DNA of 63,768 nt, the filler included. It is 7 parts of 7 records of this genome, joined end to end, with 100 filler letters (N's around TTAATTAATTAA, not from the genome) between each part and the next. Parts side by side here need not be neighbours in the genome. Positions count along the whole stretch, not along the records: positions 33,151 to 47,970 come from SRR20825010_6885; 6 more parts are not named here. The stretch is one strand, 5' to 3'. The notes below the pieces were generated by a model. It did not search any database and had not been told where the DNA came from. It saw only the letters and a list, made by a program, of their open reading frames with translations. Numbering within the stretch: the stretch's first letter is position 1; each line of letters begins with the position of its first letter. The translations under genes and the position numbers were made by a program. Positions 1-63,768 of the stretch are shown piece by piece.

Positions 1-35
1 TCAGAGGGTCCTTGGTTCGAGCCCAAGAGGAGGAG
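1..35 (+). tRNA. 3' half of a tRNA, probably tRNA-Asn (cut by window start)
   Basis: T-arm CTTGG-TTCGAGC-CCAAG followed by acceptor strand AGGAGGA and discriminator G. The anticodon is outside the window, so Asn is inferred from resemblance to flavobacterial tRNA-Asn. Confidence 0.8.
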
Positions 36-46
36 CACAGTTAGAC

Positions 47-83
47 AAAGCCATTCAAGAAATTGAGTGGCTTTCGTGTTTTT
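47..83 (+). terminator. Intrinsic terminator after the tRNA
   Basis: AAAGCCATTCAA-GAAA-TTGAGTGGCTTT hairpin followed by a T-rich tract. Confidence 0.7.
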
Positions 84-212
84 AAGACAAATTTTTCGCC
101 TTCTAGTTTAATCTTCTACACACCTAGAACTACAACGCGATATTTTATGTTTTTTTTAAGTAGGAAGAACTATTAATTCCCTTAAATTATCGATTCATTT
201 ATTATCAATTTT

Positions 213-1085
213 ATGAACGAGAATAGAATCGCCTTTTTTATAATAACTGGAGTCTTAGCATTTGTAGGAATTTTATGGTATGCTTTTGAAAATCCTGCCA
301 TTAATCCAAGATTAGATGCAGAATCTTACACCATAATCCGGAAGTGGGATATGCCTGTTGAATTAAATGAAATATCTGGAATTAGCTGGATTTCTAAAAA
401 CAAAATTGCCTGCGTTCAAGATGAAGAAGGCATTATTTTTATCTATAATTTAGACACTGAACTTGTTGAGAAAAAAATAAATTTTGGAAAATCTGGCGAT
501 TATGAAGGTCTTACTGTCCTAGATAGTACAGCATACCTAATGGAAAGTAGCGGGAAAATCTTTGAAGTTAGTAATTATTTAAGCCCAACTTTTGAAACTA
601 CACCGTACCAAACACCTTTTTCAGGTAAAAATAATATGGAATCTTTGGTTGCGGATTCACTTAACCAAAGACTTCTCTTTACAGTAAAAGACAAAGACCC
701 AAATAGTAATTCATTTAAAGGAATTTATGCTTTTAATATTGAAACCAAAACCACAAAAGCCTTACCTATTATTAAAATTTCCTTGAATGATGGCGTATTT
801 CAATCCGAAGATCAAGATGACGATGCAGACAAATCCAGTAATTTTTATCCTTCAGATCTTGGTATAAATCCTAAAAATGGGAATTATTATGTTTTGGAAG
901 CAAAAAACCCACAGTTACTTATTTTAGATAGTATTGGGAAGCCAATAAAACTACATAAACTACATAAAAAGTCTTTTTCCCAACCTGAAGGAATCACATT
1001 TGCACCAGACGGGACTATTTATATTTCCAACGAAGGAAAAAAAGGGACTGCCAATATTCTTGAGGTAGAATTTGAAGAAAAATAG
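213..1085 (+). CDS. SdiA-regulated (YjiK-like) beta-propeller protein with N-terminal membrane anchor
   Basis: Motifs LNEISGI, VQDEEG, GDYEG, QPEGITF..G.IYISNEG; hydrophobic N-terminus. Confidence 0.8.
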   Translation: MNENRIAFFIITGVLAFVGILWYAFENPAINPRLDAESYTIIRKWDMPVELNEISGISWISKNKIACVQDEEGIIFIYNLDTELVEKKINFGKSGDYEGLTVLDSTAYLMESSGKIFEVSNYLSPTFETTPYQTPFSGKNNMESLVADSLNQRLLFTVKDKDPNSNSFKGIYAFNIETKTTKALPIIKISLNDGVFQSEDQDDDADKSSNFYPSDLGINPKNGNYYVLEAKNPQLLILDSIGKPIKLHKLHKKSFSQPEGITFAPDGTIYISNEGKKGTANILEVEFEEK

Positions 1086-1103
1086 TTTTTCATGAAAAAG
1101 CTA

Positions 1104-2051
1104 CTAATATTTTTCTATTAAATTGCGAAGCATAATTTCAGTCATTTCATCTAAAGAAATTTTGCTTTCCCAACCCCAATCTTTTCGGGCTTGAGCGTCA
1201 TCTATACTTTGTGGCCAGCTATCAGCAATTTTTTGTCTGAAATCTGGTTCATAATTAATTTTAAATTGTGGAATGTGCTTTTGGATACTCGCCGACATTT
1301 CTTCAGGATTAAAACTCATTGCAGCCAAATTATATGCACTTCGAATTTTAATTTTTTCACTATCAGCTTCCATAATATTTACTGTAGCCTTAATGGCATC
1401 ATCCATAAACATCATTGGCAAAGTAGTTTCAGAGTTTAAAAAGCAGGTATATTTTTCATGTTTTATTGCTTTATGATAGATGTCAATAGCATAATCTGTG
1501 GTTCCTCCTCCTGGTAACGTTTTATAGCTTATTAAACCCGGATAACGAATACTCCGAACGTCTACACCATAGCGATTAAAGTAATATTCGCACCAACGCT
1601 CACCGGTTTGTTTGCTAATGCCATAAACCGTACTTGGCTCCATAATAGTATGTTGCGGTGTGTTTTGTTTGGGTGTAGAGGGCCCAAATACTGCAATACT
1701 GGAAGGCCAAAATATTTTTTCAATCTTTTTTTCTTTTGCTAAGTTCAAAACATGAAATAGAGAGTCCATATTAAGATTCCATCCTTTCATTGGAAATTTT
1801 TCTGCAGTGGCAGAAAGCATTGCTGCCATTAAATAAACGTCAGAAATTTCATGGCGAATTACTATTTCTTCAATTGCATTGTAGTCCATTGCATCTAAAA
1901 TTTCAAAAGGACCACTTTCCATAAGTTCATCGTCGCCTTCTCGAATATCACTTGCAATTACTTTATGGTTTCCAAATTTATCTCGAAGATACATTGTTAA
2001 CTCTGTTCCTATTTGTCCACAAGCTCCAATGATCAGTATTCGCTTTTTCAT
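1104..2051 (-). CDS. ltd: SDR-type L-threonine 3-dehydrogenase (NAD-dependent epimerase family)
   Basis: GACGQIG Rossmann motif; LSATAE; PSSIAVFG; YGISK (YxxxK); PGGGTTDY. Confidence 0.85.
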   Translation of the reverse strand: MKKRILIIGACGQIGTELTMYLRDKFGNHKVIASDIREGDDELMESGPFEILDAMDYNAIEEIVIRHEISDVYLMAAMLSATAEKFPMKGWNLNMDSLFHVLNLAKEKKIEKIFWPSSIAVFGPSTPKQNTPQHTIMEPSTVYGISKQTGERWCEYYFNRYGVDVRSIRYPGLISYKTLPGGGTTDYAIDIYHKAIKHEKYTCFLNSETTLPMMFMDDAIKATVNIMEADSEKIKIRSAYNLAAMSFNPEEMSASIQKHIPQFKINYEPDFRQKIADSWPQSIDDAQARKDWGWESKISLDEMTEIMLRNLIEKY

Positions 2052-2166
2052 GTTTTGGTTTTAAAAAATGAACTGTAAAGATACGGATAATCCCATTTTT
2101 GAGCACTTAAAATATTTATTCGCCATTTGGTTAATAACCAGTATATTTGTCATTCTTAAGTTTTTT

Positions 2167-2745
2167 ATGAAGTTTTTAATTCCTGTTTTTATCTGTATCA
2201 GCTTCGTTATTTCTTGTGGAAATTCCGAAGAGCATCAAAGTCAAACTCCTACTAACGATACTTCGATTGTTTTTGGCACTCCAGATTTTACATTTCCACA
2301 ACTTTCTGCACCTGCAAAAGAGCAAGCATTACATTGGGGTGTGTTAGAAGATTTTTTATCAACTGCAAAAACGATAAATGGGAGTACGTATCAAAACATC
2401 CGAAATGAGTCTGAACTTTTAAAAGAATACGCTGACTCTCTTTTTAAAAATATTCCTGATACGCTTAACACCAAACCTATATTTAGCAGATTATTAGTGT
2501 TAAAAACTAGAACAGAATTATTGTTTCAAGCATCACATCAATCTTATATAGACTCAACAGCTATTCAAAATTCTGTGGAAGAGCTAAATAGTGCCTTCAC
2601 TCATTTAATAATTCATTTGAATGAAAAGTTTCAAAAGGATTTTATTGATTTTCAAAGAAAAGAAGATGAAGAAAATGAATTAAAAAAACAAAAACATTTT
2701 AAAGATTCAATTTTAAATTTAGAATTACAGGATCAAAAAAAATAA
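2167..2745 (+). CDS. Hypothetical lipoprotein
   Basis: ATG at 2167 gives MKFLIPVFICISFVISC (lipobox). A TATATTTG -7 box at 2142-2149 lies inside the longer ORF, supporting the later start. Confidence 0.65.
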   Translation: MKFLIPVFICISFVISCGNSEEHQSQTPTNDTSIVFGTPDFTFPQLSAPAKEQALHWGVLEDFLSTAKTINGSTYQNIRNESELLKEYADSLFKNIPDTLNTKPIFSRLLVLKTRTELLFQASHQSYIDSTAIQNSVEELNSAFTHLIIHLNEKFQKDFIDFQRKEDEENELKKQKHFKDSILNLELQDQKK

Positions 2746-2826
2746 AAAAATGTAACAAACGCATTCAATAAGCAACTTATACCTTAATACTATACCAAAT
2801 TTTAATCACCTTAAACAAATTATAAA

Positions 2827-4893
2827 ATGAAAACTAAATTTTTAAAACCTGTGTTGGCCTTTGCATTCGTTGCAGCTGCTGTTACCGCTTGTAAAGAGAA
2901 AACGGAAGTGGCACATGCAGATAATGAACCTCATGGAATTATTTTGGAGAATATGGATACAACCGTAAGCCCAAAAGTTGATTTCTACAATTATGTGAAT
3001 GGAAATTGGATGAAAAACAATGAAATTCCAGACGATCAAACTAATTGGGGTGGTTTTACCATTTTAAGAAAAAAAACAGATGCAGATGTGCTAAACATAT
3101 TAGCGAAAGCAAAAGAAGGAGGAAAATATGCTCCAGAAACTGACCAAGCAAAAGCATTGATGATTTTTGAATCTAAATTGGATACCATAGCTCGTGATAA
3201 AGCTGGCATTGAACCAATAAAACCAATTCTTGATAAAATTGCAGCAATAAATAGTATTGCAGATTTTCAAAAATTAATGGCTGAAGAAGCTGTTGCAGTT
3301 TCACAACCATTTTTAGGGCTTGCTGCATTTTCAAACCCGAGTAACAGTGCTATGAACTCGGCTTATATTACACCAGGTGGCTTAGGACTTCCAGATCGTG
3401 ATTTTTACACAAATACAGACCCTGCTTCTGTAAAAATCCGTCAGCAGTATGTGGATCATATCACTAGAATGCTTCAATTTTTAGGAGATACTGAAGAAGC
3501 TGCTCGCGAACAAGCAACTACTATTTTAGCTTTCGAAACAAAACTTGCTACACCAAGATTAGATAAAGTTGCAAGCCGTGATTTTAGAAATTTCAACAAT
3601 CCACGTTCGGTTGCAGAACTTCAAAAAATGCTACCACAAATTAAGTGGGAACAGGTTTTTAAAGATATGGGGGTAACCAAAAAAATGGATACCGTTATCG
3701 TTATGCAACCAACTTACATGGAAACATTAAACCAAATGTTTGCTAAACCTGACTTAGAAACATGGAAAACTGTAATGCGTTGGTCTACATTAAACAATGC
3801 AACAGGTATGCTTACTACTGCTATTGATAAAGCAAACTGGGATTTTTATGAAAACACACTTAAAGGTTCAAAAAAACAAAAACCAGCTAATGAACGTGCT
3901 CTTGCAACAGTAAATGGAAGTGTAGGTGAAGCTTTGGGTAAACTTTATGTTGATGAAATGTTCCCGCCAGAAGCAAAAACAAAAGCTGAAGCAATGATAG
4001 CGAATGTAATTGCAGCATACAAAGATCGTATCAACGCATTAGATTGGATGAGTGATAGCACTAAAATAAAAGCTATTGAAAAACTAAATAAATTTACAGT
4101 AAAAGTTGGTTACCCAGACAAATGGAAAGACTATTCTTCAATGGATGTAAAACCAGGGAATACTTTTTATGACAATATGATTGCTGTTCAAACTTACAAT
4201 TTTATTGACAACCTAGCTAAAATTGATGAGCCAGTAGACCGTTCAGAATGGGGAATGAGCCCACAAACCGTAAATGCTTACTTTAACCCTTTCAATAATG
4301 AAATTGTTTTCCCTGCAGCAATTCTTCAACCCCCATTTTATGATTATAAGGCTGATGAAGCTGTAAATTACGGTGGAATGGGCGCAGTAATCGGTCACGA
4401 AATTTCGCATGCTTTTGACGATAGTGGCTCTCGTTTTGATGCTAATGGAAACCTCGTAAACTGGTGGACAGAAACAGACCTAGTAAACTTTACTGAACGC
4501 GGTAATAAACTTGCTGAGCAATACAGCAGTGTGGAGGTTTTAGACAGTGTTTTTATAAACGGAAAATTCACATTAGGTGAAAACATTGGTGACCTTGGTG
4601 GTGTTCTAGGTGCTTATGATGGTTTACAGCGTTTCTACAAAGAAAACGGAAGACCAGACAATATTGATGGATTCACACCTGAACAACGTTTCTTTATGAG
4701 CTGGGCTACCGTTTGGCGTACTAAATCTCGTGACGAGTATATTACAAACCAAGTAAAAACTGACCCACACTCTCCAGGTAAAGTTCGTGCTACACAACCT
4801 TTGGTAAATGTTGATGCTTTCTTTGAAGCTTTCGATATTAAAGAAGGAGACCCAATGTACGTTGCTCCTGAAAACAGAGTTCGTATCTGGTAA
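2827..4893 (+). CDS. pepO: M13 family (neprilysin/PepO-like) zinc metallopeptidase, lipoprotein
   Basis: Lipobox VTAC; VNAYF; HEISH zinc motif; GENIGD; C-terminal RVRIW. Confidence 0.92.
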   Translation: MKTKFLKPVLAFAFVAAAVTACKEKTEVAHADNEPHGIILENMDTTVSPKVDFYNYVNGNWMKNNEIPDDQTNWGGFTILRKKTDADVLNILAKAKEGGKYAPETDQAKALMIFESKLDTIARDKAGIEPIKPILDKIAAINSIADFQKLMAEEAVAVSQPFLGLAAFSNPSNSAMNSAYITPGGLGLPDRDFYTNTDPASVKIRQQYVDHITRMLQFLGDTEEAAREQATTILAFETKLATPRLDKVASRDFRNFNNPRSVAELQKMLPQIKWEQVFKDMGVTKKMDTVIVMQPTYMETLNQMFAKPDLETWKTVMRWSTLNNATGMLTTAIDKANWDFYENTLKGSKKQKPANERALATVNGSVGEALGKLYVDEMFPPEAKTKAEAMIANVIAAYKDRINALDWMSDSTKIKAIEKLNKFTVKVGYPDKWKDYSSMDVKPGNTFYDNMIAVQTYNFIDNLAKIDEPVDRSEWGMSPQTVNAYFNPFNNEIVFPAAILQPPFYDYKADEAVNYGGMGAVIGHEISHAFDDSGSRFDANGNLVNWWTETDLVNFTERGNKLAEQYSSVEVLDSVFINGKFTLGENIGDLGGVLGAYDGLQRFYKENGRPDNIDGFTPEQRFFMSWATVWRTKSRDEYITNQVKTDPHSPGKVRATQPLVNVDAFFEAFDIKEGDPMYVAPENRVRIW

Positions 4894-4913
4894 TTTTAAA
4901 TATTTATATTAGG

Positions 4914-4942
4914 AAAAGGAGCTGTAAAAAGCTCCTTTTTTT
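4914..4942. terminator. Bidirectional intrinsic terminator
   Basis: AAAAGGAGCT-GTAAAA-AGCTCCTTTTTTT between convergent genes. Confidence 0.8.
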
Positions 4943-5744
4943 ATATAGGATACTGAAAAGTATAATTCAAAATAGCAGTTAAGTTTTCTGAATCTACTTC
5001 TTTAAATATTTCTTCAGAAGTTGCTGCAAATGTAGGGGGCTCTAAGCCAAGCGCTATCGCTTTCTGAATATAATAATCAGCCTTTTTAGGGTGGTTTGGG
5101 TTTACGGCATTAAAAACAGTACCGAAGGCATCTTTTTTTAAAACCTCAACAAGAATCTTAATACAATCTTTTCTATCAATTATATTTACAGGCGCATTGC
5201 CATCTGCCAAATCCTTACGTCCTGCCAAATATTTTACTGGCTGACGACTCCCGCCAAGCAACCCGCCAAAACGGACTATCGTAGTTTGAAACTCATCCGA
5301 ATTACTAAAAAGTTGTTCCACGTGTCGCAACTGTTTTCCTGCAATCGTGTTTGGTTTTGGCGTATCTTTTTCGGTTACCCTTCCTTGCGCATCATCATAA
5401 ACTGAAGTGCTGCTTACCAAAACTACTTTTTTTACAGAAGCCTTCTTTATCGCTTCAAGAAAATGAGTCATTTTTAATACATAATCGGCTCCTGTATTTT
5501 TACGCAATCCCGGAGGAATCATTATAATTAAATATTCTAAATTATTAAGCAACGCATTTATTTCACCATCAATTCCAGCTTCTGAAAACTCAACACAATA
5601 TGCTTCAAAGCCATTTTTCTGTAATAAGGTTGCCTTTTCTACACTTGTAACGGAGCCTTTTACGGAATATCCTAAAGTTGCCAAATGGTAAGCCAAGGGT
5701 TGTCCTAGCCATCCAAGACCAGCAATAGCTACGGTTTTATTCAT
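4941..5744 (-). CDS. NAD(P)-binding atypical SDR/epimerase (YeeZ-like)
   Basis: GLGWLG Rossmann motif; SSTSVY; APVNIIDR. Confidence 0.8.
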   Translation of the reverse strand: MNKTVAIAGLGWLGQPLAYHLATLGYSVKGSVTSVEKATLLQKNGFEAYCVEFSEAGIDGEINALLNNLEYLIIMIPPGLRKNTGADYVLKMTHFLEAIKKASVKKVVLVSSTSVYDDAQGRVTEKDTPKPNTIAGKQLRHVEQLFSNSDEFQTTIVRFGGLLGGSRQPVKYLAGRKDLADGNAPVNIIDRKDCIKILVEVLKKDAFGTVFNAVNPNHPKKADYYIQKAIALGLEPPTFAATSEEIFKEVDSENLTAILNYTFQYPI

Positions 5745-8106
5745 TATTTAAATTTATAAAAGAATTATTTTTTAGTGAATCACCCGTTTTAATTTTTAAA
5801 CTATCTATTGAAAAAGTTCGTTTTACAGCAACGGCATCAGTAATTACAAAAGGTTTCGGCATCGTATAATTAGGGCGTTCTTCAATCTTAAATTGTGCAT
5901 CTGTCATTAAATTGAAAGCATATTCCATTACTTTAAAGGAAACAGGAATGTCTTTTTCAATTGAAAAACTCACCTTTAAGGAATCATTTCCAGAAACATA
6001 ATAATTGATAATTGCATCATTTTTAGTGCCTCGATACATTTTTCCTTTTTTATAAAGTGAAGCTTCTTGACCGTTAAACTCCAACGATTTAAACAGATAA
6101 TATTCAGTACTATACAAGTCAATTTTATTTACCTTTCGTTTTGGGATAATAATAAAGTTAACGTTCCTCAAATTCTCAATAAGGGTGTCTTTTTTTAAAA
6201 TTACATCAAAATTAGGAATGTTTTTTTTAGGAGCTTCCGCAGCATAACTATATGGAGTTCCGTATTTATTATAGGAAGCATCACTTAAAACTTCAGAAGC
6301 GTTTTTAGGAGTTTCACCTAGATAAAGCTGTGTCCATTCATCAATTTCTTTATCGTAGGTTAACCAATATGTTTTGTCTGCATCAGCGTCTTTATAATAA
6401 ACTAAGCTATTTGGTTTTTTACGTTCTTCAGAAAAATCACTTTTTGAATGCGCTTTTACAAAAAAGAAAACAGCACATATTAAACATCCTACAGAAAGGA
6501 ATTTCTTCAATTTATAAAAAGCGAAAATAGGCCAAAGCAAGCCAAAAAGTAAAACAGTAAATACACAACTTATTACCAACATTTTCAGTCCCAAACCAAC
6601 GGGGAAAAATTGAATAAGTGGCGCAAAAATAAAAATTGCTGGCGCTGCCAAAAGTGACATGGCTAGTAAATTTGGCCGTTCTTGGCGAAGCATAATCCAA
6701 AAAGATAAAAGCCCAAAAAACACTGGAATTATAAAAAATGCGGCTCCTTTTAAAACAATAAAAACAACAACATTTATTAAAATCCAAAAGAATAATGGCG
6801 CAACATACAATGAAGCTTCGCTATCTTTTTTGGTGAATTTTTTATATATCGCAAAGGTAATTGCCAACGAAATGAAGACAAAAAATGCAATATACCAATG
6901 CCCATTATAGGTAAATCCTTGTTGAATTTCAGCATATTGTGGGTATACTGCTAAAATCAATTTCCAACCAAACAAACCAACAATTCCACAAATAACAAGG
7001 GAAAGCAAAAAAGGAGCAAAACCCATAATCATTGCTTTTCGTTTAAGTTTTCGCTTATTATAACCGTAAAAAAGTAAAATTAATAAAAGAATAGTTGCAA
7101 AAATAAGCATTGGCAGAATCCATGAAAACGGATAACTTAACATTTTTACTAAAGGAAGGTTTACATATACATCGTCTGTTTCTGCTTTCAATTTTGAAAG
7201 ATCAGCATCAGCAAAATAATGGATTAGTGGAAGCAGATAACTACCTTGGTGCGCAAGGCTATTTCGGTTTAAATTTTCAAAAGTATCATTCGCGGTATGA
7301 TAGTTAAAATGACTATCAATAAAGGCAAAGAAAAAACTGTCGATATCGCCATCTGTTCTAAAAATTGTAGAATCGGTATCATTTGGAAGCATTTTATAAA
7401 CACTATACATCAGCGACGAAGCAACCGGAAAATCTGGATTTGCTTTAATAAATTCCTTTACAAGCTTGGCATTTCCGCCATTGGTTTCCAAAATCATATT
7501 GCTTGGGCCGCTGCTTCCTCGTGCCTCAAAATTGAGCACCAAACCCACATTATTTGCCCATGGATGTTCATTAACAAAAAGTTTTGCTCCGTCTAGCCCA
7601 ATTTCTTCAGCATCAGAAAATAAAATGATAATATCGTTTTTAGGTTTTTCACCTGATGCCAAATATGCACGTATACTTTCCAAAATTGTAACCAAACCAC
7701 TTCCTGCATCACTGGCTCCAAATGATGGCACAAGGGCACTGTCATAATGTGAAAGTAACAACAATGCTTTTCCCGTATCTGAACCTTTAATGCGCGCAAT
7801 AATATTTATGGGTTTATTAAGCGTTTTGGATTCTTTATTAAGACTAAACCCTTTTTGTGTTTGTGGTTCAAGACCTAATTTATTTAATTCTGCAATTAAA
7901 AAATCACGAACTTCTGTATGCCCTTCAGAGCCTAAATAATGTGGTTTTTTTGAAATTTCCTGTAGCGGTTGTAATGCTTTATCAACTGAAAATTCAGTAC
8001 TGACAACTGTTTCTCCTTCTTCATAATGCGGCATTAACCCATAAAAACTATAAAAGACCAAAGCAATAATGATAAGTAGAGATAAAAATGTGCCAATTTT
8101 TTTCAT
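5737..8106 (-). CDS. Membrane-bound M28 family metallopeptidase (ERMP1-like)
   Basis: SHYDS, GASDAGSG, DAEEIGL, NFEARG, YHTAND motifs followed by multiple TM helices. Confidence 0.9.
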   Translation of the reverse strand: MKKIGTFLSLLIIIALVFYSFYGLMPHYEEGETVVSTEFSVDKALQPLQEISKKPHYLGSEGHTEVRDFLIAELNKLGLEPQTQKGFSLNKESKTLNKPINIIARIKGSDTGKALLLLSHYDSALVPSFGASDAGSGLVTILESIRAYLASGEKPKNDIIILFSDAEEIGLDGAKLFVNEHPWANNVGLVLNFEARGSSGPSNMILETNGGNAKLVKEFIKANPDFPVASSLMYSVYKMLPNDTDSTIFRTDGDIDSFFFAFIDSHFNYHTANDTFENLNRNSLAHQGSYLLPLIHYFADADLSKLKAETDDVYVNLPLVKMLSYPFSWILPMLIFATILLLILLFYGYNKRKLKRKAMIMGFAPFLLSLVICGIVGLFGWKLILAVYPQYAEIQQGFTYNGHWYIAFFVFISLAITFAIYKKFTKKDSEASLYVAPLFFWILINVVVFIVLKGAAFFIIPVFFGLLSFWIMLRQERPNLLAMSLLAAPAIFIFAPLIQFFPVGLGLKMLVISCVFTVLLFGLLWPIFAFYKLKKFLSVGCLICAVFFFVKAHSKSDFSEERKKPNSLVYYKDADADKTYWLTYDKEIDEWTQLYLGETPKNASEVLSDASYNKYGTPYSYAAEAPKKNIPNFDVILKKDTLIENLRNVNFIIIPKRKVNKIDLYSTEYYLFKSLEFNGQEASLYKKGKMYRGTKNDAIINYYVSGNDSLKVSFSIEKDIPVSFKVMEYAFNLMTDAQFKIEERPNYTMPKPFVITDAVAVKRTFSIDSLKIKTGDSLKNNSFINLNNE

Positions 8107-8228
8107 GGATGAGAAGTTTAGAATGTTAAAAATACAATATTAATCGAAAGTATAATTTGTTCTTGAGGGAGGTATTTCAGCCATATCATAAAATTGATTA
8201 TCTTAGAAGTTCGCAAAAAACTAAAACT

Positions 8229-8690
8229 ATGGGAATTAAAAGTTTTATTGGCAGAAGGGCAAAGCCCAAAAAAGGGAATTCAGAAAAAATAAAAGTGTCT
8301 GATTATATGACGCGAAATCTTGTTACATTCCGACCAGAACAATCTATTTTGGAAGTAATGGAGATACTCCTGAAGAAACGAATTTCTGGTGGCCCAGTGG
8401 TTAATGAGAATAATGAATTAGTGGGGATTATTTCTGAAGGAGATTGTATGAAACAGCTCAGCGATTCTCGGTATCACAACCACCCAATGGAAGACATAAA
8501 AGTAGAAGAACACATGATAAAAAATGTGGATACTATTGATGGCGACATGAATGTGCTTGACGCAACCACTAAGTTTTTGGAATCTAAACACAGACGTTTT
8601 CCAATATTAGAAAATGGAAAACTAGCTGGACAAATAAGCCAAAGTGATGTGTTGCGCGCTGCAATGGAATTAAAAGGTCAAACCTGGTAA
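8229..8690 (+). CDS. CBS-domain pair protein
   Basis: Two CBS repeats (ISGGPVV..LVGIISEGD; RRFPIL..LAGQISQSD); ATG at 8229 preferred over the upstream TTG. Confidence 0.88.
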   Translation: MGIKSFIGRRAKPKKGNSEKIKVSDYMTRNLVTFRPEQSILEVMEILLKKRISGGPVVNENNELVGIISEGDCMKQLSDSRYHNHPMEDIKVEEHMIKNVDTIDGDMNVLDATTKFLESKHRRFPILENGKLAGQISQSDVLRAAMELKGQTW

Positions 8691-9272
8691 TTATTCTTTT
8701 TCGTTAAAAATAATTTCAATTCTTTTATCAGGGATCAACCACATAAAGGCAACCAAAACATATAATACAGCAGCTACCCAAGGTATAAAAAAGGCTAAAA
8801 TAATTCCTAAAATATACAATATGGGAGACGCCTTGCCTTTATAATCTTTTCCTACGGCTTTCGATAATAGGGAGTCTTTACCTTGTTCAGCTAAAATTCT
8901 ATTTTGTAAAATAAAATAGGCAATAGCTGCCATCAGAAGAACACCGCCATAAAGCGCCATTGGGAGTTCTGCAAAATTATTTTCACCCATCCATCCCGTT
9001 GCAAAAGGAATCATGGAAAGCCAAAATAATAAATGAAGATTTGCCCATAAAATGCCTCCATTCACTTTTTTAACGGTATGCATCATGTGGTGGTGGTTAT
9101 TCCAGTAAATACCTATATATATAAAACTTAATATATAACTTAAAAACACAGGCAATAAAGGCATTAATGCTTCCATATCTGTTCCGTGAGGAACTTTCAT
9201 TTCTAAAACCATTATTGTAATTATAATGGCAAGTACACCATCGCTAAAAGCTTCCAATCTGCTACTATTCAT
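8691..9272 (-). CDS. TMEM175 family (DUF1211) potassium channel
   Basis: RLEAFSDGVLAIIITIMVLE signature; YWNNHH; about 6 TM helices. Confidence 0.9.
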   Translation of the reverse strand: MNSSRLEAFSDGVLAIIITIMVLEMKVPHGTDMEALMPLLPVFLSYILSFIYIGIYWNNHHHMMHTVKKVNGGILWANLHLLFWLSMIPFATGWMGENNFAELPMALYGGVLLMAAIAYFILQNRILAEQGKDSLLSKAVGKDYKGKASPILYILGIILAFFIPWVAAVLYVLVAFMWLIPDKRIEIIFNEKE

Positions 9273-9390
9273 ATATTTAATTTTATGTGAATGATAAAAC
9301 GTTTATTTCTGACAGATTAAATTACGGAAAATTAGATAGAAATTGAAAAACATAATCTGTTGATAATTAATAATTTATGATTTAATAATC

Positions 9391-9471
9391 ATTTGAAAAC
9401 GTTTACAAACGACTATAAACGAAAGTAAACAAGTAACTACCGTATAAAAGTTTGAGGTCGCCATAAGTTTG
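9391..9471 (+). promoter_or_regulatory. ssb promoter: four 10-bp-phased AAAC repeats plus -7 box
   Basis: ATTTGAAAAC/GTTTACAAAC/GACTATAAAC/GAAAGTAAAC at 9391-9430; TAAGTTTG at 9464-9471. Confidence 0.6.
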
Positions 9472-9531
9472 CCCTGTCGGATTAAATGAAATGCGATAGT
9501 ATCAATTGTTTAACATTAAAAATTAGAAAAC

Positions 9532-9867
9532 ATGAGCACGCTTAGAAACAAAGTACAGTTGATTGGAAACTTGGGAAACGACCCAGAAATCATCACCCTA
9601 GACGGGGGTAAAAAACTAGCAAAATTCAATCTTGCTACGAACGAAACCTATAAAAACCAAAAAGGAGAAAAGGTTACAGACACACAGTGGCATAATATTA
9701 TAGCCTGGGGAAAAACAGCAGAAATAGTTGAAAGCTATGTTACAAAAGGAAAAGAAATTGCTATTGAAGGAAAGCTTACCTCAAGATCCTATGAAGATAA
9801 AGAAGGAAATAAAAAATATATTACGGAGGTTGTTTGTAATGAACTAGTCATGCTGGGGAGTAAATAA
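9532..9867 (+). CDS. ssb: Single-stranded DNA-binding protein (short form, no acidic C-terminal tail)
   Basis: NKVQLIGNLGNDPE, TQWHNI, KGKEIAIEGKL OB-fold motifs. Confidence 0.95.
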   Translation: MSTLRNKVQLIGNLGNDPEIITLDGGKKLAKFNLATNETYKNQKGEKVTDTQWHNIIAWGKTAEIVESYVTKGKEIAIEGKLTSRSYEDKEGNKKYITEVVCNELVMLGSK

Positions 9868-9882
9868 AAAAGGCTAGTAAAT

Positions 9883-9915
9883 TAGGTCCTTACTTCGGTG
9901 GGGACCTATTTTTTT
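9883..9915 (+). terminator. Intrinsic terminator with cUUCGg tetraloop, between ssb and recQ
   Basis: TAGGTCCTTAC-TTCG-GTGGGGACCTA followed by T7. Confidence 0.8.
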
Positions 9916-9942
9916 AAAGTTTGAATCGTTATTTTTACCGAA

Positions 9943-11986
9943 ATGAAAACAAACACACAACAACACCTATTAAACCTACTCAAAACACATTTTGGCTATG
10001 AAAAATTTCTTACAAATCAAGAAGAAATAATTCAGAACCTCTTAAATAAAAAAGATACAATCGCCATTATGCCAACTGGCGGAGGAAAATCATTGTGTTT
10101 CCAATTACCCGCATTAGCTTTGGAAGGTACAGCTATTGTTATATCACCACTAATTGCTTTAATGAAAGATCAAGTGGATGCGCTAAAAGCAAATGGAATT
10201 TCTGCAAATTTTTATAATAGCTCCCAGCCGCAAGAAATACAACAACAGGTTTTACAAGATTTACAAAATGGAAATTTAAAACTGCTTTATGTGGCGCCAG
10301 AAAGCCTTCCGCAATTACATTTTATTTTGAACACAATTAAAATCAGCCTTTTTGCAATAGATGAAGCACACTGTATTTCTAGCTGGGGTCACGATTTCCG
10401 ACCAGCCTATACACAACTTAAAAGTGTAAGGGAGCAATTTCCTAAAATTCCATTAATCGCACTAACTGCCACTGCTGATCGCGCTACACGTGAAGATATT
10501 GCTACACAACTTGCAATTCCGAACGCAAAAACCTTTATTGCCTCATTTGATAGACCCAATTTGTATCTGGATGTCCGTCCAGGACAAAATCGAAACAAAC
10601 AGATTCTTGATTTCCTTAAAAACCATTACAAAGAAAGTGGCATCATTTATTGTTTAAGTAGAAAAAGCACTGAAAAACTCGCGGCTACACTTACTTCAAA
10701 AGGGTATAAAGCCGAAGCCTATCACGCAGGGCTTACCGCTGAAAAGAGAAGTGCTATTCAAGATGATTTTGTAAATGACACCACCCCAATTATTGTTGCA
10801 ACCATTGCTTTTGGCATGGGGATAGACAAAAGTAATGTGCGCTGGGTTATCCACTACAATATGCCCAAAAATATTGAAGGATATTATCAAGAAATTGGTC
10901 GTAGCGGAAGAGATCGCTTAGCCGCAAACACCCTGCTTTTTTATAGTTTTGCCGATGTAATAATGCTTCGGAAATTTGCTGAAGATTCTGAAACAAAAGA
11001 ATTTCAATTAGCAAAATTGGAACGTATGCAGCAATTTTCTGAAGCATTAAGCTGCAGAAGAAAAGTATTACTCGGCTATTTTGGCGAACACATTACTGAA
11101 GATTGTGGCAACTGCGATATCTGCAAATCGCCACCTAAATATTTTGACGGCACACTCATTGCCCAAAAAATTTGTTCTGTAGTAGCACGATTAAAAGAAC
11201 AAGAAGCCTTAGGAATGGTTTTAGACGTACTTCGTGGCTCGCAAAACGCACAAGTTTTTGATAAAGGGTATCAAAATATTAAAACTTTTGGAGCCGCAAA
11301 AGATATTGCTTGGCGCGATTTACAACAATATACAATTCAACTTTTAAATCAAGGAATTTTACAAATCCATTTTCACGAAAATGGGCGCTTATTGCTCACA
11401 AATTTGGCAAAAAAAGTACTTTTTGAAGGCAAAAAAGTAAGATTAGCCAACATTGTTCAGGAAACTGAACAACTAAAAGTTGAAAAAACTTCACGCAAAC
11501 GAGCCGATTTATTTGAGAAACTAAAAACCCTTCGGGCAAAATTAGCCCAAGAAGCAAACATGCCTGCATACATAGTTTTTAGCGACGCGGCTCTGGAAGA
11601 TATGGAACACAAAAAACCACGAAATCAAGAAGAATTTGCCGAAATTTCAGGAGTTGGAAAAACTAAATTAGAAAAATATGGAGCTGATTTTCTAAAGGTC
11701 ATCAACCGGCATTTGGATGGTTTGGAAGCCAAATTGCCTTCCCACGAGCGTAGTTATAAAATGTTTATTGAAGAAAATCTTTCGCCTCAAGAAATTGCAG
11801 AAACACGTGGACTTTCCGTAGATTCTGTTTACGGGCACTTCTTAAAAATGCATGAATTAGGAACTGATTTTAATATAAAACAATTTATTTCTACAGAAGA
11901 AATTCAGCAAATAAAAGCGGCAACAGAAACGCTAGAAAACCCCGATACACTAAAACCCTATTTTGAATATTTTGAAGAAAAAATGC
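9943..11986 (+). CDS. recQ: ATP-dependent DNA helicase RecQ (3' end cut by contig end)
   Basis: MPTGGGKS, DEAHC, WGHDFRP, QEIGRSGRD; Zn-binding RQC, HRDC and C-terminal HTH regions. Confidence 0.95.
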
Positions 11987-12086
11987 NNNNNNNNNNNNNN
12001 NNNNNNNNNNNNNNNNNNNNNNNNNNNNNNTTAATTAATTAANNNNNNNNNNNNNNNNNNNNNNNNNNNNNNNNNNNNNNNNNNNN
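11987..12086. other. Artificial contig spacer
   Basis: 44 N + TTAATTAATTAA (stop in all six frames) + 44 N. Confidence 0.98.
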
Positions 12087-12148
12087 TCGTTTGGAACTAG
12101 TTCCAAACGACATTTTAGCCATTCATTATTCAATAATAAATAGTATAA

Positions 12149-12181
12149 TTTTCTATCTTATCTATTAACTTAGATAGAAAA
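12149..12181 (-). terminator. Possible terminator hairpin after susD
   Basis: TTTTCTATCT ... AGATAGAAAA 10-bp inverted repeat directly after the stop codon. Confidence 0.45.
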
Positions 12182-12183
12182 CT

Positions 12184-13806
12184 TTAATATTTATTTTGAT
12201 CGTCTTCTGTTAAGTTTGGATTTGCATCAATCTCAGCTTGTGGAATTTTCCATATCCATTTTGGATTCACCGAAGGTTTAGCTTGCATAAATCCATTCTG
12301 ATATAAAACCTCAGCAGCTCCTGAATTTGATTGATCTAAACCTTCATCCCAACGAATGTTATCATGAAAGCTAAATCCTTCAGCCCACAGCTCTACACGA
12401 CGTTGAAATTTAATTTGCTCCATCAATGATTCTTTAGTTCCAAAAGCAGTTTTATCAAAAGCTGAATCCCTCTTCTCTCCTAAAATAGCCAATGCATTTT
12501 GAGCGCCAGAAATATCTCCCAACATAGCCTTTGCTTCTGCTTCTATCAATACCATTTCTGAGGAACGCATGTATATTACATCATCTGGATCTGTGGTTCC
12601 TGGATTTTTCTGTAAAAACTTAACATTCATATATGGATGCGTATTATGCCCTGTAGTCATACCATAAGTGGTTATAATATCTTCCCAAGCATCCCAAAAG
12701 TCATCGTCATTATCATAATTAGGATCAGTTTCATAACTTCCTCCTTGATCATTAGAAGCACCAGAATTTGTGTTAGGAGCTAAAGGCAACCATGCATCTG
12801 CACGATAATCTGTAGCAGGAATTTGATTATATAATTCACTACTAATTAACTTAGGATTACTTCTATTTTGAGACCCATTAAAGGTTGAGCATATATAATA
12901 GAAATAGGATTGGAAATAATTCGTTTCAGCATCTATTACACGTCCACCCCAAATAACTTCTGATAAATCAGTAGTATTAAATCCTGTTTTCCATGCAGCT
13001 TCATCAATTAAAGAGTAACCATTTCTAGCTAAAGCTGCTGCATCAGCAGCTTCTTTCCATGCTCCTTTTGACAATGCAATTCTTGCTTTTATACCATAAG
13101 CGGCATTTATTGATATATGAGATTTATTTGCTGCTGCAGAAGCATTTTTGAAATACCCAATAGAAGTATTTATATCATCTGCTATTTGTTGATAAATAAC
13201 TGCCACTGTTGAACGTGGTTGACTTGTATATGGTGCTTCTGTTGCTAATAACAAAGGTACTCCTGGATCTGTATCTGGACTACCTACCAAATACCCTTTT
13301 GCATAAGTCATTATTAATTGATGATAAGCCCAAGCTCTATAAGCATGTGCTTGTGCAAGAATATTATTCATCTCCTCATCAATTACAAACTCTCCTTCAG
13401 CAACTTCATTAATAATAGAATTACAACTAGCGATAAAATGGTAACGTTGGTACCAAAAATTTTTCACAGTAGTAGAACCAGCATTGATGTGGGTACGCCA
13501 TTGTAAATCTGAAGTCATCCAACCATTCCCTGGAGAAGAGTGGATTATATTTCCTCCCATTGCATCTAAAGCAGGTATAAAGTGACTTTGTCCACTTCTA
13601 GAACTCTCAGCCCCTGGCAATGGAGACTGTGCATACATTTGTCTATGAAGACCTTCAAGTATTAACATCATATTTTCAGGAGAAGAAAGTGCATCGTCTG
13701 CTGAAATAGCATCTGTTGGTGTTGTGTCCAAATAATCTTCTGAACAACTTATGGTAAAAAGTACTGTTGAGACTATCAACAAATACATATAAATTTTTCG
13801 TAACAT
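12184..13806 (-). CDS. susD: RagB/SusD family nutrient-binding outer membrane lipoprotein
   Basis: Lipobox TISC; YMRSSEMVLIEAEA; RRVELWAEG; IPQAEIDANP; directly downstream of susC. Confidence 0.93.
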   Translation of the reverse strand: MLRKIYMYLLIVSTVLFTISCSEDYLDTTPTDAISADDALSSPENMMLILEGLHRQMYAQSPLPGAESSRSGQSHFIPALDAMGGNIIHSSPGNGWMTSDLQWRTHINAGSTTVKNFWYQRYHFIASCNSIINEVAEGEFVIDEEMNNILAQAHAYRAWAYHQLIMTYAKGYLVGSPDTDPGVPLLLATEAPYTSQPRSTVAVIYQQIADDINTSIGYFKNASAAANKSHISINAAYGIKARIALSKGAWKEAADAAALARNGYSLIDEAAWKTGFNTTDLSEVIWGGRVIDAETNYFQSYFYYICSTFNGSQNRSNPKLISSELYNQIPATDYRADAWLPLAPNTNSGASNDQGGSYETDPNYDNDDDFWDAWEDIITTYGMTTGHNTHPYMNVKFLQKNPGTTDPDDVIYMRSSEMVLIEAEAKAMLGDISGAQNALAILGEKRDSAFDKTAFGTKESLMEQIKFQRRVELWAEGFSFHDNIRWDEGLDQSNSGAAEVLYQNGFMQAKPSVNPKWIWKIPQAEIDANPNLTEDDQNKY

Positions 13807-13836
13807 AATTTTCAATTTATTATTTTTTAATTCCCC

Positions 13837-16800
13837 TTAAAATGAAACATTAACTCCAAAAGAAATTACTCTAGATGGGTTATAATCATTTCCTTCTGGT
13901 GTTCCTGATAAATTATACATTGGGTTCAATCCTCTTCTTTCAGAATCTATAAGTAAGTTCTCTCCAGTAACATAAAATTGAAGTTTACTTAATCCTAACG
14001 GATCTAGGATATCATTACTAAAATTATATGCTAAGCTTACATTCTTAACTCCAAAATAAGAGGCATCGGTTAGAAATCTTGTAGATCCTGATACCAATTG
14101 ATTTGGTGCTCCATTTTCCAATCTTGGAACATCTGTAATATCTCCAGGTGCTTTCCAAGCATTCATCATATCTGGATGAAGCGATTCTCCATATTCTCCT
14201 TCATGCATCATAGCCGCATAACCATAATCTAAAACTTCTCCCCCTATAGAATACAAAAGAAGTACACTAAGCTCTAAATTTTTATATCTAAAGCGATTGG
14301 TAATCGATCCAAATAAATCTGGAATTGGTGTGGAGTTTGCATATGCTTTCCCTGCATCTTGATAATCATTTGTAGTTTCATGGTCTCCATCTGCATTTAG
14401 TACAGGAACTCGGCCCCCAGTGTCTACATCATCTTCATACATATAATACAATGCATCCCCATTATCTGGATCTACTCCAGCATAATCATAGATAAAGAAG
14501 TCGTACCTAGAACGTCCAACATCCCATCTCTTCGAACCATCAATAAATGGTGATGGAATATCTGTAATCTCATTCTTCAAAGTAGAAGCTTGAACAGTTA
14601 AATCCCAATTAAAATCATTTGATCTTAGTAACTCCCCAGTAATACCAATTTCAAAACCTTCATTGTACATGTCTGCAATATTTGCTGGTCCTTCATTTAA
14701 ACCATTTGAAAGTGGAAGCGGTACGTTGTATAATAAGTCAGAAGAATTTTTTCTGTAATACTCTAAAGAACCGTGTAATCTATTATTAAAGAAACCATAC
14801 TCCAATGCAACATCCCAGCTATCTACTGTCTCCCATGTCAAAGCATTGTTTCCTATATCTGACCAATATATCCCTGGATCCCCAGCATTTGTATATAATG
14901 AGTATCTAGGCTGAGAAATGTAATAATCGTTTAAATCATCGTTACCTACTTGACCAAAAGACGCTCGCAATTTTAAATTATTAACAAAATCAACATCTTC
15001 CATAAAACCTTCTTGGTCTATTCTCCAAGATCCTCCTATTGAATAAAAATTACCCCATCTAACATCTTTATTAAATACTGATGATCCATCGCGTCTTGCA
15101 GAGGCACTTATATAATATTTATGTCCGAAGTTATAATTCAACCTTGCAAAATATCCTTCAAGTCTCTTATCTGAGCTATACCCAGATAAATCTGAGATAG
15201 TAGAAAAATTATCGAACTCATAAATCCCTACAGCTGTTTGGGTATTACTAGAACCATCCATTTCACTATAATGACGGTTAAAACTTTCGTGTCCTAAAGT
15301 AACGTCAAAATTATGTCTCCCGAAGTCCTTATTATAGGTAATAATCTGATTAAAGTTTTCAACAGTTCTTCTAAATCTCAACTCACCATAGCGACCAGCA
15401 GGCGCTCCATCTCCTACAATGTTGTTTTCGTATTCCTTATTTATATAATCATTAGTATCTTGACCATATAATAATTTAAAATTTAAGCCTTCTAAGATTT
15501 TAAAATCTGCAGTATATCTAAGACTTATATTATTAATTTTAGTAACATCACTATTAAATAAAGCTTCAGCAATAGCATGACGCCCTACGTTTACGGGTCT
15601 AGAACGAATTCCATAATCTGAATATCCTTCACCATAATCAAACTGAGTTGCTCCTTCAGCATCTAAAATATAATCCCCTGTAGTTGGATCCACCACATAT
15701 ACTGGATAAACTGATCCCATTCCTTTTGCAAAACCAAATGGATTGGCAATAGAACTTCCTCTAGACATTGGTCCTTTTTGTGTGGTAGAAGAAAAATTCA
15801 TGTTTGCTCCTAAACTCAACCATTCTGCAGGAGAAAAGCTCCCACTTAAACGATTAGTCATTCTTTTATAATCACTAGTTACAACATATCCTTTTTCATC
15901 TAAATAAGATGTTGAGAAAAACACGTTATGATTTTCACCACCTCCAGAAGCATTTAAAGAAAGATTTTGTCGGCTTCCTGTTCTCTCCAAAGCATCATAC
16001 CAATCTAAACCTTGAGCAATTACTTGGGCATTTGGGTTTAATTTTCCATCTACCCCTACTATTTGATCATTAGGAACATTAAATGGATTATAACCCAAAC
16101 GATTATAAATAGATGCAGAAGCCTCTGTAGCTGGGTCACTTCCTCCTAAAGAATTTTTATATGCCTGCCACATCATTTCGTAATATTGACCAGGCGATGC
16201 AGCTTCATACTCAGGAACACCTTTTGTAACTACCCCATATTGACTTGACATATTTACTTTAATACCAGTTCCTTTTTTACCTTTCTTAGTTGTTATCATA
16301 ACAACTCCATTTGCAGCACGAGAACCATATAATGAGGTTGAAGCTGCGTCTTTTAAAACCGTAATAGATGCAATATCATCTTGGTTTAGACTATTAATAC
16401 CTCCTTCAAACTGAATACCATCTACAATATAAAGCGGATCTGTATCTCCGTTTAATGTACCCACACCTCTAATAACTATACTAGGTGAAGAACCTGGCTG
16501 ACCAGAAGTTGATAAAACCTGAACTCCAGTTGTAGACCCCTCTACTGCTCCAATAGGAGAGGTTAATGTTCTTAAGCCAAAATCTTCAGCTTTAATAACA
16601 TCTGCAGAACCAGTAAAGTCTTTCTCTGTAGAAGTTCCATAAGCTACTACTATAACTTCATCCAACGTCTGCGCATCTTGTTGCAAGGCAACATTAATAA
16701 TATTTGAAGCTCCTACTTTACGTTCTACTGTAGTTTGCCCTACGTAAGAAAAAACTAAAATATCTCCTGTAGATGCATTAATGGAATAATTTCCATCAAA

Positions 16801-16968
16801 GTCGGTCTGACTTCCATTTTTAGAACCTTTGACCAACACATTAGCTCCGGGCAAAGGAATATTGTCCTGGTCGGTAACTGTTCCCGAAACGGTTACTTCT
16901 TGTGCAACGGCAAATTGAACAAGAAACGCTAAGAATAGCGAAAAAAACACATGTAATTTTGATTTCAT
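13837..16968 (-). CDS. susC: SusC/RagA family TonB-dependent transporter
   Basis: N-terminal carboxypeptidase-like domain; plug PLYIVDG and LKDAASTSLYGSRAANGV; terminal Phe. Confidence 0.95.
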   Translation of the reverse strand: MKSKLHVFFSLFLAFLVQFAVAQEVTVSGTVTDQDNIPLPGANVLVKGSKNGSQTDFDGNYSINASTGDILVFSYVGQTTVERKVGASNIINVALQQDAQTLDEVIVVAYGTSTEKDFTGSADVIKAEDFGLRTLTSPIGAVEGSTTGVQVLSTSGQPGSSPSIVIRGVGTLNGDTDPLYIVDGIQFEGGINSLNQDDIASITVLKDAASTSLYGSRAANGVVMITTKKGKKGTGIKVNMSSQYGVVTKGVPEYEAASPGQYYEMMWQAYKNSLGGSDPATEASASIYNRLGYNPFNVPNDQIVGVDGKLNPNAQVIAQGLDWYDALERTGSRQNLSLNASGGGENHNVFFSTSYLDEKGYVVTSDYKRMTNRLSGSFSPAEWLSLGANMNFSSTTQKGPMSRGSSIANPFGFAKGMGSVYPVYVVDPTTGDYILDAEGATQFDYGEGYSDYGIRSRPVNVGRHAIAEALFNSDVTKINNISLRYTADFKILEGLNFKLLYGQDTNDYINKEYENNIVGDGAPAGRYGELRFRRTVENFNQIITYNKDFGRHNFDVTLGHESFNRHYSEMDGSSNTQTAVGIYEFDNFSTISDLSGYSSDKRLEGYFARLNYNFGHKYYISASARRDGSSVFNKDVRWGNFYSIGGSWRIDQEGFMEDVDFVNNLKLRASFGQVGNDDLNDYYISQPRYSLYTNAGDPGIYWSDIGNNALTWETVDSWDVALEYGFFNNRLHGSLEYYRKNSSDLLYNVPLPLSNGLNEGPANIADMYNEGFEIGITGELLRSNDFNWDLTVQASTLKNEITDIPSPFIDGSKRWDVGRSRYDFFIYDYAGVDPDNGDALYYMYEDDVDTGGRVPVLNADGDHETTNDYQDAGKAYANSTPIPDLFGSITNRFRYKNLELSVLLLYSIGGEVLDYGYAAMMHEGEYGESLHPDMMNAWKAPGDITDVPRLENGAPNQLVSGSTRFLTDASYFGVKNVSLAYNFSNDILDPLGLSKLQFYVTGENLLIDSERRGLNPMYNLSGTPEGNDYNPSRVISFGVNVSF

Positions 16969-17281
16969 TATTTAAATAAGTTTAGAAATTAGTGCCGCGA
17001 AAGTAGCCAAAAAAGTCAGTTTTTTGTAGGAAAGAATGCTTTTCAGTAAGAATTTTATCCGTTATTATGGATATACAAAAATCCAAATTATAATTTCATA
17101 ATATCTTATTTTGAAGAGCCCATTTTCAATAAATTCATAATTCAAATTAACTAGTTTGGAAGTCTTTTTCCTGAAATTTCACCAGATAAATTAAAGGTTT
17201 CGCCTTTCTTTTTTATAAATTCTTCCTAACAAATCATCAACTAAATGAAAAAACTTTATTTTTGATGCAAAATTTAAACGG

Positions 17282-19084
17282 TTGACTCAAATACGTACAT
17301 ATCTATCCCTCATCCTCTTTTGTTTTTCTACTGTGTTATTGGCTCAGGAGAAAAAAGAAATTACCATCATTCATGGAGGAGATTTTAATAAAGATGAAGT
17401 AAAATATCCAGGTGCCTCTATATTCAGCAAAGACGATAGACAGGTTCAATTTGAACATCAAGGAATTGATCTTTGGTGCGATCTTGCTGTTTATTATCAA
17501 AAAGAAAATAAAATACAAGCCTATGGAAATGTCTTTTTTCAACAAGGAGATTCCATTAAAATGAATAGCGAATATGTAGAATACGATGGAACTACAAAAA
17601 TTGCTTTGGCTAAGGAAAAGGTTGTTTTAAGAAACAACTCAATGACGCTAAATACCGAAGAATTAGAATTTGACAGAAATAAACAAGAAGCATTTTACGA
17701 TAATTTCGGAACTGTAAAAGATAGTGCCAATGTCCTAACAAGCGATAAAGGTCGCTATTACATGGAAATTGATAAATACGAGTTTAAAAGTGATGTAAAA
17801 ATTACCAATCCTGATTATGTAATTAATTCAGCCCGAATGGATTATTACACCAATACCAAAAACGCATATATGTACGGACCATCAACTGTGGTTGGAGAAG
17901 ACTATAAAATGTATTGCGAGCGTGGTTTCTACAATACGGTTGCAGAAACTGGTTATGGGGTTAAAAATACGCGTATAGATTACAGTGATCGGATTATTTA
18001 TGGAGATAGCTTATATTTTAACAAAGCTACAGAATTTGCTTCAGCAACCAACAACATTAAAGTAATAGACACTGTAAACGATGGAGTTTTAAGAGGTCAT
18101 TATGCAGAGATTTATAAAGCAAAAGATTCTGTTTTAGTTACTAAAAAAGCCTTGGCTATTAGTCTTTTTGAAAAAGATTCCATGTATATCCATGCAGATA
18201 CTTTAATGGTTACAGGAAAAGAAAATGAGCGTATTGTTAGAGCTTTTAGAGACGCGCGTTTTTTTAAAACAGATTTAAGTGGAAAATGTGATTCTATTCA
18301 TACGGACGAAAAAACTGGAATTGCGCAACTCATAACTAAAATTCCGCCAAATACTCCAGAAAACAAACTTTCCGCTTTCCGACCCGTACTTTGGAGCGGA
18401 GAAACACAAATGACAGGAGATAGCATTCATATTATCTCCAATGTAAAAACCGAGAAGCTAGACTCCCTCAAGGTGTGGGACAATGCTTTTATTATTCAGA
18501 AAGACTCCTTAAGTGGTGTAAAGTTTAAAGACTCTCTTAAACAAGGTTACAACCAGATAAAAGGAAAATATCTCTATGGTTTATTTGAAGAAAATGAATT
18601 AAGAATTGTGGATATTGTCAAAAATGCGGAACTTATATATTACTTATGGAATGATGATGATGAGTTGGTAGGGATAGACAAACGTCTTTGTGGACTTATC
18701 CAAATGGTAATGGAAGATAACGAAATTGACAATACCACCTCTTTTATTAATGTAGAAGGAATTATTTATCCCGATTCTGAGCTTCCTGTTAACGGTCGTA
18801 AATTTAGAGGTTTCTATTGGCGTGGCGATGAAATTATTTCTAGTGTAGACGATTTATTTAGTGAAGAAGATAAAAACATAAAACTCCCTGTAATTAATGG
18901 AGTTAACAATCCTATAGATATTGATAATCCTAATTTAGCTCCAGAAGAATTAACTCCTATTAATCCTGAAGAAGAGGAAAAAGAGGAAACGCCTACAAAC
19001 ACTGCTAATTCAGTAAATAAAAAAGCAACACTTCCTAAAAAAGCGCCTGTTAAGAAAACTGAAAAAGAAGAAAGTTCTAAATAA
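17282..19084 (+). CDS. OstA-like (LptA/LptD-type beta-jellyroll) protein
   Basis: Signal peptide; repeated CDxA, GNV..QGDS and ADTL motifs typical of Bacteroidetes OstA-like proteins. Confidence 0.8.
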   Translation: MTQIRTYLSLILFCFSTVLLAQEKKEITIIHGGDFNKDEVKYPGASIFSKDDRQVQFEHQGIDLWCDLAVYYQKENKIQAYGNVFFQQGDSIKMNSEYVEYDGTTKIALAKEKVVLRNNSMTLNTEELEFDRNKQEAFYDNFGTVKDSANVLTSDKGRYYMEIDKYEFKSDVKITNPDYVINSARMDYYTNTKNAYMYGPSTVVGEDYKMYCERGFYNTVAETGYGVKNTRIDYSDRIIYGDSLYFNKATEFASATNNIKVIDTVNDGVLRGHYAEIYKAKDSVLVTKKALAISLFEKDSMYIHADTLMVTGKENERIVRAFRDARFFKTDLSGKCDSIHTDEKTGIAQLITKIPPNTPENKLSAFRPVLWSGETQMTGDSIHIISNVKTEKLDSLKVWDNAFIIQKDSLSGVKFKDSLKQGYNQIKGKYLYGLFEENELRIVDIVKNAELIYYLWNDDDELVGIDKRLCGLIQMVMEDNEIDNTTSFINVEGIIYPDSELPVNGRKFRGFYWRGDEIISSVDDLFSEEDKNIKLPVINGVNNPIDIDNPNLAPEELTPINPEEEEKEETPTNTANSVNKKATLPKKAPVKKTEKEESSK

Positions 19085-20277
19085 TGAAGCAAGACTTTTT
19101 AAAATATCAAGCACAAACGGGACCAACTCCCTTAGGTATAGAAGTTTCTCACGCAAGAGGTTCCTATATTTATGATCTTGATGGAAAATCTTATTTAGAC
19201 TTTGTTGCTGGAGTCTCTGCCAATACGTTAGGCCATAGTCACCCAAAAGTTGTGAATGCTGTGCAAGAGCAAGCTGCTTCTTATATGCATGTAATGGTTT
19301 ATGGAGAATATGCACAAGGCCCTTCGGTTGAGCTTGCAAAGTTATTAGCACAACAATTACCAGAACCTTTGAGCAGCACTTATTTAGTAAATTCTGGCAC
19401 AGAAGCTATAGAAGGGGCTATGAAACTCTCAAAAAGAGCTACTGGAAGAGGAGAAGTTATTGCTGCAAAGCATGCGTATCATGGTAATACTCAAGGCTCT
19501 ATGAGCTTAATGGGGTATGAAGAAAGAAAAAAAGCGTACCGCCCTTTATTACCTGGTATAAAATTTATTGAATTTAATAACGAAGAAGATTTAAAAAATA
19601 TAACTACTAAAACTGCTGGAGTTATTCTTGAAACCATCCAAGGAGGAGCCGGATTTATAGAACCGAAAAACAACTATTTACAGAAGGTAAAAAAACGTTG
19701 TGAAGAAGTTGGGGCTTTACTTATCCTCGACGAAATTCAACCTGGTTTCGGGCGGACAGGAAGACTTTTTGGTTTTATGAACTACCATGTTACTCCAGAT
19801 ATTTTAGTAATGGGGAAAGGAATGGCTGGCGGAATGCCTATTGGCGCTTTTACCGCCTCATATGACATGATGGCACAATTAAAAGAAGCTCCAAAAATGG
19901 GGCATATAACTACTTTTGGAGGACATCCTGTTGTAGCCGCGGCTGCACTTGCCACCTTAAAAGAATTAACTACCACAACTTTAATTAAACAAACACTAGA
20001 AAAAGAAAAACACTTCCGATCACTTTTGGTACATCCTTTGATTAAGGAGATTAGAGGAAAAGGATTAATGTTGGCAATACTTGTTGAAAATGCAGAAGTT
20101 GCAAACTTTTTAGTACTTGAAGGAATGAAAAAAGGACTCATTCTCTTTTGGCTTCTATTTGAAACAAGAGCAGTACGAATTACACCACCATTAACCATTT
20201 CAAATGAAGAAATTGAAAAAGGTTGCAACACTATTTTAGAGCTTCTAAATGAGTGGAATAACCAAAATGTTAACTAA
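19084..20277 (+). CDS. Class III PLP-dependent aminotransferase (ArgD-like)
   Basis: NSGTEA, YHGNT, DEIQPGFGRTG, MGKGMAGG. Confidence 0.88.
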   Translation: MKQDFLKYQAQTGPTPLGIEVSHARGSYIYDLDGKSYLDFVAGVSANTLGHSHPKVVNAVQEQAASYMHVMVYGEYAQGPSVELAKLLAQQLPEPLSSTYLVNSGTEAIEGAMKLSKRATGRGEVIAAKHAYHGNTQGSMSLMGYEERKKAYRPLLPGIKFIEFNNEEDLKNITTKTAGVILETIQGGAGFIEPKNNYLQKVKKRCEEVGALLILDEIQPGFGRTGRLFGFMNYHVTPDILVMGKGMAGGMPIGAFTASYDMMAQLKEAPKMGHITTFGGHPVVAAAALATLKELTTTTLIKQTLEKEKHFRSLLVHPLIKEIRGKGLMLAILVENAEVANFLVLEGMKKGLILFWLLFETRAVRITPPLTISNEEIEKGCNTILELLNEWNNQNVN

Positions 20278-20364
20278 TTTGTTAATAACAATAAGGTTTT
20301 TGATTCAATCATAACGCTTCAAGCCCTAAATTTATTAACGTAGAAATCTAAAAACGCATCGCTT

Positions 20365-21765
20365 ATGCCATTTAGTGCTCACGAAGATCATAACCCACCG
20401 TTAGCAAAATTTGAATCAATGTTGAAAACTAATGACGTTTACTTCTTTGATTCGGAAGACTTCCAAGAGATAACACATCATTATCTTGATTCTGGAAAAG
20501 TTGCTTTAGCTAAAAAAGCTATACAAATTGGTTTACAACAACACCCTACTTCTTCAGAGTTAAAACTCTTACAAGTAGAGATTCTTGTTTTTGAAAATCG
20601 GTTTGATGTTGCTGAAGTAATTTTAGATGAATTGGAAGCAATAGAATCTTCTAACGAAGAAATATTAATCCAAAAGGCTAATATTTATTCCAAACAAGAC
20701 AACCATCAAAAGGCAATAGAATTACTGCATGATGCTTTATCTATGACAGATGATAATGCAGATATTTATTCTTTATTAGGAATGGAATATCTTTTTTTAG
20801 ACGATTATGAATCGGCTAAAGATGCATTTATTAATTGTTTAAATGAAGATTATGAAGATTATGCTGCCCTATATAATGTAATTTATTGCTTCGATTTCTT
20901 AGAAGATTTTGATGGTGCTATTACATTTTTAAATTCGTATCTAAATCAGAATCCGTATTGCGAAGTTGCATGGCATCAATTAGGAAAGCAATTTGTAAGT
21001 AAAAAAATGTACAAAGAAGCGCTTTCTAGTTTTGATTTTGCTATTTATTCCGACGATACTTTTATAGGTGCTTACCTAGAAAAAGGACGGGTATTGGAAC
21101 GTTTAAAAAGATATAATGAAGCCATTGAAAACTACGAAATCACTTTAGGTTTAGACGATCCAACTTCTTATGCTTATTTAAGAATAGGAAAATGTCATGA
21201 CAAGCTAGGGAATTTAGAATTAGCAAAAAAATTCTTTTATCGTACCGTTCATGAAGATCCGCTTTTAGACAAAGGCTGGATTGCTATAACCGACTTTTAT
21301 TTTAAGCAAGGGAATTATCAAAAAGCGCTATATTACATCAATAAAGCTATAAATATTGATAGTGAAAATGTATTATATTGGAAACGAAGCGCCAAAATAA
21401 ATGAATTACTTCATTTTTATGAAGAATCAGATCTTGCCTATCAAAAAGCCGTAGAATTAGGAAACTATGAATTACAAACATGGATTTCATGGTCGGATAT
21501 TTTATTGAAATTAGGCGAGTATGACAGCGCTATTCACACACTTTTACAGGCTTTAGAATTTTATCCTGAGCATGCAGATTTAGAATACCGTTTGGCAGGA
21601 ATGTACTACCTATCTTCTGATGCTTTAAAAGGAACATATCATTTAAAAAACGCCTTAAAACACAACTATGAGGAGCATGATACTATGGAAATTTTATTCC
21701 CTGCAGTTTATAACCGCAAAACAGTAAAAAATATAATCCATAGTTTTAAAAATGCGTCCCTATAA
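20365..21765 (+). CDS. Tetratricopeptide repeat protein
   Basis: Multiple TPR-like helical repeats (AWHQLG, AYLEKG, AYLRIG). Confidence 0.85.
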   Translation: MPFSAHEDHNPPLAKFESMLKTNDVYFFDSEDFQEITHHYLDSGKVALAKKAIQIGLQQHPTSSELKLLQVEILVFENRFDVAEVILDELEAIESSNEEILIQKANIYSKQDNHQKAIELLHDALSMTDDNADIYSLLGMEYLFLDDYESAKDAFINCLNEDYEDYAALYNVIYCFDFLEDFDGAITFLNSYLNQNPYCEVAWHQLGKQFVSKKMYKEALSSFDFAIYSDDTFIGAYLEKGRVLERLKRYNEAIENYEITLGLDDPTSYAYLRIGKCHDKLGNLELAKKFFYRTVHEDPLLDKGWIAITDFYFKQGNYQKALYYINKAINIDSENVLYWKRSAKINELLHFYEESDLAYQKAVELGNYELQTWISWSDILLKLGEYDSAIHTLLQALEFYPEHADLEYRLAGMYYLSSDALKGTYHLKNALKHNYEEHDTMEILFPAVYNRKTVKNIIHSFKNASL

Positions 21766-21797
21766 AATTGCTATTTTTGTTCCCCTAAGAACAAAAT

Positions 21798-22712
21798 ATG
21801 CAAAGATCAATTTTAGACTACTTTATTATCACCCTTAAAGGTATTGCTATGGGTGCAGCAGATGTTGTACCTGGCGTTTCTGGAGGTACTATTGCTTTTA
21901 TTTCTGGTATTTATGAGGAACTTATAACCTCCATAAATAATATCAGCATAGAAACTTTTAATATTCTAAGAAAAGAAGGTTTTAAAAAAGCTTGGAATCA
22001 TATCAATGGTAATTTTTTAGTTGCCTTGTTTCTTGGTATTGCAATTAGTATTTTATCCTTAGCCAAATTATTAGCATGGCTATTAGAGACGCATCCAATT
22101 TTATTATGGTCGTTCTTTTTCGGACTTGTAGTAGCAAGTATTATTTTTGTTGGAAAACAAATTACAAAATGGAATGCTGGTAGCATTATTGCCTTTATAG
22201 CTGGAGCTGCGGTTGCATTTTATATTACCACCCTCCCCCCTATGCATGAAACTGGTGGAGCTCTTCATTTGTTTTTTTCTGGAGCCTTAGCCATATGTGC
22301 TATGATTTTACCTGGAATTTCTGGAGCTTTTATTTTAGTTCTCTTGGGTTCTTATGGTACCATTTTGGCAGCAGTAAACGAGAGAGACATTCAAACAATT
22401 GCTATTGTAGGACTAGGGGCTATCTTTGGATTATTAAGCTTTTCTAAACTTTTAAAATACCTATTTACAAATTATAAAAATGTTACGTTGGCTGTTTTAA
22501 CAGGTTTTATTTTAGGCTCTTTAAATAAAATATGGCCCTGGAAATTGGTTACCGAAATCAAAAAATTTGGCGATAAAACTATTATTATTGACGAAAGTAC
22601 GAGTCCTTTTAATTATGATGGCGACCCGCAACTATTATGGGCAATAATTTTGGCTATTATCGGTTTTTTAACCATCTTTCTTCTTGAAAAATTGGCTACC
22701 ATAAAAAAATAA
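21798..22712 (+). CDS. DUF368 membrane protein (undecaprenyl-phosphate translocase family)
   Basis: GIAMGAADVVPGVSGGT and MILPGISG signatures. Confidence 0.9.
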   Translation: MQRSILDYFIITLKGIAMGAADVVPGVSGGTIAFISGIYEELITSINNISIETFNILRKEGFKKAWNHINGNFLVALFLGIAISILSLAKLLAWLLETHPILLWSFFFGLVVASIIFVGKQITKWNAGSIIAFIAGAAVAFYITTLPPMHETGGALHLFFSGALAICAMILPGISGAFILVLLGSYGTILAAVNERDIQTIAIVGLGAIFGLLSFSKLLKYLFTNYKNVTLAVLTGFILGSLNKIWPWKLVTEIKKFGDKTIIIDESTSPFNYDGDPQLLWAIILAIIGFLTIFLLEKLATIKK

Positions 22713-22714
22713 AA

Positions 22715-23746
22715 ATGCAACAACCAACGCGTACACTTCTCGATAAGTTTTTCCTTTTCATAAAGGGATTAGCCATGGGAGCCGCCAATAAAGTTCCTGG
22801 CGTTTCTGGAGGGGTAGTTGCTTTTGTTGCTGGTTTTTACGAAGAATTTATTTACTCGCTTCAGAAAGTAAACTTAAAAGCTCTAAAATTAATCCTTAAT
22901 GGACGGTTTAGAAGCTTTTATCAATATATAAATGGTCGCTTTTTAAGTTTATTGCTATTAGGAATGCTAGTGAGTTATTTTAGCGTCTCTAAACTTTTAG
23001 ACTACTTTATAGCGCAAAAAGAATTGTATGTTTGGGCCGCTTTCTTCGGAATGATTTTAGGCTCTATTTATTATATAGCCAAGGATTTCCATTATTGGAA
23101 TCGGAAAACCATTTTATCCTGTATCATCGGAATAATGATAGGTATTTCCTTAAGCTTTTTTAACCCAGCAAAACAAAATGAGAATCTATTTTTTGTGTTT
23201 TTCTGCGGAATAATAAGTGTTTCTGGGATGACGTTACCAGGCTTATCTGGTTCTTTTATTTTAATTCTACTTGGAAATTATGTACTCCTTTTAGTAGATT
23301 CTGTAAATGCCCTTTATGATACTTTTGCTGAAATATTTAAAGGCGATTTTAGCTTTATAAACAACCAACAGCGAATAGAAATGTTGAAAATTTTAGCAGT
23401 TTTCACCTTAGGATCGGTTACTGGTTTGGTTACACTTTCGCATTTATTAAGCTATGTTTTAAAGCATTTTAAACATATTACCACCGCCATTATCCTAGGG
23501 TTTATTACCGGCTCCCTGGGAGTTGTTTGGCCTTGGAAAAAAACAATATACAGACTCAACGAATTTGGAGAAATAATGAAAGATTCGGCTGGAGAAAAAA
23601 TAATTGTTAACTACCAACGCTACCTACCACATATAAATAATATAGAAACATGGATTGCCATTGGCTTTGTTATTGTTGGAATCTTAATTGTATTAGGATT
23701 GGATTGGTACGGAAAACTAACTCAAGGCGAAACTGTAAAACATTAA
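22715..23746 (+). CDS. DUF368 membrane protein, second paralog
   Basis: GLAMGAANKVPGVSGGV and MTLPGLSG; WPWK. Confidence 0.88.
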   Translation: MQQPTRTLLDKFFLFIKGLAMGAANKVPGVSGGVVAFVAGFYEEFIYSLQKVNLKALKLILNGRFRSFYQYINGRFLSLLLLGMLVSYFSVSKLLDYFIAQKELYVWAAFFGMILGSIYYIAKDFHYWNRKTILSCIIGIMIGISLSFFNPAKQNENLFFVFFCGIISVSGMTLPGLSGSFILILLGNYVLLLVDSVNALYDTFAEIFKGDFSFINNQQRIEMLKILAVFTLGSVTGLVTLSHLLSYVLKHFKHITTAIILGFITGSLGVVWPWKKTIYRLNEFGEIMKDSAGEKIIVNYQRYLPHINNIETWIAIGFVIVGILIVLGLDWYGKLTQGETVKH

Positions 23747-23788
23747 TTTTAATATACACCAACCGCCAAAACGTATAAAACTTACTTA

Positions 23789-24532
23789 ATGAAAAAAGAA
23801 CTTAGACATTTCGGATTATTAGGAAAGAATATTTCATACTCATTTTCTGCTGGTTACTTTACGGAAAAATTTAAGCAGCTCGATCTTGATAACCATTCTT
23901 ATGTTAATTTCGATTTACAAAACATTGAAGAAATTAAAAATGTTTTAGCACAAGATAAAGATATTGTTGGTTTTAATATCACCATTCCCTACAAAGAAGC
24001 TATTATTCCTTTTTTAACTGAAATAGACCCAAAAGCAAAAGAAATTGGCGCTGTAAATACCGTAAAAATAACCAAGAACGGTTTGAAAGGCTACAATACA
24101 GATGTTTATGGCTTTTATAAATCTATAGAACCCTTTATAAAATCACACCATAAAAAGGCACTAATTCTAGGTACAGGAGGTGCTTCTAAAGCAGTAAAAC
24201 ACGCTTTAATTGACTTAGGTTTGGAGATTCAATTTGTATCCAGAACTGCGTCGGAAAACAAATTGAGTTACGAGATGCTTACAAAACAAGTTATGGAGCA
24301 ACACCAAGTAATTGTGAATTGCTCTCCAATTGGTACTTTTCCAAATACGGAAGCTAAACCTGCTATTCCATATGAATTTCTTACTGAAGGGCATTTAGTT
24401 TTTGACTTAATCTACAACCCTCCAAAAACAGCTTTCATGAAATATGCTGAAGCAAATGGCGCTACCGCAGTAAACGGAAGCAAAATGCTAGAACTCCAAG
24501 CTGAAAAAGCCTGGGAAATTTGGAATGGGTAG
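23789..24532 (+). CDS. aroE: Shikimate dehydrogenase
   Basis: SYSFS, NITIPYK, GAVNT, GYNTD, GTGGAS, DLIYNP. Confidence 0.93.
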   Translation: MKKELRHFGLLGKNISYSFSAGYFTEKFKQLDLDNHSYVNFDLQNIEEIKNVLAQDKDIVGFNITIPYKEAIIPFLTEIDPKAKEIGAVNTVKITKNGLKGYNTDVYGFYKSIEPFIKSHHKKALILGTGGASKAVKHALIDLGLEIQFVSRTASENKLSYEMLTKQVMEQHQVIVNCSPIGTFPNTEAKPAIPYEFLTEGHLVFDLIYNPPKTAFMKYAEANGATAVNGSKMLELQAEKAWEIWNG

Positions 24533-24628
24533 AAATCGGAAGCTAGAAGTCGGGAGTCCGAAGCTAGACAGTGTTCAGTTTACAGATTGCAGTCTTTTTG
24601 GTTTATGGTTTATGGTTTATGGTTTATG
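24530..24628. repeat. Compound heptamer tandem repeats at contig end
   Basis: Three period-7 blocks: TAGAAGT/CGGAAGC-like units; CAG at 24569/24576/24583/24590; (TGGTTTA)4 at 24599-24626. Confidence 0.8.
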
Positions 24629-24728
24629 NNNNNNNNNNNNNNNNNNNNNNNNNNNNNNNNNNNNNNNNNNNNTTAATTAATTAANNNNNNNNNNNNNNNN
24701 NNNNNNNNNNNNNNNNNNNNNNNNNNNN
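24629..24728. other. Artificial contig spacer
   Basis: N44-TTAATTAATTAA-N44. Confidence 0.98.
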
Positions 24729-25700
24729 TTAAACCACCACCCCAAAACCCAACAAGAATGGGACACCAAAGTTAACAGCCTACTTGCGGCGGAAAAACAG
24801 TATAAGGAAAAAATCATAGAGGATTTTTGCAATAACCTCATCAAAGTAGAAAAAGGGATTTTTTATAGGGGAACGGTGGACAGACCTCATTGGACAAAAA
24901 AAGGTGTATATTATTCAGACAGCGAAGTAATAGAAAATTACAAGTGGAGAGAATCGATGGGGTTTATGACACAAAAAAAAATTGAATTAGATTATAATTA
25001 TTATGTGGTAAACCAGTATCTTACAGAAGATATACTTTGGGCTATCCTAAGCGAAACAAAGCGGTATTATTGGGTGAATTTTTATCCAGAAAATGACATT
25101 ATGGGTTTATCCTTCTTAAATGAAAAACAGACTGAATCTGGTAGCATTAATTTATCAAAAAAAGACGGGTATCCTATAAACGCTAAAGAATCTTTATCTT
25201 TAAGTTATGAAAATGTTTTATACTTTATCCAAATGCTCAACTTAAAAACAGGCAAGAAGTTTCGCCTAATGACAGAAGCAGAATGGGAATATGCCCAACG
25301 AGGAGGACAAAAGCAACAACTGGACACCATTGTAGAGAAAAAAATAATTGGCGGCAACAAGCGAAAAGGCTATCAGTATGAAACCACCAATTATTATTCC
25401 TACAAGTCAGATGCAATATCGCCCTGCACAAGCACAAGGGTTAAATCGGAAGATAATTGCTACAAAAAACCCAACGAATTAGGAATCGTAATTAAGAAAT
25501 ATATTACCTGCGGTAGCAAAATGGACTTAAATCAATACAAATTTTTTTCAGGAAAAGCTTCTGAGATATCTACCGGAGGGGCAGATAAATTGATACGGAA
25601 AGACGGTTTTGTACCCAGTGACTATGAACATAAAATGACGGATGAATTCGTCAAAAACAAGAGAGGTCAAACTTTTGCACTTGTATTGGATGAGGATTAA
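24729..25700 (+). CDS. Divergent FGE-sulfatase (SUMF1-like, C-lectin fold) domain protein, 5' end cut
   Basis: Frame is open from the contig start. Motifs LIKVEKGIFYRG, LNLKTGKKFRLMTEAEWEYAQRGG and KKPNELG are present; the usual GNVWEW motif is missing. Confidence 0.7.
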   Translation, partial: LNHHPKTQQEWDTKVNSLLAAEKQYKEKIIEDFCNNLIKVEKGIFYRGTVDRPHWTKKGVYYSDSEVIENYKWRESMGFMTQKKIELDYNYYVVNQYLTEDILWAILSETKRYYWVNFYPENDIMGLSFLNEKQTESGSINLSKKDGYPINAKESLSLSYENVLYFIQMLNLKTGKKFRLMTEAEWEYAQRGGQKQQLDTIVEKKIIGGNKRKGYQYETTNYYSYKSDAISPCTSTRVKSEDNCYKKPNELGIVIKKYITCGSKMDLNQYKFFSGKASEISTGGADKLIRKDGFVPSDYEHKMTDEFVKNKRGQTFALVLDED

Positions 25701-25862
25701 GAAATTATATAAAGAACCTTTGTAAAAGAGGCAATCAATGCTGTGAATTTAATATTTAAGAACATCATTTAGTTCTAAGAAAACTGAAGACAAATTTCTG
25801 TCTCAATTTTTCTATATTTGCTATGAGCTAACGGAAACACGTTGAAAAGCAAAGCAATAAGC

Positions 25863-25882
25863 ATCGTTACCAAATCGTTACC
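25863..25882. repeat. Direct repeat ATCGTTACC x2, possible integrase arm-type sites
   Basis: ATCGTTACC at 25863 and 25874 (11-bp period) in an intergenic region of the integrase-bearing contig. Confidence 0.45.
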
Positions 25883-25984
25883 TTACTTCTTTGATTATCT
25901 CTATAAAAGCCTAGTATTCAACCGATACGGATTTTTCCTGAAAACTTTAAAATAAAAAAAGCATTGTATTTTATGTAAGAAAGC

Positions 25985-26940
25985 ATGAATTTAAACAACA
26001 AATTATGTTCAGAATGTTTTATGGACCAGGGTCTTAAACTCTTGGTAGAGCGTAATGGAATCGAAAATTCAGAAAACTGTACACATTGTTCAAACTCTCA
26101 ACGCTGAACAAATAGAAACTTTAGCTTATAGATTTTTTGTTGTCGGCAGTATTTTTAAACCTGGTTATGGAGCTGCTCCAATAATTCAGTTTAATGAACA
26201 CCAAAAAACAAATGTTAAATTATCCGGCTCGTTACAAAATGACATCAAACTTTTTGAAAAAACTCTAGGGGTCGGCTTTTTTCATTATGGTCCCAGACTA
26301 TGGATGATTGAGGAGATTGAGTCTCTAAAAGATTTACAAAATAAGAAATAAGAAAATCAATCTTCATTAGGATAGTCAATGAATTTCCAACGGTTCTATT
26401 AAAAGAAAACCAATTGTTTTATAGGATTCGAACTAACCCCAAAGATCCAACTAATGAAAATGAATACGATAGTTCGCCATATCCAGGAAATGGAAGGTTA
26501 GATAGTGAAAGTCATCCAATTTTATATGGTTCTCAAGATTTAGAAGTTTGTATCCACGAATGTCGTATTACTGTAGAAGATGAAATATATGTTGCAACGC
26601 TTAAACCAAATAAAGTTTTAAAACTTTTAGACTTTACAGAACTAATAGATGAAGGTTGTTCTGAATTTGAGAGTCTAGATTTATCAAAACAAATGTTGTT
26701 TTTAGCTTCAAAGCATTCTTATGAAATATCAAAAGAATTAAGCCTTTACATAAGCACTAAAGGATTTGATGGGATTGTTTACCCATCGTATTTTAGTTTG
26801 GTCAGAACAGGAAAAATTCCTTTCCCCAAAGTTTACGGAATTTCTACAAGAAGAATTCACAACTTGAAAATTAAGTACAATTCCGAACCTTGCATTATTT
26901 AGAAATCCAGTAAAAGACAAAAGAATAAAAGTTAACCTTC
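25985..26940 (+). pseudogene. RES-domain protein with N-terminal CxxC...CxxC Zn finger, three frameshifts
   Basis: Four fragments. 25985-26107: MNLNNKLCSECF...CTHC. To 26351: ...YGPRLWM. From 26351: RKSI...FYRIR..GRL..LYGS..VCIHECR..GFDGIVYPS. From about 26872, in another frame: TIPNLALFRNP. The 3' end is approximate. Confidence 0.75.
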
Positions 26941-26988
26941 GACATATGTATAATGAGCTCATTTAAATAATCATTGTATTATTATTCT

Positions 26989-28221
26989 CTATTTTTTTCT
27001 TTTGTCGAAAAGTGAAATTAGATTCTGCATATCCTCTCCTATCTTTTTCTCCAATACTCTGGCATAAATTTGAGTCGTACTGAGTTTTGTATGTCCTAAC
27101 ATTTTAGAAACGGTCTCTATTGGAACACCGTTGGACAACGTAATAGTTGTAGCAAACGTATGTCGTGCTGAGTGAAAAGTAATATTTTTATGAATGCCGC
27201 AGGCTTTTGTGATTTCCTTTAGATAACTATTCACTTTTTGATTACTAAAAACTGGAAGTAATCTACCACTAATTTTCTGTTCGGTTGAACCCGAGTAGAT
27301 ATCAATTATAATTTTGGCTTTAGGGAGTAAAGGAATCTTTACAGTTTCGTTTGTTTTTTCACGTTTTGTATGTAACCAATAATTTCCGTCAATTCCTCTG
27401 ACCATTTGATGGGTTTCTAACTGTTTGACATCAATATAGGATAAGCCTGTATAACAGGAAAATAAAAATACATTTCGTACTTTTTCATATCCTTCACTTT
27501 TAAATATTGTTTCTTCAATTAATTGTAATTCTCTTTCAGATAAGTAACTCTTTTCAGTTTTCTGGAAATTCAACTTATAATTTCGGAAGGGATCTTTATC
27601 CAGCCATTCCAGTTTTACGGCCAAATTGGTCATTTTCATCAATCGCTCTAAATGCTTCATGGCTCCATTGTTGCCACAGGTTCGTCGTCCACTTTTAGAT
27701 TGATAATTTCTAAGATATTGTTCAAAATCTACAATGAAACTATAGTTCAATTGTTTTAAATAGACGTCGGGGGAGTTAAATTTATGCCGTAAAAATTTAT
27801 GTAAATAACGCTCGGTAGAGTAATAGTTTTTCATCGTACCAAACTTCAAAACAGAAACCATATTAGTATTATGATATGTGACCAATTCTTTTAGGCTCTT
27901 GTTTTGCTCGTCTTGCCCTAAATATCTAGCTTTTACAGCCTGTGCGGTAATCAATTTACCCTCTTGAAGTAACTGTTTGTGCGCATCCATAATCTGGACA
28001 TAAACCTCATCTAAATAGCTGTTAAGTAATCTCGCTTTTTGGCAGGTACCTATGACCCTTCCCTTAGAATCATCCCAAACATTCACAGCGGTGTAACGTT
28101 TTAAACTGATTTCTGCGCGTCTCCCATCGACAGTTATTCGAGCATAAATGGTCAACTTTTCAGGATTGTTATTGATGTCTCTAGTAAAAATTAATACGGT
28201 TAAAGTGCTGTTATTCCTCAT
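26989..28221 (-). CDS. Tyrosine recombinase/integrase, Bacteroidetes IntDOT-like (arm-binding, SAM-like and catalytic domains)
   Basis: IYARITVDG arm domain; YTGLSYID (Ser at Arg-I position); REKT; HSARH; LGHT; TQIYA. Confidence 0.93.
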   Translation of the reverse strand: MRNNSTLTVLIFTRDINNNPEKLTIYARITVDGRRAEISLKRYTAVNVWDDSKGRVIGTCQKARLLNSYLDEVYVQIMDAHKQLLQEGKLITAQAVKARYLGQDEQNKSLKELVTYHNTNMVSVLKFGTMKNYYSTERYLHKFLRHKFNSPDVYLKQLNYSFIVDFEQYLRNYQSKSGRRTCGNNGAMKHLERLMKMTNLAVKLEWLDKDPFRNYKLNFQKTEKSYLSERELQLIEETIFKSEGYEKVRNVFLFSCYTGLSYIDVKQLETHQMVRGIDGNYWLHTKREKTNETVKIPLLPKAKIIIDIYSGSTEQKISGRLLPVFSNQKVNSYLKEITKACGIHKNITFHSARHTFATTITLSNGVPIETVSKMLGHTKLSTTQIYARVLEKKIGEDMQNLISLFDKRKK

Positions 28222-28373
28222 TTTATTCGTCTTTTAAGTGAAACAAATTTTTAAGAAAAGACGATCTTAAATAGCTAAAAAAGCTACTTAAATTTACAAC
28301 AAATTATGTACAAATTCATTCACCGATCTCTACACCAGTTGTATGATATTAAACGATATTATTTGATATCATA

Positions 28374-28415
28374 AAAAATGAAAAGCACTGAAAATCAAAA
28401 GATTAACAGTGCTTT
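28374..28415 (-). terminator. Hairpin/terminator downstream of tRNA-Pro
   Basis: Inverted repeat AAAGCACTG...CAGTGCTTT at 28382-28415, followed by T-rich sequence on the minus strand. Confidence 0.6.
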
Positions 28416-28438
28416 GAAACCACCTAAATAGTGGTTCG

Positions 28439-28512
28439 TCGGGATGACAAGATTTGAACTTGCGACCCCACGCCCCCCAGACGTGTACGCTACCAGGCTG
28501 CGCCACATCCCG
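28439..28512 (-). tRNA. tRNA-Pro(GGG)
   Basis: Minus strand CGGGATGTGGCGCAGCCTGGTAGCGTACACGTCTGGGGGGCGTGGGGTCGCAAGTTCAAATCTTGTCATCCCGA folds as a cloverleaf with anticodon GGG; CCA not encoded. Confidence 0.96.
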
Positions 28513-28590
28513 AATTATTTTTTTCTGCCCAGAACATTATTTTAGTTTGAAATTAATAAAAAATTATCAATCCCACCTCTGGTGCAGCCC

Positions 28591-28625
28591 GCCCTGAGCG
28601 CAGTCGAAGGGCCACATCCCGAATT
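28591..28625. repeat. REP-like hairpin fused to a duplicated tRNA-Pro 5' end
   Basis: GCCCTGAGCGCAGTCGAAGGGC, then GCCACATCCCGAATT (28611-28625), which is identical to 28502-28516. Confidence 0.65.
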
Positions 28626-28895
28626 GTTTTTAGCACAAGGGTTTACCTTTTTTATTAGCATCCTAAAAAGTAAATATTAGACTGCATTTCGTTGCAAATT
28701 CAATGTGAAAAAGTGCAAATCAAAAATAAGCATTTTATAAAGTTAAGCAAGAAAGAATTTTATAAAAAGGCGTGGGTTTAAGTCCTAAATAAGAAATTAG
28801 AATAGAACAATAATAAATCTTCATAACTTTTAGAGTTTCATTACTTTGAAAGTTATTATTTTTACCATTCGAAAAAAACTATTGAACAAAATATC

Positions 28896-29858
28896 ATGAG
28901 CGAAACTATTGAAAGAATAAAATGCCTTATTATAGGTTCAGGACCTGCTGGATACACTGCAGCAATTTATGCGGCAAGAGCAGACTTAAAACCAATTATG
29001 TATACAGGAATGGAACCTGGTGGACAGTTGACAACAACTACAGAAGTTGATAATTTCCCTGGATATCCTGAAGGAATTGACGGCCCTACAATGATGGTGC
29101 AATTGCAACAACAAGCGGAACGTTTTGGTACTCAAGTACGTATTGGAATGGTTACAAGTGTAGCGTTTAGCGATGTAGTAGGTGGATTGCATAAAGTAAC
29201 GGTAGACAATACCACACAAATTGAAGCTGAGACTGTTATTATTTCAACAGGAGCAACTGCCAAATATTTAGGTTTGCCAAGTGAACAAAAATTACGCGGC
29301 GGTGGTGTTTCTGCTTGTGCTGTTTGTGATGGATTTTTCTATAAAAAACAAGATGTTGCAATAGTTGGAGCAGGCGATACTGCAGCCGAAGAAGCTACTT
29401 ATTTAGCAAATATATGTAATAAAGTAACCATGCTTGTTCGTAAAGATTTTATGAAAGCTTCTAAAGCAATGCAGCATAGAGTGAATAATACCAAAAACTT
29501 GGAAGTTCGCTACAATACCGAAGTTGATGAGGTTTTGGGTGACCAAGTTGTAGAAGGTCTTAGAATGGTGAACAACCAAACAGGTGAAAAAGAAGAAATA
29601 GCGATTACAGGTCTATTTATTGCTATTGGCCATAAACCAAACACAGACATTTTTAAAGGTCAATTAGATATGGACGATACAGGTTATTTGATTACCAAAG
29701 GAAAAAGTACCAAAACAAATATGCCAGGTGTTTTTGCAAGTGGTGATGTTCAAGATAAAGAATATCGCCAAGCAGTAACCGCAGCAGGTACAGGTTGTAT
29801 GGCTGCTCTAGATGCAGAACGTTACTTAGCTACTATTGAAACAGAAGTTACAGCATAA
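28896..29858 (+). CDS. trxB: Thioredoxin-disulfide reductase
   Basis: GSGPAG; GGQLTTT; CAVC active site; GAGDTA; QAVTAAGTG. Confidence 0.97.
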   Translation: MSETIERIKCLIIGSGPAGYTAAIYAARADLKPIMYTGMEPGGQLTTTTEVDNFPGYPEGIDGPTMMVQLQQQAERFGTQVRIGMVTSVAFSDVVGGLHKVTVDNTTQIEAETVIISTGATAKYLGLPSEQKLRGGGVSACAVCDGFFYKKQDVAIVGAGDTAAEEATYLANICNKVTMLVRKDFMKASKAMQHRVNNTKNLEVRYNTEVDEVLGDQVVEGLRMVNNQTGEKEEIAITGLFIAIGHKPNTDIFKGQLDMDDTGYLITKGKSTKTNMPGVFASGDVQDKEYRQAVTAAGTGCMAALDAERYLATIETEVTA

Positions 29859-29879
29859 TATTATTTTTAAAATATTTTG

Positions 29880-29912
29880 AAAACACCTGAAACTTTTCAG
29901 GTGTTTTTTTTT
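29880..29912 (+). terminator. trxB intrinsic terminator
   Basis: AAAACACCTGAAA-CT-TTTCAGGTGTTTT followed by a T-run. Confidence 0.85.
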
Positions 29913-29988
29913 CTTATAAAATAAATTAAAGCATCAAACGATTCTCGGTTTCTAATAAATTATATTTGCATTATAAGCTGTTGTTTTA

Positions 29989-31536
29989 ATGAAAGTCCGT
30001 TTAACAATCTTTATATTTTTTGCATTTTTCGCTACCGCTATAATGGCTCAGGGAGTAACGGAACGGGACAATCTTTTTATAAAAAATTTAAATTCTTTTT
30101 ATCAAAACCCAGAGCAGACTATTAAAGTTGCTAACTATCTTTTTGAAAATGCTACTTCAAATTCTGAAAAAGCAAAAGCACTTTACCTGCTTTCAAAAAG
30201 TAAATTATTAACAGGAAACACGGCAGAAGGAATTGAGGATTTGTTTAGTGCAAAAAAGCTATTAAGTGATACAAATGCCCCTTTTATTTCTTCTTTGGTT
30301 TTAACAACCCTTTCAGAACAATGTAGAATAACTGGAATGCATGATATTGCTAAAAGTTATTTGAAAGACGCAACGTATTTTTCAAAAATGATAAATTCAG
30401 AAAAAGAGGCGATAATTTCTAAGGTTTTTCTTTTTCATGAACAAGCAAAAGCGTTAAAAAACCCGAATGCGGCAATCCACACATTAGCGCAGGCTGATAA
30501 TTTAATTTTGAATGACTCGCCAGTGCTTCAAGCGATTATTAAGAATGAGCTAGGTGCTACGTATCTTTTGGTTCAAAATACGGATAGTTCAAAAGTATAC
30601 TTTAAGAAAACGATTGCGATTTTACATGCTTCAGGCATTGAAAACTCTGCACTAGAAAGTAGTTCCCTTAGCGGTTTAGGAAAGTTGTTTCTTTTGGAAG
30701 AAGATTTTAATACTTCGCTTGAATATTTTAAAAAAGCATTGCAAATTCCTGTAATTGAAAGTTCAGTAAAAATAGAAATTTTAGAAAACCTTTCAGAACT
30801 ATATAAAGGCACAGATAGTATTGCTTTATCTCAAAAATTTTATACTGAAAAAGTAACGCTGAATGCCGAAAAACTAATTGAAGAAAGAAACATTCGCAGT
30901 GTAATAATTTCGCATATAGACGCAGAACAGCAGCACAATTTGCTTAATGATAAAAAAAATTATTACAAATGGGGATTAGGGTTCGCAGGGTTATTTTTAC
31001 TGATACTTATTGGGTATTATTTTTATAACAGAAAGCTCAATCAAGAATACAAGCGTTTCCAGAAGGTGATTGCACAAGTTGAGAAAGATGAAAAGCTTGA
31101 AGCGCCTTTTAGTATTGACGATACTTCATCAAAGCCTTTTAAAGGTGTTGTTATTCCTGAAGAAACTGAAAATAGTATTTTAAAACGTTTGGAAGAGTTT
31201 GAGGCTTCAACAAATTTTACCAATAGCAATATGAATTTAGGCTTATTAGCCAAACAGATGAAAACTAATTCTAAATATATTTCTGAAATAATTCATACCC
31301 ACAAGCAGAAAAACTTCAATACGTATATTAACGAACTTCGTGTAAATTACATTATTCAATTAATGAAAACCGACAAAGCCTACTTAAATTACAAAGTAAG
31401 TTACCTTGCTGAAACATCTGGATTTTCATCCCATAGTGCTTTTACAGTAGTTTTTAAATCTATTACTGGTTTCACACCAAAACAGTTTATTTCATTTTTG
31501 AAGAAAAACAGAAAAGAGAAATCGGCTACTTTTTAG
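29989..31536 (+). CDS. Membrane-spanning TPR-sensor AraC family transcriptional regulator
   Basis: Signal peptide, TPR-like periplasmic region, one TM helix, C-terminal AraC HTH (YISEII..NFNTYINELRV..GFSSHSAF..FK..TG.TP); TATATTTG -7 box at 29961-29968. Confidence 0.88.
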   Translation: MKVRLTIFIFFAFFATAIMAQGVTERDNLFIKNLNSFYQNPEQTIKVANYLFENATSNSEKAKALYLLSKSKLLTGNTAEGIEDLFSAKKLLSDTNAPFISSLVLTTLSEQCRITGMHDIAKSYLKDATYFSKMINSEKEAIISKVFLFHEQAKALKNPNAAIHTLAQADNLILNDSPVLQAIIKNELGATYLLVQNTDSSKVYFKKTIAILHASGIENSALESSSLSGLGKLFLLEEDFNTSLEYFKKALQIPVIESSVKIEILENLSELYKGTDSIALSQKFYTEKVTLNAEKLIEERNIRSVIISHIDAEQQHNLLNDKKNYYKWGLGFAGLFLLILIGYYFYNRKLNQEYKRFQKVIAQVEKDEKLEAPFSIDDTSSKPFKGVVIPEETENSILKRLEEFEASTNFTNSNMNLGLLAKQMKTNSKYISEIIHTHKQKNFNTYINELRVNYIIQLMKTDKAYLNYKVSYLAETSGFSSHSAFTVVFKSITGFTPKQFISFLKKNRKEKSATF

Positions 31537-31550
31537 TATCTTTCCACTTA

Positions 31551-32708
31551 ATGAAAACATACTTTTTTAAATATAATATAGCATTTATTATAGGCTTTTT
31601 TATTGCTTTAAATACTTATAAAGCACAGGCGCAAACACGTGCTCAATTGGATAGTTTGCGGGCAGAAGCTAGTGTTATAACGTATAATGACCCAAATTTA
31701 GCTATACAAAAGGGGTTAACGCTATTTAAAATGGCTGAAAAAGATCCCTCAACACAAATAGGAGCTTTATTAATTGTTGCAAATGGATATGCAATTTTAA
31801 AAAATCATGATAAGGTTTTGGAGTATGCTTTTCAAGCGGATTCTATTGCAAAAATAAGTGAACATTATACTGATAGAATTCGCGTTTTAGGCTTTATTGG
31901 TGGTGAGTATCAGCGTTTAAATTTAGGCAACAAAGCATTAAATTACTTAGACAAAGCTTATGATATTTCTGTAAATCACCCCTTGCCAGATTCTTTAAAA
32001 TTTTTGCAAGGCAATATTCTTTTTGTTAAAGGATTGATTCGAAAAGATGAATTGGGGTGTGAGTATGCACTTAAAAACTTAGAACAAGCAGAACAAGTAT
32101 TTAAAAGTAATATTTCAAGTGAATCCATTTATGCCAGTATCGCAATTACAGCAAATAAAATAGGCGATTGTAATTTTGAACTTAAAAATTATAAAAAAGC
32201 AGAAGAAAACTATGTAGCGTCTATATACTATGCAAAAAAAATAAATGCAATTAAAAATATAGCGTATGCCGAACTAGGCTTGGCAAATATTCTTTCAGAA
32301 AATGGCAATAATGATGAAGCAATTTTATTACTAAAAAAGGCAGTAAAATCGATTGAAAATGTAAATGATATTGGAATTAACAGTGTGATTTATAAAGCAC
32401 TTTCCGAAAATTACTTAGCAATTGGTGATACTGAAAACTTCAATGAGTACACTTCGCTTTATATGGCGGAACAAGAAAAATTACTTTCAGAAGAAAAGAA
32501 ATCTCTCAACAAAGTAGTAAACGATTTATCATCTGAAAATGTAAAAAAACGTGAAGAGCAAAAAGATAAATACAGCTACCTTTTCTTGTTTTTAGGTGTT
32601 GTTTTAATACTTGTTCTTTATTTTATTATTAAGAAAATTCTTACAAAAAGAAGAAAAATAGCACTTCGTAAGAAGGAAATGCTAAATTCTGAGAAAAATC
32701 AAAAATAA
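31551..32708 (+). CDS. TPR protein with signal peptide and C-terminal TM helix, no DNA-binding domain
   Basis: TPR-like helices; TM YSYLFLFLGVVLILVLYFII; short basic tail. Confidence 0.8.
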   Translation: MKTYFFKYNIAFIIGFFIALNTYKAQAQTRAQLDSLRAEASVITYNDPNLAIQKGLTLFKMAEKDPSTQIGALLIVANGYAILKNHDKVLEYAFQADSIAKISEHYTDRIRVLGFIGGEYQRLNLGNKALNYLDKAYDISVNHPLPDSLKFLQGNILFVKGLIRKDELGCEYALKNLEQAEQVFKSNISSESIYASIAITANKIGDCNFELKNYKKAEENYVASIYYAKKINAIKNIAYAELGLANILSENGNNDEAILLLKKAVKSIENVNDIGINSVIYKALSENYLAIGDTENFNEYTSLYMAEQEKLLSEEKKSLNKVVNDLSSENVKKREEQKDKYSYLFLFLGVVLILVLYFIIKKILTKRRKIALRKKEMLNSEKNQK

Positions 32709-32760
32709 GCACATAATTATTTGATTTTAAATCACTTATAATTAATTTTTATTTTTTAAA

Positions 32761-32780
32761 TTTCGTGAAATTTCACGAAA
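32761..32780. promoter_or_regulatory. Perfect 20-bp palindrome, candidate operator
   Basis: TTTCGTGAAA-TTTCACGAAA, about 85 nt upstream of the secreted-protein gene. Confidence 0.55.
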
Positions 32781-32863
32781 ATCACAAAACCTTTCCTTTT
32801 ATTATAGTATATAGCATTGTAGGTTTACGTTTCAGAATATTAATTATTTAAACAAATTTAGAA

Positions 32864-33050
32864 ATGAAAAAATCACTACAAATTTTATTTTTTGCATTCC
32901 TTTTTGTAGGGCATTTTGTTTATGCGCAATGTGAAATATCGGAAAATTTTGACTCGTATAACAATAATGATGTACCTGTTGATTGGACAATGATTAACAC
33001 AACTGGTGTTTCTCAGGCGTATGGAAAGGTAACGAGTAATGCTTCAGCAC
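32864..33050 (+). CDS. Secreted protein N-terminus, probably T9SS cargo (cut by contig end)
   Basis: SPI signal peptide ending VYA-Q; ENFDS...P.DW start resembles a cleaved-adhesin-type domain. Confidence 0.6.
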
Positions 33051-33150
33051 NNNNNNNNNNNNNNNNNNNNNNNNNNNNNNNNNNNNNNNNNNNNTTAATT
33101 AATTAANNNNNNNNNNNNNNNNNNNNNNNNNNNNNNNNNNNNNNNNNNNN
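33051..33150. other. Artificial contig spacer
   Basis: N44-TTAATTAATTAA-N44. Confidence 0.98.
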
Positions 33151-33220
33151 ACTAACGTTAGTTTAATAGTAGTTTGTGAATATTTCTGTAGTTGGAGAAT
33201 TCTGCCCAACTATTGTTTTG

Positions 33221-33264
33221 ATGATCGTTGTCATAAAATGGCATATATAAGAAGTTTACTTTTG
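33221..33264 (+). promoter_or_regulatory. CRP/FNR-like box plus -7 promoter (deoC-deoD)
   Basis: ATGATCGTTGTCAT, 22 nt, TACTTTTG. Confidence 0.7.
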
Positions 33265-33319
33265 GTAAAATGTGTTCGCTTTTGAAACACTTAATTACCA
33301 ACAGATTTTAATTTGACAA

Positions 33320-33967
33320 ATGCACCTTGAAAATTTTATTGATCACACCCTGTTAAGGCCAACGGCAACAGGGAAAGATATTATTCAACTTTGTACAGAG
33401 GCATTGAACTATAATTTCTATGGGGTATGTATCAACGGGTGTCATTTGCCCCTTGCAAAGGATTTGCTTAAGGATTCGAAGGTAAAGTTGGTCGCGGTGG
33501 TGGGATTTCCATTAGGGAGCATGTCCACCAAAGCGAAGGTGAATGAAGCCATGGATTATATGGAGCATGGGGCCCATGAACTGGATATGGTATTAAATGT
33601 TGGGTGGTTAAGATCTGGAGATTATATGGCAGTCCAAGAGGAAATAAGGCAAGTAAAGGAAGTAGTAGGCAATAATGTACTAAAGGTAATTTTGGAAACT
33701 TGTTATTTAACCGATACCGAAATAATTACAGCATGTAAACTAGCGGTAAATGCCAAAGCTGATTTTGTAAAGACTTCAACTGGTTTTGGTCCTAGGGGTG
33801 CATCTATTGAAGATGTAATTTTGATGAAGAAGGCTGCTGGAAACAAAATTAAGATAAAGGCTTCAGGAGGAATAAAAGATGCGGTTACCGTACAAAATTA
33901 TATTGATTTAGGGGTAGCCAGAATAGGTACATCATCCGGAGTTGCCATAGTTGTCAACCAAAACTGA
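33320..33967 (+). CDS. deoC: Deoxyribose-phosphate aldolase
   Basis: IDHTLL, VGFPLG, ELDMV, KVILET, FVKTSTGF, KASGG, RIGTS. Confidence 0.97.
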   Translation: MHLENFIDHTLLRPTATGKDIIQLCTEALNYNFYGVCINGCHLPLAKDLLKDSKVKLVAVVGFPLGSMSTKAKVNEAMDYMEHGAHELDMVLNVGWLRSGDYMAVQEEIRQVKEVVGNNVLKVILETCYLTDTEIITACKLAVNAKADFVKTSTGFGPRGASIEDVILMKKAAGNKIKIKASGGIKDAVTVQNYIDLGVARIGTSSGVAIVVNQN

Positions 33968-34018
33968 AGGTCTACACCTGGTGTTACTTTGGAATTAAAA
34001 TAAAAAATTCAATTTTAC

Positions 34019-34717
34019 ATGAGCACACATATTGAGGCCAAGCATGGTGAAATTGCAGAAACCGTATTGATGCCAGGAGATCCCCTACGGGCCAAATGGA
34101 TAGCAAACACCTTTCTTGAAAATCCCATCTGCTACAATCAGGTTCGCGGTATGTTGGGATATACCGGCACCTTTAAGGGCAAACGGATATCTGTTCAGGG
34201 AAGTGGTATGGGAATTCCTTCGGCTCTCATCTACTATCAAGAGCTAATAAATGATTATGGGGTGAAAAATCTAATTCGGGTAGGTACTGCCGGCTCCTTT
34301 CAAAAAGAGGTGAAAATACGCGATATTGTCTTGGCAATGGCGGCTTCCACCACCTCGGGGATCAATAATTCCAGATTTATCAATGCGGATTATGCGCCAA
34401 CGGCCGATTTCGACCTGCTTCTTAAGGCTGCACTTTATGCCAAGGAAAAGGGAATTAACATTAAGGCAGGGAATGTACTTTCATCGGATGAATTTTATAA
34501 GGACGATCCGGATTTTTACAAATTGTGGGCGAAATTTGGGGTCCTTTGTGTAGAAATGGAGGCGGCCGGATTATATACCATAGCTGCCAAGTTTAATGTT
34601 AAGGCCCTTGCAATATTGACTATTTCTGATTCCTTGGTCACTGGCCAAAAATCCAATTCCATAGAAAGGGAAACTACTTTTCAGGATATGATAGATATAG
34701 CGCTTAATATTGCTTAA
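34019..34717 (+). CDS. deoD: Purine nucleoside phosphorylase, DeoD type
   Basis: [30 protein letters not shown]. Confidence 0.97.
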
Positions 34718-34839
34718 GGTGGGGATAATGAAATTTTTTATTCTCTTACCTTTTTTCATGGCAATAAATAAAATCTATACTAAAAGGAAGCTGTTTTTTG
34801 GACGAATTCAAATTGGGTTAATCTACGACTTTAGCACAA

Positions 34840-34883
34840 ATGACCTAGGTCATTTTACATTTAAAAAGATAAGACCATTTTTG
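34840..34883 (+). promoter_or_regulatory. CRP/FNR-like box plus -7 promoter (DUF2267 gene)
   Basis: Perfect palindrome ATGACCTAGGTCAT, 22 nt, CATTTTTG. Confidence 0.7.
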
Positions 34884-34907
34884 TGTATATCCTAAAAACA
34901 AGAAATC

Positions 34908-35360
34908 ATGGCACTTAATTTTAATCAGTACGCTACGGAGGGGCATACCTTCCTTAAGGATTACACTAAGCAAATGGATCTGGGCAAAGATACCGACAAA
35001 GCGGGTCGTATTTTAACCTCAGTACTTCATGCCTTAAGGGAAATAATTCCTGTGGAGGAATCCTTGCAATTTATTGCCCAGATGCCCATGTTTTTAAAGG
35101 CCGTTTATGTAAACGGATGGACCGTAAAAAAGGAGAAGCCCAAAATTAAACATATGGCCGAATTTTTGGATTTGGTTAGACAATTCGATGGGCCTGCAGC
35201 AATAAACGATTTTGAATACAGTGACGAAGTGGCTGAAGAATATGTAAACACTACATTTATTTATTTGCGAAAATATGTTTCCCAAGGAGAAATGTCCGAT
35301 ATCCGTGATGCTCTACCAAAAAATCTAAAAGGGATGATCTTTAATAATTTAACATTCTAA
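34908..35360 (+). CDS. DUF2267 family protein
   Basis: VLHALRE..EESLQFIAQMP..LKAVYVNGW; YVSQGE...LP pattern. Confidence 0.8.
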   Translation: MALNFNQYATEGHTFLKDYTKQMDLGKDTDKAGRILTSVLHALREIIPVEESLQFIAQMPMFLKAVYVNGWTVKKEKPKIKHMAEFLDLVRQFDGPAAINDFEYSDEVAEEYVNTTFIYLRKYVSQGEMSDIRDALPKNLKGMIFNNLTF

Positions 35361-35552
35361 ATACCCATACCATGACCTTATTTATAGCACTTCTAGTTTA
35401 TGTTCTTGTTTATCTAATATCCTTTGCTTTAAAGAAATATTCCAGAAGAGTCTGATTTTTTTGGATGCCAATTGCTTATTATGGCTTTGGCAGAACCTAC
35501 ATCATTTCCATAACTTATCACCTGAACTATTAATGCTTCAACTTGACTTTGA

Positions 35553-36008
35553 ATGAAATCAAAAACAGAACTATTTATTGAATTATGGGAAGAAGCCAGG
35601 ACTCGGTTTACCAACCAATTGTCGCATTTAACCCAGGAGGATCTAAACAAAAGATTATTGCCAGCCCCCAATAGTATAGGCTTTTTAATAAGGCATATTG
35701 GCGATGTGGAACTGCTTTTTGCCAAGAATGTATTTGGAGCACAGGAAGTAAAGGTAATTGCAAAAACGGTTATTGCGCAAAAGGATACCGGAGAGTGGAC
35801 CAATCTGTCCGAATTATTGGAATATGTGGAATATTCTTATCAAATGCTTAGATCGGTATTGGAGAAACAACAAGAGGAAGACTGGGAGGCCACAATTACC
35901 ACCAAAGAATTTGGGACCAAGACCAAGGCGGAGGCCTTTGGTAGGATTGTATCCCACACAATTCACCATTCAGGCCAAATGGTCATTATTAAAAAGTACG
36001 GATCTTAG
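35553..36008 (+). CDS. DinB family protein
   Basis: NSIGFLIRHI and HTIHHSGQ metal-binding motifs. Confidence 0.85.
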   Translation: MKSKTELFIELWEEARTRFTNQLSHLTQEDLNKRLLPAPNSIGFLIRHIGDVELLFAKNVFGAQEVKVIAKTVIAQKDTGEWTNLSELLEYVEYSYQMLRSVLEKQQEEDWEATITTKEFGTKTKAEAFGRIVSHTIHHSGQMVIIKKYGS

Positions 36009-36070
36009 ATTTAATCTGAAATCGGTTAACGGCAAGGCCAAGCTAGGGGAAAGTAGGTTACAAGAAATTA

Positions 36071-36463
36071 TTAACGGATTTTTTCTACAACCCTTTTTAA
36101 TTTTTCGCCCACTTCATCCGCTATGTTCATTAAATCCTTATTAATTACCGCCTGCATGGATGCCAAGGGGTTTACGGCTGCAATTTCCACAAGCCCAGGC
36201 TCCTTCTCCATAACAATTACATTACAGGGCAACATGGTACCGATTTTATCTTCGGCCTGTAAGGCTTTATGCGCAAAGGGAGCGTTGCAGGCACCCAAAA
36301 CCATGTAATTATAAAAATCTACATCCAATTTTTTCTTTAAGGTAGCCTTCATATCTATTTCCGTCAGCACCCCAAAGCCTTCTTCCTGCAGGGCCAATTT
36401 GGTTTTTTCCACTGCTTTTTCAAAAGGGGTATTTCCAATTGTTTTATTAAAATAGTATTCCAT
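36071..36463 (-). CDS. DUF302 family protein
   Basis: GFGVLTEID, LGACN, GTMLPCNVIV. Confidence 0.9.
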   Translation of the reverse strand: MEYYFNKTIGNTPFEKAVEKTKLALQEEGFGVLTEIDMKATLKKKLDVDFYNYMVLGACNAPFAHKALQAEDKIGTMLPCNVIVMEKEPGLVEIAAVNPLASMQAVINKDLMNIADEVGEKLKRVVEKIR

Positions 36464-36580
36464 AATAAAATTATTTTTGCGTTTTAATATAGTAATTAAT
36501 GTGCTGTTTTTTTAATCCATTTAAATCGGTCTCTGACCTAAAGAAGTTAGGGTAGTCCTTCTGTAAAAAGGACGATATAC

Positions 36581-36618
36581 AAAAAAAAGGATTGGGATAT
36601 CTATATATCCCAATCCTT
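36581..36618 (-). terminator. Intrinsic terminator of the minus-strand intergenic transcript
   Basis: Minus strand AAGGATTGGGATAT-ATAG-ATATCCCAATCC followed by T8. Confidence 0.85.
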
Positions 36619-36808
36619 AATGTCCGGGCTTGGGCAGCACTTGTGCACTTATCCGGGTCCCGAGCAACAAGCTATAAATGTAACGGCTGTGCAAGGGGGT
36701 AGGGTAATAAGGCTCAAGTGGTTACTTGTGCACCGGTTTATGGTCGCTAAGGCATTACTGCTTAGAAACTTTACTTTTATTTCTTTCAAAGAACGATTAC
36801 TTTTTTAC
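36581..36808 (-). ncRNA. Candidate small RNA (~230 nt); alternatively a 46-aa TTG-start peptide at 36649-36789
   Basis: Own promoter and terminator; boxA-like CGTTCTTTGAAA near the 5' end; GTGCACAAGT twice; the only ATG reads Met-Pro-stop. Confidence 0.55.
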
Positions 36809-36813
36809 TAATA

Positions 36814-36857
36814 CTAATATATGGTTATCATATTGGATACGAAATGACATAAATCAG
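36814..36857 (-). promoter_or_regulatory. CRP/FNR-like box plus -7 promoter (candidate sRNA)
   Basis: ATGACATAAATCAG at 36844-36857, 22 nt, TATATTAG (minus strand) at 36821-36814. Confidence 0.6.
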
Positions 36858-36922
36858 TTGGGTGTTTTTTTCTTATTTCTTAATAAAGGAAGCAGGATTA
36901 TTACGTTTCCTTTTTAAGTAAA

Positions 36923-37789
36923 TTATCCTTTTCCCTGCCGCTCGACAGTCGTGGTTGGGGGTTCTAGTAGTTCAAAGAATTGATCTAGTTTGGGTAAAAT
37001 GATAATTTCCGTCCTACGGTTAATGGCTCTGCCTTCAGTGGTTGCATTGGTAGTCTTGGGAAGGTATTCGGATCTTCCCCCAGCAGTCATCCTAAGGGGT
37101 TGTACCCCAAATTTAGTTTGCATTAATCGTACAATGGAGGTCGCTCTTTTTACACTTAAATCCCAGTTATCGGTCATACAGTCTGTAGATATGGGAACAT
37201 TGTCCGTATGTCCCTCCACTAAAATATCCAGTTCCTTATGGTCATTAATAATCTTGGCTATTTTACCAATAACTTCTTCTGCCCTATTGCTTATATTATA
37301 ACTCCCAGAACGGAAAAGCATTTTGTCCGAGATAGAGACATAGACTACTCCTTTTTTCACCTCAATATTTATATCCTCATCGTCAAAATTGTCCAAGGAC
37401 CTTTTTAAGTTCATTACCAATACCAGATTAATAGAGTCTTTTCGCTGCATGTTACTGGTAAGGTCCTTTATGTATTTATTCTGCTCGTTTAGGGCTTCCA
37501 AAGATTTTTTTATGCTTTCCGCTCCGGATTTGCTCACTACGGATAGATCTGAAAGTCGGGCCAAAAGGTCCGTATTGGTACTTTTAAAGTATTCCATTTG
37601 TTGCTCCAAGGATTTGGATCTGTTTTTCTCATTGGCCAATCCGGCTTCCAGTAAATTAATTTGGTTCTTGCTGGTATTTAATTCATTTTCACAATTTACT
37701 GCCCGGTCTTGCATAGCAGTATACTTTTTTTGGCTTACACAGGATGTAAAAAGTGTAAGTCCCAATACATAAATAAATAGTGTTTTCAT
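36923..37789 (-). CDS. OmpA/MotB C-terminal domain lipoprotein with coiled coil
   Basis: MKTLFIYVLGLTLFTSC lipobox; VEGHTD; NWDLSVKRA; NRRTEI. Confidence 0.9.
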   Translation of the reverse strand: MKTLFIYVLGLTLFTSCVSQKKYTAMQDRAVNCENELNTSKNQINLLEAGLANEKNRSKSLEQQMEYFKSTNTDLLARLSDLSVVSKSGAESIKKSLEALNEQNKYIKDLTSNMQRKDSINLVLVMNLKRSLDNFDDEDINIEVKKGVVYVSISDKMLFRSGSYNISNRAEEVIGKIAKIINDHKELDILVEGHTDNVPISTDCMTDNWDLSVKRATSIVRLMQTKFGVQPLRMTAGGRSEYLPKTTNATTEGRAINRRTEIIILPKLDQFFELLEPPTTTVERQGKG

Positions 37790-37821
37790 AGTCATAAGTT
37801 TATTGGATAATAGTAGTCCCC

Positions 37822-37865
37822 TAAAGAAAGTCACAATTCAATAGGTATCAAATGATAATTATCAT
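37822..37865 (-). promoter_or_regulatory. CRP/FNR-like box upstream of the OmpA/MotB gene (weak -7)
   Basis: Perfect palindrome ATGATAATTATCAT at 37852-37865; at 22-nt spacing the minus strand reads TTTCTTTA. Confidence 0.5.
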
Positions 37866-37987
37866 GTAGGACATTGGTTTATAAGTTTTTAGAGTTTGGT
37901 ATTCCTTGTTCCAAACACTTCATCAGTTTGGTTGCCTGAACTGGATCTACCTATTGTTAAACTTATAAATGTGGGTTGTATGCATAA

Positions 37988-38031
37988 CTGACAATGGTCA
38001 TAGGGTGGTGCAGGGTTAAGGTATAGCTTTA
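37988..38031 (+). promoter_or_regulatory. CRP/FNR-like box plus -7 promoter (38145 operon)
   Basis: CTGACAATGGTCAT, 22 nt, TAGCTTTA. Confidence 0.65.
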
Positions 38032-38144
38032 TAATTCTTAGCAGGAATTATAAGTTCTGTCCAAAACCCTTTTCAAGAGGGTTAAAGATACGTTCTATTT
38101 GTACTTTTCCTACTTAAGGGTGGTATTTTAAAAGGTAGAATTCT

Positions 38145-38654
38145 ATGAAAAAATTTAGAAAGATAATTTTTGTGTTATTGTCGATTGCTGCGGTCTTCTT
38201 GGTGTTTATGTTTTGGTATCAAAATGAATACGCTATGGACCAGGCCCAGGAGTACGAGGTAAATACTCCCGGGGAGAATTCCAGATTGCTCGTGGCTACA
38301 CAGGGGAGTGAATTTAAAAATACGATTACTACCGCCATTGTGGATTATTACAAAACGGAGGCAGTGTATATCAAGGTAATAGATGTTTCCGCTTTGGTGG
38401 GTGTAAATCCTACCAATTACGATGCCCTATTGGTAATCCACACCTGGGAGAATTGGAAGCCACCTTCTTCCGTTAAATCGTTTATGGACAGAACCACTGA
38501 TTATAGGGACAAGATGGTTGTCCTGACCACCTCTGGCGAAGGATCCTACAGAATGGAAGGGATTGATGCCATTACGGGAGAATCTATTTTGGAGGAAACT
38601 CCCAACCACGTAGGTGAAATTATTAAAAAATTAAATCCCTTACTGAAGTTGTAA
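38145..38654 (+). CDS. Membrane-anchored hypothetical protein, possibly flavodoxin-like fold
   Basis: N-terminal TM; alternating beta/alpha pattern (LLVATQGSEFK, YDALLVI, VVLTTSG). Confidence 0.6.
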   Translation: MKKFRKIIFVLLSIAAVFLVFMFWYQNEYAMDQAQEYEVNTPGENSRLLVATQGSEFKNTITTAIVDYYKTEAVYIKVIDVSALVGVNPTNYDALLVIHTWENWKPPSSVKSFMDRTTDYRDKMVVLTTSGEGSYRMEGIDAITGESILEETPNHVGEIIKKLNPLLKL

Positions 38655-38705
38655 ATGTTGCGATACGGTTTCTTGTCATAGGATTTATAATACTGATGAA
38701 TAGTT

Positions 38706-39302
38706 ATGTATAATTTAAAAAACTTCAATATTGCCGATTGGTTTTCCTTTTATCGCATTATGGCCGTACCCCTATTACTTGCTTTAATTTGGTACGGTGA
38801 ACGGGAATGGTTTAGTTGGATGCTCCTTATAAGCTACTCTACCGATGCCATAGATGGGTTTTTGGCCAGGAGATTAAAAATTTCGAGCGCTAGGGGATCG
38901 CAGTTGGATTCTTTGGGAGATCAGGTAACCCTTATTATTGGATTGATAGGTCTTATCTTTTTTGAAAATAATTTCATCATGGAAAACTTACTTCTAATAA
39001 TTATTGCATTTGTACCATACTTGATTCAGATGTCCATTGCTTTTGCGAAATACGGTAAGGCCACAGCCTTTCATACCTATTTGGCCAAATTATCTGCCAT
39101 TACCCAAGGTATATTTATTTTATGGCTGTTGTTTTTTGGACCGGTATATTGGCTGTTTTATGCCATGATAGTTTTGGGGGTACTGGAAACTGTTGAGGAA
39201 ATTACTCTTATCTTTATGTATGATAACTGGGTAGAGGATGTAAAAGGTTATTTCTGGGCGTTGAAGGATAAAAGACGGCTTGCGAATAACAATAACCAAT
39301 AG
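38706..39302 (+). CDS. CDP-alcohol phosphatidyltransferase family protein
   Basis: DAIDGFLARR..S..GSQLDSLGD signature. Confidence 0.9.
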   Translation: MYNLKNFNIADWFSFYRIMAVPLLLALIWYGEREWFSWMLLISYSTDAIDGFLARRLKISSARGSQLDSLGDQVTLIIGLIGLIFFENNFIMENLLLIIIAFVPYLIQMSIAFAKYGKATAFHTYLAKLSAITQGIFILWLLFFGPVYWLFYAMIVLGVLETVEEITLIFMYDNWVEDVKGYFWALKDKRRLANNNNQ

Positions 39303-39316
39303 CAAAACCCCTTTTA

Positions 39317-40534
39317 ATGCGATCCTACACTTTTTTTGCAATAGTCCTTTTATGCTTGGCCATTTTATTGATCGATGCCTTGGCTTTCTACTGGCTGAAA
39401 TCTATCATGGAGCCTATTGAACCGACCATCATTAAGAATACTATTTTTATCGCCTTTTGGTTTTTTACCATCGGACTCATTATATCTATATTGGTGTTGA
39501 AAATTAGATTGGAAAGTATATCACCTTATAGAAAGCAACTTCTTATATCATCCTTATATGGACTAACGGTTTCCTCCTTTATTCCCAAGTTGATCTTTGT
39601 AGTGGTTATTTCTACACTTTATTTCTCAAATTTTTTGATCTCAGGGGAGAAATCCTTGCTCATCATTCCTTTAGTAGGTGTTTTTTTTGGATTTTTACCA
39701 TTCTTCGTTATTGTGTATGCCGTATTCAGGGCCGTATACAGATTTAAGGTACATCAGGTTGTTGTAAAATCTGATTTGCTTCCGCAAAGTTTTAACGGAT
39801 TGCGAATAGTTCAAATATCAGATCTTCACCTAGGCAGTTTCAATTATCGCTATCATATATTGCACCGTGCCATCAATACCATAAATAGTTTAAAGCCCGA
39901 TTTTATTTTTTTTACTGGCGATTTGGTCAACAATTATGCTTGGGAATTAAACGGATGGGAGGATGTATTAAAGTCTCTGACCGCCCAACACGGAAAATAT
40001 TCGGTTTTGGGAAATCATGATTATGGGGACTATAGTAAATGGGAATCCGAAGAGGAGAGAAACAGCAATTTTGCGGATATTAAAGATTTTCATGCCCAAA
40101 TTGGGTTTAAGCTTTTGCTGAATGAAGCCGAATGTATTGAGAATAAAGGTGATAAAATTGCAATTGTGGGAGTGGAAAACTGGGGGAATCCACCCTTTAA
40201 ACAATACGGGGACCTTCAACAATCCTTGCAGGGAGTAGAGGATGTAGGGTTTAAAATTTTATTGTCGCACGACCCCTCGCATTGGAGCGAGGAAGTGGTG
40301 AATAAGACCAATATAGCGCTTACGCTCTCAGGGCATACGCATGGTATGCAGGCGGGAATCAACATCAAAAATAAAGAATGGAGTCCCATAAAATACAAAT
40401 ACAAACATTGGGCAGGACTATATCGATTGGGCCATCAATTTCTATATGTAAGCCGTGGATTGGGGTGGATGGGATTTCCTGGCCGATTGGGCATGCGTCC
40501 GGAAATTACCTTTATAGAGCTTGAGAAAGAATAG
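39317..40534 (+). CDS. Membrane-anchored metallophosphoesterase (YkuE-like)
   Basis: Four N-terminal TMs; DLH, GDLVN, GNHD, SHDP, GHTH. Confidence 0.9.
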   Translation: MRSYTFFAIVLLCLAILLIDALAFYWLKSIMEPIEPTIIKNTIFIAFWFFTIGLIISILVLKIRLESISPYRKQLLISSLYGLTVSSFIPKLIFVVVISTLYFSNFLISGEKSLLIIPLVGVFFGFLPFFVIVYAVFRAVYRFKVHQVVVKSDLLPQSFNGLRIVQISDLHLGSFNYRYHILHRAINTINSLKPDFIFFTGDLVNNYAWELNGWEDVLKSLTAQHGKYSVLGNHDYGDYSKWESEEERNSNFADIKDFHAQIGFKLLLNEAECIENKGDKIAIVGVENWGNPPFKQYGDLQQSLQGVEDVGFKILLSHDPSHWSEEVVNKTNIALTLSGHTHGMQAGINIKNKEWSPIKYKYKHWAGLYRLGHQFLYVSRGLGWMGFPGRLGMRPEITFIELEKE

Positions 40535-40597
40535 TGGGATTATTTTGTTTTCCATCTACCTGTTTCAAAGTATAACTGCCTTCAAGGCACTTATACA

Positions 40598-41581
40598 TCA
40601 CTTTTTTTCCAGCTTCTTTTTTTCCTCTTTTTCCTTCTTTTTGAAGTAGCGGCGGGTGAGAAAGTTATGCTTTAAGGCTTCCGTAACCTCGTTGAAATTT
40701 TTGACTCCCTCTGTGATGTTTTCCATGCTGGTTTCCAATTGACCAACCAATACGGTGTCTGTGGCCAAATAATTAATGGCTCCCTTCCCTGTTTTAATAT
40801 CCCCGATGACCGAATTTAAGTCCTTGGACATTTTTTCGATTTCTATGCTGGAATTTTCTAGATGGGATATAATATTGCTCATTTTATCGCCTGTAATGGA
40901 GTCCTTTAAGAGAACACCGGCAGTACTATTATCAAAATCCAACTGCTTTACAATCTGGTTTATCTCTGCGATCATTATATTGGCCTCATTACTGGTATGT
41001 TTCAGATTGGTAATGGTTTGGTGCAATTCCTTGGCCATAAGGGAATCATTCAACAACCTGCCAAAGGTGCCTTTTCCTTGGGTCAGGGATCTAGTTACCT
41101 TCAGCAGGTCTTCTGTCAACAATGCGGCATTTTCATTGGTTTGGTTAAGGGTGTTCAACATATCTTGGGTAGCCACCCTACTAAAGGATTGTAATTCGTC
41201 CCCTGGGCCAATGTGGGTTGTCTTTCCTTCCCCAGGAACAATATTGATCAGCATACTGCCCACAAGTCCATCGGAACCAATCGTGGCAACGGCATCTTTT
41301 TTAATGTGATTTTGCATTTTTTCCTCAATGATCATGTGCACCCGAATGGTGGTATCGTTGATCATTTCAATCTTGTTCACTGTGCCCACATTTATACCTG
41401 AGAAGCGTACGTTATTCCCATTTTGAAGTCCGTTTGCATTTTTAAAAATTGCGGTTATAGGAATGGTCTTTCCAAACATATTTTGTCTGTTCCCAATTAA
41501 ATAGGCGGCAACTACGAGTAGTGCCGTGCCGAGGACGACGAATATTCCAAGTTTCAAATTTTCTAGTTTTGTCTTTGCCAT
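40598..41581 (-). CDS. mlaD: MlaD/MCE family protein
   Basis: GLQNGNNVRFSGINVGTV; GLVGSMLINIVPG; long helical C-terminal region. Confidence 0.88.
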   Translation of the reverse strand: MAKTKLENLKLGIFVVLGTALLVVAAYLIGNRQNMFGKTIPITAIFKNANGLQNGNNVRFSGINVGTVNKIEMINDTTIRVHMIIEEKMQNHIKKDAVATIGSDGLVGSMLINIVPGEGKTTHIGPGDELQSFSRVATQDMLNTLNQTNENAALLTEDLLKVTRSLTQGKGTFGRLLNDSLMAKELHQTITNLKHTSNEANIMIAEINQIVKQLDFDNSTAGVLLKDSITGDKMSNIISHLENSSIEIEKMSKDLNSVIGDIKTGKGAINYLATDTVLVGQLETSMENITEGVKNFNEVTEALKHNFLTRRYFKKKEKEEKKKLEKK

Positions 41582-41585
41582 GATC

Positions 41586-42380
41586 TTATTTTTTAAAAAA
41601 CGCATCTACTTTTGGATCAGTGGATTTTGATAATTCTGAATAGGTACCTTCGGCATAATTAATACCATCTACTAAGAGTATCATCCGTTCTGAAATTACA
41701 CGGGCACAATCCACATCATGGGTAATAATCAGGGAGGAAGTGCCGTATTTCTTTTGTATGGAACGCATTAATTCTATAATCTCCTTAGAGGTAATGGGAT
41801 CCAGGCCACTGGTAGGTTCATCATAGAGGATTACCTTTGGTTTTAGAATAAGGGTGCGGGCCAAGGCCACCCTTCTTTTCATACCCCCGGATAATTCAAC
41901 GGGCATTAGATCCATGGTATGGGCCAATCCAACATTTTCAAGTGCTTCCCGCACTAGCGGTTCAGTATCCGTAACTACTCCCAATTTTTCTTTGTGCCTG
42001 CGCATGGGAAATTCCAAATTTTCACGTACCGTCATGGAATCATATAGCGCACTTCCCTGAAAGAGAAATCCGATATCCGAACGCAATTCATCCAGGGTTT
42101 GCTGGTCCAAAGCGTTTATTTCCTTACCCAGAACTTTAACCGTTCCCCTATCTGGTTTTACCAGGCCAACTAGGCATTTTATCATTACCGATTTCCCGGA
42201 GCCCGATTTCCCCATGACCACTAGGTTTTCCCCTTCCATTAGGGTCATATTAAATCCGTTCAAAACATGATTGTCCCCAAAACTTTTATAAAGGTCCTTA
42301 ATCTCTATAACCGCCTTTCCGCCTTGGGCAGATTCATTTGAAGTTGTTATTTGGTCTTGGTCCGTCATATTAAAGTTCAT
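41586..42380 (-). CDS. mlaF: MlaF-type ABC transporter ATPase
   Basis: GKSGSGKS; FQGSALYDS; LSGGMKRR; YDEPTSGLDP. Confidence 0.9.
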   Translation of the reverse strand: MNFNMTDQDQITTSNESAQGGKAVIEIKDLYKSFGDNHVLNGFNMTLMEGENLVVMGKSGSGKSVMIKCLVGLVKPDRGTVKVLGKEINALDQQTLDELRSDIGFLFQGSALYDSMTVRENLEFPMRRHKEKLGVVTDTEPLVREALENVGLAHTMDLMPVELSGGMKRRVALARTLILKPKVILYDEPTSGLDPITSKEIIELMRSIQKKYGTSSLIITHDVDCARVISERMILLVDGINYAEGTYSELSKSTDPKVDAFFKK

Positions 42381-43152
42381 AAAAAATATCGGAAATAAAT
42401 ACCGCTATAAAATCTATCACAAACAGAAGTAAGGATGCCATAACCACGGCGGTATTGGCCGCTACCCCTACGCCTGCAGTTCCTTTTTTGGAATAATAGC
42501 CTTTATAACAGCCCACCAATCCTATGGCAAAGCCAAAAAAGAACGATTTTATGGTGGCCGGTACCAGATCACTAAAGGACAAGGCATCGAATACAGTATT
42601 AAAATAAAGTTGAAAGGAAACGTCCCCTTTTAAATTCTCTACAAGTGCGGATCCGTATAGGGCTACCAAATCTCCGTATATCACTAAAATGGGTAGCATT
42701 AAAGTGGTGGCCATTATCCGTGTTATTACCAAATACTTAAATGGGTTGGTCCCGGAGACTTCCATGGCATCAATTTGTTCGGTAACCCGCATGGAACCTA
42801 ATTCGGCCCCTATCCCTGATGCAATTCGGCCCGCGCAGATAAGCGCGGTAATTACAGGGCCTATTTCCCTTACTATAGATATCCCGACCATATTCGGCAT
42901 CCAGGAAACAGCTCCAAATTGAATCAGGGTGGGTCTAGATTGTAGGGTAAGTACCAGTCCAATGATAAAGCCCGTTACGGTTACTAGGATAAGGGACCTA
43001 TTTCCCATCTGATAGCATTGGCGCAATAGTTCCTTAAACTCGAAAGGAGGTTTTAAGACCTCCTTAAAAAATCGGGCAGCGAAATGGGAGAGATCTCCTA
43101 TCTCAATGAAAAATTCCTTCACCCCTTTAAATAATGTAGATGTGTTGCCCAT
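42370..43152 (-). CDS. mlaE: MlaE-type ABC permease
   Basis: REIGPVITAL; AELGSMRVTEQIDAMEVSG. Confidence 0.92.
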   Translation of the reverse strand: MGNTSTLFKGVKEFFIEIGDLSHFAARFFKEVLKPPFEFKELLRQCYQMGNRSLILVTVTGFIIGLVLTLQSRPTLIQFGAVSWMPNMVGISIVREIGPVITALICAGRIASGIGAELGSMRVTEQIDAMEVSGTNPFKYLVITRIMATTLMLPILVIYGDLVALYGSALVENLKGDVSFQLYFNTVFDALSFSDLVPATIKSFFFGFAIGLVGCYKGYYSKKGTAGVGVAANTAVVMASLLLFVIDFIAVFISDIFYEL

Positions 43153-43183
43153 ACCCAAATCCCTTTGTAGGGGTCTATTTCAT

Positions 43184-43227
43184 CAAAGATAGTATGAAAG
43201 TAAAGGGCTTAAAATGAGGAATGTCAT
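43184..43227 (-). promoter_or_regulatory. CRP/FNR-like box plus -7 promoter (mlaEFD)
   Basis: ATGAGGAATGTCAT at 43214-43227, 22 nt, TATCTTTG (minus strand) at 43191-43184. Confidence 0.7.
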
Positions 43228-43238
43228 ATATAGGGGTG

Positions 43239-43282
43239 GTGACCGTTGTCATTTTATATTCCTTGGAACCGTATTAGTTTTG
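43239..43282 (+). promoter_or_regulatory. CRP/FNR-like box plus -7 promoter (L,D-transpeptidase)
   Basis: GTGACCGTTGTCAT, 22 nt, TAGTTTTG. Confidence 0.7.
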
Positions 43283-43309
43283 GTTAAAATAACACCAAAT
43301 TTTACCAAT

Positions 43310-44263
43310 ATGATTAAATCGAAATTGATCCTTCTCCAAATATTAGTTCTTTTGATGGTTTCCTGTAATGTTAATCGACCTATTTCCCCAAAAAACCCAT
43401 CTGTAGAAAATCCTCTCTCTATTCAGCAACATCTAGTAGAGAAAAATAGTATTCCAAAGAAAGCCAAACCGCAGATGGCAAATGTTGCTCGGGATATTAG
43501 GGTGGCCAATTATTTTGATTTTATGGATGGTTTGACCAAGAAATATGATTCCTTAGTACCTTATGCCTTGACCGAACATGTGCTGGTTCGTGCCAATCCT
43601 TGGATAATGGATACTTTGGCCAATACGGATTATTATAGGCAAATGGCAAAAGATTCCTTTGTTTATGATCAACGGAAAATGATTGTACTACGGAGCAATG
43701 ATTCCTTGTTGATACCGGATGCCGAAACGGGGCAGCAACTTATCAAGGATATGGAAAATACATTGATAGATATAAATATTCCCGAATATAGACTCCGCAT
43801 TTATCAAGATTCCTTGTTGTTATATACCTTCCCTATAAGGGTTGGGCAGGATAGAAAAAGGTATTTGGCCATGGGAGATCGCGTAACAGATCTAAGGACC
43901 AAGACAGGAAAAGGCAAGATTGTAAGGTTGGAGCGGAATCCCAGTTTTTATAATCCTGTGACCGGTAAGCGGTTTTATGTGACCAGAAGGGATGACAAAA
44001 AAACGACCATAATGCCTGTAATTCCATGGATAGAAACAGAAATTAATGGCATTCGCAACGGGCAAATGATACATCCCACTACCAATCCGGAAACCTTGGG
44101 CAAGGCATCCTCCAATGGATGTATTGGGGTTGCCGAGGCAGATGCCTGGATTATTTATTACCATGCCCCCTTAAATACCCCTGTCCAAATACGCTATGAT
44201 CTGGATATTTTGGATGGAAATGGGGAAGTACAGAAATTGAAGGACATCTATAACTATCAATAG
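43310..44263 (+). CDS. L,D-transpeptidase (YkuD) lipoprotein
   Basis: ATG at 43310 gives a lipobox (LMVSC); IDINIPEYRL; IHPT..LGKASSNGC catalytic His/Cys. Confidence 0.85.
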   Translation: MIKSKLILLQILVLLMVSCNVNRPISPKNPSVENPLSIQQHLVEKNSIPKKAKPQMANVARDIRVANYFDFMDGLTKKYDSLVPYALTEHVLVRANPWIMDTLANTDYYRQMAKDSFVYDQRKMIVLRSNDSLLIPDAETGQQLIKDMENTLIDINIPEYRLRIYQDSLLLYTFPIRVGQDRKRYLAMGDRVTDLRTKTGKGKIVRLERNPSFYNPVTGKRFYVTRRDDKKTTIMPVIPWIETEINGIRNGQMIHPTTNPETLGKASSNGCIGVAEADAWIIYYHAPLNTPVQIRYDLDILDGNGEVQKLKDIYNYQ

Positions 44264-44346
44264 CCTACCTAATCTATTGTGAAATGACTATTTTTGGCTT
44301 ACTGCGGATTTTTCAAATAAAAATTTTGAGCTTCAAATAGTTTCTT

Positions 44347-44922
44347 ATGAGTGAATTAAAGGATTTTCAAAAGTTGGTTATCGCCAATGCTTCTGAAGTA
44401 AAGGGGCTTTCTAAGGGAGATAGGGCGCCCGATTTTAGTCTACCCAATGCATTTGGTAAAAAAATATTATTATCCCAAGCCTTAAAATCAGGAATAGTGA
44501 TCATAAAGTTCTATCGAGGGGAATGGTGCCCTATTTGCAATTTGGATCTTAGGGCAATTCAGCAACATCTACCACAAATCAGGTCTTTAGGAGCCTCCTT
44601 AATTGCTATTAGCCCGCAGAGACCAGATGATGCGCTAACGGCTATTCAGAAAAATGAACTCGAATATGAGGTGCTAAGTGACGCAGATCAGGAAGTGATA
44701 AAAGCGTACAACCTTCAGTTTGATCCGGGGGAGGATTATCACCAGCGGCGGGATTTATCCGTTTTGAACGGTGGGGGTTTAAAAACCTTACCAGTTCCGG
44801 CTACGTTCATAGTAAACACTGACCAAATTATTGAAGCAGCTCATGTTGAGGCCAATTATACCGAAAGGATGGGCCCAAGGGAAATAATAGAGGTAATTGA
44901 AAAGATGGTTAATAAGATGTAA
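44347..44922 (+). CDS. Peroxiredoxin-like AhpC/TSA family protein
   Basis: GDRAPDFSL; FYRGEWCPIC; LPVPATFIV. Confidence 0.88.
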   Translation: MSELKDFQKLVIANASEVKGLSKGDRAPDFSLPNAFGKKILLSQALKSGIVIIKFYRGEWCPICNLDLRAIQQHLPQIRSLGASLIAISPQRPDDALTAIQKNELEYEVLSDADQEVIKAYNLQFDPGEDYHQRRDLSVLNGGGLKTLPVPATFIVNTDQIIEAAHVEANYTERMGPREIIEVIEKMVNKM

Positions 44923-45111
44923 AAACCAAGGTATTGTACTATGGAAGGCTTCCATACCAAAATTATACATATACACCCTGTCTTGAGGATTGGTTTCTTC
45001 CATCTTCCTAATTTGTTCCATAATTTTTCCCAGAAAGTCCAGGAGTGGAGTTTACTAGGTTGGTGTAGGTTTCTGGTAGGTACATTTTAGTGTTGGAATA
45101 TATCAATTCAC

Positions 45112-47823
45112 TTAGTAGTCTTCCGCTTCAACAGAATAATTTTTTTCTAGGTATCCAATACGGCCATCCTCGGAAATTGCCTCTACAACAATTAGGTAAT
45201 CTCCGGGAATGTCCCCATTGTAAAAACTAGCCGAAGCTTTACCATCTTGATCGGTCTTTATACTAGGAGCCCAATGAATCACCGATCTTAGATCCGGTTT
45301 TTGACTATCTTCAGCCGGTCTGTCATATTTCGGGGCATAGAATTCCTTCTCAGGGGAGAATATTTCAATAGTAGATTCCATTGTACCCGGTGCAGGTCTA
45401 TCGGTACCATGAATGCCCACTCCTCCTTTGGTATAGACAGAAATAATATGGCCTAAAGTAGGAGCTTCCAAGGGATCTGTCTCAGGAAAAACTGTCAGAT
45501 ATTGTTTTACAAAAAATTTGGCGTATTTTATAATTTCCACACTCTCCACGATACCAGGGGGCATTTGGGGAACAAAGTCATATTCCTCTTTAGTGAGTAA
45601 TTTGCCGTCCACCACCAACAAGGTCGGTTCTCCTCGGCCTCCTATAACGTGGGCCAGCATAAAGCCATCGGAAAATTGCTCTATTGTTACCTGGTCCCCA
45701 TATTCGAACATAAGGATACTGTACAGCCCGTAGGACCATTTCTTTTCTTTGGAACGCAGTACATCCCCTTCTATGACCACATCAGGTTCCCCGAATTGTT
45801 TGTAGGCCTTTTGCCGTTCAGGGGTCAATCGATAGCCCTCGACCACCACCTCGTCCAATTGGGTTACGCCATACAGGGAGTCAAATATCGCCTCCGTTTT
45901 TTGCCGCTCCTTCTGAGCCTTTACCACAGCCCGGGCAACGGGATCTACTTTTTCTACAGAAATAATAGGTTCATATTCCACTTTAGGACGGTTGAGGGTA
46001 TCCATCAAAATGGTATAGTTGGTCTTTTTGCCCTCTTGGTCCTTGCTATTCAGCAATACCTTCATCCGTTTGCCATAGGCATCGTCCAATAAAAAATGGA
46101 ACCTTCCCATACTATCCGTTTCCTGGGCATAGAAAGAAGGTGCCTCGCCAAAGGTGACCAGGGAGATATCGGCACCATTCACAAGTTCCCTTTTGGGAAA
46201 ACCCGTACGTAGGGTACCCTTTACTTCAAGTGCCGGTTGGGGCCAATAGAACCTCCCACCCTGCCGCCTTATCGGATGTTTGTAGCGGCGCCACCCTTGG
46301 GTCAATAGCAATGCGTCCAGATCGTTGTAGTTAGTTGGCCCATCTTCCCTGAAGTAGTAATCGGGTTCTTCTAATTCTCCCCTTAGTTCAGAAGTCAATA
46401 AAAAATAGGAGCGAATGGTCTCTCCCTTCCCCCGATGCCAATGTTCCTTATTTATGGCCAAAATGGATAGATCGGTGGTTGTTGGTGCCGAACCCTTTCC
46501 AGAAACCTCAATATCTAGTTTGGTTGCTTCCTTCCGTCCATAATGTTTTTTGTCCGTAGACAGGGAAATATCCAATCGGTCGTGTTCGGATTCGTTAAAG
46601 TACAAGCGTTCTGCTACAGGAATTCGTTCTTCGTCCATTAGGGTAAAGACTATGACTCCCTCGGGCAATTTGCTAGACGGCAAGTGGTAAGACAAGCGGC
46701 CTTCCCGTAAGGGCCCCTCCATTAAATAATAATCCGTTCCCCTGCAACTGGCCTTTATGAATACGCGGTCGTTCAAATAATTGGATTCCACTTGGATGCG
46801 GATCTTATCCTTGGCCTTGCCCACAGATAGGATGCTCCCCATGGACACTACTTTGGGCAAGGGATAGGTTACCTCGGTTTCTAGGCTGTCCGAATAGACA
46901 ATTTTTGCACTATAGGTGGAAGTGCTATCGGCCTCCAAAAAGAAAAAACCCATACCCAAATGGTTGCTCTTAAAAGTGGCTACCATTTGGCCTATGCCAT
47001 CCAATACCTCGCCTTGGACCATCTTTCCCTTACCATCCACACCTACGGCCTTAAAACCGATTTTGTTACGGAACCCATGGATGATGTCACCACCTTCGGG
47101 AAGGAATTGTAAATCTATTGGGGGATTGTTCAGAACTATTGTTTTGGTATGGCGAAGACCTTGGCCAGTGGCCAAGGTGAGGGTAATCCAGTCCAATTTT
47201 TCTGGAATTTCGTAATCCAGTGTATATAGATCTCGGGCCTTTCTGTTGACCTTGATCGTATCCTTGTCCTTGCCCCAGTCCAGATATACCTGGACCTGCC
47301 GTTCATTATCACTCCCCATTTTTTTTGGCCAGAGCTGCCCTGTCAAGTTCCAACGCCCATGCTCTTTTTCCACTACGGACAGTGCCTCAATAGGGGCCTT
47401 ATCATTGTTTTGAGTTGGAGCATATAGGTCCACATAGGTCTTGAACATGAAATCATCGCCGAAATTACGGTTCCATTGGGTATAGGCGCGGATCAAATAG
47501 CGCCCTGTTGGCATGTCCTTGTTGAGTTCAAAAGAACCCGTGCCAATACCTTGGATAAGTTTCACTAATCTATGTGCTATAATTTGTTCATTGGGTCCGA
47601 TCAGATCTACATAGAGTACCCGACTTAGGTTGGATGGAATATGGTTTTCCGAGTCGGTTACAATGGCCTTGAACCAAATGTCTTGGTCCATGGCATAGGC
47701 ATTGGAATGGAGTTGAAGGTATATCTTTTCGGCTATGGATAAATCTATAATGTTGTTGTTATCTTGGGAAAAAATGGGCAGGGATAGCAAAAAATAGTAT
47801 ATTAAATTATACCAAATTTTCAT
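45112..47823 (-). CDS. Large secreted protein: macroglobulin-like N-terminal domains, carboxypeptidase-regulatory-like domain and TonB plug-like domain, no beta-barrel
   Basis: EKIYLQ..QDIWFKA; YLIRAYTQW; LQFLPEGG; LDALLLTQGWRRY; LDEVVV; VESVEIIK; DLRSVIHWAP. Confidence 0.75.
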   Translation of the reverse strand: MKIWYNLIYYFLLSLPIFSQDNNNIIDLSIAEKIYLQLHSNAYAMDQDIWFKAIVTDSENHIPSNLSRVLYVDLIGPNEQIIAHRLVKLIQGIGTGSFELNKDMPTGRYLIRAYTQWNRNFGDDFMFKTYVDLYAPTQNNDKAPIEALSVVEKEHGRWNLTGQLWPKKMGSDNERQVQVYLDWGKDKDTIKVNRKARDLYTLDYEIPEKLDWITLTLATGQGLRHTKTIVLNNPPIDLQFLPEGGDIIHGFRNKIGFKAVGVDGKGKMVQGEVLDGIGQMVATFKSNHLGMGFFFLEADSTSTYSAKIVYSDSLETEVTYPLPKVVSMGSILSVGKAKDKIRIQVESNYLNDRVFIKASCRGTDYYLMEGPLREGRLSYHLPSSKLPEGVIVFTLMDEERIPVAERLYFNESEHDRLDISLSTDKKHYGRKEATKLDIEVSGKGSAPTTTDLSILAINKEHWHRGKGETIRSYFLLTSELRGELEEPDYYFREDGPTNYNDLDALLLTQGWRRYKHPIRRQGGRFYWPQPALEVKGTLRTGFPKRELVNGADISLVTFGEAPSFYAQETDSMGRFHFLLDDAYGKRMKVLLNSKDQEGKKTNYTILMDTLNRPKVEYEPIISVEKVDPVARAVVKAQKERQKTEAIFDSLYGVTQLDEVVVEGYRLTPERQKAYKQFGEPDVVIEGDVLRSKEKKWSYGLYSILMFEYGDQVTIEQFSDGFMLAHVIGGRGEPTLLVVDGKLLTKEEYDFVPQMPPGIVESVEIIKYAKFFVKQYLTVFPETDPLEAPTLGHIISVYTKGGVGIHGTDRPAPGTMESTIEIFSPEKEFYAPKYDRPAEDSQKPDLRSVIHWAPSIKTDQDGKASASFYNGDIPGDYLIVVEAISEDGRIGYLEKNYSVEAEDY

Positions 47824-47939
47824 TGTGAAAAACCGCTTTTAAAAATTAAATTACTGTAGTACCGACATACAATTTAGTGATTTTTTTGTTCCTGATCCAT
47901 CAAAAGATATCATTTGATGTCAAATTAATTCTAGCATAA

Positions 47940-47957
47940 TTTGGGATCAATCCCAAA
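47940..47957. promoter_or_regulatory. Inverted repeat resembling a LacI-family operator
   Basis: TTTGGGAT-CA-ATCCCAAA. Confidence 0.4.
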
Positions 47958-47970
47958 AGTTGTGTGTGAA

Positions 47971-48070
47971 NNNNNNNNNNNNNNNNNNNNNNNNNNNNNN
48001 NNNNNNNNNNNNNNTTAATTAATTAANNNNNNNNNNNNNNNNNNNNNNNNNNNNNNNNNNNNNNNNNNNN
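47971..48070. other. Artificial contig spacer
   Basis: N44-TTAATTAATTAA-N44. Confidence 0.98.
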
Positions 48071-48972
48071 ACATAAGCCATGGCATTTTTGGTCTGATGG
48101 TCTTCCGCCACATTCGGAGAAGGAATGAAAATCACTGGCTTGCCCACTAGTGAAAGTTCTGAAACCGATAAAGCGCCAGCTCTCGACACGATCACATCTG
48201 CAGCAGCATAAGCCAAATCCATTTCGCGGATAAATTCATTCAGATGAATTGTTGTCAAGCCTGATTCTGCCAGCTTTGATTTCATCTCTTGGAAATAAAA
48301 CTTACCACATTGCCAAAGCACTTGGTAACCTTCCGCATCCAGCTTTTGCAGATCTGCAAGTACCGCTTGATTGAGTGTTCTAGCTCCAAGAGATCCTCCC
48401 AAAACCAAGAGTGTTTTCTTCGCCGGATCCAATCCGAAATGTGTCAATGCCTTTTCTCTTTTCCCCGATAAGTCAAGAATGTCCTTTCGAACAGGGTTTC
48501 CTGTATAGGCTATGCTATCAGCTGGGAAAAAGCGATCCATCTCAGGATAAGCAACACATATTTTTTTGGCTCTTTTAGCCAGAATCTTATTAGTCAAGCC
48601 AGCATAGGAATTTTGCTCCTGTACCAGCGTAGGAATACCCTTTCTTTGCGCAGCATAAAGCACCGGCCCGCTTGCATAGCCACCGACTCCTATCACTGCA
48701 TCTGGATTAAAATCCTTGATGATCTGCGAAGCTTGAGTCAGACTTTTCAACAGTTTGAAAGGAAACTTGAGGTTTTCAAGTGTTAAACTTCTTTGTAATC
48801 CAGCTACTGGAAGTCCTTTGATTTTGTATCCAGCCTCAGGAACCTTCTGCATCTCCATTTTGCCTAATGCACCCACAAATAAGATCTCGCTAGAAGGATG
48901 CTTTTCCTTCCAGGCATTTGCAATAGCGATAGCCGGATAGATATGCCCTCCGGTACCTCCACCACTGATCAA
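48071..48972 (-). CDS. murG: MurG glycosyltransferase (3' end cut; true start may be ATT at 49002 or 48999)
   Basis: GGGTGGH, GGYAS, EQN, GNPVR, GGSLGA, SRAGA. Confidence 0.96.
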
Positions 48973-49001
48973 AATGCGATATGTGCGTTGTGCGTTAATA
49001 A

Positions 49002-50180
49002 TTAAGCAGTTTTAAGTCTTGATCTATTTCCAAATGCAGCGCTGTTAGCACTACTTCCTTGAGATTCATCTTGATGATCACCACGACTCACTGACAGGAT
49101 GATTCCCAAAGAAATCCCCGTGAATACCAATGATGTTCCTCCCATACTTAAAAGAGGAAGTGGCAAACCTGTAATCGGGCCTAAGCCAACGGCTACAGCC
49201 ATATTTACCAATGCTTGGATTACTAGAGCGAAACTCAGTCCCGCAGACAGCAATCCTCCAAATGCTTTGTTTGAATTCGCCACGATTCGCATACCTCTAT
49301 ACAGAAGCGCGAGGTAAAGGAACAGCACAGAGAATCCTCCGATCAGTCCATATTCCTCTATTATGATAGCGTAGATAAAATCTGAATATGGATGTGGAAG
49401 GGAGTTTCTCTGCTCAGAATTCCCTGGGCCTTTCCCCCCGATTCCACCGGTAGCAATAGCGATATATGATTGCTCAGCTTGAAATGGAATCTCATCCTTG
49501 TTCATGAAGTCTTCCACTCGAGACACTAGCGTCGCTCCTCTTTGGCCAATGAATCCCGCAGCAGTCAAGCCTAAAGCTCCTACCAACAATACCATCGCTA
49601 GGTATTTTACTGGCACTCTTCCAATAAACATGATCAAAAGACAGGTCACCAATAGAAGAATGGCTGTAGAGAAATTTGCCATAGCAATCAATCCGGAGAT
49701 CAAACCTATAGCGATTATGATAGGCACGAAAGTGCTCTTGAAGTCTTTAATATTATTTTGACGCTTAGCCAGCATTCCTGCTATGGAAGCGATCAAGGCA
49801 AGTTTCGCCAAATCTGAAGGCTGGAAAGCCTGGTTGATTACCGGAATAGTGATCCAGCGATTAGCTTCATTGATATTAGAGCCAAACAAGTAAGTAACTA
49901 GCAAGAGTGGGATAGATATAATCACTCCCAACCGAGCATAAACGGCATACTTTCTATATGGAATCTTATGTGCAAACCACATCACTACCAACGACACGAA
50001 AATCAACATGGAATGTCTGATCAGATAGATTTCGGTATTGCCTCCAGCATACTTATAGGCCAACGAACCCGTAGCAGAATACACGACCAGAATACTGAAA
50101 AGAGACAATAGAATGACTATACCCCAAATAATTGGGTCGCCTTTAAAATTCCTGTCTATCCATGCTTTAAACTGTGTCAT
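49002..50180 (-). CDS. ftsW: SEDS peptidoglycan polymerase FtsW
   Basis: [32 protein letters not shown]; position in dcw cluster. Confidence 0.95.
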
Positions 50181-51529
50181 GCGATGGTTTTAGAGTTAAG
50201 GTTTTCAACAGCCTCGCGAAATTGATTGCCGCGATCTTCATAATTTTTAAACAAGTCAAAGCTTGCACATGCTGGTGATAGCAAGACTATGTCTCCAGCT
50301 TCTCCAAGCATTTGTCCCCACTTCACTGCTTCTGAAATATCCTGAGTTTCACGGATGTCACTTACCACTGACCCGAAAGCCATTTTCAATTTCTCGTTGT
50401 CTTTGCCAAGGCATATCAATGATTTCACTTTATGACTTACCACGGGCAAAAGGACAGAGTAATTATTCCCTTTATCCACTCCACCTGCAATCCAGATTAA
50501 TGGATTCTCGTAGCTAGCCAGGGCATAAGCTGTGGCCTCCACGTTAGTGCCTTTGCTGTCGTTGACAAACGTGACACCATCCACTTCTCTGATATGCTCC
50601 ATACGGTGCGGGGCATTCTTGAAAGTTTTTAATCCAGCTAGTAATGCTGCTTCATTCACTCCAGTAATCAATGCTGCTGTAGCAGCACAAAGGGCATTCA
50701 AAATATTATGCTTCCCTTTTATAGGAAGGATGTTAAGCGGAATAGATGCTGACTGCTCAGCTATGGTGATCTCCAAAGTATTTCCATTGAAAAAGCCACC
50801 ACTTTTTTGCTCAGTTTCTAAAGAAATCCAGTTTAAAGCAGGTAGAATAGCTCGGTATTTTAACCCTTCCAAAGTCAAGAAATCCTGATCACACAGGATT
50901 GCCTGATCCGTGACTTTCATATTTTTGAAAATAGAAAACTTAGAATCGATGTATTTATCAATTTGATAGTCGTATCGATCAAGATGATCTGGAGTGATAT
51001 TCGTAAGAATACCGATAGCAGGCTTGAAGTTTTCAAACCCATCGATTTGGAAGCTGCTACATTCGATCACCCACCACTCGTGATCTCCCTCGAGTAATTG
51101 GACAGCCCAGCTTTTACCAACATTTCCAGCCAATCCCACATCAAGTCCTGCCTCTTTCATCAAGTGGTAGGCAAGAAGTGTGGTCGTGGTTTTTCCATTT
51201 GTACCAGTGATGGCAATCACTTTACCTTTGCTATAGCCAAATGCAAATTCCAACTCATCTATAACATGAATTCTAGCTTTTATCGCTTTTTGAACAATTG
51301 CTACATTAGAAGGAATCCCTGGGCTTTTGATTATCAGGTCAGCATTTAGGATTTGCTCTTCCGTATGTATTCCTTCTTCAAATGGAATCTCTAAACTCTG
51401 CATTTCAGCTTTTCTAGCTTCAGAAATCTGTCCTGCATCTGAAACGAAAACGGCATAGCCCTTCTGTCTGGCGAGCATTGCTGCTCCCAATCCGCTTTCT
51501 CCTGCGCCCAGAACGACTATTTTTTTCAT
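50177..51529 (-). CDS. murD: UDP-MurNAc-L-Ala--D-Glu ligase
   Basis: [35 protein letters not shown]. Confidence 0.97.
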   Translation of the reverse strand: MKKIVVLGAGESGLGAAMLARQKGYAVFVSDAGQISEARKAEMQSLEIPFEEGIHTEEQILNADLIIKSPGIPSNVAIVQKAIKARIHVIDELEFAFGYSKGKVIAITGTNGKTTTTLLAYHLMKEAGLDVGLAGNVGKSWAVQLLEGDHEWWVIECSSFQIDGFENFKPAIGILTNITPDHLDRYDYQIDKYIDSKFSIFKNMKVTDQAILCDQDFLTLEGLKYRAILPALNWISLETEQKSGGFFNGNTLEITIAEQSASIPLNILPIKGKHNILNALCAATAALITGVNEAALLAGLKTFKNAPHRMEHIREVDGVTFVNDSKGTNVEATAYALASYENPLIWIAGGVDKGNNYSVLLPVVSHKVKSLICLGKDNEKLKMAFGSVVSDIRETQDISEAVKWGQMLGEAGDIVLLSPACASFDLFKNYEDRGNQFREAVENLNSKTIA

Positions 51530-51534
51530 TTCTA

Positions 51535-52746
51535 TTATCTAAGTTTTAGTGTTGCCAAAGTGATCACTGCCAATAAAATCCCTACAATCCAGAATCGAGT
51601 TACGATCTTGGCTTCAGGTATATTTTTCTTTTGGTAGTGGTGATGCAGTGGAGACATCAAGAATATTCTCTTGCCCTCACCGTATTTTTTTCTCGTGTAT
51701 TTGAAATAGCCCACTTGGAGCATGACACTGACATTTTCTATAACAAACACCCCACACATTACCGGTATCAGTAATTCTTTGCGAAGCGTCAAAGCCAAAA
51801 CTGCTATCACTCCACCCAGCATCAAGCTGCCCGTGTCGCCCATGAAAACCTGAGCTGGATAAGCATTGTACCAAAGGAAACCCACACATGCTCCAACAAA
51901 TGCCGAAGCAAAAATCACCAGCTCCCCTGAGTTGGGGATGTACATGATATTGAGGTATTGGGAGAAAATGGCGTTGCCGCTGATGTAGGCAAAAATCGCA
52001 ATGGTAATACCAATGATAGCCGAAGTACCAGCCGCAAGTCCGTCTATCCCATCCGTGATATTTGCACCATTGGAAACAGCCGTAATGATAAAGGTCACCA
52101 CGAAAATGTAGAGAATAGGAGTCATCGCCTCGCCCATGAAGCCAAGCATAGTCTCGTAATTCAACTCATTATTTTTGGTAAAAGGAATGGTGGTTTTCGC
52201 CACTTTCACATCTCTGTAAGCTGGTGTCTCTACCACGCCTTCTTCTATGGAAACCGGATTGGTAAATTCACGAATCACAACACTCTCATTAAAATAAAGC
52301 GTAGAACCCACGATAATACCGATACCGATCTGACCGATAATTTTAAATCTACCGGCTAGACCTTCCTTGTTTTTCTTAAAAACCTTAATATAATCATCTA
52401 CAAAGCCTATCGCTCCTAACCAAACAGTAGTAATAAGGAGTAGGATGATGTAGATATTATTAAGATCTGCGAAAAGCAAAGTTGGGATCAAAATGGCAGC
52501 CATGATCATCAAGCCACCCATCGTAGGCGTGCCTTTCTTCTCCTGCTGACCTTCCAGACCAAGATCTCTTACAGTTTCTCCGATCTGCTTATTTCTGATC
52601 CAAGCGATGATTTTGTGACCGAAGGATATCGTAATGATTAATGAAAAAAGCGATGCCATTCCCGCACGAAACGAGATATATCTAAACACCCCTGTTCCAG
52701 GGATATCAAGCACTTTGTCCAAATAATCAAAAAGAGGATATAACAT
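51535..52746 (-). CDS. mraY: Phospho-MurNAc-pentapeptide transferase
   Basis: [35 protein letters not shown]. Confidence 0.97.
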
Positions 52747-52747
52747 C

Positions 52748-54211
52748 TCAGCTTTGTGTCAATTGTTGTAAAAACTCGGTTACTATTTCAGTATCATCAA
52801 AGTGATGCTTCACCCCTTTGACTTCCTGATAATCCTCATGGCCTTTGCCAGCGATAAGGATGATATCTCCTTTTTGCGAAAGCATGCAAGCCGTTTTAAT
52901 AGCTTCTCGACGATCCACAATAGTTAATGTTTTTCTGATTTCAGACGGGCCTACGCCAGCCTGCATATCCTTCAATATTTCCTCAGGCTCCTCAAAGCGA
53001 GGATTGTCGGAAGTAAGAATTGCTTTATCACTTTCCTGAACAGCGATCTTTGCCATAACAGGACGCTTGGTTTTATCTCTATTTCCTCCACAGCCCACGA
53101 CTGTGATCAGTTGCTCGCCGCCAGTTCGTGCTCCGTTGATTGTCTTCAGTACATTGTCCAAAGCATCTGGCGTATGTGCATAATCCACGATGGCAGTAAT
53201 GCCGGCAATGGAAATTCTATCAAAACGGCCTTTGGCTCCACGAATTCCAGATAGCTCACGAAGAACTTCATCCTCCTCTTCACCCAAAAGAACCGTGACA
53301 CCCAATACCGCCAACAGATTGTAAGCATTGAAGGCACCGATCATTCTGAACCAAATCAACTTGCCGTTAATTTCTAGCTCTAAGCCTTCAAGCGTGTTGG
53401 AGATGATTTTGGCTTTGAATTCAGCTGGAGATTTCAGCGCAAAAAACTGATGCGAAGCTTTGCAATTCTGAAGCATGACAGATCCGCGCTTATCGTCACC
53501 GTTTACTAGTGCGAAAGCATCTTTTGGAAGCTCATCAAATAACTTTTTCTTAGCCTTGATGTACTCGTCAAAGGTGCCATGATAATCCAAGTGGTCATGG
53601 CTTATATTTGTAAAAACAGCTCCAATTAACTTCAATCCAGCTATTCTCTCTTGCACAATCGCATGAGAACTCGCTTCCATAAAGCAGTGGGTACATCCTT
53701 CCGCTACCATTTTGCGAAGCAAAGCCTGCACACTTACCGCATCTGGCGTAGTGTGAGTAGCGTGAATTACTGTTTCATTGATCTTATTTTCTACTGTAGA
53801 AAGCAAACCTGTGCTGTAGCCCATTCGCATAAATAACTGATGCAAAAGTGTGGCTGTCGTTGTTTTGCCGTTGGTTCCGGTGATCGCTACGACTTTGATA
53901 CTCTCAGAAGGATTGTCAAAGTAATTGCTTGCCATGATACCTAGCGCACGAGCAGAATTCACTACTTCTACGTAGGTAATTCCATCGATCAATTTCTCTG
54001 GCAATTGCTCACAAACTACAATCTGAGCTCCAAGCCCGATAGCTTTTTCTATAAACTCATGTCCATCAACCTGAGTGCCTTTAATAGCTACAAAAGCACT
54101 TCCCTCCGTCACCTGACGACTGTCAAAGACAATATCTTTCACCCCTAACTCCATGTCTCCGGTAGTAGAGGTAAGTGATACTTTATATAATATGTCTTTC
54201 AGTACTTTCAT
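52748..54211 (-). CDS. murE: UDP-MurNAc-tripeptide synthetase (meso-DAP adding)
   Basis: [36 protein letters not shown]. Confidence 0.97.
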
Positions 54212-55665
54212 TTATCCTAATACAAGATTTATAGTTGCGTTTGGAGTTAATTGTGTTCCCGGTGAAATAGACTGGCCTTTCACCCGACCTTTTCCAGAGT
54301 AATTCACTTTCATTCCTTTGTTTTCCAAGATGAAAAGTGCATCTCTAAGTGGTAGACCTGACACATCTGGAACAAGTGATTGATCCGTGTCATTGACGTT
54401 CATTTGCACACTAGCTTCATGAGCCACCGTCTTCACCCATTCTTCTGGATTGGCAGCAGTCGCCTTCAATCCTAATTCCTGGAATATCCCCTGTAGCTCC
54501 TCCGCCTTACCTGCTTGCACATAAGGCAATTGAGTTCCATTTGCTTCGGCTCTAATTATTCCCTTCTGATTCTCAGGGTTCAACTCTACATCAAGTGCGT
54601 AGATTTTGTCTGCTATTTCCTTGAAAACTGGCGCTGAAACATCTCCCCCGTAGGCAAATAGACCCTTAGGGCTATCGATCACCACCACCATGGAATACTT
54701 TGGATGATCAGCTGGGAAGTACCCAGCAAAACTCGTATAGTAATTCTTAGTGTATTTCCCGTTTAGAAGCTTCTGCGCAGTACCTGTTTTGCCGGCGATT
54801 TTATAATCTGCGTTAGCAATATTTCTTGCAGTCCCTTTTTCCACTACCCCTTCCAGAAGACTCTGTAGAAGTTTAATATTTTTCTCAGAGGCAATTTGCT
54901 TGCGCACCACCTCAGGCTCATATCGTTGCTCGATGGTATTTCCTCTAGAAACTGACTTTACGATATATGGCTTCATCATCTTTCCACCGTTCGCTACTGC
55001 ATTGTACAATGCCAGCGTATGAAGTGGATTTAGCTTTACTTCGTACCCTATAGAAACCCAAGGGAGAGTAGTTCCATACCAATTTTTATCACCTGGCTTC
55101 TTGAAGTAAGGCTTACCCTCACCGATTAACTGAAAACCAAAAGGCTCTCTCAAACCGACTTTATCTATGTATGCCATGAATTTGGAAGGACTTGCCCCGA
55201 AGTGCTCATCTACCAATTTGGAGATACCTACATTGGAGGATTTTTCGAATGCCTCACGAATAGTCAAGGTTCCGTAACCGCCATTCTTAGAATCACGCAT
55301 CACTTGGTTATAGAATTTGTGTGCACCATTTCCGGTTTCCACAGTTTCTTCTAGAGTGATTTTATTCTCTTCCAAGAGCGCAAGCATGGAAAGCAGTTTG
55401 AAAGTAGAGCCAGGCTCCGTGTTCCCTTGATCACCAATGGCATAATTGTAATTCTCACCATAGCCATTGCCGTTGCTGTTGCGTTGCAAATTGGTAATGG
55501 CCTTGATCTGCCCAGTCTTCACTTCCATCACGATCACCGAACCAAAATCCGCATCCCGATCAGTCAACTGACGACGAAGCGCAGTTTCAGCCACATCCTG
55601 CATATTTACATCCAGCGTAGTGGTGACATCATAGCCATTTTCAGGCTTTACATCTTCTGCGTCAA
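54212..55665 (-). CDS. ftsI: Division penicillin-binding protein with C-terminal PASTA domain (5' end cut)
   Basis: STFK, SSN and KTG transpeptidase motifs; PASTA domain; directly upstream of murE. Confidence 0.92.
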
Positions 55666-55765
55666 NNNNNNNNNNNNNNNNNNNNNNNNNNNNNNNNNNN
55701 NNNNNNNNNTTAATTAATTAANNNNNNNNNNNNNNNNNNNNNNNNNNNNNNNNNNNNNNNNNNNN
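55666..55765. other. Artificial contig spacer
   Basis: N44-TTAATTAATTAA-N44. Confidence 0.98.
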
Positions 55766-56656
55766 TGATGGTTCTGCCGTTTGGAAATAGTCATCTACAA
55801 TGATCGCACCATTGGAGCGGGTTTCAATGCTTGTATTCTCAAGGCCAAGTCCGTCAATGTTTGGGTGGCGACCTGTCGCATACATCACAAGGCCTGCTTC
55901 AATACTGTCACCACTATTGAGGACTGCCCTGAAAAGACCGTTATCCATTTTTTCTATATTCTCGATTTCAGTTGAGAAATGAAGTGTAACACCTTGTTTT
56001 TCAACTTCCTCCTTTAGCACTTCACGCACATCCTGATCAAAACCACGAAGAAACAGGTCACCGCGATACAATAAGTGAGTGTCAACGCCGAGCCCATTGA
56101 ATATCCCGGCAAATTCAATGGCGATATAGCCGCCACCCACGATCACTATGCGCTCAGGGAGGCTATCCAGATAAAAAGCTTCATTAGATGTAATGGCGTA
56201 TTCTTTACCGGGTAAGTCCGGCACAAAGGGTGTACCCCCCGTGGCAATCAATATTTTTTTGCACCGGTATACCTGGTCATTTACTTCAACACTGTCTGGT
56301 CCGAGGATTTTGGCCCAACCTTCAACCAGCTCCACACCGGCCTTATCAAGTAAATTGCCGTAGATATCATTGAGCCGCTGGATTTCACGATTTTTATTAT
56401 CCCGAAGGGTGGGCCAATCGAAACTTGACTCACCCACATGCCAACCGAAGCCCTTGGCAGTACGAAACTCCTCGCGGAACGACGATGCATATACAAAAAG
56501 TTTTTTGGGAACACAGCCGACATTGACGCAGGTCCCACCAAGATACTGGGATTCGGCTACCACGACTCGCAGCCCCTGCTGGGCGCACATGCGTGCTGTT
56601 CTTACTCCGCCAGAACCAGCACCAATCACAAACAGGTCAACATCATGGTCAGCCAT
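55766..56656 (-). CDS. gor: Glutathione-disulfide reductase (3' end cut)
   Basis: [29 protein letters not shown]. Confidence 0.93.
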
Positions 56657-56677
56657 GATTTCTCCTCAATTTCAGGT

Positions 56678-58057
56678 TTATTGTTTAAACCAGGACAGTT
56701 TCTCGTGAAGTTTGACCACATCACCCACAATGATCAAGGTGGGGGCTTTGGCATTGGCTTCACGAACTTTATCTGGCAAAGTTTTTAAGTCGCCAATAAA
56801 GACCCGTTGATTGGCAGTTGTGCCCTTCTCTATCAGAGCTGCCGGTGTCCCGGCTGCCTTTCCGCGTCGAATCAGCTCTCGGCAAATACTTTCCAGTCCA
56901 CTGAGCCCCATATAAAACACCAGGGTCTGGTTGGGTGAAACAAGATCCTGCCAGTTCAAATCCAGTGAATTGTCTTTCAGGTGGCCTGTTATGAAGCGCA
57001 CCGACTGTGCATAATCCCGGTGGGTCAGGGGTATGCCCGCATAGCTGGCACAACCTGAGGCGGCTGTTATACCCGGTACAACCTGAAAAGGAATTCCATA
57101 TTCCGCCAGGTGTGAAATTTCTTCGCCACCACGGCCAAAAATAAAAGGGTCGCCTCCCTTCAGGCGCAAAACACGTTTGCCCTGCAGGGCATATTCAGCA
57201 AGCTTTTCATTGATATTATCCTGCGTAACCGGATGGTCTCCAGCAGTTTTTCCCACATAGACCAACTCTGCATCACGGCGCACCAGCGCCAACACTTCCT
57301 TTGAAACCAACCGGTCATAAAGGACGATATCTGCCTTCTGCATCAAGCGCAGTGCACGAAATGTCAGAAGATCCGGATCGCCCGGCCCGCCTCCAACCAG
57401 ATACACCTCTCCGAGTTTTTTCGAAGCGGGATTAGCTAATTTCTGCTGAATGCGACTCTCGGCTTCATCCAGTTTTTCTGCGTAAACCAATTCAGCAATG
57501 TCACCTTCAAAAACATCTTCCCAGAAAGCTTTACGAGAAAGACCATCAGCTATTTTACGCTTAACCAGATCACGATATTTTCCCGCCAATGCAGCAAGCT
57601 TGCCATAACCAGACGGGATTGATGATTCCAGCCGGGTACGAAGCATTCTCGCTAACACCGGCGCGGTACCCGCACTGCTGATGGCAATTTGTACTGGTGA
57701 CCGGTCAACAATAGAGGGAAAAATGACGCTACACAGTTCAGGGCTGTCTACCACGTTGACAGGAATGTTCTTGGTCTGGGCGAGCGCTGAGATACGCCTG
57801 TTAACCGCTGTGTCATTCGTGGCCGCAACCACCAAGACCGCTCCATTGAGGTCAGCATCCTCAAACTCACGGTTTACAAGTGTCAGGCAAAATTCACGGG
57901 CCAGTTTTTGAATGGATGAATTAATCTCTGGTGCAATTACCTCAATAGCAGCGCCAACAGCAATTAGCTGACGAAGCTTTCGCAGGGCTATTTCGCCGCC
58001 ACCAACCATGACACAGCGCCTATCGCGGAGATTATGAAATAACGGTAACAGGTCCAT
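56678..58057 (-). CDS. cysG: Siroheme synthase (multifunctional)
   Basis: [11 protein letters not shown]-terminal dehydrogenase/ferrochelatase region; [11 protein letters not shown] and [16 protein letters not shown] methyltransferase region. Confidence 0.96.
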
Positions 58058-58085
58058 GGTTAAACTCTGGCTCTAAGACGCCCAA

Positions 58086-59757
<1,672 letters not shown>

Positions 59758-59761
<4 letters not shown>

Positions 59762-60160
59762 TCATTCCCCTGATAACGTTTGACAGTGCTCGCTCCATCA
59801 AGAGTACGAAGATGGCGTAGTTTTTCGGCAATCTGTTTCTCTAACCCCCGGTCTGAAGGGAAGTAGTACTGCTTGTTTTTGAGCGCCTCGGGAAAATAAT
59901 TTTCTCCGGGTGAGTAGGCCCCTGGCTCATTGTGCGAATAACGATATTCTGCGCCATAATCAAGGGATTTCATCAGCGCTGTGGGTGCATTTCGCAAATG
60001 CAGGGGAACATCATGGCTTGGCATTCTGCGCACATCATCTTTGGCCTGATTAAAGGCCTGATAAACAGCATTGCTCTTGGGGGCTGCCGCAAGATAGAGA
60101 ACAGCTTGGGCAATAGTCAACTCGCCCTCGGGACTACCCAAACGCTCCTGGGTTTGCCAG
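59758..60160 (-). CDS. rarA: Replication-associated recombination protein A, C-terminal part (5' end cut)
   Basis: GSPEGEL; APKSNA; VPLHLRNAPT; YRYSH; rarA-crcB-serS gene order. Confidence 0.93.
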
Positions 60161-60260
60161 NNNNNNNNNNNNNNNNNNNNNNNNNNNNNNNNNNNNNNNN
60201 NNNNTTAATTAATTAANNNNNNNNNNNNNNNNNNNNNNNNNNNNNNNNNNNNNNNNNNNN
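60161..60260. other. Artificial contig spacer
   Basis: N44-TTAATTAATTAA-N44. Confidence 0.98.
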
Positions 60261-60366
60261 ACTGTTCACCCCAATGGGACAGTATTATGAGTTTTCACAT
60301 GAAAAATTTGTGCGTCGAACACCAGATTTCCGGCACCAGACCCGGTGAAAAAGGCCCGGCACGAAC

Positions 60367-60492
60367 ATGACCTTTGCCATTTGCAAACGCTGCCTCATCA
60401 AATCCGGGGCATTCAGGCCGATCCTTGATGAGGGCAGAGACCACAACGCATTCCACAATGGGTTCGGCGAACGACTGGTGGACGCGCGATGA
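60367..60492 (+). CDS. 41-aa small ORF with CxxC, translationally coupled to the next gene
   Basis: MTFAICKRCLIKSGAF...VDAR; AAAAGG upstream; stop overlaps the 60489 start (ATGA). Confidence 0.35.
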   Translation: MTFAICKRCLIKSGAFRPILDEGRDHNAFHNGFGERLVDAR

Positions 60493-61601
60493 TGTTCACC
60501 CCGACACTGGAACGGCTCGCCTCTGTCGACGTGAGTGACCTCACCGAAATGCACAAGGTCAGGCAAACGTGGGCAGAGATTTGCGCCACGGACTTTGACC
60601 ACTTTGACACGCTTTATGAACTGATCATCGACGCAGGCGAAACGCTTTTGGGCGGGACGCACCGTCCCGACCCCGCCCATAAGTTCACTCCGAAATCCGC
60701 CACGGTTTTCCTGACGACTGTATCCGACCAACGTTACCTGACTGCGATCGGTTCACGACCTGCGATCCAGACACGCTTGGCACGGCATAACGAAAAAATC
60801 CTGTGGCTGATCCGCCAGATGACCGCAGCGGCAAAGCAGCAACCAGAGCTTGCCCAGCCGGTGGACGCGCTTATTTCGCTCTATTTTCATCATGCCTCGG
60901 CAACGGGTGACGGCATAAAGCTATACGCCGGTGTGGTGCGCGTCCTTCCCGATGTCTTGATGTCGTTTCCCGAACACGCATTCTCGTTCACCCTCTTTCT
61001 CCTTACAGAGGGTTCCGATGCCGCCAAAGACATCGGGCGAATTGTAACCTTTCATGTGGTCCAGCGCGGGGACGTGATGCACACCTTCTGTCAGGAGGTT
61101 GCAAATGGCATCATGGGTCTGACCAGCAGCTCAATCAAAGCACGCTGGCAATTGGGTGCAGCAATTATGGGCCCAGTTGCGCGTGCTGCGCGGGACCAGC
61201 GGCCCGGCATCATCAACGATCTCGTGTCGGGGTTTGTCCTGACACCGCTCAAATGCAACCCCAGCCACCGCGAGGCAGAAATCGACCGTTTGGAAGCCGA
61301 ACTTACGCAACTGCGCGGTCGGGTCAGGATGTTAGAGGAACGGCTCAAATCCCCAACGCCCATCACGGTACAAGACACCCCGCTGCTCTTCGACATTTCG
61401 CGCGTGCAAAAGGAACTGCACCAAATCAAGACCGATTTTGAGGATTGGAAGGGCGAACACTGGGATTTGGCAGTCCGCCATATCGCGTCCCAGCCAGACA
61501 AACGCGCCACGCTGGAGGCGATCCAGACCGGACTGTCCCCGCTCCGGAACGATACACTTGACCACCTCCTTTCTGACGCGGCGAATTTATCGTCAGCCTA
61601 A
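60489..61601 (+). CDS. Hypothetical alpha-helical protein with a coiled coil
   Basis: 370-aa open frame; heptad segment EIDRLEAELTQLRGRVRMLEERL; no family recognised. Confidence 0.7.
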   Translation: MMFTPTLERLASVDVSDLTEMHKVRQTWAEICATDFDHFDTLYELIIDAGETLLGGTHRPDPAHKFTPKSATVFLTTVSDQRYLTAIGSRPAIQTRLARHNEKILWLIRQMTAAAKQQPELAQPVDALISLYFHHASATGDGIKLYAGVVRVLPDVLMSFPEHAFSFTLFLLTEGSDAAKDIGRIVTFHVVQRGDVMHTFCQEVANGIMGLTSSSIKARWQLGAAIMGPVARAARDQRPGIINDLVSGFVLTPLKCNPSHREAEIDRLEAELTQLRGRVRMLEERLKSPTPITVQDTPLLFDISRVQKELHQIKTDFEDWKGEHWDLAVRHIASQPDKRATLEAIQTGLSPLRNDTLDHLLSDAANLSSA

Positions 61602-61682
61602 ATCCAGCATGGGCCGCGCTCTGGTTCCAGCCGAACGCTTGATCCATGCTCAGGCGACCGGAGATAACCTTGGTGAGTAAAA

Positions 61683-61889
61683 ATGAACGATGAAAAGCAA
61701 GGCGGCGCAGGCCCCGCCGCAGACGAAACCACGCATCACGCCATCGACCGGACCGTGATCGCCGATGTGCTCAACTGCTATGCGCATGGTGGCACGACAG
61801 AGCAGAGCGCCATCAGCGCCGGTGTGGATGTGGCCACCGCCCATAAAATAATTGCAGACGCCATCGCCGCGCAAAAAGGACCAAAGTGA
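61683..61889 (+). CDS. Small hypothetical protein, possible helix-turn-helix
   Basis: GGTGAG RBS-like sequence before the ATG; GGTTEQSAISAGVDVATAHKII fits an HTH pattern. Confidence 0.5.
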   Translation: MNDEKQGGAGPAADETTHHAIDRTVIADVLNCYAHGGTTEQSAISAGVDVATAHKIIADAIAAQKGPK

Positions 61890-62248
61890 CCGACTCCCGT
61901 TGATTGACGGAAATCGGAACTCAACCATTTTGCTATGGGCCTTGATGCCCTCCCGCCGACGATCCCAAACTTGAACAGGTCGCGTCCGGCCAACGACACG
62001 TCCGTTTTCAAGGTCGGCAAAGCGCGCAAAAGGTCGGTCAGGTTGGTTTTTCGGATCAGATCACACAACGAGGACACATTTGGGCAACCTACGCAGCGGC
62101 GCGCGTGGCCCCCGCATCGACCACTGGCCTAGGCCGATGCCGTCGGGCGGAATTCGTCGCCACTTGGCCTGCCCGCAGCCTGCACCAAAGGCGGCCAGAC
62201 GGTCCACCCCGCTGCCCCAAGTGTTACCGAAAGGTAAAACTGCCTCTG

Positions 62249-62298
62249 TAACCCATTGATTTATATTGGGTGAAAGGCTGTCCACGCGTGGACAGCCT
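62249..62298. repeat. IHF-consensus site next to a perfect 24-bp palindrome (REP-like or terminator)
   Basis: Minus strand AATCAATGGGTTA (WATCAANNNNTTR) at 62261-62249; AGGCTGTCCACG-CGTGGACAGCCT at 62275-62298. Confidence 0.6.
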
Positions 62299-62306
62299 AT
62301 TCTGCC

Positions 62307-63768
62307 TTACCCAGCGCCTTGCGCCGCCAGCGCCGCCTCACGCATCTGGCTCAGGGTCCGGCGCGGGGTCAGCGCCTCTTCGGAAATCGCAAGGTCCAAC
62401 ACCGCCCCGGTGCCCGACGCGCAGGCCCGCTCAAACGCCGCCGCAAAATCCTCTGTCCGCTCGACCCGCTCGCCATGAAACCCATAGGACCGCGCCAGCA
62501 TGGCAAAATCCGGGCTGACCATATCTGTCCCGGACACCCGCCCCGGATAGTGCCTCTCCTGATGGGCGCGGATCGTGCCGTAGATGCCATTGTTGAGGAT
62601 CAGGACAATCGGCTGCGCCCCCGCCTGCGCCGCCGTCGCCAGTTCTTGCAGGTTCATCTGAAAGTCGCCGTCCCCGGCGAAACAGATCGCCATACGATCC
62701 GGAAAGGCCACCCGCGCCGCAATGGCGGCGGGCAGGCCGTACCCCATCGCGCCCGACTGCGGTGCCAGCAGGCGCGCCTTGGGGCCAAATTTGAAGAACT
62801 TGTTCGGCCAGACGGAAAAATTGCCCGCGCCGTTGGTCAGGATCACATCGTCGGGCAGAACCTGCGTCAGGTGGCGCATGACCGCCCCCATATCCACCGG
62901 TGAGGGTTGCGCCGGTGCATCAAGGCTGGCCTCGAACTCTGCCCGCGCTTGCGCGCGCCAGTCAGCCCAGCCGCCCTTGACCGGGGTCAGTGCCTTGGCA
63001 AAGGCGTTCGGTCCCGCCTGTATGCCTAGCGCGGGAACATAAATCTTGCCGATTTCCGCGTCCGAGGCATGCACATGGATCAGCTTTTGCTGCGGTTCGG
63101 GCACCTTCAGCAGCGAATAGGCGTCGGTGGTCATCTCACCAAAGCGCACGTTGATGGCCAGAATGGTGTCGGCCTCTGACAGCAAGCGACGCGCATGGGG
63201 CGGCATCCCTACCCCGGCCTCTCCGGCAAAGACCGGTGAGTGATTGTCGAACTGGTCCTGATAGCGAAAGGCCGCAATGACCGGAATGTCAGAAGCTTCG
63301 GCAAAGGATTGCAGCGCTGTCGCGCCCTCTGCCGACCAGTTGGACCCACCCATCAGGATCAGCGGTCGGCTGGACCCGCTCAGCAGCCCCGCCACGTCCG
63401 CCACGGTCGTGCCATCCGTCGACGGCTCGCGCACGACAGAGGCACCCGCAATCGGTGCCGCCTCTGTCATGTTGGTCAGCATGTCCTCTGGCAGAGCGAT
63501 CACCACCGGACCGGGGCGGCCTGTGGTGGCGGTCTTCCACGCACGGGCAAGGATTTCCGGCACGCGGTCCACATCGTCGATTTCCACAGCCCATTTGGCC
63601 ATGGAGCCAAAAACCGCCCGGTAGTCGATTTCCTGAAACGCCTCGCGTCCCTTCATGTCGGTGCCCACCTGTCCGACAAATACCAACATCGGCGTGCTGT
63701 CCTGCATCGCAGTGTGAATCCCGATCGAGGCATTGGTGACACCCGGACCACGCGTCACAAAACAGATG
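62307..63768 (-). CDS. Thiamine pyrophosphate-binding protein, acetolactate synthase large-subunit-like (5' end cut)
   Basis: TRGPG; FQEID; GRPGPV; GAMGYGLPAA; GDGDF...NN TPP-binding motif. Confidence 0.92.
   Translation of the reverse strand, partial: ICFVTRGPGVTNASIGIHTAMQDSTPMLVFVGQVGTDMKGREAFQEIDYRAVFGSMAKWAVEIDDVDRVPEILARAWKTATTGRPGPVVIALPEDMLTNMTEAAPIAGASVVREPSTDGTTVADVAGLLSGSSRPLILMGGSNWSAEGATALQSFAEASDIPVIAAFRYQDQFDNHSPVFAGEAGVGMPPHARRLLSEADTILAINVRFGEMTTDAYSLLKVPEPQQKLIHVHASDAEIGKIYVPALGIQAGPNAFAKALTPVKGGWADWRAQARAEFEASLDAPAQPSPVDMGAVMRHLTQVLPDDVILTNGAGNFSVWPNKFFKFGPKARLLAPQSGAMGYGLPAAIAARVAFPDRMAICFAGDGDFQMNLQELATAAQAGAQPIVLILNNGIYGTIRAHQERHYPGRVSGTDMVSPDFAMLARSYGFHGERVERTEDFAAAFERACASGTGAVLDLAISEEALTPRRTLSQMREAALAAQGAG

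Follow-up and report, generated by a model that had tools for sequence, protein, structure and literature searches.

The stretch of DNA analysed here (63,768 nucleotides, filler included; hereafter the window) most likely carries, between an ompA-like gene and a DUF302 gene, a separate gene whose product would be a structured non-coding RNA about 225 nt long, predicted to extend from about 36806 to 36581 on the minus strand. This RNA is probably a stand-alone, stress-induced small RNA (sRNA): it would be transcribed from a class-II promoter of the CRP/FNR type, carry a Nus-type boxA in its leader, and act in trans through an unpaired linker and/or a C-rich loop. A preliminary description of the same interval had placed there an activator box, a -7 box, a boxA-like motif, repeats, a short ORF and a terminator, and we recovered all of them in the sequence at the same coordinates (Table 1). 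The transcript unit of ~230 nt that it proposed also stands as far as its features are concerned. The unit differs from its surroundings in composition (GC content of 0.50-0.51 vs 0.22-0.26 in the flanks). It ends in a 3' intrinsic terminator, which is among the criteria used for canonical intergenic sRNAs, the others being an own transcription start and read coverage (PMC7366714). Three points were absent from the preliminary description: the multi-module relatives of the RNA, the similar promoter of ompA, and DUF302 as a conserved neighbour.

Table 1. Layout of the RNA unit, its neighbours and the related promoters close to it (positions along the window).
Feature	Position	Strand	Remark
OmpA-family gene	36923-37834	minus	Upstream neighbour of the RNA unit (Pfam)
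DUF302 gene	36071-36463	minus	Downstream neighbour of the RNA unit, conserved (Pfam)
Activator box TGATTTATGTCA, palindrome-like	36845-36856	minus	Family consensus TGAYCTRGRTCA
-33-like TTTC	36841-36844	minus	Abuts the activator box; TTTTG in most relatives
-7 box TATATTAG	36814-36821	minus	Bacteroidetes TAnnTTTG type
Transcription start (predicted)	36805-36809	minus	From the position of the -7 box
boxA-like GTTCTTTGA	36786-36794	minus	About +12 to +24 of the RNA
boxA-like motif, longer form GTTCTTTGAAA	36784-36794	minus	
Invariant hairpin	36743-36769	minus	Core CTAAGCAGTAATGCCTTAG at 36747-36765, GUAA tetraloop, one bulged C
Unpaired linker CGACCATAAA (CGACCAUAAA)	36737-36746	minus	Candidate seed
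Long irregular stem, closed (helices 2-5 in the consensus)	36624-36736	minus	Holds both GTGCACAAGT copies
C-rich apical loop ACCCTACCCCCTTG (ACCCUACCCCCUUG), conserved, unpaired	36692-36705	minus	Second candidate seed
Intrinsic terminator	36581-36618	minus	14-bp stem 36618-36587, T8 run to 36581
GTGCACAAGT, exact copies	36733-36724 and 36648-36639	minus	
Third TGCACA	36693-36688	minus	
TTG ORF, 46 codons	36649-36789	minus	Rejected as a gene
Spacer from terminator to DUF302	36464-36580	minus	
Look-alike class-II promoter of ompA	38000-37958	minus	
Sister promoter, perfect palindrome TGACCTAGGTCA	34841-34883	plus	Serves the DUF2267 gene at 34908-35360

The promoter of the RNA has a fixed and recurrent layout. 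The activator box has a two-fold symmetric form of the TGA-N6-TCA type (relatives carry the perfect palindromes TGATCTAGATCA and TGACCTAGGTCA) and is separated from the -7 box by exactly 23 nt, a spacing that is identical in every matched promoter of the short RNA, of the longer RNA described below, and of two further members of the family (L227, L229). Assuming that transcription starts 4-8 nt past the -7 box, the centre of the activator box lies at about -41 to -45. The geometry of class-II sites, which are centred near -41.5 and overlap the -35/-33 element, is known from CRP and FNR of E. coli, and the layout found here appears to be that of a class-II activator site of this protein family. 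The consensus of Bacteroidetes promoters, to which Table 1 refers, is a -33 TTTG and a -7 TAnnTTTG (PMC7366714). When we scanned for the composite pattern (TGAY-N4-RTCA, 23 nt, TAnnTTnG), three related genomes gave 38, 43 and 32 matches, against 0, 0 and 1 for the reversed pattern, and the sites in these genomes were clustered in islands. The window itself has seven composite sites with at most one mismatch, for 0.44 expected, and none of 100 shuffles reached seven. By these pattern scans, the CRP/FNR-like box to which the preliminary description had drawn attention is a real, recurrent promoter element of apparent class-II type.

The seven sites of the window precede deoC, a DUF2267 gene, this RNA, ompA, a divergent 169-codon gene, the mlaE operon and a YkuD-AhpC pair; these seven look-alike class-II promoters lie within 10 kb of the window. 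In the relatives, we took as downstream ORF the first one of at least 50-60 codons within 300-350 nt, an uncurated assignment that returned Usp five times, HSP20 three times in one set and once in another, FtsH-like AAA proteins, YtxH twice, MscS-type channels twice, MlaE, YkuD twice, a Dps-like ferritin, and further baeRF_family7, Pyridox_ox_2, pyruvate:ferredoxin oxidoreductase, radical-SAM, NadA and Pta-like proteins. The same promoter class also heads DUF2267 and OmpA genes. In the two complete genomes examined (G284, G406), the promoter islands include genes for HTH_Crp_2 proteins, one of them at position 4974612 of G284 and 32 kb from the RNA locus of that genome; the window has no HTH_Crp_2 gene. 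From its content, the gene set looks like a regulon for general stress or dormancy that also takes in some genes of anaerobic metabolism, and low oxygen is a possible inducing signal.

The unit is conserved in the genus. The OmpA protein of the window matches eleven Arenibacter loci (L001-L011) at 88-97% identity, which assigns the window to Arenibacter, and 10 of these 11 ompA loci carry the RNA unit at 73-94% identity. The leader and the hairpin are invariant across the 11 aligned sequences (window included). There is no whole genome for the window, and copy number and regulon were taken from its relatives: the unit is single-copy in four of the five Arenibacter genomes searched, the fifth being without it. 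We rejected a mobile element as explanation, given that the full unit occurs once per genome. The locus that is the exception, in Arenibacter sp. P308M17 (L011), is without the entire ~400-nt segment, so that DUF302 begins 73 nt past ompA. The word AAAAACAC is found at both edges of this missing segment and may reflect a microhomology deletion or an insertion. The unit is dispensable, being absent from this strain.

The leader of the RNA resembles the antitermination signal of ribosomal operons. Consensus sequences of boxA are known from rrn leaders, and a word that precedes both the 16S and the 23S genes is what defines an rrn boxA. We found GTTCATTGA upstream of the 16S gene in two genomes and before the 23S gene in two genomes. 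Upstream of 16S, the word reads AGTTCATTGA(C/T)ATA in A. palladensis and Maribacter halichondriae and GTTCATAGA (GTTCATAGACATA) in Ulvibacterium, and AAAGTTCATTGACATATTGGGACAG is present again in the spacer past tRNA-Ala, before 23S, in both complete genomes. Under the definition given above, GTTCATTGA is the rrn boxA of this family. The RNA leader GTTCTTTGA agrees with it at 8 of 9 positions, which upholds the boxA likeness noted in the preliminary description; the leader of L007 is identical to the rrn word, and that of L006 is GCTCTTTGA. The longer form GTTCTTTGAAA has a single exact copy in the window (four copies at one mismatch or less, vs 3.2 expected). Among the promoters listed (at least 20), the boxA-like word is placed 17-27 nt past the -7 box, a variation more in keeping with a signal in the RNA than with an operator in the DNA. 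A boxA-like word within 70 nt is found at four of the 48 distinct composite promoters examined, and all four then lead into at least 190 nt of ORF-free RNA ending in a terminator.

Folded as a 236-nt RNA, the unit reaches -63.4 kcal/mol (z = -4.0), which none of 200 shuffles equalled. Without the terminator the z-score is -1.6 and 9 of 200 shuffles are as good, so that much of the excess is due to the terminator, and the terminator-less fold is not exceptional. The consensus fold of the 11 sequences (RNAalifold) has 55 pairs, and by pair counting 97.4% of the cells are paired. It includes a hairpin of 10 pairs that is identical in all 11 sequences (core CUAAGCAGUAAUGCCUUAG, GUAA loop, bulged C) and a terminator stem of 14 pairs, 11 of which never vary. 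Changes on both sides were found at 9 pairs and in 20 cells, where shuffles gave 4.6 pairs and 6.1 cells (1/500 and 0/500, respectively), and a control in which partners were slid by 1-3 columns gave at most three pairs with double changes. All nine compensatory pairs (4+4+1) fall in helices 3-5. The sequences compared are 11 relatives, and the structure comes from the alignment on which it was then tested; within this frame the compensatory base changes support the predicted RNA fold.

Two segments left unpaired by this fold are conserved. The core CAUA is found in 14 of 17 linkers, counting the short form and the third module of the long locus described below, with the variants UAUA in L008/L009, UAUA in L016 and UGUA in L026. 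The CCAUAAA linker CGACCAUAAA is a candidate seed; the C-rich loop is a second candidate, or else a candidate partner of the 5' arm of the terminator. We computed the duplex energies that leader and linker would reach with 54 start regions of the window: the neighbouring genes gave no outlier, and no target stood out among the 54. The complement of the C-rich loop has four matches in the window at two mismatches or less, vs 3.2 expected. The preliminary description had favoured another element, the word GTGCACAAGT, as a repeated seed or protein-binding motif, and this we had to abandon. The word has two exact copies in the window and no third (four with at most one mismatch, vs 2.55 expected), and is itself not rare there. 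Both copies are exact in the window sequence only (1 of 11), their counterparts being GTGCAAAAGT in most relatives and GTGTAAAAGA or GTGGAAAAGA in L008-L010, and the 3' copy forms one side, the 3' strand, of helix 3. Since the two copies are not conserved and the 3' one lies within a helix, the repeat is a by-product of the helix sequence and not a pair of seeds or protein sites.

The unit has relatives of a different build. The hairpin word is present at exactly two sites in each of three Arenibacter genomes, one in the short unit and the other in a second locus (L089, L090, L094). The box and the GTTCTTTGAAAA leader of the short unit reappear in this second locus, where a TATTTTAG -7 box again stands 23 nt from the box; the ~650 nt that follow contain no ORF as long as 60 codons. 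The second locus is made of three modules, each closed by a hairpin and a T-run, and the invariant hairpin opens module 3. In Arenibacter, the promoter and boxA of this long locus are unlinked to ompA. A blastn search found the long locus at 13 sites outside Arenibacter, downstream of ompA by 0-2 kb, the position occupied in Arenibacter by the short unit; the taxa with a long locus include Pelagihabitans, Eudoraea, Saonia, Maribacter, Ulvibacterium, Sediminicola, Algibacter and further Flavobacteriaceae. Pattern matching found the promoter and leader also in L021, L024 and L025, and M. halichondriae has the two further members of the family already mentioned (L227, L229). The long locus is missing from A. 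palladensis (G003) and from P308M17 (G005). When 401 Flavobacteriaceae genomes were scanned with a strict pattern, 53 gave a match, and we read the full architecture in 13 of the 53; the reversed-pattern control hit 16 genomes, and most of the remaining matches are therefore noise.

What these RNAs share is the frame rather than the body. An nhmmer profile of module 1 gave no significant likeness in the short body (best E = 0.12, on the terminator alone), and we rejected homology between the two. As there is no detectable common body, the family is defined by its promoter, its boxA leader and a terminated structured RNA. The short unit is an Arenibacter-specific member of an RNA family whose bodies differ and which is multi-module (~650 nt or longer) elsewhere. 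Even at permissive thresholds, Rfam searches matched neither the unit of the window nor the long loci, nor either RNA of Maribacter. On the window, the gathering threshold returned only a tRNA (28439-28512), and at E<=10 the best match was snoU54 (25 bits), outside the unit, with nothing credible on the unit itself. The proposal that the RNA is FnrS-like thus fails as a statement of homology, the covariance-model search having matched neither FnrS nor any other family of Rfam 15. A full-text search of the literature found no description of such an RNA or regulon in Flavobacteriaceae, and we could not find the family described in either of these sources.

The main rival to a stand-alone RNA, and one that we regard as unlikely but worth weighing in full, is a leader or attenuator acting in cis. 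In this view the promoter would serve DUF302, the RNA and its terminator would be a conditional stop that a boxA/Nus complex, a ligand or a protein allows the polymerase to read through, and the ~225-nt RNA would be mainly a by-product. DUF302 is indeed the co-directional neighbour in all 11 Arenibacter loci, and in other genera it comes after the long locus at four loci (L017, L018, L026, L044). However, 118-160 nt separate the terminator from DUF302, with an extra hairpin of ~45 nt and T-run in 5 of 11 species, and P308M17 retains DUF302 without the unit. Other members of the family show arrangements that would fit a leader: the promoter, boxA, RNA and terminator of L229 are 75 nt upstream of pta, the promoter and boxA of L021 lead straight into a long ORF, and module 1 of the long locus has a riboswitch-like terminator/antiterminator logic. 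Yet the long loci of Pelagihabitans, where the next gene is convergent, and of Arenibacter, where the next ORF is 350 nt away, have no close downstream gene. Read-through would be consistent with an RNA-library contig that bridges the terminator (X3, 36468-36618), and the alignment and fold can be read as allowing the C-rich loop to pair with the 5' arm of the terminator; against this, the terminator is strong (14 bp and T8) and 11 of its 14 pairs are without variation.

It is improbable that there is no separate gene at all, i.e., that the unit is a long 3' UTR of ompA and the hairpin the terminator of that gene. From the ompA stop (36923) to 36618, a scan for terminators gave no consensus match, the ompA promoter belongs to the same regulon, and a second RNA-library contig (X4, 36651-36860) reaches upstream of the predicted start. 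This cover comes from four runs and is patchy, of low depth and not specific to the unit: the contigs on it (X4, and X2 at 36605-36779) have a depth of 3-7, no higher than the neighbouring genes, and may stem from DNA carry-over or read-through. Conversely, an ompA 3' UTR would leave unexplained a complete promoter conserved at fixed geometry, of a type that also drives the long locus at sites unlinked to ompA, and a short hairpin followed by TTTATT comes after ompA in all species.

We give very little weight to the idea that the unit is a decaying, functionless relic of the multi-module locus. Its place after ompA, which in other genera is that of the long locus, its loss in one species and a body without detectable likeness to module 1 would all fit decay, but the leader and the hairpin do not vary in 11 sequences, the terminator is strongly conserved, and the body varies by compensatory pairs. 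Finally, a small Cys-rich peptide or RiPP precursor encoded by the TTG ORF, already the less likely option in the preliminary description, can practically be dismissed: the frame keeps a length of 46-48 codons in 7 of 11 sequences but is truncated or frameshifted in four (L003, L004, L007, L010), the Cys pattern is lost in L008/L009 and the Cys-rich tail is not conserved, four separate single-base indels fall in the RNA body of the 11 sequences, the start would be a TTG (the sole ATG of the unit encodes Met-Pro-stop), and the genes of the window include no modifying enzyme near the ORF, as had been noted before. The half of this ORF that is conserved, the 5' or N-terminal one, is invariant at the nucleotide level with zero synonymous variation, which is unlike the evolution of coding sequence. 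The broken frame and the indels argue for a non-coding RNA, as had been proposed, rather than a peptide gene.

For the reading that we prefer, a stand-alone sRNA, the following course of events can be proposed. The RNA would be induced together with the stress regulon, candidate signals being low oxygen, energy limitation and stationary phase. Its boxA would recruit NusB/S10, allowing the untranslated transcript to escape premature (Rho) termination; in E. coli, boxA is described as shielding long untranslated RNA from Rho (PMC4807359). Once released at the terminator, the RNA would act in trans through its conserved unpaired segments. The most likely target mode would be pairing with the start-codon regions of mRNAs, which we propose because Bacteroidetes mRNAs are reported to be without Shine-Dalgarno sites (PMC7366714).

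A bolder extension of this proposal, which we think doubtful, is that the boxA leader couples a stress-induced RNA family to the rRNA antitermination machinery, either as a growth-rate sensor or as a Nus decoy. As a sensor, the RNAs would need NusB/S10, freed when rRNA synthesis falls, to pass their own terminators; as a decoy, bulk RNA would draw Nus factors off the rRNA operons during dormancy. Most of what is otherwise known of Nus factors concerns ribosome synthesis and antitermination in phages, and they would be linked to stress RNAs if the boxA acts here as in rRNA operons. If the coupling itself were true, the multi-module relatives would represent a new Nus-dependent non-coding operon with riboswitch-like gates.

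Several known systems share parts of this arrangement. FnrS is an enterobacterial sRNA activated by FNR/CRP. Like it, the Arenibacter RNA is predicted to be a short terminated RNA with a class-II CRP/FNR-type promoter site and to be an arm of a global regulon; unlike it, the RNA is twice as long and has a boxA leader, there is no match in sequence or structure, and the host belongs to a phylum, Bacteroidota, which to our knowledge is without Hfq. SreA and EutX/Rli55 are terminated riboswitch or leader RNAs that double as sRNAs, and EAR is an antitermination RNA of Bacillus. The unit resembles these in being a structured 5' RNA that ends in a terminator upstream of a gene, and the long locus resembles terminated riboswitches in its terminator/antiterminator logic, with no known aptamer found by the Rfam search in the long loci or the Maribacter RNAs. 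Closer in phylogeny are GibS and the other high-confidence intergenic sRNAs of Bacteroides thetaiotaomicron, which are likewise intergenic, with a TAnnTTTG-type promoter, an intrinsic terminator and, towards the 5' part, a conserved stretch of single-stranded RNA as potential seed (PMC7366714). The Arenibacter RNA, which is predicted from sequence, differs from that group as described there in belonging to Flavobacteriia, in having an activator box and a boxA, and in the lack of sequence likeness. With the rrn leaders and their boxA/NusB-NusE antitermination (PMC4807359), the RNA shares a GTTCWTTGA word near the 5' end of a long untranslated transcript; it differs from them in that it is not an rRNA operon and that its putative boxA deviates from the rrn word of the family at one position.

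Small RNAs that belong to a global regulon are a known arrangement; new here are the leader with its boxA, the activator site at fixed geometry, and relatives built of several modules. We know of almost no exploration of RNA regulation in Bacteroidota beyond gut Bacteroides. The combination of a large CRP/FNR-type stress regulon with boxA-led non-coding RNAs offers a concrete, testable system in marine Flavobacteriaceae, and the annotation of the window gains one probable RNA gene and seven putatively regulated promoters.

The promoter type and boxA of the short RNA unit are shared with a longer, ORF-free locus of about 650 nt or more, which many genera carry on the downstream side of the ompA gene that the short unit also follows. 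This long locus comprises at least three modules, each ending in a hairpin and a T-run, and a further conserved module follows the third in the loci L016, L017, L018, L026 and L047. Module 1 is a conserved structure of about 115 nt plus its terminator, and it is found in tandem duplicate in the two Eudoraea loci. Of its 40 predicted pairs, 14 show compensatory changes among the Arenibacter copy and 14 relatives, and the same alignment (A3) contains long unpaired stretches that are invariant. The terminator's 5' half is a possible partner for the 3' strand of the closing helix, an alternative pairing that, in the predicted fold, would amount to riboswitch-like logic. The module had no match in Rfam.

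In rRNA operons of Flavobacteriaceae (L151, L155, L182 and L183), GTTCATTGA(C)ATA precedes the 16S gene and recurs before the 23S gene; this is presumably the boxA of these operons. In L182, GTTCTTTAAG is additionally present between the two spacer tRNAs. Maribacter halichondriae encodes two more boxA-led RNAs, L227 and L229, whose bodies differ from those of the others; the RNA of L229 is about 190 nt long, has a terminator and precedes a Pta-like gene by 75 nt. In Gelidibacter japonicus (L021:5772-6530), the promoter and boxA lead straight into a long ORF, without an RNA module.

Besides that of the short unit, six more promoters in which a box is followed at 23 nt by the -7 box are present in a 10-kb stretch of the window, which contains part of a stress-regulon island.

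The whole short unit is missing in one Arenibacter species (P308M17; L011:3913-3985, compared with window positions 36464-36922). In the remaining Arenibacter species the segment concerned is flanked on either side by AAAAACAC, which could reflect either a microhomology deletion or a target duplication. In 5 of the 11 Arenibacter loci, an extra hairpin of about 45 nt with a T-run separates the short unit from the DUF302 gene.

Coordinates of promoters, RNA loci and other features (positions without a locus or genome prefix are those of the window)
Feature	Position	Strand
Promoter of deoC	33222-33264	+
Promoter of DUF2267 gene	34841-34883	+
Promoter of ompA	37958-38000	-
Promoter of 169-codon gene	37989-38031	+
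Promoter of mlaE operon	43184-43226	-
Promoter of YkuD/AhpC	43240-43282	+
Long locus	L089:1021-1680; L012:4957-5610; further L013-L018, L026, L044, L047	
Module 1	L089:1143-1292 (and 14 relatives; alignment A3)	
Extra hairpin + T-run	L002, L004, L008, L009, L010, about 4360-4410	
Further boxA-led RNAs (L227, L229)	G406 (M. halichondriae), around 2.736 and 2.749 Mb	
GTTCATTGA(C)ATA	L151:1371-1379; L155:1351-1359; L182:658; L183:407 and 682	
Tyrosine integrase	26989-28221	-
tRNA gene	28439-28512	-

Elsewhere in the window, a RES-domain gene, a tyrosine integrase and a tRNA gene adjoin one another (26414-28512), a cluster that resembles the boundary of an integrated element. The GC content rises along the window: it is 0.30-0.35 at 1-33 kb, 0.37-0.44 at 33-57 kb and 0.51-0.57 at 57-63 kb, and the last value, unusually high relative to the remainder, could indicate foreign DNA or a mis-join.
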